This document shows positions 1 to 32,575 of a stretch of 32,575 nucleotides of DNA, piece by piece. The translations under genes were made by a program, and so were the position numbers. Below the pieces are notes generated by a model. It was given only the letters and a program-made list of their open reading frames with translations, was not told the DNA's origin and ran no database searches. How positions within the stretch are numbered: the stretch's first letter is position 1; each line of letters opens with the position of its first letter. The stretch comes from a virus, in IMG/VR virus record IMGVR_UViG_3300021400_000096, positions 1 through 32,575 of that record; one strand, written 5' to 3'.

Positions 1-107
1 TAAATTGATGTACCTTATATTTCAAGGGAAAACAAGGCATTTGTTGGCTACCTGTTGGCTACTCATTAAGTTTTATACATTACTTATTTAATAAAATCAT
101 CAATTTT
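1..107. repeat. Direct terminal repeat, copy 1 (identical to 32469..32575)
   Basis: Exact 107-nt match by eye (taaattgatgtacc...catcaatttt). This is either closure of a circular assembly or true terminal redundancy. Confidence 0.9.
42..62 (+). promoter_or_regulatory. Putative integrase arm-type sites, 2 x TGTTGGCTAC with 11-bp phasing (same DNA as 32510..32530)
   Basis: TGTTGGCTAC at 42..51 and 53..62. The same 10-mer occurs three times just after int. Confidence 0.55.
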
Positions 108-130
108 TTTAACTTTTTTTCATTTTATTA

Positions 131-159
131 TTGACACTACCTAGGTAGTATGCTATAAT
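131..159 (+). promoter_or_regulatory. Near-consensus sigma70 promoter with a 14-bp palindrome in the spacer
   Basis: TTGACA (131..136), 17-nt spacer, TGcTATAAT (151..159). The perfect palindrome ACTACCTAGGTAGT at 136..149 overlaps the spacer. Confidence 0.7.
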
Positions 160-207
160 ATATATGTAATCAAGAAAGATTACAAATAAAAATGAAAGGA
201 GGTTAAG

Positions 208-312
208 ATGACAATTTCATTAAAGGTTATCAACATTAAGATAACAAAAAAAGGAATTACATTAAAGATTGAGTTAGCAATTCCTTATATGGTTAGCAAG
301 AGTGGTAAATAA
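208..312 (+). CDS. Small ORF, 34 aa (MTISLKVINIKITKKGITLKIELAIPYMVSKSGK), unknown function
   Basis: ATG lies 7 nt after a strong AAAGGAGG Shine-Dalgarno, about 50 nt downstream of the consensus promoter. It is below the ORF-track size cut-off. Confidence 0.4.
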   Translation: MTISLKVINIKITKKGITLKIELAIPYMVSKSGK

Positions 313-366
313 ACCACTCCTCCTGCTAATAATATTATCACATTTAATAGAAATTGTCAAAAGTCT

Positions 367-732
367 ATGGCAAAGTTTGATAAAACAAAGTATGATATTG
401 ATTATCGTAAGAAGCACAAAGTACAATTCAATGTTGACCTTAACAAAGAAGAAATGGACTCTTTAAAAGAATTATTAAAGGTTACTAACACTAGAAAAGC
501 AGACTTTTTAAGAAATGCTATCAGAAATGAGTGCATAAAGAATAATGTATTATACTTTGACAGAGTTTCAACTTGTGATTGGTGTGGAGAAAAGAAATAT
601 GTATCTATCTGTCAATATGGCACTTCACACTACAACAGATTAATCTGCAAAGATTGTGCAGAGGCAACAATTGAACATCATAAAATGTTAGATGGCTCTA
701 CTCCATATTGGTATAGAGAAGATGAAGATTAA
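367..732 (+). CDS. Ribbon-helix-helix-like DNA-binding protein with C-terminal CxxC...CxxC zinc ribbon (moron)
   Basis: The N-terminus follows a beta-strand/helix/helix pattern (KVQFNVDLNKEEMDSLKELLKVTNTRKADFLRNAI). The C-terminus carries CDWCG...CKDC. There is no clear SD before the ATG. Confidence 0.55.
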   Translation: MAKFDKTKYDIDYRKKHKVQFNVDLNKEEMDSLKELLKVTNTRKADFLRNAIRNECIKNNVLYFDRVSTCDWCGEKKYVSICQYGTSHYNRLICKDCAEATIEHHKMLDGSTPYWYREDED

Positions 733-744
733 GCCACAAAAAAA

Positions 745-770
745 GACTAGGATTGCTCCTAGCCTTTTTA
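745..770. terminator. Bidirectional intrinsic terminator between convergent genes
   Basis: Stem CTAGGA/TCCTAG (747..752 and 757..762) with loop TTGC, flanked by an A-run upstream and a T-run downstream. Confidence 0.6.
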
Positions 771-779
771 TTTTATCTT

Positions 780-1874
780 TTATTTAATTTTTAATACTTG
801 ACCTGCATAGATGAAATTATAATAGTTGGCTCTGACTCCATGTCTTTGAGCATCACTATCAATTAAAGATTTATTCTTATTATAGATATCTTGCCATGTA
901 GTACCATATTTTTTAGCAATACCACTTAAAGTATCACCTCTTTGTACAGTATATGTAATTGAACTATTAGAAGCCCCTTTATTTGATGAATTAAGTATCT
1001 CATTTACTCTATTTTGAACTTCTGAATAGTTATATCCCTCTGCTTCTAATTTTGTCTTTCTTTCAGGATAATTACCATAATCTCCATTGATTACTTTTTT
1101 AGCAATTTCATCAAGTGATAGTTTTGTACTAGGTGCAGGTGCAGGTGTACTATTTCTACCTACTCCTTTATCAACTAGAGCCTGTACTGCATTATATCTA
1201 GAACCTAAAGCCTGTTTTCTTGCATCACCATTACCAAACTCACCTGTCCATACTCTTCTTGCAAGTTCTTCATCACTTACATTAGGAAATGGGTCTGTTG
1301 TAGGAGTGGATGGAGTATTTTGACTATACTCAACATAATTTAATTTACCATGATTAACCCATGTTCTAGTATTATAGCCACTTTTTTTACCTATATTACC
1401 TACTGCAGTTATTTGTACACCATCTTTCCAAATTGGAGTACACTCTACTGCTAATCCATTACCAATATAGATACCAACATGACCTGACATGTGTACTAAT
1501 TCTCCTACTTGAATATTAGAAAAATTAGTAGATACTCCTGTACAATATTTCATTATACCATCTGCACCTACATCAGGAACACCATTTGATGCATAAGATG
1601 CACCACCATAAATCTTACCTGTATTGCCAGACCATCCCCATAGAATACCTTTAATCAAGCAAACACAATCAAATCCAAATGTATCTGCACTTGCATTTCT
1701 TATTTTAGATGCTCTTGAACTTTGAGCATTATAAGAGTGATGATTGATATACCTTGTTTTATTGGTACTATTCATAGGTGCACCAAAACATCCCATTACA
1801 TATAATGTTTTATATTTTGTTGCAATATCTCTTGCAATATTAGCAAATTGAGTATTATTCATAACTTTACCCAT
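780..1874 (-). CDS. Endolysin: N-terminal Cys/His (NlpC/P60-like) hydrolase, two CW_7-like repeats, C-terminal LysM
   Basis: FDCVCLIKG...GHVGIYIGNG Cys-His motifs. Two repeats of type ARRVWTGEFGNGDARKQALGSRYNAVQALV. LysM signature YTVQRGDTLSGIAKKYG...IYAGQVLKI. GGAGG RBS present. Confidence 0.85.
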   Translation of the reverse strand: MGKVMNNTQFANIARDIATKYKTLYVMGCFGAPMNSTNKTRYINHHSYNAQSSRASKIRNASADTFGFDCVCLIKGILWGWSGNTGKIYGGASYASNGVPDVGADGIMKYCTGVSTNFSNIQVGELVHMSGHVGIYIGNGLAVECTPIWKDGVQITAVGNIGKKSGYNTRTWVNHGKLNYVEYSQNTPSTPTTDPFPNVSDEELARRVWTGEFGNGDARKQALGSRYNAVQALVDKGVGRNSTPAPAPSTKLSLDEIAKKVINGDYGNYPERKTKLEAEGYNYSEVQNRVNEILNSSNKGASNSSITYTVQRGDTLSGIAKKYGTTWQDIYNKNKSLIDSDAQRHGVRANYYNFIYAGQVLKIK

Positions 1875-1875
1875 A

Positions 1876-1998
1876 TTACTTTACCTCCTCTTCTTTTTCA
1901 TTGTAAACTTCTTCTGTATCTCCTACAGCCTCAACAAATTCTTCATCTGTTTCAGTTACTTCATCTGTAACTTCTTCTTTGATTTCTTTTTCTTCCAT
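1876..1998 (-). CDS. Possible 40-aa highly acidic micro-protein between holin and endolysin
   Basis: ATG follows a GGAGGAAAAAG RBS. Translation is MEEKEIKEEVTDEVTETDEEFVEAVGDTEEVYNEKEEEVK. The stop lies 1 nt before the endolysin ATG. Confidence 0.35.
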   Translation of the reverse strand: MEEKEIKEEVTDEVTETDEEFVEAVGDTEEVYNEKEEEVK

Positions 1999-2030
1999 CT
2001 TTCTTTTTCCTCCTTTACATTGGTTTATAT

Positions 2031-2061
2031 AAAAAAGAGAACATCAACTGTTCTCTTTTTT
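2031..2061 (-). terminator. Intrinsic terminator overlapping the holin stop codon
   Basis: 8-bp stem AGAGAACA/TGTTCTCT (2036..2043 and 2049..2056) with loop TCAAC. It is flanked by A6 and T5, so a U-run follows on the minus-strand RNA. Confidence 0.6.
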
Positions 2062-2244
2062 ATAGTTTGAACTTGATATCATTAATACTGCCCCTAGAAA
2101 AGTATCTACTGCAGTAATAGTACCGACAATTTCCTCACCATAAGGCAAATGCCATATACTTGCCAAAGCAAAGTATAAAGTACCTAGTGCAGGTAATACT
2201 ATTTGAGCAATATATTTTAAAATATCGTATGTTTTATTACTCAT
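2044..2244 (-). CDS. Holin (Dp-1-type, two TM segments)
   Basis: MSNKTYDILKYIAQIVLPALGTLYFALASIWHLPYGEEIVGTITAVDTFLGAVL resembles Dp-1 family holins. The ATG at 2244 follows GGAGGTG. The ORF-track start at 2292 is probably too long. Confidence 0.8.
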   Translation of the reverse strand: MSNKTYDILKYIAQIVLPALGTLYFALASIWHLPYGEEIVGTITAVDTFLGAVLMISSSNYKKENS

Positions 2245-2260
2245 AGACACACCTCCTATA

Positions 2261-2491
2261 CTATACTTTAAATACAAAAGCCAAAATGCCACCTATAACT
2301 GCTCCTAGAACCAATCTTACAATCCATTTTTGACTATCTTCTAGATTTTTAATTCTATTTTCATTATTTAGAGCCTTATTCATAGCATTTTCACTTGTTT
2401 CTTTTACACCCTTATAATCTTGCTCTTTTATTAATGTTTCTAAAACAGATAACCTTGATAGCACTTCTATTTGAAACTTATTATCTTCCAT
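2261..2491 (-). CDS. XhlA-like lysis-associated membrane protein
   Basis: 76 aa with an N-terminal coiled coil (LSRLSVLETLIKE...) and a C-terminal TM segment (WIVRLVLGAVIGGILAFVF). It sits directly upstream of the holin, as in PBSX-type cassettes. Confidence 0.65.
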   Translation of the reverse strand: MEDNKFQIEVLSRLSVLETLIKEQDYKGVKETSENAMNKALNNENRIKNLEDSQKWIVRLVLGAVIGGILAFVFKV

Positions 2492-2520
2492 ATCCCTAGC
2501 CCTTTCTGTCTTTAGTGTAC

Positions 2521-2548
2521 ATAAAAAGACAACATTTCTGTTGTCTTT
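2521..2548 (-). terminator. Hairpin plus U-run (late element A)
   Basis: 10-bp stem 2525..2534 / 2539..2548. The loop is GAAA on the minus-strand RNA, followed by TTTTTAT. Confidence 0.6.
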
Positions 2549-2559
2549 ACTACACTTAC

Positions 2560-2591
2560 ATTATAACATACTTCTTGTGTGAGTTTTGTGA
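2560..2591 (-). promoter_or_regulatory. Late promoter-like motif A: TCACA-N4-TCACA-N12-TATAAT
   Basis: On the minus strand, TCACAaaacTCACA lies at 2591..2578 and TATAAT at 2565..2560, with an extended TGt. The same architecture occurs at 19485..19516 and 22454..22485. Confidence 0.5.
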
Positions 2592-2595
2592 TAAT

Positions 2596-2697
2596 TTAGT
2601 TCTCTAGTGCTTCTTCAACTTGTGCTCTCCATCTTTCAGGAACATCTTCAAGAGTCATTTTGTGAAGTTTTATTTGCATAACATAGAACTTAACCAT
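2596..2697 (-). CDS. Small 33-aa XkdX/CD1375-like protein
   Basis: MVKFYVMQIKLHKMTLEDVPERWRAQVEEALEN. Its ATG overlaps the upstream stop (ATGGTTAA). The motif TLEDVPE+W/LR..V is typical of small proteins found after clostridial phage tail fibres. Confidence 0.45.
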   Translation of the reverse strand: MVKFYVMQIKLHKMTLEDVPERWRAQVEEALEN

Positions 2698-3001
2698 TAT
2701 AAATCACCTCTGCCATTTCAACTATAGCATCCTCTAGAGTATTTATTCTATCCTCTAAAGTGATTTTTTCATCTGATGGAGAATAATCTAAATATTTATA
2801 AGGGTCTTTCTTTATCATCTTCTCTGTTATTTCAGATGAATTAATTCTAAATTGATTAAAATCATGAACAAATAAAGTGTTTCCATCTTCATCTGTTACT
2901 TCTTCTACAAATCTGTAAATAAATACATCTGCCAAATCATTTTGTAATGGCATGTATCTATATTCAGGTTGTCTTTCACTAAATACTGCTCTTACTTGCA
3001 T
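2690..3001 (-). CDS. Hypothetical acidic protein (XkdW-like position), not Avd-like
   Basis: The ATG at 3001 lies 9 nt after AGGAGG, while the ORF-track start is 3022. It overlaps the RT 3' end by 23 nt. It is acidic with predicted beta content, unlike basic four-helix Avd proteins. Confidence 0.6.
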   Translation of the reverse strand: MQVRAVFSERQPEYRYMPLQNDLADVFIYRFVEEVTDEDGNTLFVHDFNQFRINSSEITEKMIKKDPYKYLDYSPSDEKITLEDRINTLEDAIVEMAEVIYNG

Positions 3002-4175
3002 TTGATATAACCTCCTTTGCATTTTTTAGAGTCTTTTTTAGTTTTACTTTCTTAAAGTATTTTTTACTCCATGAGTGCTTAAAATAGCCATGATATGATA
3101 CTACTTTATATGCATCCTCTAGAGTCAACTCAAAATTATTTCTTTTTGCTTTTAAATATACCTTATTTGCTCTATCAAATATTCTCTTTCTGATAGTAGT
3201 TTTATAAGTATATATCTTATATCCCATCATATCTATTGGTCTAGAGTCTAGTGGGAATAATTGATATGATGGTTTTAATGTTAAATCCATATTATTCAAG
3301 TATTCTTCAAGCATTTTAGATGCTTTTTTTACATTTTTCTTACTAGAACCTAATAATAATATGTCATCCATATAGAATAAAACATGATTTACAAGATTTA
3401 TTCTATTATCTCTTCTTGTTGTATATAACATTTCACTCACATAATGATATGGATATGATAAAAAGTAGTTAGCAAGGAATTGTGATAAATAAGAGCCTAT
3501 ACATAATCCCTCATCATAAGTATCTATTAATGTATAAAGCAAATAAAGCACTCTATCGTTCTTTATATCTCTTCTTAAATACTTTTTAATGATATCATGA
3601 TTAACACTAGGGTAAAACTTCTTAATATCACACTTAAAAACCCATTTACATTGTTTAGGGTTAGTTCTTATCCATGTTTCAATGGCATTTTTGCCAAATA
3701 TTTGACCTTTTTCTGATAAAGATGCACATTGATAATGCCCTATCTTTGCCAAAAACATCTTTTTACAAGCATTTACTGCAATATAGTCATAACATTGTTG
3801 CTTCATACTTGCAATTCCAATATTTCTCATCTTTTTTGCAGATGTATCATATCTTTCTTCATACATTATTGGAGATAGTTGTATATTATGATTAATTATC
3901 TCTAAATACATCTCTTTAGCAATATAATCAACCATTTTATGCAAGACAGTTCTATCTGTTCTTGCTATTTTTCTTATCCTTTTAGCCAAAATATGAGCAG
4001 GTGGGATATCACTTGTATATTGTGATACCCACTTCTGTACATATTCTGCAATGAAACAAGATGTATCATGTCTTGTCCATCTTTGCTTACCACTTGTAGT
4101 ACCATCCAAGCAATCATAAATGCTATATTTAACAAACTCATAAGATAAATCAAACTTACTTAAATATCTTTTCAT
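2979..4175 (-). CDS. DGR-type reverse transcriptase
   Basis: RT motifs are CDIKKFYPSV, GLCIGSYLSQFLANYFL (the DGR-typical xGxxxSQ), FYMDDILLLG (YMDD at 3363..3374) and LTLKPS...MGYKIY. It lies directly downstream of the TR. Confidence 0.9.
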   Translation of the reverse strand: MKRYLSKFDLSYEFVKYSIYDCLDGTTSGKQRWTRHDTSCFIAEYVQKWVSQYTSDIPPAHILAKRIRKIARTDRTVLHKMVDYIAKEMYLEIINHNIQLSPIMYEERYDTSAKKMRNIGIASMKQQCYDYIAVNACKKMFLAKIGHYQCASLSEKGQIFGKNAIETWIRTNPKQCKWVFKCDIKKFYPSVNHDIIKKYLRRDIKNDRVLYLLYTLIDTYDEGLCIGSYLSQFLANYFLSYPYHYVSEMLYTTRRDNRINLVNHVLFYMDDILLLGSSKKNVKKASKMLEEYLNNMDLTLKPSYQLFPLDSRPIDMMGYKIYTYKTTIRKRIFDRANKVYLKAKRNNFELTLEDAYKVVSYHGYFKHSWSKKYFKKVKLKKTLKNAKEVISNASKSSI

Positions 4176-4387
4176 TTGTTATCATCCTTTCAAGATATCA
4201 GGGACTTTCAGTTTATTTTACTAGCCCCACATTATATCTATATATCATATAATGTCTTTACTAACCCACATTGTGGCTTTCAAGTTGGTGTTACAATCTC
4301 AAAGTTTTAGCAATGCTAGAGTTAATTCAAAATTGAATTATGTCCTACCAAGGTACGGTGTCAAAAATCACTCCTTATATTTTTTAC
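4176..4387 (-). ncRNA. Non-coding TR-RT spacer (presumed 3' part of the DGR template RNA)
   Basis: 212 nt with no minus-strand ORF between TR and RT. It contains short palindromes, for example AATTCAAaaTTGAATT at 4324..4339. The role is inferred from other DGRs. Confidence 0.45.
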
Positions 4388-4497
4388 TTGAAATCCGAGC
4401 GAGGATATTCCAATTCGCATTAGTTACAGTATTATTAGCATTGAGGCAGGAAAGACCGGCATTAGTTCCATTATTCATATTACCGAGCCACAAGAAC
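4388..4497 (-). repeat. DGR template repeat (TR)
   Basis: Aligns with 4656..4765 at a constant offset of 268. It is non-coding here but, in VR frame, would read LFLWLGNMNNGTNAGLSCLNANNTVTNANWNILARIS with 10 AAT codons. Confidence 0.9.
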
Positions 4498-4528
4498 AAT
4501 CCTCTTTTTTTGACATCCTCAACTCAAC

Positions 4529-4537
4529 ATTATATCA
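4529..4537 (-). promoter_or_regulatory. Candidate extended -10 promoter (TGaTATAAT) for the TR-RT transcript
   Basis: The minus strand reads gTGATATAATg about 30 nt upstream of the TR. The -35 is weak (TTCAAT). Confidence 0.35.
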
Positions 4538-4601
4538 CTTTTTATTGATTTATTGAATATTTTGAAAGCATTTAATTTTGAATTTTTATTTTTTCTATAA
4601 T

Positions 4602-4621
4602 CAAGGGGAGAGCCCCTCTTG
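4602..4621 (-). promoter_or_regulatory. GC-rich hairpin immediately after the target-gene stop, about 35 nt 3' of VR
   Basis: CAAGGGGAGAGCCCCTCTTG has a GGGG/CCCC core (4605..4608 and 4613..4616) with flanking pairs. No U-run follows on either strand, so it is not a classic terminator. Confidence 0.5.
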
Positions 4622-4623
4622 TC

Positions 4624-6741
4624 CTATTCGGACAATTCACCCCCAACACCATTGATTGAAAGGCGAGCGAGGAGATACCAATACGCAAAAGCCACAGTAT
4701 TAATAGCATTGAGGCAGGAAAGACCGGCAAGAGTTCCATGATGCAGAGCACCGAGCCACAAGAACTCTCTTTGTCCTGATGTTCCACTATCTACATATAA
4801 ACCATCTGCATAGCCTACAGTAGAACCTGCACCACTTTGACCTGCTTTAGTAGGTACTGCAATTCCATCTTCTGTATCAAAACCATATTCAGTAATATAC
4901 TTCCATCCATTTAATGATGCAGGTTGAATTACTAAATCTGACTTTTTATAATTGTTCTTTGCAGTTGTTATATTTGTAGTAAGGATAGAAGCATTATTTG
5001 TATAATAAACCTCTCTATCTCCTGATGAGTTTACTATGTCCATAAATGCATTTCCTGCTACTTCATATCCACCTACACTCAATTCTATTCCATTGAATAC
5101 CATACCATGCTTACGATTAGTATTTGAGCCAACAGAACCTGTTCTACCTAGAATATCATCACTATATCCACTTCTTTCATGCATAGTTGATACCCAAGTG
5201 GTAGTTGTTGTAGTTATTGGTGCATGTTCTAGAATTAATGCAGTATGTCCACTATCTACTACTTCTTTGCCTATTACTTTTACATCATAGGCTAAATTAT
5301 GCATATATCCTTTACTTCTATCATTATCTGTTGCAGTACCTCTATCACCTACTGATACATAAGTATTAATATCAATATTATTTGCCTGTGCAGTAGTTAA
5401 TACTACTCTATTAACATTTGACTCTGCAACAGATACATTATATTGATAATTATTCTCTGTATTACCACCTAGAATTGATTGAGTATTCTTTGTTGCAAAT
5501 TGAAGATAGAAAGTAGTTAATATATGCATATAGTCAGACATTAATCCTGCACTATAATAAGAACCTTTTTGATGCATCAAACCAACACATCCACTATATG
5601 ATATACCATCTGAAAACTCTTCATCACCTGTTGGATTAGATAAGTAGTGAGCAGGTATTAATCCTTTAGAACTATATAAAGTTCCATCAATATCTCCTAC
5701 CACATATTTACCAATTGTGAACCAAGGACTAATAGTACCATCTTTATTTATAGCCTGTGGCACTACATTATAGCCTTTTCTAGGCATAAATGACCTAGAA
5801 ATGTATAAATATCCATCCTCTTCCCAAATCTTCTGATAATAGGTTCTAAATAAGCAGAAAACATCAACTTTTCCTGTATCTTTATAGTTTGGCATACCTT
5901 TAATTGATGTTACATGTCTTACACCATTGCTATCAACTACTGCATTAACATCATAACTTTGCCATGCTTCACTATAATTATTAACTTCCTCAACTGTATC
6001 TGTTGCAGGAGTTATTGATTTACCAATATTTGCATCTAATTTTTCACCTTGACATGTATTACTTGTATCCCATAAAGGAAATCTAACAGTATATACACCA
6101 TAATCAGGAGTCAAAGCAAAATGATTTTTGATACTCTCTTCAATTCTCTTTGAATTACCCCACTCACTAAAGGTAATACCTGTTGTTTCTTCGGCATCTT
6201 CCTCTATTTGTAAGGCATTTGCATTAAATCCATCTAATTTTGCATCATAATTGCTATTAAATGTATCTAATAGACTTGAAGCATTTGTATTAAACTCTTG
6301 TAATTTTGCTTCTGCATTTGCATTATAGGTAGGAATTAATCCCTCAACTCTATTAATTAAATCATCTAGTATTTGATAATTACTATCTGACTCAATATCA
6401 CTAGGGTCAATTTCTAATCCACTATCTACTACTTCAATAAGACATTTTTTACTATTTGTTAATTTACTATCTTCATCATATATTGATACACCAAAGAAAT
6501 ATCTACCTGTTACATCAAATATAGATGGGTCATCAATAGTTACTCTATTATTATTAATAGAAGTAACATAAACTTTGCCATTTGGCTTTAATAAATAAAA
6601 TAATTGTAGTGTACCTGTTTTACTAAATTGAAAAACAAGGTCAACTGAATTATAATCACCCTTAACTAGAGTGATAACATCTGATGTTAAACTATCAGAA
6701 CCCTCAAAATTAACTAAAACATTAAATATTTTATTTTCCAT
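4624..6741 (-). CDS. Tail fibre / receptor-binding protein, DGR target with C-terminal C-type-lectin-like variable tip
   Basis: 705 aa, last gene of the tail module. The C-terminus is ...EFLWLGALHHGTLAGLSCLNAINTVAFAYWYLLARLSINGVGGELSE. The W.G....AG....N pattern is typical of CLec-fold DGR variable regions. Confidence 0.85.
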   Translation of the reverse strand: MENKIFNVLVNFEGSDSLTSDVITLVKGDYNSVDLVFQFSKTGTLQLFYLLKPNGKVYVTSINNNRVTIDDPSIFDVTGRYFFGVSIYDEDSKLTNSKKCLIEVVDSGLEIDPSDIESDSNYQILDDLINRVEGLIPTYNANAEAKLQEFNTNASSLLDTFNSNYDAKLDGFNANALQIEEDAEETTGITFSEWGNSKRIEESIKNHFALTPDYGVYTVRFPLWDTSNTCQGEKLDANIGKSITPATDTVEEVNNYSEAWQSYDVNAVVDSNGVRHVTSIKGMPNYKDTGKVDVFCLFRTYYQKIWEEDGYLYISRSFMPRKGYNVVPQAINKDGTISPWFTIGKYVVGDIDGTLYSSKGLIPAHYLSNPTGDEEFSDGISYSGCVGLMHQKGSYYSAGLMSDYMHILTTFYLQFATKNTQSILGGNTENNYQYNVSVAESNVNRVVLTTAQANNIDINTYVSVGDRGTATDNDRSKGYMHNLAYDVKVIGKEVVDSGHTALILEHAPITTTTTTWVSTMHERSGYSDDILGRTGSVGSNTNRKHGMVFNGIELSVGGYEVAGNAFMDIVNSSGDREVYYTNNASILTTNITTAKNNYKKSDLVIQPASLNGWKYITEYGFDTEDGIAVPTKAGQSGAGSTVGYADGLYVDSGTSGQREFLWLGALHHGTLAGLSCLNAINTVAFAYWYLLARLSINGVGGELSE
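4656..4765 (-). repeat. DGR variable repeat (VR) in the last ~37 codons of the tail-fibre gene
   Basis: 17 mismatches to the TR. Sixteen are at plus-strand T in the TR, which is A in the coding sense (TR 4394, 4406, 4409, 4415, 4420, 4421, 4424, 4425, 4435, 4462, 4463, 4472, 4475, 4478, 4480, 4481). One is non-A (TR 4395 / VR 4663). Confidence 0.9.
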
Positions 6742-6758
6742 ATCTTTCTACCTCCTCT

Positions 6759-8285
6759 TTAACTTGTTCTAGTCCATAAATAAAATGTCTTATCTACTCC
6801 ACTAATAAACTTCCCTGATGTAGTTAATTCCCATGTAGTACCTGTTAATACAGTTTGTGGATTAACATTTGTTGTTGTCATCTTACAAGAACCTATTGGG
6901 AATAAATCAAAAAAGTTTATTCCATTTACAAACAAACTATTTGCAACAGATGGGAAACAATTAATACCTATAGATTGTAATAATATATCTATAAATAATA
7001 TTGGCATACCTTTTGGTACTACTAGATTGTAAGTAGTTGTACCAAACTTATCTTGTATAACTACTTGAAAATCCCAAGCAAACAACTTATCAATAACAAC
7101 AGTTGTTTCTACATTATCACTTAAAGATGTATAACTGTTATATGATGATGTTCCTGATTTTCTATATCTATATTTTATTGATTGGATTGCATTTTTGTTA
7201 TTTACTGATGAAATGGTAACTGCAACCTTTAACTTTGTGTCATCTTCATAGTTATTTACCCTTTTTGCAAGGATAGATGCAGTAGGTAGAACCCAACCTA
7301 ATATAGTTATTGTTTTTGATGCAGTTGTACTATTTCCTCTACTATCAACTGCTTTAATTGATACTGATAAGTTTTGACTAGAATTAACAGTACCATAATT
7401 AATTGTTGTTGGTGATGTTTTATTTTGAGTTGAACCATTAAATGTAACCTCATATCTGACAATTGATGCAGATTTCTTTGCAGTTGCACCTGTAAATGTT
7501 ACTTCTAAATTAGACCTATTTTGTACTATATGTTGATTATTACCTGTAATAGCAACAATTGAACTGTTTGTATCTTCATAAGAGATATTAGAACTTGCAA
7601 AAGTTGGATTTCCATTGACAATTGTCATGGTTTTATCTTGCCAAGACCAAAATTGTTCTGTTGTACCACTTATACAAGTTGCAATAACCTCTCTTACTGT
7701 CATAGAATTACCTGTACATTTTTGCCTTAATAATTCTCTTTCTGCACTTGTAAGATTAAATGTATAAGTGCCACTATTTCCAATATTATCTCTTTGAATA
7801 TTAACCCCACCAAACTCTAATCTAGCATTTAATCTAAATCCTCCGGGATTATTATATTTTATTGTAGGATTTTGTTCATCATTAAAATCTGTAGCACTTG
7901 TAACATTTGCTTGTCTAGGTATTGTTGATAAAGGACAACTTCCATTGTAAGTATTATTTCTATTGTAATAAACACTACCTTTTAATGTAAATCCAACATC
8001 TGATGCAGTACCATCATTATTATGGGTAACAGTTACTGTACCCTCTCTTGAACCTGTTGATGCAGGGAAATTATAAGAGTTCCAATTAGTAGTTTGAGTT
8101 CCATACTTTTCTTGTCCATGTACCCAAACACCCCAATTGTAGATAGTATAATAATTAACATTACCACCAATTGACTCTAATTTCCATCTAACAGTAGAGG
8201 TATTATTAGCAATATTTGTGCTTTCTTCCCAAACACTTAATTTTAAGTATCTTCCATCATAAGACCCTGTTTGAACACTTGCCAT
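6759..8285 (-). CDS. Tail-associated structural protein (baseplate / host-specificity, beta-rich)
   Basis: 508 aa, rich in S/T/N, located between Tal and the fibre. The N-terminus resembles siphovirus upper-baseplate or DUF859-like proteins, recalled from memory only. Confidence 0.6.
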   Translation of the reverse strand: MASVQTGSYDGRYLKLSVWEESTNIANNTSTVRWKLESIGGNVNYYTIYNWGVWVHGQEKYGTQTTNWNSYNFPASTGSREGTVTVTHNNDGTASDVGFTLKGSVYYNRNNTYNGSCPLSTIPRQANVTSATDFNDEQNPTIKYNNPGGFRLNARLEFGGVNIQRDNIGNSGTYTFNLTSAERELLRQKCTGNSMTVREVIATCISGTTEQFWSWQDKTMTIVNGNPTFASSNISYEDTNSSIVAITGNNQHIVQNRSNLEVTFTGATAKKSASIVRYEVTFNGSTQNKTSPTTINYGTVNSSQNLSVSIKAVDSRGNSTTASKTITILGWVLPTASILAKRVNNYEDDTKLKVAVTISSVNNKNAIQSIKYRYRKSGTSSYNSYTSLSDNVETTVVIDKLFAWDFQVVIQDKFGTTTYNLVVPKGMPILFIDILLQSIGINCFPSVANSLFVNGINFFDLFPIGSCKMTTTNVNPQTVLTGTTWELTTSGKFISGVDKTFYLWTRTS

Positions 8286-8295
8286 AAAACACCTC

Positions 8296-9963
8296 CTATA
8301 CTACTGCAACATAGCCAATACCATCATTGACTATATTTCCATTTTCTGTAATAGTTATTGGGATTTCTCTTAACTTATTAGCAATTGTTATTTCCTCTTC
8401 AACTACTGATTTTCTTTGATGAAACTCATCACCATCAACCCAATATGTTTTAACATTGTTTACATCATAACCTGCAAAACCTACTTCCGGATTAATCTTA
8501 ATATATGAATTATCATTATTAAAAAAAGTTAATCCTGTCTTATCTAAAAGACAAATTAACCTATTTGTTTCATCATATAATTCCATTGTTCCAGACTCAT
8601 TTAAGTTAGAACCTAATTTTAATGTTCCACCTTTAATCATATCTGCAACTAAATTAATAACATTAATCTGTTGCATGTCTAAAGTTCCATCAATAGTCCA
8701 TGCAGAATTAAATGTACCATTAATACCTGTTTGACTAAAACCTATTCCACCATTGCTAATCATGATACATTTTCTTGCAGTTTCTTTTGGTAAAGCATCA
8801 ACTACAAGTATTTTATCTCCATCATAAATACAATAAGACTCTCCCATTGATTGTCTTATTTTTTCTGTGGCTTCTGTTAATTCAGACTCTAATTTAGCAA
8901 TAATTTCATTGTTTTCTTTCTTTACTTCATTTGTAATTGATGATGTTACTGTTTGAATTAAGTTTTTTAATTTACTTTTAAAATTACCAAACTCTATCTT
9001 TGTATATTTATTTGCAATTGCATCATATTCTATAGCAATTACATTTGTAGTTAAATTGATTTTACATTTGGGATGATTAACATATATAATATCTCCTACA
9101 TCTGATACATTTTTTATATAAGCATCAACAGAATAATTAACTCTAGGTACTTTATTTACATTTAAGTATTCTTGAGCCTTGTTTCTTAAATCATTTATTA
9201 ATGCTTGATTATAAGCATTTTCATCTAATTCTCCATCAATAGTATAATCATCTTCAACTATATTACTTTGGTCAAAAGATATAACTTTTGATTTTGGAGT
9301 ATCATATAATTGTGTATCAAGTTCTATATAAGTTTCAGGTAACATAATACCATCTTTACCAACAGGTAATATTTTAGTTAAAACATTATCCCAAATCTCT
9401 TTTTTTACCATTTTTTTGATGTTTTTTTCATAAGATAATACAATTCCTCTATCTTCACCTATTTCATCTCTTATAGCCACATTAAAGCCATCTCTAACAA
9501 GGTGTCCTCCCCACCTTTCAACTACTGTTGCAAAGGCTTCTTCTAAAGAGTGTCTTATACATCTAAAAGAATTAACTCTAGTTACATCAGAAATAGTTGT
9601 AAATGGAGATGGATTATCTGTAGCCATATTAAGATGGTCTAAAGCATCATTACAATTCTTATCTACAACATAACTATCTCTAATAATATAATTTTTACTA
9701 TCAAAATACACATGATATGCTTTACAAGTTATAATATCATTTTCTACATTTGGATTAGTCAACCTAAATGGTTGATATCCCCATGGTGTTGATACCCTTA
9801 TAATCATATCTGCTTGATAATAATCAATAAAATCAATTTTATCCTTAATATCTAAATAATAATCTCCATTATCTTCTTTTCTAATTAATGCTTTTAATGG
9901 TTTTAATATTTTTAGACCATTATCATTAAAATCTTTTTCTGTAGATGGATATACACTAATCAT
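8296..9963 (-). CDS. Tail-associated lysin-type protein (Tal; phage minor structural protein N-terminal family)
   Basis: The start MISVYPSTEKDFNDNGLKILKPL... is typical of Tal or prophage tail endopeptidase N-termini. The ATG at 9963 overlaps the Dit stop (TAATG) after AGGTGG. Confidence 0.75.
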   Translation of the reverse strand: MISVYPSTEKDFNDNGLKILKPLKALIRKEDNGDYYLDIKDKIDFIDYYQADMIIRVSTPWGYQPFRLTNPNVENDIITCKAYHVYFDSKNYIIRDSYVVDKNCNDALDHLNMATDNPSPFTTISDVTRVNSFRCIRHSLEEAFATVVERWGGHLVRDGFNVAIRDEIGEDRGIVLSYEKNIKKMVKKEIWDNVLTKILPVGKDGIMLPETYIELDTQLYDTPKSKVISFDQSNIVEDDYTIDGELDENAYNQALINDLRNKAQEYLNVNKVPRVNYSVDAYIKNVSDVGDIIYVNHPKCKINLTTNVIAIEYDAIANKYTKIEFGNFKSKLKNLIQTVTSSITNEVKKENNEIIAKLESELTEATEKIRQSMGESYCIYDGDKILVVDALPKETARKCIMISNGGIGFSQTGINGTFNSAWTIDGTLDMQQINVINLVADMIKGGTLKLGSNLNESGTMELYDETNRLICLLDKTGLTFFNNDNSYIKINPEVGFAGYDVNNVKTYWVDGDEFHQRKSVVEEEITIANKLREIPITITENGNIVNDGIGYVAVV

Positions 9964-10661
9964 TATAACCACCTACTTTTTGGCTCTACTATTAATTTAG
10001 TTAAATTACCTGTCCAACTGATAGTATTGACTCCTACATCTAAAATAGGAAAATTGCCTGACATTTTTCTGTTTTTTAATATTAATCCTTTGTATGCTTC
10101 TAATTGCATAGAGTCAATTACAACAAACTCATCATCAATATTAACTGTAAAAACATCATAACCATTTATAGTTAATGTTACCTCACCATCACCATATAAA
10201 GTAATAATAGGTTTTGATTTCTCAAGACCTACATTTGTTACTTTAACCTCTGTTTCATTTGTTATATTAAACACAAATGGAGGTTCATTTAAAGCATATT
10301 TAAATGGTTGAACATGAAATGTTACTTTAGCAGTTCTAAATGTCAAAAGTCTTTCATAATCAACTTTACTGTATATTTGTGCTTTATATACTTTATCAGG
10401 TTCATTTGATAAAACTAAATCTCCTGAACCACTAAAATATTTTATTATTTTATCTATATTATTAGAGTTTTTTAATCCTATTTTGATAGATTTATTATAT
10501 GCTCTATAACCTAATTCATCTACAATATCACCATCTGCACCATCTATTTCAGTAATATCTACTCTTATTTCAGGGGATGAGATAGGAGATAATTCACTTA
10601 TAACCAAATTATCAAATGTATTACTATTAATACCTTTAAAAATTAAATAATTCTTACTCAT
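9963..10661 (-). CDS. Distal tail protein (Dit)
   Basis: 232 aa, located between the tape measure and Tal, with overlapping start and stop codons. Confidence 0.7.
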   Translation of the reverse strand: MSKNYLIFKGINSNTFDNLVISELSPISSPEIRVDITEIDGADGDIVDELGYRAYNKSIKIGLKNSNNIDKIIKYFSGSGDLVLSNEPDKVYKAQIYSKVDYERLLTFRTAKVTFHVQPFKYALNEPPFVFNITNETEVKVTNVGLEKSKPIITLYGDGEVTLTINGYDVFTVNIDDEFVVIDSMQLEAYKGLILKNRKMSGNFPILDVGVNTISWTGNLTKLIVEPKSRWL

Positions 10662-12961
10662 GTATAAATCACATCCTCTACTTTGTTTACAACTATTTCT
10701 CCTACCTTATCACCATCTAATTTTACATACATACCTGTTAAAGCATCTCTTACTGCTTCTGCAATAGACTCACTTTGAGATAGTACACCATTGTTAAATG
10801 AACTTGTAATATCATTATGTAATGTAGTATTGACTCCTACATCATAATCTGTTGGGATTGCATTTGCTATTTCTTTATTTACATCATCCATTTCATCTGA
10901 AAAACCTACACCAATACCTTTTGCAAGGTTTACACCTATTTCATCTCTGAATAAGGTTGATGGTGAGTTAATTCCAAATAATTTTTTGATAAACTTAAAT
11001 ACATTACCTACCCAACCTTTTATTTTGTCTTTAATCCAATTCAATGAATTACTAATACCATTCCATAACCCTTTAATCATATCAAGACCTACTGATGCCA
11101 TTTGAGTAACACCATTTGCTAGTCCTTTGACTAAAGCAGTTATTATTTGAGGTATTTTAGAAACTAATTGAGGTATTGCTTTTATTAATCCCTCTGCTAA
11201 TTTAATAATTAAAGTAATTCCCATTTGGATTATTTTAGGTAGATTATTTGTTATTGCAGTAATTAATTTATCAATTATTTCAGGCATTTTATCTATTAGT
11301 TTAGGTAAAGCCTCAATAATTCCATCTATCAATGCAAATATTATTTGAATACCTGCATCTATTATTTCATCTAGATGGTCTATTAATGTTTCAACAATTG
11401 TTATTACTGCATCTACAATTACAGGTATTAAATCAGGAATAGTTTGTACTAATCCATCTATTAATGATAATAATACTTGAATACCACACTCTATTATTTG
11501 AGGTAGATTTTGAACTAATGTTGTTACTAATTGCATAATAACCTGTGTTGCTACATTTGCAATCTGTGGCAAAATAGTTGTTAATCCACTTATTAAACTA
11601 GATATTATATTATTAACACTTTCAAGAACTCTAGGCATATTTGATGACATACCTTGAACTAAATTATCTATAGTATTCATACCTATTTCTAATAATTTAG
11701 GTAGTATTTCATCTGCAAAGGCAACTATCATATCACCAATACCACCTATTATTACTTCAATTCTAGGTATAATGTTATCTAAAGCAGTTATTAAACTTTC
11801 AACTAGATTATCAACTAATCCCTCAAAATTAGCATTGTCATCTGCAATACCAACTAGCATATTACTCCATGCAGATTTTAATGAAGCAACTGAACCTTGA
11901 ATTGTTGAACTTGCTTCTTTTGCAGTTGTTCCTGTTATTCCAAGTTCACCTTGTATAACATGAATAGCAGAATATACATCATTAAGATTTTTAATGTCAT
12001 ATTTAATTCCTGTTATTTTTTCTGCATCTGCTAAAAGTCTTTCCATTTCAGTTTTAGTTCCACCATAACCTAATTTCAAGTTATCTAACATTGTATAATT
12101 TTGTTTAGCAAAGCCTTGATAAGCATTTTGAATACTTTCCATTGAAGTACCCATTTTATTAGCATTATCTGCCATATCTGTTATTGCCATATCTGCTATC
12201 TCTGCAGATTTAGCAGTATCTCCATTTAAACTTTGTAATAAAGAGGCACTAAATGATGTTACTGTTTCCATATATTGGTTTGCAGATAAACCTGCAGTTT
12301 TATAAGCATTATTAGCATAATTTTGTACTATACCTGCACTATCTTTAAATAATGTTTCTACCCCACCTACTAATTGTTCATAATCTGCATAACTTTCTAA
12401 TGCTTGTTTCCCAACATCTATGAACATAGAGCCTAGTTTCTTCATACCATCAACAAGTTCAGATATACCTTTTTTAATAGCATCACTTATTAAATTAGCC
12501 TTAATTATATCTCCTAGAGATAAAACCTTTTTACCTGCTTTATCAGACTCATTACCTAATTCTTTAACTTCATCTGCATTATCTTCTGTGGCTTCACTTG
12601 ATTTTTTCATTGTTTCTTCGTTGTCTTTTACTTCTTTTTCCATAGAAACTAATTGAGCAGTTGCTTTATTTAATTCAGTTTGCCATTTTTGAGTAGTAGC
12701 AGAACTTTCTCCTGTTTCTGCTTTAGACTCTTCTAAAGCCTTTGTCAAAACTTCTACTTTTTCCTTTTGTGCTTCAATCTGTTTATTTAAAACTTGATTT
12801 CTTTCTGCTAGTCCTTGTACAGATTTATCATTTCTCCCATAAGTTGCAGTTACTATCTGCATCTCACTAGACATAACTTTTAAATTAGAAACAATTTCAC
12901 TTAATGCTTTTCTATATTCAGTTTCTCCTGAAAGTTTGACAGTACCACCAAATGAACTCAT
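10658..12961 (-). CDS. Tape measure protein
   Basis: 767 aa with an N-terminal coiled coil and a long helical periodic central region (LPQIIECGIQVLLSLIDGLVQTIPDLIP... repeats). It follows the frameshifted chaperone. Confidence 0.9.
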   Translation of the reverse strand: MSSFGGTVKLSGETEYRKALSEIVSNLKVMSSEMQIVTATYGRNDKSVQGLAERNQVLNKQIEAQKEKVEVLTKALEESKAETGESSATTQKWQTELNKATAQLVSMEKEVKDNEETMKKSSEATEDNADEVKELGNESDKAGKKVLSLGDIIKANLISDAIKKGISELVDGMKKLGSMFIDVGKQALESYADYEQLVGGVETLFKDSAGIVQNYANNAYKTAGLSANQYMETVTSFSASLLQSLNGDTAKSAEIADMAITDMADNANKMGTSMESIQNAYQGFAKQNYTMLDNLKLGYGGTKTEMERLLADAEKITGIKYDIKNLNDVYSAIHVIQGELGITGTTAKEASSTIQGSVASLKSAWSNMLVGIADDNANFEGLVDNLVESLITALDNIIPRIEVIIGGIGDMIVAFADEILPKLLEIGMNTIDNLVQGMSSNMPRVLESVNNIISSLISGLTTILPQIANVATQVIMQLVTTLVQNLPQIIECGIQVLLSLIDGLVQTIPDLIPVIVDAVITIVETLIDHLDEIIDAGIQIIFALIDGIIEALPKLIDKMPEIIDKLITAITNNLPKIIQMGITLIIKLAEGLIKAIPQLVSKIPQIITALVKGLANGVTQMASVGLDMIKGLWNGISNSLNWIKDKIKGWVGNVFKFIKKLFGINSPSTLFRDEIGVNLAKGIGVGFSDEMDDVNKEIANAIPTDYDVGVNTTLHNDITSSFNNGVLSQSESIAEAVRDALTGMYVKLDGDKVGEIVVNKVEDVIYT

Positions 12962-12996
12962 AACATACCTCCTCTCTTATCAGTAAAAAAGGACAC

Positions 12997-13583
12997 CTAA
13001 TCATCAGGAGTCCACTCTTCACTTTCCATTATTTTCTCTTCTAATTCTCTATAGGTTCTCTTTGATAAAGTAAAATCATAATAATTTTGATAATGATTAT
13101 ATAATTTCATCAACTTACCAAGTGTCATGTGTTTTACTTCTTTTGCAGTAAAACCTAATAGAGTATGACCTACAAATAATAACCACGAGAAATCAATTAT
13201 TACTTCATCTTCCTCGTGGATTATTCGTTTTTTGAATTATCTGTTTGATTGGCATCTATAATGCTCTCACCTAATTTACTAATAGATTTTTCTAATCCAA
13301 TTTTAGTAACAATTCTACCTACTTGTTTTGTATTAACAAGTTGTAACTTTTCTGCATCAGGATTTTCATCATTAAAGATTTCAATTCCCTCATTAACCAT
13401 TTCTGTTAATCCAAATAATAAATCTTTGACATTTGGTTCTACATCTTTATCTTTTGTAAAGATATGCTCTTTCCACTCATCCATAGAGCCATATTCATTT
13501 TGAATTGTTTCCATTACATTTAATGTAAAAATAATAGGGAACTTTTTTGTTTCCTCATCTAAATAAATTAAGTTTGTTTTCAT
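12997..13583 (-). CDS. Tail assembly chaperone, -1 frameshift fusion product (gpGT-like, ~195 aa)
   Basis: The slippery A_AAA_AAC is 2 codons before the 0-frame stop. The -1 frame is open for 76 further codons (RIIHEEDEVIIDFSWLLFVGH...EEWTPDD) and ends at 12997, 35 nt before the tape-measure start. Confidence 0.7.
13221..13583 (-). CDS. Tail assembly chaperone (gpG-like, 0-frame product)
   Basis: 120-aa acidic protein between the major tail protein and the tape measure. Confidence 0.8.
   Translation of the reverse strand: MKTNLIYLDEETKKFPIIFTLNVMETIQNEYGSMDEWKEHIFTKDKDVEPNVKDLLFGLTEMVNEGIEIFNDENPDAEKLQLVNTKQVGRIVTKIGLEKSISKLGESIIDANQTDNSKNE
13227..13233 (-). promoter_or_regulatory. Programmed -1 ribosomal frameshift heptamer A_AAA_AAC
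   Basis: Plus strand gtttttt corresponds to minus strand AAAAAAC, with 0-frame codons AAA AAC. Confidence 0.65.
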
Positions 13584-13602
13584 CTTTCTTTACCTCCTTA
13601 AA

Positions 13603-13640
13603 ATAAAAAAGATGGGTTAATACATAATGTACTAACCCAT
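13603..13640 (-). terminator. Intrinsic terminator after the major tail protein gene
   Basis: Stem ATGGGTTA/TAACCCAT (13612..13619 and 13633..13640) plus inner TAC/GTA pairs. A U-run (CTTTTTTATTTT) follows on the minus RNA. Confidence 0.6.
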
Positions 13641-13654
13641 TTATTATGATGCAC

Positions 13655-14218
13655 TTATTCTGCACTCATTAAATTATCTAAATAGGCTTGTGCTTCTGCA
13701 TCAGTATCAAATGTTTTGTGTCTTTCATATAATGGTTTTGTTGCACCATCAACTGTTGTATCAACAACATAAATGTTTCCCTCAACTGTTGGTGTTTGAA
13801 AAGCAATACTCTCGCCTTTAGTTTCACTATCGTTAGCAAAAGGTTTGAATTTTACTTTTAAAAAGAACTCTGCCTTATATTTTTTTACACCATTAACCAT
13901 TTTAACTAAAACTCTACCAAAGCCTACATAAGGTGCAACATCATCTGATGATTTTAGAACTTCACCATTTTCTGTAGTAGTATGTCCTAATAATGGTGCA
14001 AAGATTGTATCATCATCATCTGCAACTGTTAAAGATAAAGTACCTTTAGTTACTTCTGATGCACTTTCTACAACAGTATCATCTGCATATAAATCTGCTT
14101 CTGCAACATTTAATGATGGTGTTGCCTTAATTGCACCTACCATCTCGTTAACACCTGTATATTTACCATTTGCACCAATTGGTGAATATTTAAAATGTCT
14201 TAATCCTATTTGTGCCAT
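13655..14218 (-). CDS. Major tail protein (phi13-like family)
   Basis: 187 aa starting MAQIGLRHFKYSPIG..., located directly upstream of the chaperone pair. Confidence 0.8.
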   Translation of the reverse strand: MAQIGLRHFKYSPIGANGKYTGVNEMVGAIKATPSLNVAEADLYADDTVVESASEVTKGTLSLTVADDDDTIFAPLLGHTTTENGEVLKSSDDVAPYVGFGRVLVKMVNGVKKYKAEFFLKVKFKPFANDSETKGESIAFQTPTVEGNIYVVDTTVDGATKPLYERHKTFDTDAEAQAYLDNLMSAE

Positions 14219-14563
14219 CTATAACACACTCCTCTCCTTGGCAAATGTAATTGTTTTATGATATAGTCTTGTATCTTCTTCAAACATATCAGGACTATCC
14301 TCAATCCAAACAAAATCATTTTCCGACATTTTTTCTTTAATTTTTGAAACAATATTTAAATAATTACCATCAGTATATACATCAAAATCAAAAACAGATG
14401 AACTATATAAAAGTTTGTCATCTGCTTCTAATTCAGGAATATGGTCTATTTCATGATAAGTAATGTATGTTTTTTCTTTACCTCTATATTTAATAAATGC
14501 AATAGGTATTTTAACACTATCAACTTCAAAGTCTTTAAAGATGCTCTCTATTTCTGTATTCAT
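14219..14563 (-). CDS. Tail terminator / tail completion protein
   Basis: 114 aa. Assigned from its position between the HK97 gp10-like protein and the major tail protein. Confidence 0.55.
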   Translation of the reverse strand: MNTEIESIFKDFEVDSVKIPIAFIKYRGKEKTYITYHEIDHIPELEADDKLLYSSSVFDFDVYTDGNYLNIVSKIKEKMSENDFVWIEDSPDMFEEDTRLYHKTITFAKERSVL

Positions 14564-14565
14564 AA

Positions 14566-14979
14566 CTACTCCTTTGGTAAATATTTTTCTTCAATTCGTT
14601 TCATAGCACTTTCAATCTCTTGTTTTCTAAAAGATTTCCTAAAAAAAGGCTTTTTAGCCTCTCCTCTGCTCGTTCCATACTCTCTTGCCATTGCAACCAA
14701 TGGTGCAGGATGCTTTTTTTCTGCATCCAAATAACCTGATATCATTACTTTATTATTAATGCTATCATCTGATGGAGTACGATATGTTTTTGAAACAAAT
14801 AAACACTTTTTTAGCCTATCAGTTGATTTAAATGACCTAGACATATTGTTGATGACATTTTTTTCAACAACTTCTGCACCTGCTTTTGTCATTTCTCCCA
14901 TCATTTCAGGAGTTTCAACTGATAATTTTTCAAACTCTTTTATTAAATCGTTTGGTAATTCAATACTAAATCGTGCCAT
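14566..14979 (-). CDS. HK97 gp10-family neck/tail component
   Basis: 137 aa. The N-terminus MARFSIELPNDLIKEFEKLS... and the position fit the HK97 gp10 family. Confidence 0.6.
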   Translation of the reverse strand: MARFSIELPNDLIKEFEKLSVETPEMMGEMTKAGAEVVEKNVINNMSRSFKSTDRLKKCLFVSKTYRTPSDDSINNKVMISGYLDAEKKHPAPLVAMAREYGTSRGEAKKPFFRKSFRKQEIESAMKRIEEKYLPKE

Positions 14980-15320
14980 TACTTAACAACCACTTTCGCT
15001 TGTATTTCCAACTCAACAGAGTTTTCATCAATATTATTTAAATATTCAATAGTGTATGTCTTATTATTATATTTAATAAACATATCTCTAGTTATAGTAG
15101 TTTTTGCAGGATATCTAATAGTAAAGTTTGTATATGCTTTTTCAAAATCTGAATTGTTTTGAATTAAAGTAAAACCTTTAGTAGTTTTTACCTGTGCATA
15201 AGTCTTTAATATTACTGTTTCAGTAGGTTTAGAAAAACCTGCATCATCTATAACATCCACAATACTACATATTTCAATAAGTTTATTATATTTACCTGCA
15301 TTTTTAACAGTATTCATCAT
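14979..15320 (-). CDS. Head closure / head-tail adaptor protein
   Basis: 113 aa with start and stop overlapping the neighbouring genes, in the canonical position. Confidence 0.6.
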   Translation of the reverse strand: MMNTVKNAGKYNKLIEICSIVDVIDDAGFSKPTETVILKTYAQVKTTKGFTLIQNNSDFEKAYTNFTIRYPAKTTITRDMFIKYNNKTYTIEYLNNIDENSVELEIQAKVVVK

Positions 15321-15613
15321 AATAAGTTCCTTGAGTGCATATCCAATATAGATTGAACCATAACATTAACATTATTATTATCAACATAATATGACCTAGT
15401 ATCATATAAATCTTGGCATAGTACATAAAATACTGCAACCAAATCAGAATATTTATCTATGTCATCATCTGTTAGACCTGTATTGTTTTTGATATAGTCA
15501 ATTATAATTTTTTTTATTGTTTCAAGATATTTTTCATCTTTCTCTGATATTTCAGATATTCGTAAATAAGTTTTAATCTCATCTACTGTTATTTCACTAA
15601 CTTTAGTAATCAT
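15317..15613 (-). CDS. gp6-like head-tail connector protein
   Basis: 98 aa. ITVDEIKTYLRI... is a typical N-terminus of the DNA-packaging / head-tail connector family. Confidence 0.65.
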   Translation of the reverse strand: MITKVSEITVDEIKTYLRISEISEKDEKYLETIKKIIIDYIKNNTGLTDDDIDKYSDLVAVFYVLCQDLYDTRSYYVDNNNVNVMVQSILDMHSRNLL

Positions 15614-15659
15614 AACTATTCCTCCTATCCTTGGGAGTTTGCCTGAACAATTGAATTAC

Positions 15660-16088
15660 TTACTCTTTCTTACTTTTAGATGATTTATCATCATCTTTTT
15701 CATCAGGATTATTTTTTGACTCTTCACCATTTTCTCCATCTTCTATTGGTTTAGAGTCTGTATTATTATCTAAATTATCTCCATTATCTTCGTTATTATC
15801 TGCATTATCATCATTTACTGATGGTGCAGTTAATTCTTCAATAGTTTTCTCCAATTCTTCAACTTTATCTTTTAAAGTTTGGATTTCTGCATCTTTTTCT
15901 ACTAATTGAGAATTAAGATTTTTAATTTCATCATCCTTTTCTTTATTAGACATATCTTGTTTAGAATATGGAGTGATATAACCTGCTTCAATAAGGGCAG
16001 AGGCTAATTTTTTATCAATATTTTTGATTACCTTGCCCTTAACTGCAGATATTTCATTATTTGCAAATCCTTTTAATACTAGATACAT
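15660..16088 (-). CDS. Hypothetical head-module protein with coiled coil and acidic tail
   Basis: 142 aa, directly after the capsid gene. The C-terminus is a low-complexity D/E/N-rich stretch. Confidence 0.6.
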   Translation of the reverse strand: MYLVLKGFANNEISAVKGKVIKNIDKKLASALIEAGYITPYSKQDMSNKEKDDEIKNLNSQLVEKDAEIQTLKDKVEELEKTIEELTAPSVNDDNADNNEDNGDNLDNNTDSKPIEDGENGEESKNNPDEKDDDKSSKSKKE

Positions 16089-16101
16089 TATTTACCTCTT
16101 A

Positions 16102-17292
16102 TTAAGCAGATTTAATAGTTAATTTAGATAATTTTTGAAGATGTTCAATTTTAATATCACACTCTAACCATGCAACTACACCTGTAGCATGTTGAGTAGC
16201 ATATTTTTCTCTTAAAACTTGGATTTCTAATTCTTTAGTAGTTTTTAATGCTAATCCACTAAAGTTACCAAAGATGATTGGTGATTTACCACCTGCAATA
16301 CCTTCCATATTATCAGATACATATACAGGATATCCTAATACCATACCATCAAACTCACCTGTTGGGTCTGGTAAGAACATAGGTCTTTCATTACCATCTT
16401 TCATTGTTTCAACCACTGTTTGAGTATCTTGGTTCATAACCCAAATAGAACCTTTTCTAAATGATTGAATAACTTTATTTTTAACTTTTACTAAATCATC
16501 ATAAGAAATAACTCCTGCTACTGCAGTTTCAACTGTTTGAGTTGCAGGGATTTCACTACATCCTGCAATTTTGTTTTCAGTACCATTTAATGCTTCTCCC
16601 TCAAGGAATAGTTTTACATATTCTGCAATAATATTAATAACAACATTTACTAAATCAATATCAGTATTATTTACTAATGAATTACCAATCTTTGCTAATG
16701 CTCCAATTAAATAATCTTCTAATGTAACAGAAGTAAACTTACCTGCTTTTTCTACTAATTCAGTAAAATCTTGTCCATAAGCAACAGTAATATCATCATT
16801 ATCATCTTTACCATAAACAGGTATTTCTAATTTACCTTTAGTGTTATATTTAGTTGCTTTTTCCAAAATTGGACTCATATTAAATGCAGTAGTTATAATT
16901 TTATTTGCAATTGTTGTTGGTACAATTACTCCATTATTTCCTTGTGAAAATGATGAGCCACCTGCTCTATTTTCAGTTAAAACTTCATTTCTTATGTATT
17001 TAGCAAAGTTTTCAATATCTCTTTGTTCTAATTCTAATGCTCTTTCTTCTTCTGACATTTTTTCTTCCTCCTTTTGTTTTTCCTCTTCTTTTTCTGCATC
17101 ATCAACTAATTCTCTACTTGCTTCAAATGCTTCAAGAGTTTTGTTGATTGCTTCAATCTGACTCTTTAATTCATCAAATTGTTTTTGTTCATCTTCTGTA
17201 AAGGCTCTTTCTTCTGCCTTTACTCCATTTAACAAAGTTTCCATTTCTGCAACCTTTGTATTCTTATCCTCATTAAGTTTCTTAATATTCAT
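16102..17292 (-). CDS. Major capsid protein, HK97 family (with N-terminal delta/scaffold domain)
   Basis: 396 aa with a coiled-coil first ~100 aa followed by a capsid fold region. It sits immediately after the prohead protease. Confidence 0.85.
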   Translation of the reverse strand: MNIKKLNEDKNTKVAEMETLLNGVKAEERAFTEDEQKQFDELKSQIEAINKTLEAFEASRELVDDAEKEEEKQKEEEKMSEEERALELEQRDIENFAKYIRNEVLTENRAGGSSFSQGNNGVIVPTTIANKIITTAFNMSPILEKATKYNTKGKLEIPVYGKDDNDDITVAYGQDFTELVEKAGKFTSVTLEDYLIGALAKIGNSLVNNTDIDLVNVVINIIAEYVKLFLEGEALNGTENKIAGCSEIPATQTVETAVAGVISYDDLVKVKNKVIQSFRKGSIWVMNQDTQTVVETMKDGNERPMFLPDPTGEFDGMVLGYPVYVSDNMEGIAGGKSPIIFGNFSGLALKTTKELEIQVLREKYATQHATGVVAWLECDIKIEHLQKLSKLTIKSA

Positions 17293-17293
17293 A

Positions 17294-18199
17294 TTATCCC
17301 TCCTTAATTTCCTTTAGAATATTTTCATACTTTGAGTAATCTATTTTTCCAACATCCACATTTTGTGGTTGTTCAGGCACTTCCTCATCTGCTCTTATTT
17401 CTTTATAACCTCCACGAACAACTTTCACTTGATTATTACTATCAATTGATACTGTTCCATCAGTTATTGAATAAGGCATCTTATACAATTGACTATCACT
17501 TTGGATTGTTCCATAAACAAAACCATCATCATAGTCCTCCAACCAACCATCTTTAAATAGTTGACTATAAGCACTATTTAACACTTCTCTCTTTTGAGAG
17601 GCTGTCATTTCATTAAAGTTTGGAGTCTTTTCTTGACTTTCTTCATCATAAGAAAAAGAGTCATCTTCAAACTCTTCACTTCTATATTCAACTACTGTTG
17701 GTTGTTCATCTCTCATTTCAATACTTGTTCCAATGTAAGCAGGTATTTTTTTATCATCAATAATTGATACTTCAAATAAATCAATATCTCTTACACTTCT
17801 TTCTCGTATTCCATCTTTGTTGATAACTTCTTCATCCTTATTACAAATAAATCCAAAAGACCATCCTCTTAATTTTTTCTTTTTGGCTTTTTCTATAACA
17901 TCAGGGTCTGTTATCTCAACTGTGGCTCTTAAACCTATGTTATCTTCATAAAGTTTTGCAGTATCATCTTTGGTATTTGCCAATTCTTTATCATAATCAT
18001 GGTCTAAAAGAACTTTAACAGATGGATTTTTCTCAAGTGCCCTCCTAAAAACAGATGGTAATATTTTTTCAATAAATTGTCCTTTTTTATCATATAAGAC
18101 TTTAGAAAATCTATCTACTGCATTAACATAACCATCTATAACTACCATATCATTTCTAACTTGGATTTTCATCATTATCACCTCCTCCATTGTTTCCAT
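17294..18199 (-). CDS. Prohead protease, HK97 family
   Basis: Contains DGYVNAV..., LLDHD and LRGWSFGF motifs. The likely true start is the ATG at 18175, after GGAGGAGGTG. Confidence 0.8.
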   Translation of the reverse strand: METMEEVIMMKIQVRNDMVVIDGYVNAVDRFSKVLYDKKGQFIEKILPSVFRRALEKNPSVKVLLDHDYDKELANTKDDTAKLYEDNIGLRATVEITDPDVIEKAKKKKLRGWSFGFICNKDEEVINKDGIRERSVRDIDLFEVSIIDDKKIPAYIGTSIEMRDEQPTVVEYRSEEFEDDSFSYDEESQEKTPNFNEMTASQKREVLNSAYSQLFKDGWLEDYDDGFVYGTIQSDSQLYKMPYSITDGTVSIDSNNQVKVVRGGYKEIRADEEVPEQPQNVDVGKIDYSKYENILKEIKEG

Positions 18200-19418
18200 T
18201 TTCCATATTCATTACTGAACCGGTGTTAGGTGTATAATATTTTTTTGAATTAATATCATATAAAACATTTGCAAGGTTCATACTTACAACATCTAATCCC
18301 TCAATAGAGTCATAATCTTCTTGATTTCTAATTTCATTTTTAGTCAACCATCCTGTATCAGATGCAATTTTATATGCTTCAAATCTTTCTTTTAGATTGC
18401 CTCTAATTATTTGTTTAGTATCAACTGCAAAATAAAAGAGCCCTTTTTCAGACTCTAATAAAAGATTTTTATTATATGCATGTTCCATTGCACTTATAAT
18501 AGGCATAACTCCAACTTTAATAGTGGTATTATAATCATCAAATATATGAAATACTTCCTTAATATCATCTTTCAAAGTTTTCTTTCTATCATTAATCTGC
18601 AATTCAACAGAAGAGTTTGCTCCCTCTTTAAATTCTATACCATCATTTAAAACAATTACATTTTCTTCATTGTTTCCACCATAGTATCTATTCCATGCTT
18701 CTTTTAATAATTTTATTTCATCTTTACCTAACTTTCGTGTAGCAGTAAGAAATCCTTTTTTTGCTCCACCTTTTTTTACAATTCCTAATTCATATAAAAT
18801 TGTAGTAAAAGCAGTTTCAATTGATTTTGATATTTCCTCTACTGCACTAACACCTTTGACTCCATCTTTAGTATTTCTTAAAATAGTAAGAAAATTGTAA
18901 ACTTCATACTCTTTTCCATTAACTAAATATTTAGCATCTTTAAAAATAGGGTCATAATTAGTTTGAGGTGATACATAATCAGGTTCAATATATCTTAATG
19001 ACCTACAATCATTTTTAACTCTATCAATATAAACATAAGCACCCTTGTTAACTAAATAGTCATATACAATTGCTTTTTTTAATTGAAATGGGTCTAATAA
19101 ATCACCTGTGTCCTGATTTAAAAGATTTAATCTGATATCATCTTCTACTTCTTCTATTTTTGTTTTGCCATCTTCACCTTTTGACTTTTTATATAGTTTT
19201 ACAGGTAATGGAGCAACAAGACTAGATAACATATCTACTGCACTAGATACTGCAGGTACAGATAAAGCATTTTGTTTTGTAATTTCTTCACCTCTTAATA
19301 GAGATTTTAATAACAAATCTTGAGGATTATTTTCTTCTTTTACTTGTTCATCTGTTACTTCAACTTCTTTAGTTTCTTCTCTTGCTTCTCTTTTAATAAA
19401 TAAATCAATAAATGCCAT
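18156..19418 (-). CDS. Portal protein, HK97 family
   Basis: ~420 aa between TerL and the protease. The ATG at 19418 follows GAGGTG, while the ORF-track start is 19436. Confidence 0.85.
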   Translation of the reverse strand: MAFIDLFIKREAREETKEVEVTDEQVKEENNPQDLLLKSLLRGEEITKQNALSVPAVSSAVDMLSSLVAPLPVKLYKKSKGEDGKTKIEEVEDDIRLNLLNQDTGDLLDPFQLKKAIVYDYLVNKGAYVYIDRVKNDCRSLRYIEPDYVSPQTNYDPIFKDAKYLVNGKEYEVYNFLTILRNTKDGVKGVSAVEEISKSIETAFTTILYELGIVKKGGAKKGFLTATRKLGKDEIKLLKEAWNRYYGGNNEENVIVLNDGIEFKEGANSSVELQINDRKKTLKDDIKEVFHIFDDYNTTIKVGVMPIISAMEHAYNKNLLLESEKGLFYFAVDTKQIIRGNLKERFEAYKIASDTGWLTKNEIRNQEDYDSIEGLDVVSMNLANVLYDINSKKYYTPNTGSVMNMENGNNGGGDNDENPS

Positions 19419-19440
19419 TTTTTCACCTCTTTTCATGCAA

Positions 19441-19467
19441 AGAAAAACAGATATTCCTATCTGTTTT
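19441..19467 (-). terminator. Hairpin plus U-run (late element C) between terL and portal
   Basis: 10-bp stem 19444..19453 / 19458..19467. The loop is GGAA on the minus RNA, followed by TTTTTCTTTG. Confidence 0.55.
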
Positions 19468-19484
19468 GATTATCTCATACATAC

Positions 19485-19516
19485 ATTATAGCATAATACA
19501 AATGTGAAAAATGTGA
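19485..19516 (-). promoter_or_regulatory. Late promoter-like motif C: TCACA-N4-TCACA-N12-TATAAT
   Basis: On the minus strand, TCACAttttTCACA lies at 19516..19503 and TGcTATAAT ends at 19485. The spacing is identical to elements A and B. Confidence 0.45.
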
Positions 19517-19519
19517 AAG

Positions 19520-21268
19520 TTAAGCAACTTGAACAAAAAAGTTTCCATTTTCAAGAAATACTTCTTGTTGTAATAGATAAATACTATTAATAAGTGCTAC
19601 AACCATATCTATTTTTCCATTTGATTTCTTTTTATTAACATATCTGTTCATATTAGTATCATATACACATCTAGCATTTTGAAAGTTTATCTCTAATAGT
19701 TTATTTTCTTCATATTCAAACTTTCCATCCATAATCTTCTCATAAAGTAATTTAGTAGGTGGATGCAAAGTATCAGAGTGTTGTCTTATTTGAACTGTAT
19801 TGTATTTTTCATCCCATTTTTGAGCAGATGATAATGCATTATATCTATCATATCCTATTGCCATTACAACTACATCATATTTACTTTCTATTGCAAAGAC
19901 AAAATCCTCTATAACTTTATAATCAACAGTTCTATCACCACATGCAATACATTTCATTGCATTAATAAACTCATAATAATTAACTTTTTCAAATTGATTT
20001 TTTTCTTCAATTCTTCCCTCCGGTATAAATGATATTGCTTCTGCCAATATCTTATCATCATCATTACTTGTCATTGCTACTGCACAGTTATCATTTGACA
20101 TTGATAAGTCAACACCAATATATACCTCTTTACCTGTCCAATCAATTTTTTCAACTTTGCATTTTTGAACTTCTGTTACATCAACAAAACTCTCTGTACC
20201 TGCTCCTTGATAAATAATATTACAATGTTTTGTTAAAAAGTTTTCTCTTTTACTTTCAATCTCAATTGCTTTTCTTCTTTTATCAAGTAAATCTTTATAT
20301 ACTGCTTCTATCTCTAATGCAAGAGGGTTAGATTGCAATATAATATTATCATCTGATGTCCAATTTTTAGTTTCATTTGGTTCATATAATAATGCAAATA
20401 CTTTTTCATCATCAATAATACCATCTAAAACTTTTTTAGCATATCCTGTTTCATCTTCCATAGGATTATCAGTTGTTGGATATTTAGTTGAAATAATAAA
20501 ACCTAATTTATTTATTACTAATAATTGTCCTGACCTCATGGCTTCAATAGGATATGCACTTGGTAATGCTCCAACTTCATCTGCAACAAAAACAGATGGC
20601 TCTTTACCATCCATCCTGTCTTTTGAATAATTTAAAGGTGTATATACTGTATCTGTTGCAGTATGTCTGATGCAATCTCTTAATATTTTAAACTCACCCT
20701 CTTCAAAAATATTAGCATTTGCCTTTATTAATGGTTCTAGGGCTTGTTTTATTTCTTTTGCTAGTGCTCCATCAGGTGCTACAGAGAAAAATCTAGAATA
20801 TTTTGGCTCTAGATAAAATAACAATAGAATAATAAGAGCAACTATAAATGTTTTACCATTTTTTCTACATATCTCTAATATGATTGTTTCGTATCTTCTT
20901 TTTCTTTTGTTATCTCTATAGACAGTACATAGACTCGCAACAATAATTAACCATTGATAACCTGATAATGCATTATATATTTTATGTCCTGTCTTAATAC
21001 CTTTAGCCATAACTAATATCTTACATATCTTATCAATCTTTTTTATTCTATTGGTATCAATGATGTATTTACTTGTTTTATTATCTGCTATATCCAAAAA
21101 TATCTTACATTGTTTTTTTACATACTTTGGAGGTATGAACTTTTTCTCACCATTTAATTCATAAAACAATGGTGGTGGTTTGATTGTTCCATCAACTATC
21201 TTTTTGGCATAAATATAACTTGGATGACTCTCAATAATATTATTCTTCATTGTCATCATCATCTTCAT
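19520..21268 (-). CDS. terL: Terminase large subunit
   Basis: 582 aa with a Walker A-like RKNGKTF and the typical size and position. Several in-frame ATGs at the N-terminus make the start ambiguous. Confidence 0.9.
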   Translation of the reverse strand: MKMMMTMKNNIIESHPSYIYAKKIVDGTIKPPPLFYELNGEKKFIPPKYVKKQCKIFLDIADNKTSKYIIDTNRIKKIDKICKILVMAKGIKTGHKIYNALSGYQWLIIVASLCTVYRDNKRKRRYETIILEICRKNGKTFIVALIILLLFYLEPKYSRFFSVAPDGALAKEIKQALEPLIKANANIFEEGEFKILRDCIRHTATDTVYTPLNYSKDRMDGKEPSVFVADEVGALPSAYPIEAMRSGQLLVINKLGFIISTKYPTTDNPMEDETGYAKKVLDGIIDDEKVFALLYEPNETKNWTSDDNIILQSNPLALEIEAVYKDLLDKRRKAIEIESKRENFLTKHCNIIYQGAGTESFVDVTEVQKCKVEKIDWTGKEVYIGVDLSMSNDNCAVAMTSNDDDKILAEAISFIPEGRIEEKNQFEKVNYYEFINAMKCIACGDRTVDYKVIEDFVFAIESKYDVVVMAIGYDRYNALSSAQKWDEKYNTVQIRQHSDTLHPPTKLLYEKIMDGKFEYEENKLLEINFQNARCVYDTNMNRYVNKKKSNGKIDMVVALINSIYLLQQEVFLENGNFFVQVA

Positions 21269-21740
21269 TTAAAATATCCATTAATGTTTTTTTCTTTTGT
21301 GGTGTTGTATTAATAGATATCTTTGCTCTTGCTTGAGGTGATAATGACAATTCATTACAACATCTAAAAAAGTCTTTAGAATACATATCTCTAACTGATT
21401 TTAAATTAATAATTGTCTTGGCATCTAATTTATCCTTTACTTTACCATCATCATCTGTTACCTTACTTGCTTCATTGATAGCCTTTTCTATACTTTCCAA
21501 TCTCTCAATAGTAATAGCAGTTTGATTTAATAAGTAAGTATCTAAATTACTTAAAATGTCTTTATTAAGATTATTCAGAATATCTTTAAAGATTGCTTTT
21601 TGTCTTTTTGTAAGATATGAAAATGGTTTTATTTTGTTATTATCTCCTCTTAACTTTTTTTCATTTTCTTCTCTATCTTTTCTTTCTTTTTTACTCATCT
21701 TCATTGAGTTAGTATCAATTGCTTTTGCTGGTCTTGCCAT
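21240..21740 (-). CDS. terS: Terminase small subunit (P27 family-like)
   Basis: MARPAKAID... with a basic N-terminus and an acidic tail. The ATG at 21740 lies 7 nt after GGAGGTG. The ORF-track start at 21749 is a GTG. Confidence 0.8.
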   Translation of the reverse strand: MARPAKAIDTNSMKMSKKERKDREENEKKLRGDNNKIKPFSYLTKRQKAIFKDILNNLNKDILSNLDTYLLNQTAITIERLESIEKAINEASKVTDDDGKVKDKLDAKTIINLKSVRDMYSKDFFRCCNELSLSPQARAKISINTTPQKKKTLMDILNEDDDDNEE

Positions 21741-21789
21741 AAAAATCACCTCCTAATCCAACCAACAGTTGATGAAATTTTCATTTTAG

Positions 21790-21890
21790 GCATTTTTCAC
21801 ACTTTTAGGGGGCAGGTAGGTTTTGAAGCAATTAAAAAAAATAAGATTAATGGGTAGGGGGGATGGTTATACCCTCTACCTCTGCCCTTA
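21790..21890. other. Candidate cos/packaging recognition region
   Basis: GC-rich islands AGGGGGCAGGTAGG (21807..21820) and its approximate inverse CCTCTACCTCTGCCCT (21873..21888) lie at the HNH/terS junction of an AT-rich genome. This is inference only. Confidence 0.25.
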
Positions 21891-22278
21891 TTTTCTCTAA
21901 ATCTGCATCAGGATAGGTAAGGCTTTTTAGTATATTTCTTGGTATTACATTTGAGTCAGATAATTTATGATGATAACAACATAAAGTAATTAAGTTATCA
22001 TCATCTAATCTCTTGCTATAATCCTCCTCTAAAGGAACAATATGATGCACTTCTAACTTATTAAAATTAAAAACATGTTGAGTATCAAAAATATTAGCAA
22101 GACAACATCTACATAAATGCTTATCCCTAGCCCTTATTTCTTCACTCTTTTTATGCCATTTATAAGTCTTTCTGAACTTATCTGCATCAGATATACCCCT
22201 TACCTGTCTATTTTTGTAACATACCTTATTAAAATCGTGTATCTTTCCACACCTACTGCAACTCTTTAGCATAAACAT
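21847..22278 (-). CDS. HNH endonuclease (packaging-associated)
   Basis: Contains CSRCGK...C, HHIVPL, N..LCCYHH motifs. It lies immediately upstream of terS, as in HK97-like cos phages. Confidence 0.85.
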   Translation of the reverse strand: MFMLKSCSRCGKIHDFNKVCYKNRQVRGISDADKFRKTYKWHKKSEEIRARDKHLCRCCLANIFDTQHVFNFNKLEVHHIVPLEEDYSKRLDDDNLITLCCYHHKLSDSNVIPRNILKSLTYPDADLEKIRAEVEGITIPPTH

Positions 22279-22293
22279 CTCCCTTTACCTAAA

Positions 22294-22321
22294 ATAAGCA
22301 TAGCACCCTTTCTATGCTTAT
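22294..22321 (-). other. 10-bp perfect hairpin in the HNH leader
   Basis: ATAAGCATAG / CTATGCTTAT with an 8-nt loop, followed on the minus RNA by UUUU and then the AAGGGAG RBS. Confidence 0.35.
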
Positions 22322-22409
22322 ATGAGAGTATGACAGGAGATAATTTATATACACAGAAAGGATGAAAAGGTGCTATATATTTTTAATTCATACCCTCATA
22401 TAAACACAG

Positions 22410-22436
22410 AAAAAAAGACAATATTTCTATTGCCTT
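22410..22436 (-). terminator. Hairpin plus U7 (late element B) upstream of the packaging operon
   Basis: Stem 22415..22423 / 22428..22436 has one mismatch and a GAAA loop on the minus RNA. One base pair is C-G in A and T-A in B, a compensated change. Confidence 0.6.
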
Positions 22437-22453
22437 AATACTATCTACATTAC

Positions 22454-22485
22454 ATTATACTACTATTTTAGTGTGAGTTTTGTGA
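22454..22485 (-). promoter_or_regulatory. Late promoter-like motif B: TCACA-N4-TCACA-N12-TATAAT
   Basis: On the minus strand, TCACAaaacTCACA lies at 22485..22472 and TATAAT at 22459..22454. The 16-mer ATCACAAAACTCACAC is identical to element A. Confidence 0.5.
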
Positions 22486-22488
22486 TTT

Positions 22489-22698
22489 TTACTCTTCTAC
22501 TGCAACAAATATGTATTCTCCTACAAGTAAATCTGTTGGATGGTCGCCTGTATATTTAACTGTAGTTCTATCCACTATTACATCACATACTAACTCTTCA
22601 TCTTTGTTAAATACATTAAATCTTGTATCTACAGGTATTAAATCTGCTTTAATATTGTTTCTTACAGTATTAACAAACTCTTCACATGTATATTTCAT
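22489..22698 (-). CDS. Hypothetical early protein
   Basis: The ATG at 22698 follows GGAGGTG. 69 aa. Confidence 0.6.
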   Translation of the reverse strand: MKYTCEEFVNTVRNNIKADLIPVDTRFNVFNKDEELVCDVIVDRTTVKYTGDHPTDLLVGEYIFVAVEE

Positions 22699-22745
22699 TT
22701 TTTCACCTCCTAACATAATTTTAATTTCTTATATTTCATAATAAA

Positions 22746-22925
22746 TCATCTTCTTTTTAATTTAGAATATATTACTCCTAATATAAAAGTAATAAAAAAT
22801 ATAATTAAGTTTTCTATTATTTCATCATATTGTTTAGTGATTAAAAAGTAAAATATCATAGATAACCATATAGAGCCAAACACGATAAATAATATATTTA
22901 ATGTTTTTTCACTTATTTTCTTCAT
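22746..22925 (-). CDS. Small two-TM membrane protein (59 aa)
   Basis: MKKISEKTLNILFIVFGSIWLSMIFYFLITKQYDEIIENLIIFFITFILGVIYSKLKRR. It overlaps the upstream gene end and is below the ORF-track cut-off. Confidence 0.45.
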   Translation of the reverse strand: MKKISEKTLNILFIVFGSIWLSMIFYFLITKQYDEIIENLIIFFITFILGVIYSKLKRR

Positions 22926-23091
22926 TTTTATCTCCTAATTTTATTTTTTCTCTACATTTTTGACAAATACAAATATTATTATAGCCTCTTAAATAATCAA
23001 ACTTACCACAGACATCACATTTATCTTTAAACTTACTTTGTTTTATCTTTTCAGACTCTTCTTTATCAAACAAAGATAACTGTATTGTCAT
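22909..23091 (-). CDS. Small zinc-ribbon protein
   Basis: CDVCGK...CQKC motifs in 60 aa. Confidence 0.55.
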   Translation of the reverse strand: MTIQLSLFDKEESEKIKQSKFKDKCDVCGKFDYLRGYNNICICQKCREKIKLGDKNEENK

Positions 23092-23118
23092 ATTACATCC
23101 TTTCTAACTAATTTTCTC

Positions 23119-23379
23119 TTAAAATATACTTAATTGTGAACTAGTTATATTTATTCCTAGAAAGTTCCTTAAATCTTCAAGAATACCATCTATAGTTGTT
23201 GAACCCATCCTACCCCATGTATAAGGAACTCTCTGTAAATCACTTACATAGCCTTTATCATCTTTAAATATTTCTAACTGATATTTATTTTTCTTAATTA
23301 CTACACTTTCATAACCTGCATAATCAGATACAGAATATTTAATACCATTATCATTTAGTATTTCTAATAATTCTTGCAT
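23119..23379 (-). CDS. Hypothetical early protein
   Basis: 86 aa with a GGAGGT RBS. Confidence 0.6.
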   Translation of the reverse strand: MQELLEILNDNGIKYSVSDYAGYESVVIKKNKYQLEIFKDDKGYVSDLQRVPYTWGRMGSTTIDGILEDLRNFLGINITSSQLSIF

Positions 23380-23590
23380 TTTACCTCCTAATTCTTACCT
23401 ATATGAATTTTACTAAATGACATAAGTCGGTTAAATTGATATTTTTAAGAAAAATCTCCTTTTTTTCCTAGATTTTATAATCATTTTCCTGTTATCAAGA
23501 AAGTGTTATTTTTTACTCCAATTTACAAACTCTCATTTTGTAAAATTAATAGATTTTAATTTTAGTGATATGTTGAAACATACCACTTTA

Positions 23591-24220
23591 TTAACTTCCT
23601 AAATAAAAGTTTTTCCTTTTATCGTTTTTATCTGAATTATCCCAACAGATATATAATAATGTTACTCTTTCATTTGAGTGATTTAACATTTCTTTTAATC
23701 CTATGATATCTCCTGTCTTTTCATAGTATGACCTAGCAAAATACTTTCTCAATGAGTGGCATCCAACAGGATAGCCTACTTTTACCTCATCAGATAATTG
23801 TTTTATTACTTGCCATGCTCTTTGTCTAGTAATTGGCATATTAATACCTTTTCTACTCTTAAATAAATACTCTCCCTCAATTAAATCATTTCTATTAATA
23901 TAATCTGTAATATCTTTTGCTAATGATGGATGCAATTCAAATGATTGCTCCTTATTTGTTTTAAACTCTCTTGTATATACTGAACCATTTTTAAAATTAT
24001 CAACTTTTAATTGTAAAATATCTTCAATCCTAAAGGCAAGGTTCATACCTATAACTAATATCATGTAATTTCTATCCCATAGGTATTGTTGTTCTTTATC
24101 ACCATCATCCTCTGCTTGATTTCTTCTTTTTTTACAATTAATTATCATATTATCAATATCAGGTTTCTTAAATGGTTGTACTGTTTTTCTTCCGAACTTA
24201 ATTCTAAATGTTCTACTCAT
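23591..24220 (-). CDS. Short tyrosine recombinase (catalytic domain only)
   Basis: The R...HxxR...H...Y set is present: AFRIEDIL, CHSLRKYFA, LNHSN, VTLLYI. At 209 aa it has no room for an N-terminal core- or arm-binding domain. Confidence 0.7.
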   Translation of the reverse strand: MSRTFRIKFGRKTVQPFKKPDIDNMIINCKKRRNQAEDDGDKEQQYLWDRNYMILVIGMNLAFRIEDILQLKVDNFKNGSVYTREFKTNKEQSFELHPSLAKDITDYINRNDLIEGEYLFKSRKGINMPITRQRAWQVIKQLSDEVKVGYPVGCHSLRKYFARSYYEKTGDIIGLKEMLNHSNERVTLLYICWDNSDKNDKRKNFYLGS

Positions 24221-24228
24221 AAAATCAC

Positions 24229-24492
24229 CTAAATACCCTCTCTTTGATATACTCTAACTTCTGCTAAATGTAATTTAGTTACTTCATCATCTAAAGGTAT
24301 GATTTTACCATCTTTTTTTATATAATTTATTGTCTTGACTCTACCATCTACTTTTATTTTCTTATGATATACAATATATTCTTTTTCATCTTTCAATCTT
24401 ATAGTAAAGCAAAGAGTTTCTAAATCTATATTAGTTAAGACATAATCATTTAGGGTTATTTTGGTTAGTTCCTCAATCATTATCATCACCAA
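24229..24492 (-). CDS. Hypothetical early protein
   Basis: 87-aa ORF on the same strand, tightly packed with its neighbours. Confidence 0.55.
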   Translation of the reverse strand: MVMIMIEELTKITLNDYVLTNIDLETLCFTIRLKDEKEYIVYHKKIKVDGRVKTINYIKKDGKIIPLDDEVTKLHLAEVRVYQREGI

Positions 24493-24562
24493 CTTTAATA
24501 CAAGCCATTATTGTAAACCCTACAAAGACTCCAATAATAAATCCTATTATCATGATATACCT

Positions 24563-24811
24563 CTAAAATGGTATATTAGTTCCTAATATTTCAATTATTT
24601 GAATATCAGGATTATTCTTATGTACTAAGTCATCAGTATAAGTCTTTTGATAATATTCTAACTTTGCATCAATACTTTTATTATAGTTCATTATAATTTC
24701 AGGTTGTTCTTGGTTTGGCATCTTTAATTTAATTACCATATCTAACCCTTTATCTCTACAATCTTGAAAAAAGTTTACCATTTGTTGCATTGTTAATTTT
24801 TCTTCTTGCAT
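24563..24811 (-). CDS. Hypothetical early protein
   Basis: 82 aa, with AGGAGGGG 6 nt upstream of the ATG. Confidence 0.6.
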   Translation of the reverse strand: MQEEKLTMQQMVNFFQDCRDKGLDMVIKLKMPNQEQPEIIMNYNKSIDAKLEYYQKTYTDDLVHKNNPDIQIIEILGTNIPF

Positions 24812-25008
24812 TTTATTCCCCTCCTTACCATAGAAAAGCCATCAGTTGAAAATGACAGTATTTCTTGGTCTTGTTCTTCATATTCACCTACAATTACTTG
24901 TTCATCATGAATTAAATCTTTTAAATAAATATAATTATTTTTTAATTCAAATCTTATTTTATTCTTTTTAACCATTGTTCTTATATCTACTATATCTATT
25001 TTTTTCAT
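24793..25008 (-). CDS. Hypothetical early protein
   Basis: 71 aa with an AAGGAG RBS. Confidence 0.6.
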   Translation of the reverse strand: MKKIDIVDIRTMVKKNKIRFELKNNYIYLKDLIHDEQVIVGEYEEQDQEILSFSTDGFSMVRRGIKCKKKN

Positions 25009-25011
25009 ATA

Positions 25012-25362
25012 CTACTCCTTTGGCATTTCATATACATAACTATCTGCTAACTCAATCTTTTCAAGTCTATTATCACCTACAATAAAATCTTCTTTAAAAC
25101 GATTTTTAACTTGTTGCATAGTTTCTTGACTTACCATACAATTAAACTTAATTATACCTTTTGGTGAAAATATTTTTTGGATGTCATTTAATATTTCTAT
25201 TGCTCTTTCTTTTGTTTTATAAATACCCACAACATCACTCATGCTATTATTATTTAAAATAAAGTATTCTTTTTCACCATTTGCAAAAACATGTTCCCTT
25301 ATCTTTAACCTATTAATTTTAAACAAATCTGTTTTATCTTGACTTCTTATCAATAATTCCAT
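25012..25362 (-). CDS. Hypothetical early protein
   Basis: 116 aa with a GGAGGAT RBS. Confidence 0.6.
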   Translation of the reverse strand: MELLIRSQDKTDLFKINRLKIREHVFANGEKEYFILNNNSMSDVVGIYKTKERAIEILNDIQKIFSPKGIIKFNCMVSQETMQQVKNRFKEDFIVGDNRLEKIELADSYVYEMPKE

Positions 25363-25371
25363 GCTATCCTC

Positions 25372-25587
25372 CTATATATCTAATTTCATTTGATTGGGGT
25401 CAACTTCTTCTTTAGGAAAATATTTTAATAATTCAAGTGGTGTATCTGTTGGTATTTCATGTGTTTCCATGTAATCTTTTACCTGTTGAGTTACTTCCTG
25501 CATATTTTTTCTTAATTTAAATAACTTTTTAATTGCTTTTTCAATGTATATTGGTACATTGTAATATTCTACATCCTTATCTTCCAT
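25372..25587 (-). CDS. Hypothetical early protein
   Basis: The ATG at 25587 follows AGAGGTGAG. The ORF-track start at 25602 lacks an SD. Confidence 0.55.
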   Translation of the reverse strand: MEDKDVEYYNVPIYIEKAIKKLFKLRKNMQEVTQQVKDYMETHEIPTDTPLELLKYFPKEEVDPNQMKLDI

Positions 25588-25591
25588 AATC

Positions 25592-25759
25592 TCACCTCTC
25601 ATATCTCATACAATTATGTTCTATATACCAATCAACATCATAGGTAGTAGAACAATCATAATCATTTTTAAAATCTATCATGACATAGATAAATAATGCC
25701 ATGAGTCCTGCTAATGCAGTAAGAATTAATCCTAATAATACTTTTTCTAACTTACTCAT
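25592..25759 (-). CDS. Small single-TM membrane protein
   Basis: MSKLEKVLLGLILTALAGLMALFIYVMIDF... The ATG at 25759 follows GGAGTG. Confidence 0.5.
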   Translation of the reverse strand: MSKLEKVLLGLILTALAGLMALFIYVMIDFKNDYDCSTTYDVDWYIEHNCMRYER

Positions 25760-25904
25760 CTTTATCACTCCAAAACTCATCTTCTTTAACCTTGTCTTTT
25801 TTAATATGTCTTGGCTTATAAATGATAAAATCTAATATTTTATCAAAAATATGTATTACAGATACAATACATGCTAATAAAACTATAAATAATCCGGCAT
25901 CCAT
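25752..25904 (-). CDS. Small single-TM membrane protein (50 aa)
   Basis: MDAGLFIVLLACIVSVIHIF... The start overlaps the upstream stop (TAATG). It is below the ORF-track cut-off. Confidence 0.4.
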   Translation of the reverse strand: MDAGLFIVLLACIVSVIHIFDKILDFIIYKPRHIKKDKVKEDEFWSDKDE

Positions 25905-26179
25905 TATTTTCTCACCTCTTTCTCTTGATATTTTTTTAGTATTTCATCAAACTCTTTATTTGTATCTTTTAAATTGCATAGATAATAGATAGATGCATCT
26001 TTTCTAAATGAAAACACCTCTTTGTATAGATTTTCAGTAAATCTTTTATCTTTTGCATATATAGTAACAACATCTGTTCTTGGTATAACATGCAAATCAA
26101 TGTATCTTAATAAAGCACATTGCCTAAATACTCTTATTAAAGCAGTAGATAAATAATTATTAATAAATCTTTCTATCAT
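25904..26179 (-). CDS. Hypothetical early protein
   Basis: 91-aa ORF on the same strand. Confidence 0.55.
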   Translation of the reverse strand: MIERFINNYLSTALIRVFRQCALLRYIDLHVIPRTDVVTIYAKDKRFTENLYKEVFSFRKDASIYYLCNLKDTNKEFDEILKKYQEKEVRK

Positions 26180-26180
26180 A

Positions 26181-26348
26181 TTAAAAACCTACCTTAATTG
26201 CCATATAGACAATACCTATACTGATGATTGCACCAATTATTGAAGCAATAAAACTATAATTTCCCTCTTTTGGTTCTCCATCTTTAACAAGGTTTATGCC
26301 TATTGCCATTGCCTGAAAAAACAGATGAACTATAAACCATATATTCAT
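26181..26348 (-). CDS. Small two-TM membrane protein (55 aa)
   Basis: MNIWFIVHLFFQAMAIGINLVKDGEPKEGNYSFIASIIGAIISIGIVYMAIKVGF. It fills an otherwise empty gap. Confidence 0.4.
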   Translation of the reverse strand: MNIWFIVHLFFQAMAIGINLVKDGEPKEGNYSFIASIIGAIISIGIVYMAIKVGF

Positions 26349-26349
26349 A

Positions 26350-26556
26350 TTACTTTACCTCCTTTGGTTTTCTATAAGTAATACCATTGCCTTTTTTATC
26401 TCTAGAAACAAATGATATCTTGCATAACTTGTTTTTTGCTTTAAAATATCTTTGTTTTCCTTTATAATCTAATTTTTCAAACTCTTCATCTGATATATTA
26501 GTTATTTCTACTAATTCTTTTAATTTCTTATCTCTTTTAATAGCATCATTTATCAT
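26350..26556 (-). CDS. Hypothetical basic early protein
   Basis: 68 aa, lysine-rich. Confidence 0.55.
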   Translation of the reverse strand: MINDAIKRDKKLKELVEITNISDEEFEKLDYKGKQRYFKAKNKLCKISFVSRDKKGNGITYRKPKEVK

Positions 26557-26902
26557 TTTGCTTTACCTCCTCATTAATTCTTTGTAATTGTCTATCAATT
26601 TTTGATTTCATTACTTCTTTAACTTCTTCTGTTGATATATTGTAATTAAGTTGTATCTGTTTTAACATAACCATCACATCTGCTATTTCACCTTTAATTT
26701 CATCTGTTGATTTAATAGCCTTTCTATTATTCATTGATGCCATTATTGGCTCTAAAGCATTGCAGACAATATCAATAGGGTTTCTTCTTCTTTCTTCATA
26801 TTGAATAATTGCCTCATTTAATTCAAATATCTCACTCTGAAAATATTTAAGTTGTTTCTTGACTCCATAATGATTAATTATTCTTCTTAATTTTTCGTTC
26901 AT
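26546..26902 (-). CDS. MazG-like nucleotide pyrophosphohydrolase (tentative)
   Basis: HYGVKKQLKYFQSEIFELNEAI ... EIADVMVMLKQI resembles the paired E-x-x-E / E-x-x-D helices of small phage MazG proteins. Confidence 0.45.
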   Translation of the reverse strand: MNEKLRRIINHYGVKKQLKYFQSEIFELNEAIIQYEERRRNPIDIVCNALEPIMASMNNRKAIKSTDEIKGEIADVMVMLKQIQLNYNISTEEVKEVMKSKIDRQLQRINEEVKQNDK

Positions 26903-27297
26903 AATGCATAATTCCTTTCTTTTTTCATTTGCATAACTAAATCAATTTTGAACTTATCTTTTTTATTTCTATAATAAATACCTTTATAAGTATCTAAACT
27001 AGACATATAACCATCTAGAAAAAATTGTGAGGGTTCAATGCTCTCCATGATAATAATTCCTTTTCTGACACTATAAACAAGTTTTATTTGTCCATAAATG
27101 AACTTAAACTCTTGAGATGTCTTTAAATCTTTAGAATAAGTGCCATCTTCTATATCTATTAATAATTCTTTTTTGACTCTGAAAATAAGTTGTTTATATG
27201 CAATTGGACAGTATGTCTTTAAACTTCTTAATTTCTTTTTAAAGTCATTTTCATCAAGATATAAGAACTTAACTGAATTATCATCTTTGGCTTTCAT
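26899..27297 (-). CDS. Hypothetical early protein
   Basis: 132-aa ORF with overlapping start and stop codons. Confidence 0.55.
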   Translation of the reverse strand: MKAKDDNSVKFLYLDENDFKKKLRSLKTYCPIAYKQLIFRVKKELLIDIEDGTYSKDLKTSQEFKFIYGQIKLVYSVRKGIIIMESIEPSQFFLDGYMSSLDTYKGIYYRNKKDKFKIDLVMQMKKERNYAL

Positions 27298-27499
27298 TTA
27301 ATCCCTCCTTTAAAATATTTAATACATCATCAATAGCATCAGGATTGCTTTTAAGTAAATTATAAGAAGTTCTAATTATTTGAAATTGTTTATTAACTTC
27401 TGCATCAAACTTAAAAATAATCTCTGACATCTTTTTATTTTCTTTTTCTAATCTAGCAATCTTTTGAGTAGTTTCTATACTTAATATTTCACCACTCAT
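27281..27499 (-). CDS. Hypothetical coiled-coil protein
   Basis: 72 aa. Confidence 0.5.
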   Translation of the reverse strand: MSGEILSIETTQKIARLEKENKKMSEIIFKFDAEVNKQFQIIRTSYNLLKSNPDAIDDVLNILKEGLNESQR

Positions 27500-27726
27500 G
27501 ATGCATCACCTTTTTTGGTTTTCTTTGCTATCTTTTTTTCTTTTTTCTTCTTTTCTCTTTCTATTCTTCTTTGTTCTTTATCTTCATATTTTTTTATTTG
27601 TAATTCTAATTCTTTTATTCTTTCATCTCTTCCAACTACATCATATTTAGTTCCTAGCCAACCAATAAATAAGACTATAATTGAAGCAATTACCAATATT
27701 CCATAAATAAAATCTAATACTGTCAT
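27496..27726 (-). CDS. Small membrane-anchored protein with basic coiled-coil tail
   Basis: N-terminal TM segment (FIYGILVIASIIVLFIGWLG) followed by a K/E-rich tail. Confidence 0.5.
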   Translation of the reverse strand: MTVLDFIYGILVIASIIVLFIGWLGTKYDVVGRDERIKELELQIKKYEDKEQRRIEREKKKKEKKIAKKTKKGDAS

Positions 27727-28136
27727 TTTTTTATATCCTCCTTATTATGAGATTTTAAATATTTCTTTAAATGATAATAAGGTGTTGTTCTGTCAAAATT
27801 AAGTTCTTTACCTATTTGCTTCCAACTCTTACAATCAATAAATCTTGCTCTAATAATTATTCTGATAGTGCTATCTTGCACCTCTTCTAAAAACTCTTCT
27901 ATCTTTATTTGTTCATCATATAATTTTTCTTTTTTCTTCTTTAAAAGATTTAAGAGTTTATCCTTTTTCAAAACCAAACTTTCAGTAGGATTGCCTACAC
28001 TCCCCTGACTATGAGGCATACCTGTTAATATTGGACTACCAATTGCAGTATCATCTAATTCTCTTAAATTATCTTCAAGTTGTTTTATTTCTAACTTGAT
28101 ATGATAGTATTTTGATAGTTCATCCAATCTCATCAT
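27723..28136 (-). CDS. Putative late-gene transcriptional regulator (sigma region-4-like HTH; ArpU/DUF1492-like)
   Basis: LTGMPHSQGSVGNPTES motif plus a C-terminal HTH (SWKQIGKELNFDRTTPYYHLKKYL). This pattern is seen in Firmicute phage late activators. Confidence 0.5.
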   Translation of the reverse strand: MMRLDELSKYYHIKLEIKQLEDNLRELDDTAIGSPILTGMPHSQGSVGNPTESLVLKKDKLLNLLKKKKEKLYDEQIKIEEFLEEVQDSTIRIIIRARFIDCKSWKQIGKELNFDRTTPYYHLKKYLKSHNKEDIKK

Positions 28137-28969
28137 TTATCACCTCCATTATCAGAACCTAACATAACTTCTCTATTCTTATTAAGTTTGTTATACTTCT
28201 TGACATCATCCATTGTTTTGACTCCAAAGTTATCCCAATTCTCTAAAATTGTTAAACCATAAGATATTGCATCTCCTATTGGTGCTTCTTCTTTATCAAA
28301 ATCAAAGTTCATTACATTTCTATCAAAAGGAATTAATAAACCATTTTCAATTACTTCTAAAGTCATACCTTTATTTAAATAATTTATAATTGCTTGTTGA
28401 TTTAATTTTCCTTTTATTTCAAATCTTTTAAAAAAATTATTAAGGTCAGTTTTGCTAACACTAACACTAACACTTTCTTCTTTTTCTTCTTCTATATCTA
28501 TATCTTTATCTATCTCTATATCTATATCTTTCTCTTCTCGGACAATGTCCTCGTTATGTCCTAGTAATTGTCTTTCATTATTACCTTTGATTGCTTCCCT
28601 ATATTTTCTCTTCTTTTCTGCCCAAACAGTTTCACTTCCTACCATTTGTTCAAAATCAGATACTCTCAATATTTTTTCTTCCTGTTCATAAATTAAACCC
28701 AACTTTTTAAATAAACCTAGTGCAATGGTTACAGTATCAAAATCAAAATACTTGGTATCTCTAACAATTTTATCTATGTCATAAGGTATTAATGTTTCCC
28801 CAAATCTAGTTGCTAAAGTTCCATCATTATTTGCAGTAAGTAGGCAAAGCATCTGATACAAAACTACATATTCACAACCATTTTTTTGGGATAGCAGAAA
28901 ATCTATTGTGTTTTGAGTAAAGAAATCTGTCTTTAACTTTATCCAATAATATCTTTTATTATTGTTCAT
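28133..28969 (-). CDS. Phage replisome organizer (N-terminal domain family), acidic repeat linker
   Basis: YYWIKLKTDFFTQNTIDFLLSQKNGCEYVVLYQMLCLLTANNDG... matches the replisome organizer N-domain pattern. Confidence 0.7.
   Translation of the reverse strand: MNNNKRYYWIKLKTDFFTQNTIDFLLSQKNGCEYVVLYQMLCLLTANNDGTLATRFGETLIPYDIDKIVRDTKYFDFDTVTIALGLFKKLGLIYEQEEKILRVSDFEQMVGSETVWAEKKRKYREAIKGNNERQLLGHNEDIVREEKDIDIEIDKDIDIEEEKEESVSVSVSKTDLNNFFKRFEIKGKLNQQAIINYLNKGMTLEVIENGLLIPFDRNVMNFDFDKEEAPIGDAISYGLTILENWDNFGVKTMDDVKKYNKLNKNREVMLGSDNGGDK
28492..28531. repeat. Iteron-like direct repeats inside the replisome-organizer gene (candidate ori)
   Basis: CTATATCTATATCTTT occurs at 28492..28507 and 28516..28531. 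(CTAACA)x3 lies at 28455..28472. Confidence 0.35.
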
Positions 28970-29086
28970 TATTTTTTCCTTTTTAGAGTCTTGATAATAG
29001 ATTTAATTAGATAAAATACAAAAAATATTGATAATATAATTGCTACTACACAAATGAAATAATAAAGTATCTTTAATAAAAGCACA

Positions 29087-29332
29087 CTAATCTACCTCCT
29101 CTTCCAAATCTTTTACAAGGTGGTAAACTGCATAATTAGTAGCATGTCCATACCTATTTTTGCCTTGTATCATTTCAGTTTCAATTCCAAAACCTTTATC
29201 TCGTAAAATAAATATTATTCCTGATAATCTAGTTGCTCCATATTTTTTTATTGCCTCATAAGAAGTAATAGTCTTATATTTTCTTAAATGAGCAATAATA
29301 TCAGATATTTGACTCTTATTTGTTGCAGACAT
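29087..29332 (-). CDS. Winged-helix DNA-binding protein (HTH_39-like)
   Basis: ITSYEAIKKYGATRLSGIIFILRDKGFGIET..., from the internal ATG at 29332. The ORF-track start at 29434 overlaps the upstream gene. Confidence 0.55.
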   Translation of the reverse strand: MSATNKSQISDIIAHLRKYKTITSYEAIKKYGATRLSGIIFILRDKGFGIETEMIQGKNRYGHATNYAVYHLVKDLEEEVD

Positions 29333-29525
29333 AGTATTTATCCCCCTCTTTTGTATATTTGGCTTTAATACCATATCCCTCTGATGCACACTCTTCTGAT
29401 ACTTTTTCAATATGTTTCTCCATATCATTTGCAAGTATCTTATTTAATCCAATAAGAATTAATATCATTGCAATAATAAATAATGCTACTTTTACCCATG
29501 GTCTTAATACTCTTTTAGTTTTCAT
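29316..29525 (-). CDS. Small membrane-anchored protein
   Basis: 69 aa with an N-terminal TM segment (WVKVALFIIAMILILIGL). Confidence 0.5.
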   Translation of the reverse strand: MKTKRVLRPWVKVALFIIAMILILIGLNKILANDMEKHIEKVSEECASEGYGIKAKYTKEGDKYYVCNK

Positions 29526-29721
29526 TTACTTGCCCCTCCTTTGCTCCATTACCATTTAAATATTCATAAAATAATGCAGGTGATATATGATAAGACCATC
29601 TTGAAGATAGTTTTACTGCACTTCCAAATGTAAACTTGCCATTTTGTAACCCTACTCTAACAAATTGAGTAGATTTACCCATAAGAGAGGCAACCTCTTT
29701 AACACTTAATTTCTTTTTCAT
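29515..29721 (-). CDS. Excisionase-family / MerR-like HTH protein (Xis candidate)
   Basis: LSVKEVASLMGKSTQFVRVGLQNGKF... 68 aa. It is the second gene of the lytic-direction operon. Confidence 0.5.
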   Translation of the reverse strand: MKKKLSVKEVASLMGKSTQFVRVGLQNGKFTFGSAVKLSSRWSYHISPALFYEYLNGNGAKEGQVNEN

Positions 29722-29734
29722 AAAAAATCCTTTC

Positions 29735-29777
29735 TATATCTTTATTTTTGTTTTTGTTTTTTAGTTTGACCGACTAA
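29735..29777. repeat. Inverted repeat, left arm (pairs with 31158..31195)
   Basis: TATATCTTTAT[TTTTGT]TTTTGTTTTTTAGTTTGACCGACTAA. The 26-nt core and the 11-nt outer block are identical to the reverse complement of the right arm. Confidence 0.8.
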
Positions 29778-30043
29778 AATTGAGTTTTCTCAACTTTTTC
29801 TGTAAAAAAATATATACTAATCTCTGATGGCTCTATTCCTAATACTTTTATACAATTAATAATTTCCTGTTGAGTAAATGGTACAATGTTTCTTAACTTC
29901 TTATATAAAGAATAATAAGAAATACCTATTGTTTTAGCAAAACTCGTTAAATTGTAAGTTTCAGTATTACCATCATTATTGGTATATAAAGTTGTTTGTA
30001 TTTTGTCTTTTAACTTTGAGTAATCAAAAATTGTATTTTCCAT
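29774..30043 (-). CDS. Cro-like repressor (DUF739-type HTH)
   Basis: FDYSKLKDKI...FAKTIGISYYSLYKKLRNIVPFTQQEIINCIKVLGIEPSEISIYFF. It is divergent from the cI-like gene. Confidence 0.7.
   Translation of the reverse strand: MENTIFDYSKLKDKIQTTLYTNNDGNTETYNLTSFAKTIGISYYSLYKKLRNIVPFTQQEIINCIKVLGIEPSEISIYFFTEKVEKTQF
29779..29794. promoter_or_regulatory. Operator-like palindrome ATTGAG-TTTT-CTCAAC at the 3' end of the cro-like gene
   Basis: Same 16-bp architecture as the sites in the cI/cro intergenic region. Confidence 0.4.
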
Positions 30044-30068
30044 TGATATCCTCCCTCCATTTTATCTG

Positions 30069-30184
30069 GTTGAGTTTCCTCAACTATATTAAGTATAATC
30101 ACAAATAATTTTTTTGTCAACAACTTTTATTGATTTTTCTCAATTTTTTTATATTTTTCTCAACTTTTGTTGATTTTTCTTAAT
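30069..30184. promoter_or_regulatory. Operator array of the lysogeny switch
   Basis: Perfect GTTGAG-TTTC-CTCAAC at 30069..30084. Related sites lie at 30129..30144 and 30169..30184. The 10-mer TTTTCTCAAC and variants end at 30084, 30121, 30144, 30164 and 30184. Confidence 0.6.
30092..30120 (-). promoter_or_regulatory. Leftward (cro/lytic) promoter
   Basis: On the minus strand, TTGACA (30120..30115), a 17-nt spacer and TATACT (30097..30092). Confidence 0.55.
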
Positions 30185-30197
30185 TTCTGTGTATAAT
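30170..30197 (+). promoter_or_regulatory. Rightward (cI maintenance) promoter
   Basis: TTGATT (30170..30175), a 16-nt spacer and TATAAT (30192..30197). A GGGAGG RBS precedes the ATG at 30221. Confidence 0.5.
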
Positions 30198-30220
30198 AAT
30201 ATATGTAGGGAGGCTGATGT

Positions 30221-30898
30221 ATGATTGTAGAAGATTTTTCTGATAGATTAAGAAAAGCAATGAATATCAGAGGCATAAAACAAATAGATTTAGTAAACAA
30301 AACAGGCATTGATAAATCATTGATAAGTAATTACCTATCAGGTAAGTACAAAGCAAAATCAGACAAATTACACAAACTTGCTATTGCTTTAGATGTTAGT
30401 GAGGGTTGGTTGATGGGTTATGATGTAGATATTGATAGAGAGTGGATACCTACCCCATCAATAGAAGATGCATCATATACACAAATGCCATCTAGGACAA
30501 TTAAAATACCTTTACTTGGTAAAGTTCCTGCCGGTGTACCTATTGAAGCAATTCAAGAGGTACTAGGATATGAAGAAATACCTTATGAGTGGGAAAAAAA
30601 TGGAGAGCAATATTTTGCTTTAGTTGTTGATGGTGATAGTATGTACCCTGATTATCATAGAGGAGATACTATTATAATTAAACAACAACCTGATTGTGAG
30701 TCAGGAGATGATTGTGTAGTCATGGTTAATGGTGATGATGCAACATTTAAAAGAGTTGTAAAGCAAAATAAAAGCATCATATTAAAGCCATTAAACAATG
30801 AATATGAACCTTATTTATTTGATGAGTATGATATACTCACAAAACCTGTAAGAATAATAGGAGTTGCAGTAGAAGTTAGGAGAAAATTAAAAAGATAA
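30221..30898 (+). CDS. cI-like repressor: XRE HTH plus LexA/S24 autopeptidase domain
   Basis: N-terminal HTH (IKQIDLVNKTGIDKSLISNYLSGK). Ala-Gly site (KVPAGVP), Ser in DGDSMYP and Lys in ATFKRV. Confidence 0.9.
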   Translation: MIVEDFSDRLRKAMNIRGIKQIDLVNKTGIDKSLISNYLSGKYKAKSDKLHKLAIALDVSEGWLMGYDVDIDREWIPTPSIEDASYTQMPSRTIKIPLLGKVPAGVPIEAIQEVLGYEEIPYEWEKNGEQYFALVVDGDSMYPDYHRGDTIIIKQQPDCESGDDCVVMVNGDDATFKRVVKQNKSIILKPLNNEYEPYLFDEYDILTKPVRIIGVAVEVRRKLKR

Positions 30899-30900
30899 TT

Positions 30901-31110
30901 ATGAGAGCAAGAGTCAGAACAGTAAATAAAATTGGTAAAGGTAAATATTACACTACAAGTTGGAAAGTTAGTGAATATATTATTGTTAATATTATCTATT
31001 TTCTATTTTTCTATATGTATTATTTATTCTTTAAATATTGTTTATATGTACCAATTAAATGGTGTGTCCTTAAAATTAAAGAAATGTATTCTAAAAGCAA
31101 AAAAGCATAA
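30901..31110 (+). CDS. Possible small membrane protein downstream of cI
   Basis: 69-aa hydrophobic ORF with no clear SD. AT-rich sequence can produce such ORFs by chance. Confidence 0.3.
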   Translation: MRARVRTVNKIGKGKYYTTSWKVSEYIIVNIIYFLFFYMYYLFFKYCLYVPIKWCVLKIKEMYSKSKKA

Positions 31111-31140
31111 AAAAAAGACCTACTGTTGGAGCAGTAAGTC
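31109..31140 (-). terminator. Intrinsic terminator oriented antisense to cI
   Basis: Stem GACCTACTG/CAGTAAGTC (31117..31125 and 31132..31140, one mismatch). The A8 run on the plus side gives U8 only on the minus-strand RNA. Confidence 0.45.
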
Positions 31141-31157
31141 ATATTGAAAAATCTCTA

Positions 31158-31195
31158 TTAGTCGGTCAAACTAAAAAACAAAATATAAAGATATA
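31158..31195. repeat. Inverted repeat, right arm (pairs with 29735..29777)
   Basis: TTAGTCGGTCAAACTAAAAAACAAAATATAAAGATATA. It lies about 70 nt upstream of int. Confidence 0.8.
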
Positions 31196-31268
31196 ATGTT
31201 ATGGATTTTTCTATTTCATTATATCATATAAAGCCCTATTTAACAATAAAAAGGAGGTAAAATGATTA

Positions 31269-32312
31269 ATGAAATTACCAAATAATTATGGTTCTATTGA
31301 GAAGTTATCAGGTAAGAGAAGAAAGCCATATATGGTAAGGAAAACTGTAGGATGGGATGAAAATGGTAAACAGATAAGAAAAATCATAGGATATTATGAA
31401 ACAAAGACTCTTGCCCTGCAAGAATTAGCCTTATTCAATGAGAAACCTTATGATATAGATGCAAGAAATATTACAGTAAAGGAATTACATCAGAAATGGC
31501 AAGATGAAAAATATCCTAAAATTGCATATAAGACTACCAAAGTATATGATATGTGTTGGAATTATTGTACAGATTTACAGGATATGGCTTTTGTTGATAT
31601 CAGATTAAATCATTTACAAGCCATTGTAGATGGTATGGGTAATAAATGGAGTGCTAAAAAGGCATTTAAAATATTATGGCATCAGATGTATGATTATGCT
31701 ATTAAAAATGATATTAATGTAAGAAAGTATTCAGAATACATTGATATAGGCAAAAAAACAACCAAATTAGAGCGAGTTCCTTTTGAAGAGGATGAAATAG
31801 ACAAGTTATGGAAAAATGTTGATAGGATGGACTTTATTGACACAATTTTAATACTAATCTATACAGGTATGAGAGTTGGTGAACTATTAGATATAAAAAT
31901 AGAAAATGTTCACATGGAGGAGAAATACATGATAGGTGGTTCTAAAACAGAGGCAGGTAAAAATAGAGTCATACCTTTTCATGAAAGAATTATACCTTTA
32001 GTTAAGAGATGGTATGATAAAGCAATTGAAGTTGGTAGTGAATATCTAATATTTAACCATGAATACGACCAAATGAAATATTGGAACTATTATCATGAGA
32101 AATGGGAAAAGATAATACAACAATTAGAGTTCAATGGTGAACATAAACCTCATGATACTAGACATACCTTTTCTACTCGTATTGATAGAACAGATGCTAA
32201 CAAATTATGTGTTAAAAGAATACTAGGACATGCAAGTACAGATATTACTGATAAAGTATATACACATAAAGATATAGAGGATTTATTAGAGGCAGTAAAT
32301 AAAGTAAAATAG
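31269..32312 (+). CDS. int: Tyrosine integrase
   Basis: 347 aa with an N-terminal SAM-like domain. Catalytic residues are R (TGMRVGELL), HDTRHTF, LGHAS and Y (KVYTH). An AAGGAGG RBS is present. Confidence 0.9.
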   Translation: MKLPNNYGSIEKLSGKRRKPYMVRKTVGWDENGKQIRKIIGYYETKTLALQELALFNEKPYDIDARNITVKELHQKWQDEKYPKIAYKTTKVYDMCWNYCTDLQDMAFVDIRLNHLQAIVDGMGNKWSAKKAFKILWHQMYDYAIKNDINVRKYSEYIDIGKKTTKLERVPFEEDEIDKLWKNVDRMDFIDTILILIYTGMRVGELLDIKIENVHMEEKYMIGGSKTEAGKNRVIPFHERIIPLVKRWYDKAIEVGSEYLIFNHEYDQMKYWNYYHEKWEKIIQQLEFNGEHKPHDTRHTFSTRIDRTDANKLCVKRILGHASTDITDKVYTHKDIEDLLEAVNKVK

Positions 32313-32335
32313 CCTCTTTTTTATTGCTTATTTTG

Positions 32336-32367
32336 TGTTGGCTACTTGTTGGCTACTTGTTGGCTAC
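32336..32367 (+). promoter_or_regulatory. Integrase arm-type sites, 3 x TGTTGGCTAC with 11-bp phasing (attP P arm)
   Basis: Copies at 32336..32345, 32347..32356 and 32358..32367, directly after the int stop. Confidence 0.6.
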
Positions 32368-32468
32368 CTATAAAATCTAGGGGAGTTTTCAAGATACCTT
32401 AACATAAGAAAAACCCCATAAACATTGAGTTTATAGGGTTCGTAAATGATACTTTTACTATCGTTTTG

Positions 32469-32575
32469 TAAATTGATGTACCTTATATTTCAAGGGAAAA
32501 CAAGGCATTTGTTGGCTACCTGTTGGCTACTCATTAAGTTTTATACATTACTTATTTAATAAAATCATCAATTTT
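32469..32575. repeat. Direct terminal repeat, copy 2 (identical to 1..107)
   Basis: Exact match to the window start. Confidence 0.9.
32510..32530 (+). promoter_or_regulatory. Integrase arm-type sites, 2 x TGTTGGCTAC (attP P' arm)
   Basis: Copies at 32510..32519 and 32521..32530, in the same orientation and phasing, about 140 bp from the first cluster. Confidence 0.55.

Follow-up and report, generated by a model that had tools for sequence, protein, structure and literature searches.

Can a diversity-generating retroelement (DGR) work without Avd, or does a locus that seems to lack it rely on a partner of another kind? Avd is a basic, all-helical, barrel-forming protein of ~110-130 amino acids whose gene adjoins the template repeat (TR). 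In the 32,575-nt stretch of viral DNA analysed here (the window), a first-pass annotation described a DGR with no recognisable Avd gene and offered three options, namely that the reverse transcriptase (RT) works without Avd, that a partner is encoded elsewhere, or that a host or phage protein substitutes for it. Our reading, which we consider likely, is that the element is an Avd-less DGR with the order target with its variable repeat (VR), TR and RT, located at the tail-module end of a low-GC gut Bacillota prophage.

All coordinates and gaps of the DGR locus, which lies on the minus strand, were verified in the window sequence. The RT (2979..4175, minus strand; 398 aa, pI 9.6) matched RVT_1 (2.6e-14) and PHROG 1423 (4.9e-68), and it was full length with intact catalytic motifs. 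The DGR-type motifs [LIV]GxxxSQ and YxDD were present as IGSYLSQ at residue 226 and YMDD at residue 268, respectively. The closest solved relative was the Bordetella phage bRT (8ub7, 2e-9), with residues 114-340 aligned to residues 71-284, and the two motifs together with the homology to bRT place the enzyme in the DGR clade of RTs. The target gene (4624..6741, minus strand) follows the DUF859 and Prophage_tail tail genes and encodes a 705-aa distal tail fibre or receptor-binding protein (PHROG 17147, 4.5e-81), the C-terminal region of which is homologous in all related loci. VR lies at the 3' end of this gene, with a 110-nt core (4656..4765, minus strand) that ends 29 nt before the target stop; weaker similarity to TR extends ~16 nt further. 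The core shares 85% identity with the 110-nt TR (4388..4497, minus strand), which contains 30 adenines and, in the VR frame, 10 AAT codons. Sixteen of the 17 mismatches fall at TR adenines, the concentration of differences by which a DGR is recognised. A GC-rich hairpin (AGGGG-CTCT-CCCCT; 4603..4618, minus strand), read from the sequence, starts 5 nt past the target stop codon, and a similar hairpin is kept after the target in an RT-less locus (L096). By analogy with the inverted repeat of BPP-1 (PMC5758913, PMC12875486), this hairpin is probably the target-recognition element, and a protein-coding target whose 3' end holds VR, with such a candidate downstream, is also the arrangement of a DGR. 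The locus is bounded by a lysis module (780..2491, minus strand) identified by Pfam, which comprises XhlA (2261..2491), a Dp-1 holin (2044..2292), a 40-aa acidic ORF (1876..1998) and a CW_7/LysM endolysin (780..1874). Promoter and terminator scans gave results no better than those for shuffled sequence, and a megablast search of the locus against phage genomes returned zero matches.

The first-pass annotation had given gaps of 126 nt between VR and TR and 212 nt between TR and RT, neither with a minus-strand ORF. We measured 126 nt from the target stop to the TR start and 212 nt from the TR end to the RT start, and the sole minus-strand ORF found there was a 43-aa reading of TR itself (4368..4499). 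Both gaps are too short for a basic helical Avd beside TR. We searched all 110 window ORFs of 40-260 aa on both strands with Pfam at E values up to 1, and the plausible small genes of the window with PHROGs and NCBIfam. None of the three libraries gave a match to Avd, S23-ribosomal or four-helix-bundle families in the window, and no window ORF searched matched the Avd profiles (PF05635 / TIGR02436). The reported absence of a recognisable Avd was borne out in this way: no small ORF, 2690..3001 included, had an Avd-like match in Pfam, PHROGs or NCBIfam, and ten related loci were likewise negative by Pfam. Further candidates for a hidden Avd were rejected. The 98-aa basic plus-strand ORF at 4252..4548, antisense to TR, is a by-product of TR composition and has no family match, and the antisense ORFs in relatives are by-products of their A-rich TRs, also without family matches. 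ORF 26546..26902 is helical, but it encodes a MazG-like NTP pyrophosphohydrolase.

A divergent Avd may escape Pfam, as Avd is very poorly conserved (Wu et al. 2018, PMC5758913), and the early region of the window contains several small basic ORFs of unknown function, such as 26899..27297 (132 aa, net charge +9). An Avd-like helper could in principle act in trans, whether its gene lies on the host chromosome, in another prophage or among window ORFs that have diverged too far for detection. However, this is unlikely in view of the negative searches of the window and the related loci, and whole genomes of other avd-less DGRs have also been searched with an Avd profile without any being found (Wu et al. 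2018, PMC5758913). Furthermore, the clade to which the window locus belongs spans hosts among Bacilli, Clostridia, Erysipelotrichaceae, Lachnospiraceae and Negativicutes, which makes a single shared host factor unlikely, and in Avd-containing DGRs the Avd gene adjoins TR, where there is too little room for it here.

The first-pass annotation implied that a DGR without Avd is a rarity, and this part did not hold. In the set of Wu et al. 2018 (PMC5758913), avd was present in 74% of DGRs and absent in 26%; the authors named the TR-RT arrangement without accessory genes Architecture A and also described an avd-less lineage. The comparison with architecture surveys that had been suggested therefore gave a match, to avd-less Architecture A. 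Avd is unmentioned in Roux et al. 2021. The absence of Avd is itself an already known architecture and is not new.

The layout of the window was found in ~85 related loci of gut Bacillota phages, and the target-TR-RT order was present in every one with enough upstream sequence. RT identity among these loci fell to about 34%, and adenine-specific TR/VR pairs were present in 55 of 57. A close relative of the window element was available from two samples (L001 and L002), which differed at 24 of 12,400 positions. Eighteen of the differences lay in VR, 17 of them at TR adenines, and the other six fell in the last 30 nt compared. The differences are thus almost confined to VR sites at TR adenines, and they show that this type of DGR is active in nature without Avd, adenine-specific diversification being observed in the close relative and not in the window itself. 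Among the three options offered at first, an RT that works without Avd is the one best supported by these VR differences.

The absence of Avd could also reflect loss of function in a decaying relic. Signs of decay do exist among the relatives: an internal deletion in one locus (L070) has removed TR and most of the RT, another (L057) has an RT split by a frameshift, and in a third (L034) the TR/VR mismatches are mostly off adenines, with only 2 of 12 at adenines. For the window element, however, decay is very improbable. Its RT is complete, all but one of the TR/VR differences are at adenines, its spacer hairpin is intact (51 bits), and the close relative shows VR-restricted, adenine-specific differences between samples.

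The TR-RT spacer (4176..4387, minus strand; 212 nt) holds no Avd-sized ORF and is presumed to form the 3' part of the DGR RNA; its length in relatives is comparable. Rfam matched no family in 2400..5000. A covariance model, however, revealed a conserved structured RNA element at 4185..4235 (minus strand; 51.3 bits in the window), in which a 5-bp stem, 4224..4228 paired with 4201..4205, encloses an ~18-nt loop with AGUAR and GAAA. In 50 loci, the model gave exactly one sense-strand match per locus, just 5' of the RT start, and it had no match elsewhere in 716 kb. The stem was paired in 96.5-97.5% of cells, with compensatory changes at all five pairs, and its score was reached by 0 of 500 shuffles. 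A covarying RNA hairpin immediately 5' of the RT start, occurring once per locus, is a new feature of these elements.

If the RT works without Avd, as we favour, retrohoming would most likely proceed in four steps. An RNA of TR and spacer would be made. The RT would then recognise this RNA directly without the Avd barrel, probably through the conserved spacer hairpin upstream of its own start codon. Copying of TR with errors at adenines would follow, and the resulting cDNA would replace VR, a step in which the matching 3' ends of the two repeats, together with the GC hairpin past the target stop, would guide it.

The gene at 2690..3001 (minus strand) starts 7 nt past an AAGGAGG ribosome-binding site and, as first described, overlaps the RT 3' end by 23 nt, the RT stop being at 2979. 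The 103-aa product is indeed acidic (pI 4.36) and beta-rich. AlphaFold2 predicted four beta strands followed by helices (pLDDT 83), that is, an N-terminal beta-sheet domain and a C-terminal helix, with low confidence in the C-terminal third. The model supports the view that this protein is not Avd-like, being acidic and beta-rich unlike the nucleic-acid-binding Avd. It matched no Pfam, PHROG or NCBIfam family. In a Foldseek search of the PDB, no match reached E <= 0.001 (best E 0.06), and no XkdW-named entry appeared among the 50 matches listed for this model with its low-confidence C-terminal third. A profile search of PDB sequences with the family found nothing relevant, and Foldseek against BFVD returned two uncharacterised gut siphovirus homologues only. 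An exhaustive sequence search collected 96 cluster representatives, and the protein is a member of an undescribed family that is encoded downstream of every checkable RT of the clade. Family members overlapped the RT 3' end in 55/55 RT-anchored loci, by 17-56 nt in those measured, and an intact RT lay immediately upstream in 31 of the 34 contexts found via the small protein. No RT of this clade was seen without the small-protein neighbour. Neither this family nor the spacer hairpin is described in the DGR literature searched, which included the main text of Wu et al. 2018 (PMC5758913).

Such tight linkage to the RT is also the pattern expected of a dedicated RT partner. The 103-aa protein might be a non-homologous replacement of Avd, a cofactor supplied at a fixed ratio through translational coupling and needed for cDNA synthesis or homing. 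The overlap with the RT stop is consistent with this, as it is kept in all RT-anchored loci despite its variable length and the low RT identity, and so is the frequency with which an RT accompanies the small gene. In addition, the small gene stays beside the RT in two loci where the next gene is not XkdX-like (L073, L075) and in two where TR-RT is set apart from the target by an RNase H gene (L068, L098), and another small acidic candidate accessory, CH1, occurs in an avd-less lineage (Wu et al. 2018, PMC5758913). Against these points, the pI of 4.4 makes Avd-like RNA binding unlikely, and the gene has a place of its own in the tail module. We consider the cofactor role rather improbable, and hold the same doubt about the broader reading that the family is an obligate non-Avd partner, either an RT cofactor or an adaptor between retroelement and fibre, of which the rare RT-less copies would be recent remnants.

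The next gene (2596..2697, minus strand) encodes a 33-aa XkdX-like protein of the CD1375 family (NCBIfam NF040910, 1.5e-9; PHROG 1382, 4.5e-10), and its start overlaps the small ORF stop (ATGGTTAA). The equivalents in relatives match PF09693 Phage_XkdX. The first-pass annotation had likened the small gene to XkdW by position, and its placement between the fibre and the XkdX-like/CD1375 gene agrees with this; the resemblance is positional only, because PF09636 gave no match in Pfam at E up to 0.1. In the non-DGR phages 2972, T12 and phiCT9441A, a gene of 113-128 aa occupies the same slot, and none of these showed homology to the small-protein family by hmmsearch or hhalign. The gene at 2690..3001 thus occupies the fibre-to-XkdX-like slot found in many Bacillota phages, here filled by a family specific to DGR-type fibres. 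Were it an extra DGR gene, the slot before XkdX would be left empty in these phages. Because the TR-RT cassette sits between the fibre gene and the small gene, the RT reading frame extends into the leader and start of the latter.

The small gene also persists without the retroelement. In L095 and L096/L097, a DGR-type target is followed by an intact small gene and an XkdX-like gene, and no RT was detectable in six frames. The flanks of L096 and L120 share 69-74% nucleotide identity, and the 1614 nt of TR-spacer-RT in L120 correspond to 78 nt in L096, located exactly between the target stop and the ribosome-binding site of the small gene. The indel takes out TR-RT and leaves the small gene as flank, as opposed to what a cofactor of the RT would suggest. 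The RT-less cases are possibly recent losses, since 20/20 viral-contig relatives of the two RT-less members carry an RT. L070 was rejected as an empty site, as its 1.2-kb deletion is internal and leaves an RT 3' remnant. Separately, DGR-less relatives were sought via the DUF859 tail protein, which gave one informative locus, L082; it is without the target, the RT, the small gene and the XkdX-like gene all together and does not discriminate between the readings. Family members were also found fused to CBM_5_12 (38.9 bits) and to Phage_XkdX (27.1 bits), and fusions to carbohydrate-binding modules and XkdX point to a role at the virion or cell surface rather than in cDNA synthesis. As the two genes overlap, a frameshift or gene-calling error could in principle account for the XkdX fusions. 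By its slot, its persistence without TR-RT and its fusions, the small gene looks like part of the fibre/tail module and not a hidden Avd substitute. Its product probably associates with the fibre, as an assembly or tip-accessory protein, and would oligomerise via the C-terminal helix.

To our knowledge, it has never been established how mutagenic retrohoming proceeds without Avd, and the DGR biochemistry and structures we know of all come from the Avd-dependent Bordetella phage system. The present clade offers a compact and evidently active system of three parts, the TR-spacer RNA, the RT and the target, with two experimental handles, the covarying spacer hairpin before the RT start and the always-adjacent small protein. 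Cultured phages belong to the clade (FP_Epona, LBR48 and Arawn), and experiments are therefore feasible. A minimal Avd-free DGR is also attractive for engineered targeted mutagenesis.

Comparison with the BPP-1 locus (mtd-avd-TR-brt) showed that the two RTs are homologous and that both systems combine adenine-specific mutagenesis with a receptor-binding protein gene that carries VR at its 3' end, a GC hairpin after VR and a structured spacer between TR and RT. However, Avd is missing from the window locus, and 113 residues precede the aligned RT core, compared to 70 in bRT. The spacer element differs as well, with a 5-bp stem and a large conserved loop instead of the ~9-bp tetraloop stem for which Avd binding has been reported (bioRxiv 10.1101/2023.10.23.563531).

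In PBSX-like and other Bacillota phages, the order fibre, small protein, XkdX and lysis genes defines an XkdW/XkdX slot that is identical in position to that of the 103-aa protein. The proteins are similar in size (~100-130 aa) and in having a C-terminal helix and an XkdX-like gene next, and some members of the small family are fused to the XkdX domain itself. They differ in that the small protein lacks a PF09636 match and has no significant counterpart among solved structures. Compared by description only, the CH1 protein of Bacteroides DGRs that lack avd (Wu et al. 2018, PMC5758913) is also small and acidic (pI 4.7 vs 4.3-4.4 here), carries no known motif and is confined to avd-less DGRs; it differs in its length of 160-169 aa and its restriction to Bacteroides Lineage 3a.

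Among cultured phages, Faecalibacterium FP_Epona, Lactobacillus LBR48 and Butyrivibrio Arawn carry an RT, a small ORF overlapping the RT end and then XkdX-like genes. The target lies directly upstream in FP_Epona and Arawn, and the LBR48 RT is at the start of a linear record. The Arawn small ORF matches the family profile at 3e-5, and LBR48 carries the spacer hairpin (36.6 bits). Their RTs, however, share only 27-35% identity with that of the window, and the small ORFs of FP_Epona and LBR48 have diverged too far for detection as members of the family.

The closest described arrangement is that of Architecture A1 and the avd-less Lineage 3 (Wu et al. 2018, PMC5758913), with target-VR, TR and RT on one strand in a phage tail fibre setting. 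The window target is adjacent to TR-RT as in Architecture A1, and no avd, HRDC or MSL gene was found by Pfam, with CH1 compared by description only. To this known arrangement, the window locus adds a 103-aa protein from a family that is always adjacent, as well as the conserved hairpin of the spacer.

In its sequence, the window (G+C content of 28.6%) looks like a nearly complete prophage, with an integrase and an S24 repressor at one end and lysis genes at the other. All parts of the diversity-generating retroelement (DGR) lie on the minus strand. The target open reading frame (ORF; 4624..6741, 705 aa) contains the variable repeat (VR) core (4656..4765, 110 nt), and a 126-nt gap separates it from the template repeat (TR; 4388..4497), which is followed by a 212-nt spacer and the reverse transcriptase gene (RT; 2979..4175, 398 aa). 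The small gene (2690..3001, 103 aa) overlaps the RT 3′ end by 23 nt, and its AAGGAGG ribosome-binding site and ATG fall within the final RT codons. On re-measurement, all coordinates and gap sizes in the first-pass annotation were correct. Sixteen of the 17 TR/VR mismatches are at TR adenines, the TR holds 10 AAT codons, and a GC hairpin (4603..4618) lies downstream of the target stop codon. The RT carries the motifs IGSYLSQ and YMDD, and its closest solved structure is Bordetella phage bRT (8ub7, E 2e-9). Elsewhere in the window, an extremely acidic 40-aa ORF (1876..1998, minus strand, net charge −15) lies between holin and endolysin, with a homologue kept in close relatives (e.g., 10999..11121 of the related locus L001). 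A short phage-integrase-family protein (23591..24220, minus strand, 209 aa) is encoded mid-phage, apart from the terminal integrase (31269..32312, plus strand), and a similar gene adjoins the portal gene in L064.

The first-pass annotation had recognized no gene for Avd, the four-helix-bundle accessory protein (PF05635) of canonical DGRs, and the profile searches bore this out. Among all 110 window ORFs of 40 to 260 aa on both strands, 2690..3001 included, Pfam (E up to 1) matched neither PF05635 nor any other Avd-like family; the window's plausible small genes, when scanned against PHROGs and NCBIfam, yielded no Avd, and none was found within up to 6 kb on each side of the RT in 10 diverse related loci. 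The sole helical candidate (26546..26902, minus strand) proved to be a MazG-like nucleoside triphosphate pyrophosphohydrolase (PHROG 2245, 3.4e-20). The 126- and 212-nt gaps held only the TR in the VR frame and one antisense ORF, which we rejected as a by-product of composition.

The RT search retrieved 45 viral and 12 genome loci, in which RT identity ranged between 34% and 87%. Their sources are Bacilli, Clostridia, Erysipelotrichaceae, and Lachnospiraceae of animal and human guts. In all related loci with enough upstream sequence, the target is followed by the TR, a spacer of ~115 to 340 nt, and the RT, and 55 of the 57 loci tested had adenine-specific TR/VR pairs. L001 and L002, which represent one phage in two samples and whose small protein is 80% identical to that of the window, showed 24 differences over 12,400 positions; 18 were in the VR, 17 of them at TR adenines, and the remaining 6 were confined to the final 30 nt compared. 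These VR differences indicate that the window's type of DGR is active in nature, and we regard the alternative of a decaying relic as very improbable. L034 is an exception among the loci, with only 2 of 12 TR/VR mismatches at TR adenines, and may contain a decayed or mis-paired repeat. In L057, an apparent frameshift breaks the RT (6001..7242) into ORFs of 217 and 221 aa, and the TR/VR differences are still at adenines only. Two separate groups of related loci carry an RNase H gene (PF00075, 174 to 183 aa) between the target gene and TR-RT (L068 2968..3492, L069 2048..2572, L098 1004..1555, L099 194..745), which may act as an additional accessory of the DGR in some elements without Avd.

The small protein belongs to a family absent from Pfam, PHROG, and NCBIfam. 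A word-indexed search found 2 clusters only; exhaustive searching with HMMER returned 96 cluster representatives, most of them ~100 aa long. The family is uniformly acidic (median pI 4.3), and AlphaFold2 with its alignment predicted a four-stranded beta domain (residues 1 to 70 at pLDDT >94) with a low-confidence C-terminal helix. Foldseek of the model against the PDB gave nothing significant (best E 0.06), and a profile search of PDB sequences gave no match. Since the protein is acidic, has a predicted beta fold, and lacks a family, fold, or PDB-sequence match, it is not Avd-like, in agreement with its initial description as acidic and beta-rich. Its proposed likeness to XkdW holds by position, between the fibre and a CD1375-family/XkdX-like gene (33-mer), but is not demonstrable in sequence or fold. 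In phages 2972, T12, and phiCT9441A, which have no DGR, the same slot is filled by genes of 113 to 128 aa with undetectable homology to the small-protein family.

Is the small protein instead a non-Avd cofactor of the RT? All 55 RT-anchored loci for which downstream sequence was available carry, overlapping the 3′ end of the RT, an ORF that matches the family profile (~104 to 129 aa; two loci with 238 aa), and an intact RT lies directly upstream in 31 of 34 contexts found via the small protein. Flanking tail and lysis genes are kept among near relatives only, whereas the C-terminal part of the target, the RT, and the small gene are constant. The same arrangement is seen in the cultured phages FP_Epona, LBR48, and Arawn. 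However, the small gene always occupies the slot between distal fibre and XkdX-like gene in which a small gene is found in Bacillota phages. Intact family members also directly follow a DGR-type target in L095 and L096/L097, where a six-frame profile search found no RT; all 20 viral-contig relatives of RT-less members carry an RT, so these cases may be recent losses. L096 and L120 have homologous flanks (69 to 74% nucleotide identity) around a clean indel, in which the 1,614-nt TR-spacer-RT of L120 (2374..3987) is replaced by 78 nt in L096 (3910..3987), which fill exactly the interval from the stop codon of the target to the ribosome-binding site of the small gene; thus, TR-RT is the unit gained or lost and the small gene is flank. 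L096 retains a GC hairpin downstream of the target stop codon. In L070, otherwise 98 to 99% identical to L071, a recent internal 1.2-kb deletion (equivalent to L071 2011..3243) removed the TR and all but a 92-aa remnant of the RT, and spared the small gene. Finally, family members in L103 to L108 (238-aa ORFs) and proteins P0058, P0011, and P0151 carry fused CBM_5_12 carbohydrate-binding modules (38.9 bits) or a fused XkdX-like domain (Phage_XkdX, 27.1 bits), both above Pfam cut-offs, which fits a virion or cell-surface role rather than an RT cofactor. L075 has a separate CBM_5_12 protein downstream of the small gene. These five results outweigh the case for an RT partner, which we now consider unlikely. 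A self-sufficient Avd-less DGR, with the small gene as a fibre-linked tail accessory of a previously unnamed family, is the reading we find reasonably probable.

A conserved hairpin common to the TR-RT spacers was a useful by-product. The window element (4185..4235, minus strand) has a 5-bp stem (arms 4224..4228 and 4201..4205) and a loop with near-invariant AGUAR and GAAA. In 24 hand-collected sequences, 97.5% of cells pair, with compensatory changes in 5 of 5 pairs; none of 500 shuffles matched the observed score, and slid controls reached at most one quarter of it. The seed was chosen by eye around the conserved loop, a bias partly offset by covariance-model hits outside it: the model gave exactly one hit in each of 50 loci, many of which lay outside the seed and one of which was phage LBR48, always on the sense strand immediately 5′ of the RT start, with no hits in RT-less loci or the rest of the 716 kb (both strands). 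Covariation was upheld on 46 distinct sequences, and Rfam has no such family. Close relatives have an RT called at 416 aa whose start lies within the hairpin (L001 8773, model hit 8768..8817); translation there probably begins at the ATG further downstream that corresponds to window 4175.

In Bordetella phage, the spacer RNA wraps bRT and binds Avd via a stem-loop (bioRxiv 10.1101/2023.10.23.563531). By analogy, we infer that the hairpin may serve as an RT recognition or priming element of the Avd-less lineage. Of the 372 DGRs surveyed by Wu et al. (2018, PMC5758913), 275 carried avd. The authors noted an avd-less lineage and gave the name Architecture A to a TR-RT core that lacks accessory genes; their profile search elsewhere in the genomes of such DGRs found no avd, and we judge an Avd-like helper supplied in trans to be quite improbable here. 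The initial reading was sound and the finding real, but the absence of Avd is not unusual, and the architecture was already known from that survey.

Follow-up and report, generated by a model that had tools for sequence, protein, structure and literature searches.

The prototype diversity-generating retroelement (DGR), that of Bordetella phage BPP-1, is arranged as mtd-avd-TR-brt, with a template repeat (TR) and a variable repeat (VR). DGRs free of accessory genes made up 29% of a 2018 census, and for this fraction Wu et al. had already inferred Avd-independent mutagenic homing (PMC5758913). RNA elements were surveyed by Handa et al. in Avd-bearing DGRs only. Our analysis covered a 32,575-nt window, the whole stretch of DNA available, and we regard its retroelement, with a probability of about 0.9, as a functional accessory-free (Avd-less) DGR in the complete 32.5-kb genome of a temperate siphophage-like virus of an uncultured gut host of the Bacilli/Erysipelotrichaceae type. 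The class is already known and the element is an ordinary member of it; its main distinction is that it has no Avd helper, yet carries a strongly conserved structured RNA. Sequence inspection of the window placed the target with VR, the TR, the spacer, and the reverse transcriptase (RT) all on the minus strand (Table 1). The preliminary description had called this one-strand order of target/VR, TR, and RT canonical; order and strand were borne out, but the layout is not strictly canonical because the avd gene of the prototype is lacking. The compact VR-TR-RT order recurred in 44 of 55 scanned relatives, and the avd-less form of it was kept in phages whose hosts belong to separate families (Bacilli, Erysipelotrichaceae, and Lachnospiraceae).

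Table 1. Coordinates of the DGR features in the window
Feature	Position	Strand	Basis or remark
DGR target, 705-aa distal tail protein (tail-fibre/receptor-binding type)	4624..6741	-	gene order, fold, VR near C-terminus
VR	4656..4765	-	target codons 659-696; 110-nt repeat of TR
GC-rich IMH-like element CCTCGCTCG	4664..4672	-	VR 3' end; invariant in 11 genomes; TR copy 4396-4404
Hairpin A, TTGTCC-GAATA-GGACAA	4619..4635	-	spans target stop codon; DNA fold prediction
Hairpin B, AGGGG-CTCT-CCCCT	4604..4617	-	directly after hairpin A; DNA fold prediction
Putative extended -10 element TGATATAAT of a promoter for TR, spacer, and RT	4529..4537	-	alignment of relatives
5' leader strand GGAUGUCAAAA of leader:spacer duplex enclosing TR	4508..4518	-	pairs with 4357-4366
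TR	4388..4497	-	110-nt direct repeat of VR
Helix 1, 5' strand UUUCAAG	4385..4393	-	TR 3' edge; pairs with 4188-4196
Spacer, 212 nt	4176..4387	-	separates TR from RT start
Spacer strand UUUUGACACC of leader:spacer duplex	4357..4366	-	covariation; short stem-loop directly after
Short stem-loop GUACC-UUGG-UAGGAC	4342..4356	-	directly after duplex strand
Conserved stretch GAGAUUGUAACACCAA, predicted unpaired	4285..4300	-	spacer; RNAalifold
Last spacer hairpin, stem GGGGCU/AGUCCC, loop AGUAAAAUAAACUGAA (family consensus UAGUAGAAAAACCGAAA)	4201..4228	-	covariation
Helix 1, 3' strand CUUGAAA	4188..4196	-	just 5' of RT ribosome-binding site AAAGGA
DGR RT, 398 aa	2979..4175	-	RVT_1, phrog_1423, IGSYLSQ and YMDD, bRT as best PDB match

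The 398-aa ORF described earlier as holding RT motifs, including IGSYLSQ and YMDD, was recovered, with the motifs in the contexts GLCIGSYLSQ and FYMDD, a Pfam RVT_1 match at 2.6e-14, and a phrog_1423 match of 231 bits. Residues I226, G227, S228, and Q232, as well as Y268, M269, D270, and D271, were invariant in 31 RT homologues. An affinity to DGR enzymes rather than to group II intron or retron RTs, on which the preliminary description had staked its case, was apparent in that Bordetella phage bRT ranked first among solved structures both by sequence (8ub7_A, E 2e-9; group II intron and retron RTs reached 2e-4 to 9e-3) and by fold (8ubd/8ub7, E 7e-14). Its IGxxxSQ motif, too, is of the DGR type. 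Searches of NCBIfam and PADLOC returned generic RT matches only, all sub-threshold (group II intron, 59 bits against a cut-off of 300; RT_UG4, 56 bits). In the AF2 model of the RT (pLDDT 84), three predicted N-terminal helices (residues 12-94) precede the fingers.

Our repeat search reported TR and VR as a single 110-nt direct repeat of 85% identity, matching the repeat pair and the 212-nt distance to the RT given previously, and an adenine-tolerant scan of both strands found no third copy in the window. Both repeats are GC-rich islands, as had been remarked (40% GC in TR and 49% in VR vs 28.6% in the window); the placement of VR over the last ~37 codons of its gene needs correction, as nine codons and the stop of the 705-codon frame follow it. 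On the coding strand, 17 of the 110 positions are mismatched between TR and VR, and in 16 of these cases TR has an adenine (hypergeometric p = 3e-10 for a repeat with 30 A in 110 nt). Adenine occurs in 17 TR codons, 11 of which are AAT; no stop codon can arise from them, and the theoretical repertoire amounts to 4.4e14 proteins.

This adenine specificity was also evident in nature. Ten near-identical phage copies from other metagenomes, compared together with the present phage (11 genomes; RT 98-100% identical), each carried a different VR, as did the present phage, with a mean pairwise identity of 82.5% in VR, 98.5% in TR, 96% in the rest of the target, and 99.2% in the RT. Variable columns made up 2.5% of the RT and 10% of the target, and the spacer had no substitutions, only one A6/A7 length difference directly after TR. 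Among 37 variable VR columns, TR was always A in 27, whereas in 8 a non-A polymorphism of TR reappeared in the VR of the same genome, that is, had been copied from TR to VR; the remaining 2 were lone exceptions. Changes affected 55% of adenine sites vs 2 of 825 non-A sites, so that the predicted restriction of VR polymorphism to TR-adenine positions held save for these two mismatches, and TR adenines were replaced by all three other bases (T 65, C 58, G 39). One pair of genomes (L053 and L054) showed 17 VR adenine-site differences with the other 3.65 kb identical, and another pair (L056 and L057) showed 3 such differences. Because the VRs differ at adenine sites between copies identical elsewhere, as in the first pair, the DGR has been active recently.

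Directly after CCTCGCTCG, all 11 genomes share a fixed difference, CC in VR (4662-4663) vs GA in TR (4394-4395), which contains the sole non-A TR/VR mismatch (TR G4395/VR C4663) and the adjoining A4394/C4662. This difference was never transferred from TR to VR in the 11 genomes, and it marks the 3' boundary of information transfer, corresponding to the distinction between IMH and IMH*; by analogy with BPP-1, CCTCGCTCG itself probably acts as the IMH. In 18 diverse relatives, hairpin A recurred at the same place, 5 nt past a conserved GTGAAT, with stems that differ in a compensating manner; it is a candidate target-recognition hairpin or cruciform. The GGGG/CCCC stem of hairpin B, closing a loop of 3-5 nt, in most cases 4, was kept in sequence in relatives with an RT only 37% identical, and the terminator scan made no call for it because a T-tract is absent. 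Both post-VR hairpins presumably have a role in the element; counting against this, the loops GAATA and CTCT do not fit the GRNA consensus of Avd-type phage DGRs, and a CTTT hairpin loop abolished homing in BPP-1 (PMC3240598).

Comparison of relatives further suggested that TR, spacer, and RT are transcribed from their own start. Each of the nine Bacilli-clade relatives has, ~11-12 nt ahead of the leader duplex strand, an alignable TATAAT-type -10, with TG before it in 8 of 9; this points to promoter function of the TGATATAAT element, which was absent from the list of a two-hexamer promoter scan. The leader:spacer duplex comprises 10 pairs, with 97.8% of cells paired and compensatory changes in 4 pairs in a plain MAFFT alignment of 9 sequences; RNAduplex energies of leader vs spacer were individually not significant. 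The Lachnospiraceae clade has an equivalent duplex with other sequences (UGUAACGCU:AGCGUUACA and variants), and the BPP-1 counterpart has been described (bioRxiv 10.1101/2023.10.23.563531). The short stem-loop had five pairs, 100% paired on alignment A5, with a compensatory U-A to C-G change in one sequence (L060). Helix 1 showed compensatory changes in 7 of 8 pairs (29 sequences), exemplified by the replacement of UUCAAG:CUUGAA with UCUUGA:UCAAGA in the Lachnospiraceae clade, and because it crosses the leader:spacer duplex, the topology is that of a pseudoknot.

Overall, the spacer RNA consists of eight helices, and RNAalifold assigned it 44 pairs, 21 with compensatory changes. A covariance model of the spacer matched upstream of the RT in 30 loci, where 94.5% of cells were paired and 40 of 44 pairs were compensatory, vs 36-48% paired in slid controls; Rfam gave no match to it, even at E 1. 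Alignment A4 was fitted to the covariance model and thus favours the structure; its helices are supported as well by A3 and A5, both plain MAFFT alignments. The last spacer hairpin had six pairs, five of them compensatory (alignment A4), and its loop was kept even where the RT was 37% identical. The stretch GAGAUUGUAACACCAA, nearly invariant in nine Bacilli-clade relatives and assigned no pairing by RNAalifold, may be a protein-contact segment like the 'Thumb Ring' of BPP-1. The placement of the priming site is ambiguous, as the GRG:CYC template:primer candidate had only one covarying pair and 80% pairing.

An origin of the repeats in ordinary duplication or gene conversion, with an RT that has nothing to do with them (of the group II intron, retron, or defence type) and an adenine bias caused by AT pressure, could draw on the generic sub-threshold NCBIfam/PADLOC matches and the AT-richness of the genome. 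However, AT pressure creates A and T and would not remove A from one copy only, and the replacement of TR adenines by all three other bases, the VR adenine sites as the sole differences between otherwise identical genomes, the copying of non-A TR variants, and bRT as the best match of the RT in sequence and structure leave this account with a negligible probability; Rfam, moreover, detected neither intron RNA domains nor retron msr/msd. We likewise consider it unlikely that the DGR, while real, depends on a trans-acting accessory factor, Avd-like or otherwise, encoded by the host chromosome or by a different prophage, and hence is not mechanistically Avd-independent. The phage has no Avd homologue: none of the 31 window ORFs scanned matched an Avd family, VR, TR, and RT leave no room for an ORF between them, and the ORF after the RT has a pI of 4.4 vs 9.5 for Avd (PMC5758913). 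In favour of a factor in trans, bRT activity in BPP-1 requires Avd, the search here covered the phage genome only, and the poor conservation of avd genes (PMC5758913) means that a divergent one could escape it. Against this stand the conservation of the avd-less compact layout across the three host groups, the report by Wu et al. that genomes with accessory-free DGRs have no remote avd (PMC5758913), and the slot right after TR, which in BPP-1 holds the Avd-binding stem-loop and here is a short AU-rich stretch with no predicted helix.

For the target, a rival view takes the 705-aa protein as another exposed virion or lysogen protein (e.g., a mucus/glycan adhesin or decoration fibre) rather than a receptor-binding fibre, in which case diversification would leave the host range unchanged. 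The Pfam search indeed found no family for it, and its PHROG (phrog_17147, 4.5e-81) is of unassigned function. However, the run of structural genes ends with its gene, which is preceded by those for the DUF859 tail protein and Prophage_tail and followed by the lysis cassette (XhlA, holin, endolysin); homologues of the protein share the C-terminal 72% but have exchanged N-termini, among them collagen and anchoring modules such as BppU_N; and tail proteins constitute most viral DGR targets (PMC8144416). A fold check of the fibre C-terminus, proposed earlier, pointed the same way, with the AF2 model of aa 195-705 (pLDDT 94), which includes VR, being nearest, within the PDB, to the DGR variable protein TaqVP (5vf4, E 4e-7, probability 1.0) and most of its BFVD matches bearing the name 'tail collar fiber' or tail fiber. 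This alternative hence appears improbable, and the diversified surface of a tail fibre probably binds a host receptor. Because that role is read from synteny and fold only, the switching of host receptors asserted in the preliminary description is something we infer.

In the mechanism we propose, a dedicated promoter ~30 nt upstream of TR would yield one RNA comprising leader, TR, the 212-nt spacer, and RT mRNA. By analogy with the 'cPRT Stop' of BPP-1, leader-spacer pairing would enclose TR in a loop, while the remaining spacer would fold into a conserved multi-helix domain in which one helix links the TR 3' edge to the sequence before the RT ribosome-binding site. The RT would convert TR into cDNA with misincorporation opposite adenines only, and this cDNA would replace VR in the tail-fibre gene, with transfer limited on the 3' side at CCTCGCTCG and two conserved hairpins just downstream. 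Seventeen codons of a C-type-lectin-like tip would thereby be randomised, giving up to ~4e14 proteins without any stop codon.

The element resembles the BPP-1 DGR in several respects. Its TR/VR pair shows adenine-specific mutagenesis; VR lies close to the 3' end of a tail-fibre gene whose product has a fold like that of DGR variable proteins, and carries at its own 3' end a GC-rich element past which TR and VR show fixed differences; the target stop codon sits inside a hairpin; the RT has IGxxxSQ and YMDD and is closest to bRT among solved structures; and, as in the cPRT Stop, a sequence upstream of TR forms a duplex with the spacer, and a short stem-loop comes next. In contrast to BPP-1, it lacks both the avd gene and a stem-loop at the Avd-binding position; its RT is longer (398 vs 328 aa, with ~43 more residues before the fingers), as is its spacer (212 nt with eight helices vs 140 nt); two tandem post-VR hairpins have loops GAATA/CTCT rather than GRNA; and its own promoter is predicted before TR, where BPP-1 has avd coding sequence. 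Among DGR variable proteins, TaqVP topped the list for the target model, with Mtd (1yu0) and a TvpA-like protein lower; sequence identity was only 12-13%, the TM-score was 0.34-0.44 over a multi-domain model, and the present target exceeds them in size and bears N-terminal modules of the phage tail-fibre type. With viral DGR clades 1, 4, and 6 taken together (Roux et al. 2021, PMC8144416), the element has in common that it is encoded by a gut-associated phage of a Firmicutes-type host, that it targets a tail protein through a VR domain of the C-type-lectin type, and that it seems to be constantly active in natural populations. In component order and in having no accessory gene, it agrees with the accessory-free DGRs that Wu et al. 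2018 grouped as 'Architecture A1' (target-TR-RT) and as 'Lineage 3', which lacks avd; there, sublineage 3A is said to be confined to Bacteroides and relatives, whereas the present clade spans Bacilli, Erysipelotrichaceae, and Lachnospiraceae, and the RNA structure and population evidence given here are absent from that study (PMC5758913).

Our ORF, repeat and Pfam/PHROG searches recovered the template repeat (TR), the variable repeat (VR) and the RT motifs at the positions proposed in the preliminary description, and the element is a genuine, recently active diversity-generating retroelement (DGR) aimed at a tail-fibre-type protein. On the coding strand, TR and VR differed at 17 positions, 16 of them at a TR adenine (30 A in 110 nt; hypergeometric p = 3e-10), and the sole non-A mismatch, TR G4395/VR C4663, lies at the 3' end and adjoins A4394/C4662. 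GC content was 40% in TR and 49% in VR, compared with 28.6% for the whole window. The VR had been taken for the very last 37 codons of the target but instead occupies codons 659-696 of 705; the order target/VR-TR-RT on one strand held, although no avd gene accompanies it. The VR-TR gap measures 158 nt and the spacer from TR end to RT start 212 nt, and an adenine-tolerant scan of both strands revealed no further VR in the window. AAT accounts for 11 of the 17 adenine-bearing TR codons and a stop codon cannot arise, the computed theoretical TR repertoire amounting to 4.4e14 proteins. A simple adenine-tolerant finder detected the compact VR-TR-RT layout in 44 of the 55 relatives scanned; VR-TR gaps in relatives spanned 68-335 nt (mostly ~110-170 nt) and TR-RT distances were mostly ~200-240 nt, with outliers of 133-361 nt. 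At L001, L002 and some loci at contig edges, a strict adenine-tolerant finder missed or truncated the repeats, which were set there by hand.

Features of the DGR cassette and of its neighbouring genes (positions in the window)
Feature	Position	Strand	Description
RT ORF	2979..4175	minus	398 aa; GLCIGSYLSQ and FYMDD; Pfam RVT_1; phrog_1423 'reverse transcriptase', 231 bits
Target ORF	4624..6741	minus	705 aa; VR = codons 659-696
TR / VR	4388-4497 / 4656-4765	minus	single 110-nt direct repeat, 85% identity
-10 element	4529-4537	minus	conserved TATAAT-type; upstream TG in 8/9; ~11-12 nt before first paired base (plain MAFFT alignment including the leader)
Leader strand GGAUGUCAAAA	4508-4518	minus	pairs with spacer UUUUGACACC, 4357-4366
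Helix 1	4387-4393 : 4188-4194	minus	TR 3' edge UUUCAAG : CUUGAAA; 3' strand just ahead of RBS
Hairpin A	4619-4635	minus	TTGTCC-GAATA-GGACAA; spans target stop codon; 6-bp stem; after conserved GTGAAT
Hairpin B	4604-4617	minus	conserved GGGG/CCCC stem; 5-bp stem and loop CTCT in window phage
Structural genes	8296-9972; 6759-8285		Prophage_tail; DUF859 tail protein; then 705-aa target, TR, RT
Packaging/head genes			small terminase, then head completion protein, HK97-gp10-like tail component
Genes after RT			two small ORFs, XhlA, Dp-1 holin, CW_7/LysM endolysin

A protein search yielded RT copies 98-100% identical to the window RT, and ten loci, each with a complete target gene and each from a different sample, were compared. 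The VR was different in each of the ten, with 13-19 TR/VR mismatches at A and 1-2 at non-A per genome, one of the latter always being the fixed boundary position (n = 10). Mean pairwise identity was 82.5% for VR, 96.0% for the rest of the target, 98.5% for TR, 99.2% for RT and 100% for the 212-nt spacer, in which the sole difference among genomes was an A6/A7 length change directly after TR. The 37 variable VR columns comprised 27 with A in every TR, 8 that tracked TR polymorphism and 2 lone non-A changes. Because cognate VRs carried the non-A TR variants of the same genome (eight polymorphisms, at window 4720, 4717, 4711, 4705, 4698, 4697, 4695 and 4685), the flow of information from TR to VR was directly visible. 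Adenine sites had changed in 55% of cases (to T 65, C 58, G 39), as opposed to 2/825 for non-A sites, and the restriction of VR differences to TR-adenine positions in related genomes, raised earlier as a test of the claim, therefore favours a DGR. Two loci from different runs, L053 and L054, had 17 VR adenine-site differences and were otherwise identical across the 3.76-kb region, while L056 and L057 differed at three VR adenine sites and were identical elsewhere. These comparisons indicate one-way transfer, from TR to VR, and ongoing diversification in populations. One related locus, L058 (4001-5125; ERZ28617736 scaffold_395), has an RT called at 374 aa instead of 398 in a region longer by 1 nt, suggesting a frameshift close to the RT 3' end. 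Of the two non-adenine VR substitutions, one (C to T, corresponding to window 4727) belongs to the same genome, which may represent a DGR starting to decay in a prophage.

The alternative that the RT belongs with group II intron, retron or defence enzymes was weighed against both sequence and fold. Among solved structures, the best sequence match was 8ub7_A (E 2e-9), identified as bRT of the Bordetella phage BPP-1 because of the aligned residues I181, G182, Q187, D215 and D216, with which the IGxxxSQ/YMDD residues of the window RT align; group II intron (2e-4 and 7e-3) and retron-type (9e-3) entries followed. An AF2 model (pLDDT 84) likewise ranked bRT ribonucleoprotein states at the top (E 7e-14), then the G2L4 and GsI-IIC RTs (1e-11 to 2e-10), so that the assignment to DGR RTs in the preliminary description withstood both comparisons. 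PADLOC returned weak generic RT-domain matches only, and a defence RT was rejected; neither the RT nor the target nor the small ORF reached the cut-off of any NCBIfam model, the RT matches being generic and sub-threshold. Both DGR-type motifs, motif 4 [I/L/V]GxxxSQ as IGSYLSQ and YxDD as YMDD, are present, and I226, G227, S228, Q232, Y268, M269, D270 and D271 were invariant among 31 homologues. In the RT family alignment, many relatives have IGSYLCQ at residues 226-232, with Cys, versus IGSYLSQ in the window phage, so that within this clade Ser is not fixed in the 'SQ' typical of DGRs. In the phmmer alignment, residue 114 of the window RT corresponds to bRT residue 71, an offset indicating ~43 extra residues ahead of the fingers, and the N-terminal extra residues form three confident helices in the AF2 model (residues 12-94). 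RT relatives occurred in MAGs of uncultured Bacilli/Erysipelotrichaceae from rabbit and roe deer samples, with one further source probably being rumen, judging from its RUG label, and, at 37-39% identity, in Lachnospiraceae such as Hespellia, Dorea and Coprococcus.

The target had no Pfam family and matched phrog_17147, to which PHROG assigns no function. Its homologues share the C-terminal 72%, and their N-terminal modules are swapped, including BppU_N, collagen and PF11133; such a modular build is usual for receptor-binding tail proteins. An AF2 model of residues 195-705 (pLDDT 94, pTM 0.93) had the DGR variable protein TaqVP as its best PDB match (E 4e-7, probability 1.0), Mtd ranking further down, and yielded 36 BFVD matches below 1e-3, mostly named tail collar fiber protein and also including FGE-sulfatase-like and TvpA-like entries. 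Judging from these matches, the VR lies in a predicted C-type lectin ligand-binding fold at the target C-terminus.

The region between TR and RT encodes a conserved RNA structure. For the spacers of eight relatives, RNAalifold predicted 44 pairs, 21 of them with compensatory changes, and a covariance model built from the spacer alignment placed the element immediately ahead of the RT at 30 loci, the most divergent of which have an RT identity of ~37%. In the model-fitted alignment, 94.5% of cells pair, against 36-48% in slid controls, and 40/44 pairs show double changes. In the plain MAFFT alignment that includes the leader, the leader:spacer duplex has 10 pairs, 4 of them compensatory, and 97.8% of its cells are paired; the Lachnospiraceae clade has an equivalent arrangement as UGUAACGCU:AGCGUUACA together with covarying variants. 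Per-sequence RNAduplex z-scores for leader versus spacer were mostly insignificant because AU-rich sequences pair promiscuously; the duplex rests on covariation instead. Helix 1 crosses this duplex, producing a pseudoknot topology, and a stem-loop at 4342-4356, followed by AUAAU, comes directly after the spacer strand of the duplex. A candidate template:primer pairing of spacer GAG (GRG) with TR CUC (CYC) was weakly supported in the same leader-containing alignment. Rfam produced no match at the gathering threshold or at E 1. A near-consensus sigma-70-like site, TTGACA-16-CATAAT (11/12), at 4337-4364 on the minus strand is probably due to chance, since its -10 is not conserved in relatives, although it could give an RT-only transcript in the window phage. 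It coincides in part with the Stop-like duplex, on the spacer strand, and with the stem-loop that comes next. A terminator scan of 2500-7000 found none.

At the 3' end of the repeats, CCTCGCTCG is common to TR and VR and is followed by CC in VR versus GA in TR, a difference fixed in 11/11 genomes that marks the 3' limit of transfer; CCTCGCTCG is a putative IMH-type boundary element. Hairpins A and B, 21 and 39 nt downstream of VR, may act in homing. GTGAAT followed by hairpin A was found in all clades, its stems differing in a compensating manner, and some relatives of the Lachnospiraceae clade have the GRNA-like loops GGCA and GACA in it. The loop of hairpin B is mostly 4 nt among relatives.

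The absence of Avd was supported at several levels: no ORF occurs in the 158-nt VR-TR or 212-nt TR-RT gaps, none of 31 window ORFs scanned matched the Avd family in Pfam, and NCBIfam gave no Avd match for the RT, the target and the ORF that follows the RT. One candidate weighed was a 103/110-aa ORF overlapping the RT 3' end, which was rejected on account of its pI of 4.4, the lack of any family match even at E 10, and its location where PBSX-like phages carry small tail-associated genes. On one possible reading, with a probability of roughly 0.4, this clade carries out Avd-independent mutagenic retrohoming in which the longer helical N-terminus of the RT and the enlarged, pseudoknotted spacer RNA (six helices in addition to the leader:spacer 'Stop' duplex and the TR-edge:pre-RBS helix) replace the positioning role of the Avd pentamer of BPP-1. 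If this is true, the naturally active ~1.6-kb cassette would be a minimal single-protein DGR and the spacer RNA an undescribed RNA family.

An exact 107-nt terminal direct repeat (1-107 = 32469-32575) indicates a complete circular assembly with a genome of ~32,468 bp (~32.47 kb), and closure brings the integrase (31269-32312, plus strand) next to a 121-aa ORF (367-732), as in related contigs; gene calls of relatives also place the integrase at the other genome end. The genes are arranged as is usual in temperate siphophages. Besides this 347-aa integrase, a second Phage_integrase-family ORF (209 aa; 23591-24220, minus strand; E 9e-19) lies amid the early/replication region, and an HNH endonuclease ORF (21847-22278, minus) is directly upstream of the small terminase subunit (21240-21749, minus), the usual arrangement in HNH-dependent cos packaging. 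The acidic 103/110-aa ORF (2690-3022, minus) overlaps the RT gene by 23-44 nt, had no match in Pfam, PHROGs, NCBIfam or PADLOC, and was called at 103 or 110 aa in every related locus reaching past the RT; a 33-aa ORF was called after it in related loci (e.g., L046 5479-5580), and the two hold the position of small tail-associated genes ahead of XhlA. Endolysins differed among phages with RTs 98-100% identical (window 780-1874; L046/L049/L058 6357-7370; L052 6360-7409; L056 6322-7347), the variants being a 364-aa CW_7+LysM form with a weak NlpC/P60 match, 337-341-aa CHAP+CW_7+LysM forms and a 349-aa form. The small ORF ahead of the endolysin also varied, and this variation indicates mosaic exchange of lysis modules. 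In some related contigs (L051 8273-9197, L058 8354-8866), the phage end is followed by bacterial genes (acetyltransferase, methyltransferase, response regulator). The phage therefore occurs as a prophage, too, and such contigs could help to name the host. A tRNA scan found none, and a nucleotide search of the phage collection gave one weak match only (66% identity over 16% of the query), implying no close cultured relative.

Since tail-fibre-diversifying phage DGRs are well documented, the basic finding is one more example. Its practical value is that this DGR is compact, single-protein (Avd-less) and demonstrably active and has an RNA model backed by covariation, which bears on how cDNA is primed and terminated in accessory-free DGRs, a question pointed out in 2018. 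The cassette (window 4173-4770 plus RT) supplies testable candidate elements, namely the promoter, the Stop-like duplex, the TR-edge helix and two target hairpins, and could also be used as a smaller chassis with which to diversify chosen proteins in Gram-positive hosts. The RNA architecture of the Avd-less clade and the use of this naturally active cassette in tests of Avd-independent retrohoming merit further work.

Comparison with BPP-1 revealed both shared and divergent features. In BPP-1, the 'cPRT Stop' is formed by sequence upstream of TR paired with Sp 59-70, after which come a short stem-loop and unpaired adenosines, with the primer strand just 5' of the element (bioRxiv 10.1101/2023.10.23.563531); the window phage has both a Stop-like duplex and the adjacent stem-loop at 4342-4356. 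The RNA-element survey of Handa et al. took in only 278 Avd-bearing DGRs (bioRxiv 10.1101/2023.10.23.563531). Directly after TR, BPP-1 has an Avd-binding stem-loop (Sp 3-33), whereas RNAalifold predicted no helix in the window phage in the corresponding AU-rich 20 nt, from the TR edge to the spacer duplex strand. BPP-1 homing requires a GRNA-looped hairpin/cruciform that lies 4-34 bp after VR; Guo et al. (2011) describe its loop as 4 nt long and its stem as GC-rich and 7-10 bp in length, and a CTTT loop abolished homing (PMC3240598). Hairpin A includes the target stop codon, as the hairpin does in BPP-1, but the loops of the window phage, GAATA and CTCT, are unlike GRNA, so that these conserved hairpins depart from the prototype on this point. 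In Architecture B of Wu et al. (BPP-1-type, Avd-dependent), avd lies beside TR, whereas the window phage, without avd, has the same arrangement as their accessory-free Architecture A1 (2018), with target/VR-TR-RT on one strand and no accessory gene. Wu et al. assign 29% of DGRs to Architecture A, which in their view implies homing without Avd (PMC5758913), and the present element belongs to this accessory-free class, already known from gut phages (PMC5758913, PMC8144416).

Follow-up and report, generated by a model that had tools for sequence, protein, structure and literature searches.

The late promoter PR' of phage lambda is a strong promoter followed closely by a terminator, tR', which is located before all of the late genes, and the site of the Q protein overlaps the promoter. 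In the middle promoters of T4, which depend on MotA/AsiA, and in the lambda CII promoters (TTGC-N6-TTGC), an activator site replaces or straddles the -35 element next to a good -10 hexamer; this site is a direct repeat and not a palindrome. The proteins of the Ltr superfamily, which comprises DUF1492, sigma70_r4, RinA and ArpU, recognize direct repeats located immediately distal to the gene that encodes them, and they turn on the terS late operon (PMC3753634). For staphylococcal RinA an efficient terminator was found between rinA and terS, and the sequences that are bound or needed lie upstream of the mapped 5' end by more than 155 bp; the authors considered the mechanism 'more complex' than direct activation (PMC3152322). 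In Phi13, the repeats from which Ltr works span -107 to -42 of a sigma-A promoter (PMC13123087). Here a compact cassette from an uncultured phage is described. We propose tentatively, and short of calling it probable, that the cassettes are Ltr-dependent late promoters whose transcripts cross a promoter-proximal terminator, and that this terminator is passed with the help of the regulator, as with Q.

The window (the whole stretch of viral DNA that was analysed, 32,575 nucleotides) contains the motif TCACA-N4-TCACA-N12-TATAAT exactly three times, on the minus strand every time. The chance expectation from dinucleotide shuffles is a mean of 0.11 matches, with three or more in none of 100 shuffles, and a search of the window with up to two mismatches found no extra site. 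The first-pass annotation had described the three copies together with their gene context, and both descriptions are correct (Table 1). The genes after copy A code for XhlA, a Dp-1-type holin and a CW_7/LysM endolysin. The whole cassette, about 75 bp long, consists of a putative binding site, a -10 hexamer and a terminator. Copies A and B have ATCACAAAACTCACAC in common. The full extended -10 sequence of Gram-positive bacteria, TATGnTATAAT, is present in copies A and C but not in copy B, which has GTAGTATAAT. The repeat unit is better given as TTCACA, one base off the -35 consensus TTGACA. However, the two half-sites are 12 and 21 bp from the -10 hexamer, compared with the usual 17, so that normal use of either copy by region 4 of the host sigma factor at 17-bp spacing is impossible. 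A scanner for consensus promoters and terminators did not pick up the cassettes in the window because they have no -35 element and fewer than three G-C pairs. The T4 MotA/AsiA and lambda CII systems differ from this arrangement in that their proteins are unrelated and their promoters are not followed by a promoter-proximal terminator.

The three terminator-like hairpins have the same construction: an A-tract on the 5' side, a T-run on the 3' side, a stem of 9-10 bp and a loop of four bases (GAAA in B, GGAA in C and GAAA in A). The distance from TATAAT to the hairpin is 17 nt in B, 17 nt in C and 11 nt in A. As in the lambda Q-type module, a terminator thus stands a short way behind the late promoter, and all late genes come after it. 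The stems of copies A (GACAACA/TGTTGTC) and B (GGCAATA/TATTGTC) differ by the C-G to T-A pair that had been recognized in the first-pass annotation, and also by an A-T to G.T change that had not. Cassette segments of 38-45 nt have folding energies between -9.9 and -11.4 kcal/mol (z-scores -2.6 to -3.4); for the 42-nt segment of copy B the values are -9.9 kcal/mol and -3.35. The stems alone are modest, at -7.5 to -11 kcal/mol.

It is important to consider the distances between these terminators and the genes behind them. In copy C about 22 nt separate the T-run from the likely portal start, and in copy A 31 nt separate it from the ATG of XhlA (2491). These stretches contain the ribosome-binding site alone and leave no room for another promoter; the portal, capsid, tail and lysis genes can thus be reached by transcription only through the terminator. 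The portal ORF as listed begins at ATG 19436 (19416-19436, minus strand), but the second ATG, at 19418, is the more likely start because it has a proper ribosome-binding site, GAGGTG. Late transcripts also have to read through the hairpin behind the major tail protein gene, since it lies inside the late region and has no cassette behind it. The hairpin between the holin and endolysin genes carries the holin stop codon in its loop and has a 39-aa acidic ORF behind it.

Two other features of the window were noted. The 131 nt that follow the copy B terminator, up to the start of HNH (22279-22409, minus strand), are untranslated. They contain the long-range complementarity AGCACCTTT ... AAAGGGTGCT and are a possible cos region for this HNH/terS/terL phage. 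A diversity-generating retroelement is also present, with its reverse transcriptase at 2979-4175 (minus strand; phrog_1423, E 5e-68) and repeats at 4388-4497 and 4656-4765. Between the 110-nt template and the 3' end of the tail-fibre ORF 4624-6741 the identity is 85%, and 23 of the 31 mismatches between template and variable repeat are A in the template against another base (in a compared stretch that includes 10-nt flanks).

Table 1. Positions of the cassette elements, terminator-like hairpins and proposed regulator gene in the window.
Feature	Position	Strand	Remarks
Copy B, motif	22454-22485	-	Exact match; ahead of HNH, terS and terL
Copy B, TCACA-AAAC-TCACA pair	22472..22485	-	9-bp period; about -38 to -25; proposed Ltr-type regulator site
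Copy B, -10 TATAAT	22454..22459	-	TAG before the hexamer, compared with TGn in nearly all relatives
Copy B, terminator-like element AAGGCAATA-gaaa-TATTGTCTT	22410..22436 (hairpin 22436-22415)	-	Followed by 7 T in a row
Copy C, TCACA-TTTT-TCACA-N12-TATAAT	19485..19516	-	Extended -10 TATGC-TATAAT; between terL and portal
Copy C, terminator-like hairpin AAAACAGATA-ggaa-TATCTGTTTT and T-run	19441..19467 (hairpin 19467-19444)	-	
Copy A, TCACA-AAAC-TCACA-N12-TATAAT	2560..2591	-	Extended -10 TATGT-TATAAT; ahead of the lysis genes
Copy A, terminator-like hairpin AAAGACAACA-gaaa-TGTTGTCTTT and T-run	2523..2548 (hairpin 2548-2525)	-	
Extra terminator-like hairpin after the major tail protein gene	13612..13640	-	-15.4 kcal/mol; no cassette behind
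Extra terminator-like hairpin between holin and endolysin	2032..2060	-	-12.8 kcal/mol; no cassette behind
Terminator closing the late region, after endolysin	740..769	-	
Proposed cognate regulator gene	27723..28136	-	137 aa, pI 9.0; RinA/DUF1492 (Ltr) superfamily

A megablast of positions 18000-23500 against cultured phages gave no match. Among cultured phages the nearest terL, from Lactobacillus delbrueckii phages, has 58% identity, and the terL-portal junction there is not comparable. When viral contigs were searched with the bare 16-base motif, at least 117 loci were found; the motif followed by GTA, searched in one genome per species, gave 33 loci (L118-L150). Nearly all of these 33 belong to gut MAGs labelled uncultured Bacilli, Tenericutes/Mycoplasmatota or 'Clostridia'; a few carry Muribaculaceae labels and look like mis-binned phage contigs. 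When the window proteins were mapped onto the loci, dozens of related phages and MAG prophages (HNH 54-99% identical) proved to have the cassette at the three junctions where it occurs in the window: ahead of HNH-terS-terL, at the terL-portal junction, and ahead of XhlA/holin/lysin. The first-pass annotation had suggested a motif search in related phages, and the presence of the motif at the equivalent junctions supports its description of a repeated control element of the late genes.

The TCACA pair is kept in more than 60 distinct cassettes of the related phages. The hairpin and T-run were found in 65 of the 69 distinct cassettes among the matches listed, by the requirement of a perfect stem of at least 7 bp and a T-run, starting no more than 45 nt from TATAAT; the remaining four have the same hairpin with one mismatch. 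As a control, the other TATAAT sites of these loci were counted on the same strand, and only 23 of 715 (3%) are followed by such a hairpin. The hairpins in the related cassettes start 10-29 nt past the -10 hexamer. The 65 hairpins represent 34 different stems, and among 20 distinct examples with a four-base loop, two-sided changes occur at 8 of the 10 stem pairs. Because the hairpins were preselected for pairing, the evidence for covariation is the count of two-sided changes alone and not the percentage paired. The loops vary from 3 to 8 nt. The GNRA tetraloop that was emphasized in the first-pass annotation is indeed present in all three window copies, but it occurs in only 25 of the 65 loops; its role as a functional or conserved feature was rejected, and it is a local accident.

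The -10 region is also well conserved. In the motif-only scan, where the query left these positions unspecified, 39 of the 40 hairpin-bearing matches have TG at -15/-14, and GTA directly follows the -10 hexamer in those 39 of 40. The conserved TG makes this an extended -10, which is expected to need no -35 element. The per-position conservation of a -10-like pause element is weak: besides GTA, one A (28 of 30) stands out, and TAGAAT-like hexamers are found about 7 nt past TATAAT in many copies. The composite of repeat pair, extended -10 and terminator is conserved ahead of each late unit.

The geometry of promoter and terminator would itself produce short RNAs, and a precedent exists in StxS, a small RNA that arises from early termination of the Shiga-toxin PR' transcript as a functional by-product of PR' (PMC7547250). 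The main product of each cassette could then be a StxS-like regulatory RNA of about 30-45 nt, made constitutively; short regulatory RNAs were one of the possibilities raised in the first-pass annotation. However, the single-stranded part of the transcribed sequence is short and is conserved neither between the three copies nor between relatives; structure alone is kept. This makes a trans-acting small RNA unlikely. In addition, Rfam at the gathering threshold gave no family match, and the location before every late unit is explained otherwise. We regard this explanation as very improbable.

For the reading as Ltr-dependent promoters with Q-like passage of the terminator, the best candidate partner is the 137-aa protein, a sigma region-4-like protein which had been proposed in the first-pass annotation as a candidate activator. 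It can be assigned to the Ltr superfamily, and in other phages its gene adjoins the TCACA pair. The protein matches phrog_36, 'transcriptional regulator', with E 4e-23. Its match to TIGR01636 (phage_rinA; E 5e-5) covers nearly the full length and lies just below the curated cut-off, and the match to PF07374 (DUF1492) has 19.5 bits against a cut-off of 21.5. Its homologues in the databases have PF07374 or PF05263. The AF2 model (pLDDT 82) consists of a long helical hairpin, a conserved disordered loop GSxxxTGMP...NPTE and a C-terminal domain of three helices, which forms a sigma-region-4-like helix-turn-helix. The fold matches of the model in BFVD, with TM values of 0.7-0.8, are predicted phage proteins with DUF1492 and sigma-70 region 4. 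Sequence and fold searches against the PDB gave no significant match, with coiled-coil noise only. The protein from the window is thus small and basic with a C-terminal sigma-region-4-like DNA-binding region, as is characteristic of the Ltr type.

The same protein also matches the ECF sigma factors with E 0.005, but this match covers region 4 only. An alternative (ECF-like) sigma factor was considered and rejected: the protein has no sigma-2 domain and is therefore not a sigma factor, and the -10 hexamer is of the host sigma-A type. Among the early-region ORFs that were scanned with PHROG, Pfam and NCBIfam, none matched a profile of the Q family or of another antiterminator. Two other conserved upstream genes, a 209-aa tyrosine-recombinase-like ORF and a 60-aa ORF, were also tried as partners and were rejected, as neither is linked to the motif outside close relatives. 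The 209-aa ORF of the early region (23591-24220, minus strand; phrog_216, E 7.5e-39) is XerA/XerD-like and 81-96% identical in relatives; the prophage integrase is a different ORF, at 31269-32312.

In the window the regulator gene is not close to a late promoter: it lies upstream of cassette B at a distance of 5.2 kb, or about 20 ORFs. A close position is found in class 2, in the loci L089 and L114 and in Faecalibacterium phage FP_Taranis. Class 2 is a second phage group with higher GC content that was also caught by the motif scan, with the promoter form TTTCACAcTTTTCACAaaaatagTATGcTATAAT. In 25 distinct class-2 loci, the stop codon of a regulator homologue of 142-146 aa lies 21 nt into the TCACA pair. 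These homologues match the window regulator with phmmer E-values of 1e-4 to 4e-12. In L089 and L114 a homologue with 33-39% identity lies 0.7-0.9 kb upstream of cassette B, and a regulator homologue and cassettes occur together in at least 12 contigs. The regulator gene is thus genomically associated with the TCACA motif.

The predicted recognition helix gives a further indication of this relationship. In all aligned TCACA-linked homologues (the window protein and ten to eleven others, some of them just about 30% identical to it) the helix begins with [DE]R[ST]. Homologues whose genes adjoin TTGTTCG-N2-TTGTTCG or TGTCC-N4-TGTCC, which have the same 9-bp period, have NNT or HTT at the predicted start of the recognition helix. 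The protein and the site covary, though across few lineages, and the regulator may bind the TCACA pair.

The order of repeats, -10 hexamer, leader and terminator recurs in three other groups with unrelated leader sequences, and the reverse order was never found. In class 2, RNAfold shows a strong terminator, rich in GC and with a T-run, at 60-95 nt past the -10 hexamer. The terminator detector, which demands a perfect stem and a loop of no more than 9 nt, scored 11 of 27 class-2 cases; this is an undercount due to these demands, since RNAfold does show the hairpins. Some class-2 loci (L051, L079, L095 and others) have, within the first 25 nt past TATAAT, a covarying hairpin TAGAACGAT...ATTGTTCTA without a T-run. 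Other class-2 loci have a 5'-proximal hairpin GAATGATT...AATCATTC, likewise covarying and without a T-run; in both cases the strong terminator comes after it. A similar extra hairpin is present in L056. The leader of group 3 is structured, about 90 nt long, and ends with CCCCTGACG...CGTCAGGGG-TTTCT.

The third case is the cultured phage FP_Taranis, in which a regulator annotated as 'RinA-like' (30% identical) is present together with TCGGATGG-type repeats, TGATATGAT, a 13-bp hairpin (centroid -23.7 kcal/mol) and AUUUUAUU. A second, separate terminator lies directly after its ltr gene, so that the promoter-proximal one is not needed to end the early transcript. The layouts of two other phages are leads for terminator design in Ltr phages. 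In the 80alpha sequence, the stop codon of rinA is followed by TGGCAGT-N4-TGGCAGT, TATTAT, a hairpin terminator with six T, and terS. In TP901-1 (L182, 2490-2545) a hairpin GGTTGTCC-agt-GGGCAGCC-TTTTATT, read by eye, lies just before the ribosome-binding site of terS; the alt-terS spacer is about 570 nt long and contains tRNA-like stretches, also read by eye.

These distances bear on the possibility that the cassette is a one-way insulator with no dedicated antiterminator. Upstream polymerase would be stopped and the three late units would be expressed independently, while a polymerase started 30-45 nt upstream would keep sigma at the RNA exit region and escape termination. The cassettes do lie exactly at the boundaries of functional units, and in the window's family the terminator is always near the start, within the 10-29 nt range given above. 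However, the terminators of class 2, group 3 and FP_Taranis, at 60-95 nt or more from the -10 hexamer, are too far away for such a proximity effect, and FP_Taranis already has its separate upstream terminator. The literature searches gave no precedent for such an insulator, and we consider it improbable.

The mechanism that we prefer, with Ltr-dependent promoters and Q-like read-through, may be outlined as follows. The -35 element would be replaced by two TTCACA half-sites with a spacing of 9 bp and their centre near -31, and these would be bound by the sigma-region-4-like regulator, a product of the early operon. The extended -10 (TGnTATAAT) would let the host sigma-A polymerase start without a -35 element, and from the sequence we infer both the position of this start and a constitutive activity of the promoter. 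The polymerase would meet the A-tract/hairpin/U-run terminator at once, within the first 30-45 transcribed nucleotides. In the lysogen, initiation would stop there and yield an RNA of about 30-45 nt, and the packaging, structural and lysis genes would thereby be kept off. Late in infection, a polymerase that starts from a cassette occupied by the regulator would pass the proximal terminator, and probably the later ones too. Such regulator-driven read-through would be functionally like that of lambda PR'/tR' with Q, but carried out by an unrelated protein.

The main competitor is plain activation combined with a leaky terminator, in which the regulator just recruits polymerase to a promoter without a -35 element and no factor alters termination. 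Q antitermination and an activator-dependent late promoter had both been raised as possibilities in the first-pass annotation. Under plain activation the hairpin would lower the leak from the single-copy prophage, end the upstream transcript, and serve as a protective 5' stem-loop on the read-through mRNA. In Firmicutes RNA decay, a 5' stem-loop can stabilise mRNA, and such an effect is conceivable here, with the hairpin located some 4-22 nt from the predicted 5' end. The published work on Ltr, RinA and Alt in every case describes activators that bind direct repeats, and three separate promoters would suit an activator regulon. The stems in the window's phage family are modest, and these AT-rich hairpins may be merely leaky. 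On the other hand, nearly all copies have a perfect extended -10, which usually means activator-independent initiation, and the order of promoter then terminator is without exception. In class 2 and FP_Taranis the hairpins reach about -20 kcal/mol or stronger, have T-runs and stand before the entire late operon, so that most initiations would be wasted if no factor acted on termination. Plain activation is thus a serious possibility, but a doubtful one.

The Q-like reading is favoured because the extended -10 is nearly universal, the order of the elements is invariable, the higher-GC terminators are very stable and extra terminators are found downstream. Against it stand the published description of Ltr proteins as activators, including Phi13 Ltr, the lack of a Q-family or other antiterminator match among the early-region ORFs scanned and of a significant PDB match for the regulator model, the weak conservation of the pause element and the modest hairpins of this AT-rich family. 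Fully processive antitermination from copy B would also make three cassettes per genome redundant.

The comparison with the Ltr systems (RinA, ArpU, LtrA/sigma70_r4, LtrB/DUF1492, LtrC, and Alt of TP901-1) shows several common features. In both, a small basic sigma-region-4-like protein is encoded in the early region, and direct repeats lie beside a sigma-A -10 hexamer ahead of terS. In the distant relatives of the window phage the regulator gene ends at the repeats, and in 80alpha a terminator is found between the regulator gene and terS. The differences are also clear. The window phage has three late promoters per genome, which are kept in its relatives, compared with a single one in the Ltr systems. 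Its site consists of two half-sites of 5-6 bp at the -35 position, compared with sites 40-150 bp upstream, and its ltr gene is 5.2 kb away from terS. A terminator lies directly after every promoter in the window, a feature that is not discussed in the literature searched.

The similarity to lambda PR'-tR'/Q, and to Q21, Q82 and AlpA of Pseudomonas aeruginosa, is in the layout. A strong-looking promoter is followed by a close terminator with the late genes behind it, the putative protein-binding site overlaps the promoter, and further terminators lie downstream. In the class-2 relatives the regulator gene is directly upstream, as in lambda. However, the early-region proteins of the window phage that were scanned have no homology to Q-lambda, Q21 or Q82. 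There are three loading sites instead of one, the distance from start to terminator is only 30-45 nt, and the host is Gram-positive. A sigma-dependent pause element is not clearly present.

Searches of the literature for ArpU, RinA or Ltr proteins together with antitermination found no paper that connects them. A wider proposal, which is possible but which we hold with reserve, is that the Ltr superfamily as a whole (RinA, ArpU, DUF1492 and others) consists of promoter-loaded antiterminators and is the functional counterpart of lambda Q in Gram-positive bacteria. If this were true, Ltr proteins would bind -35-like repeats and render the sigma-A polymerase resistant to the proximal and later terminators, and the 'action at a distance' of RinA in staphylococcal phages would be accounted for. 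The cassette described here is the most compact version so far, with about 75 bp and three copies per genome, and the same logic is found in a cultured Faecalibacterium phage. It offers a small, defined construct with which possible antitermination by Ltr proteins can be studied, and it can be used as an annotation signature for the late operons of uncultured gut Bacilli phages. Late-gene control times packaging and lysis in the temperate phages of Gram-positive bacteria, and it thereby also governs transduction and the mobilisation of islands.
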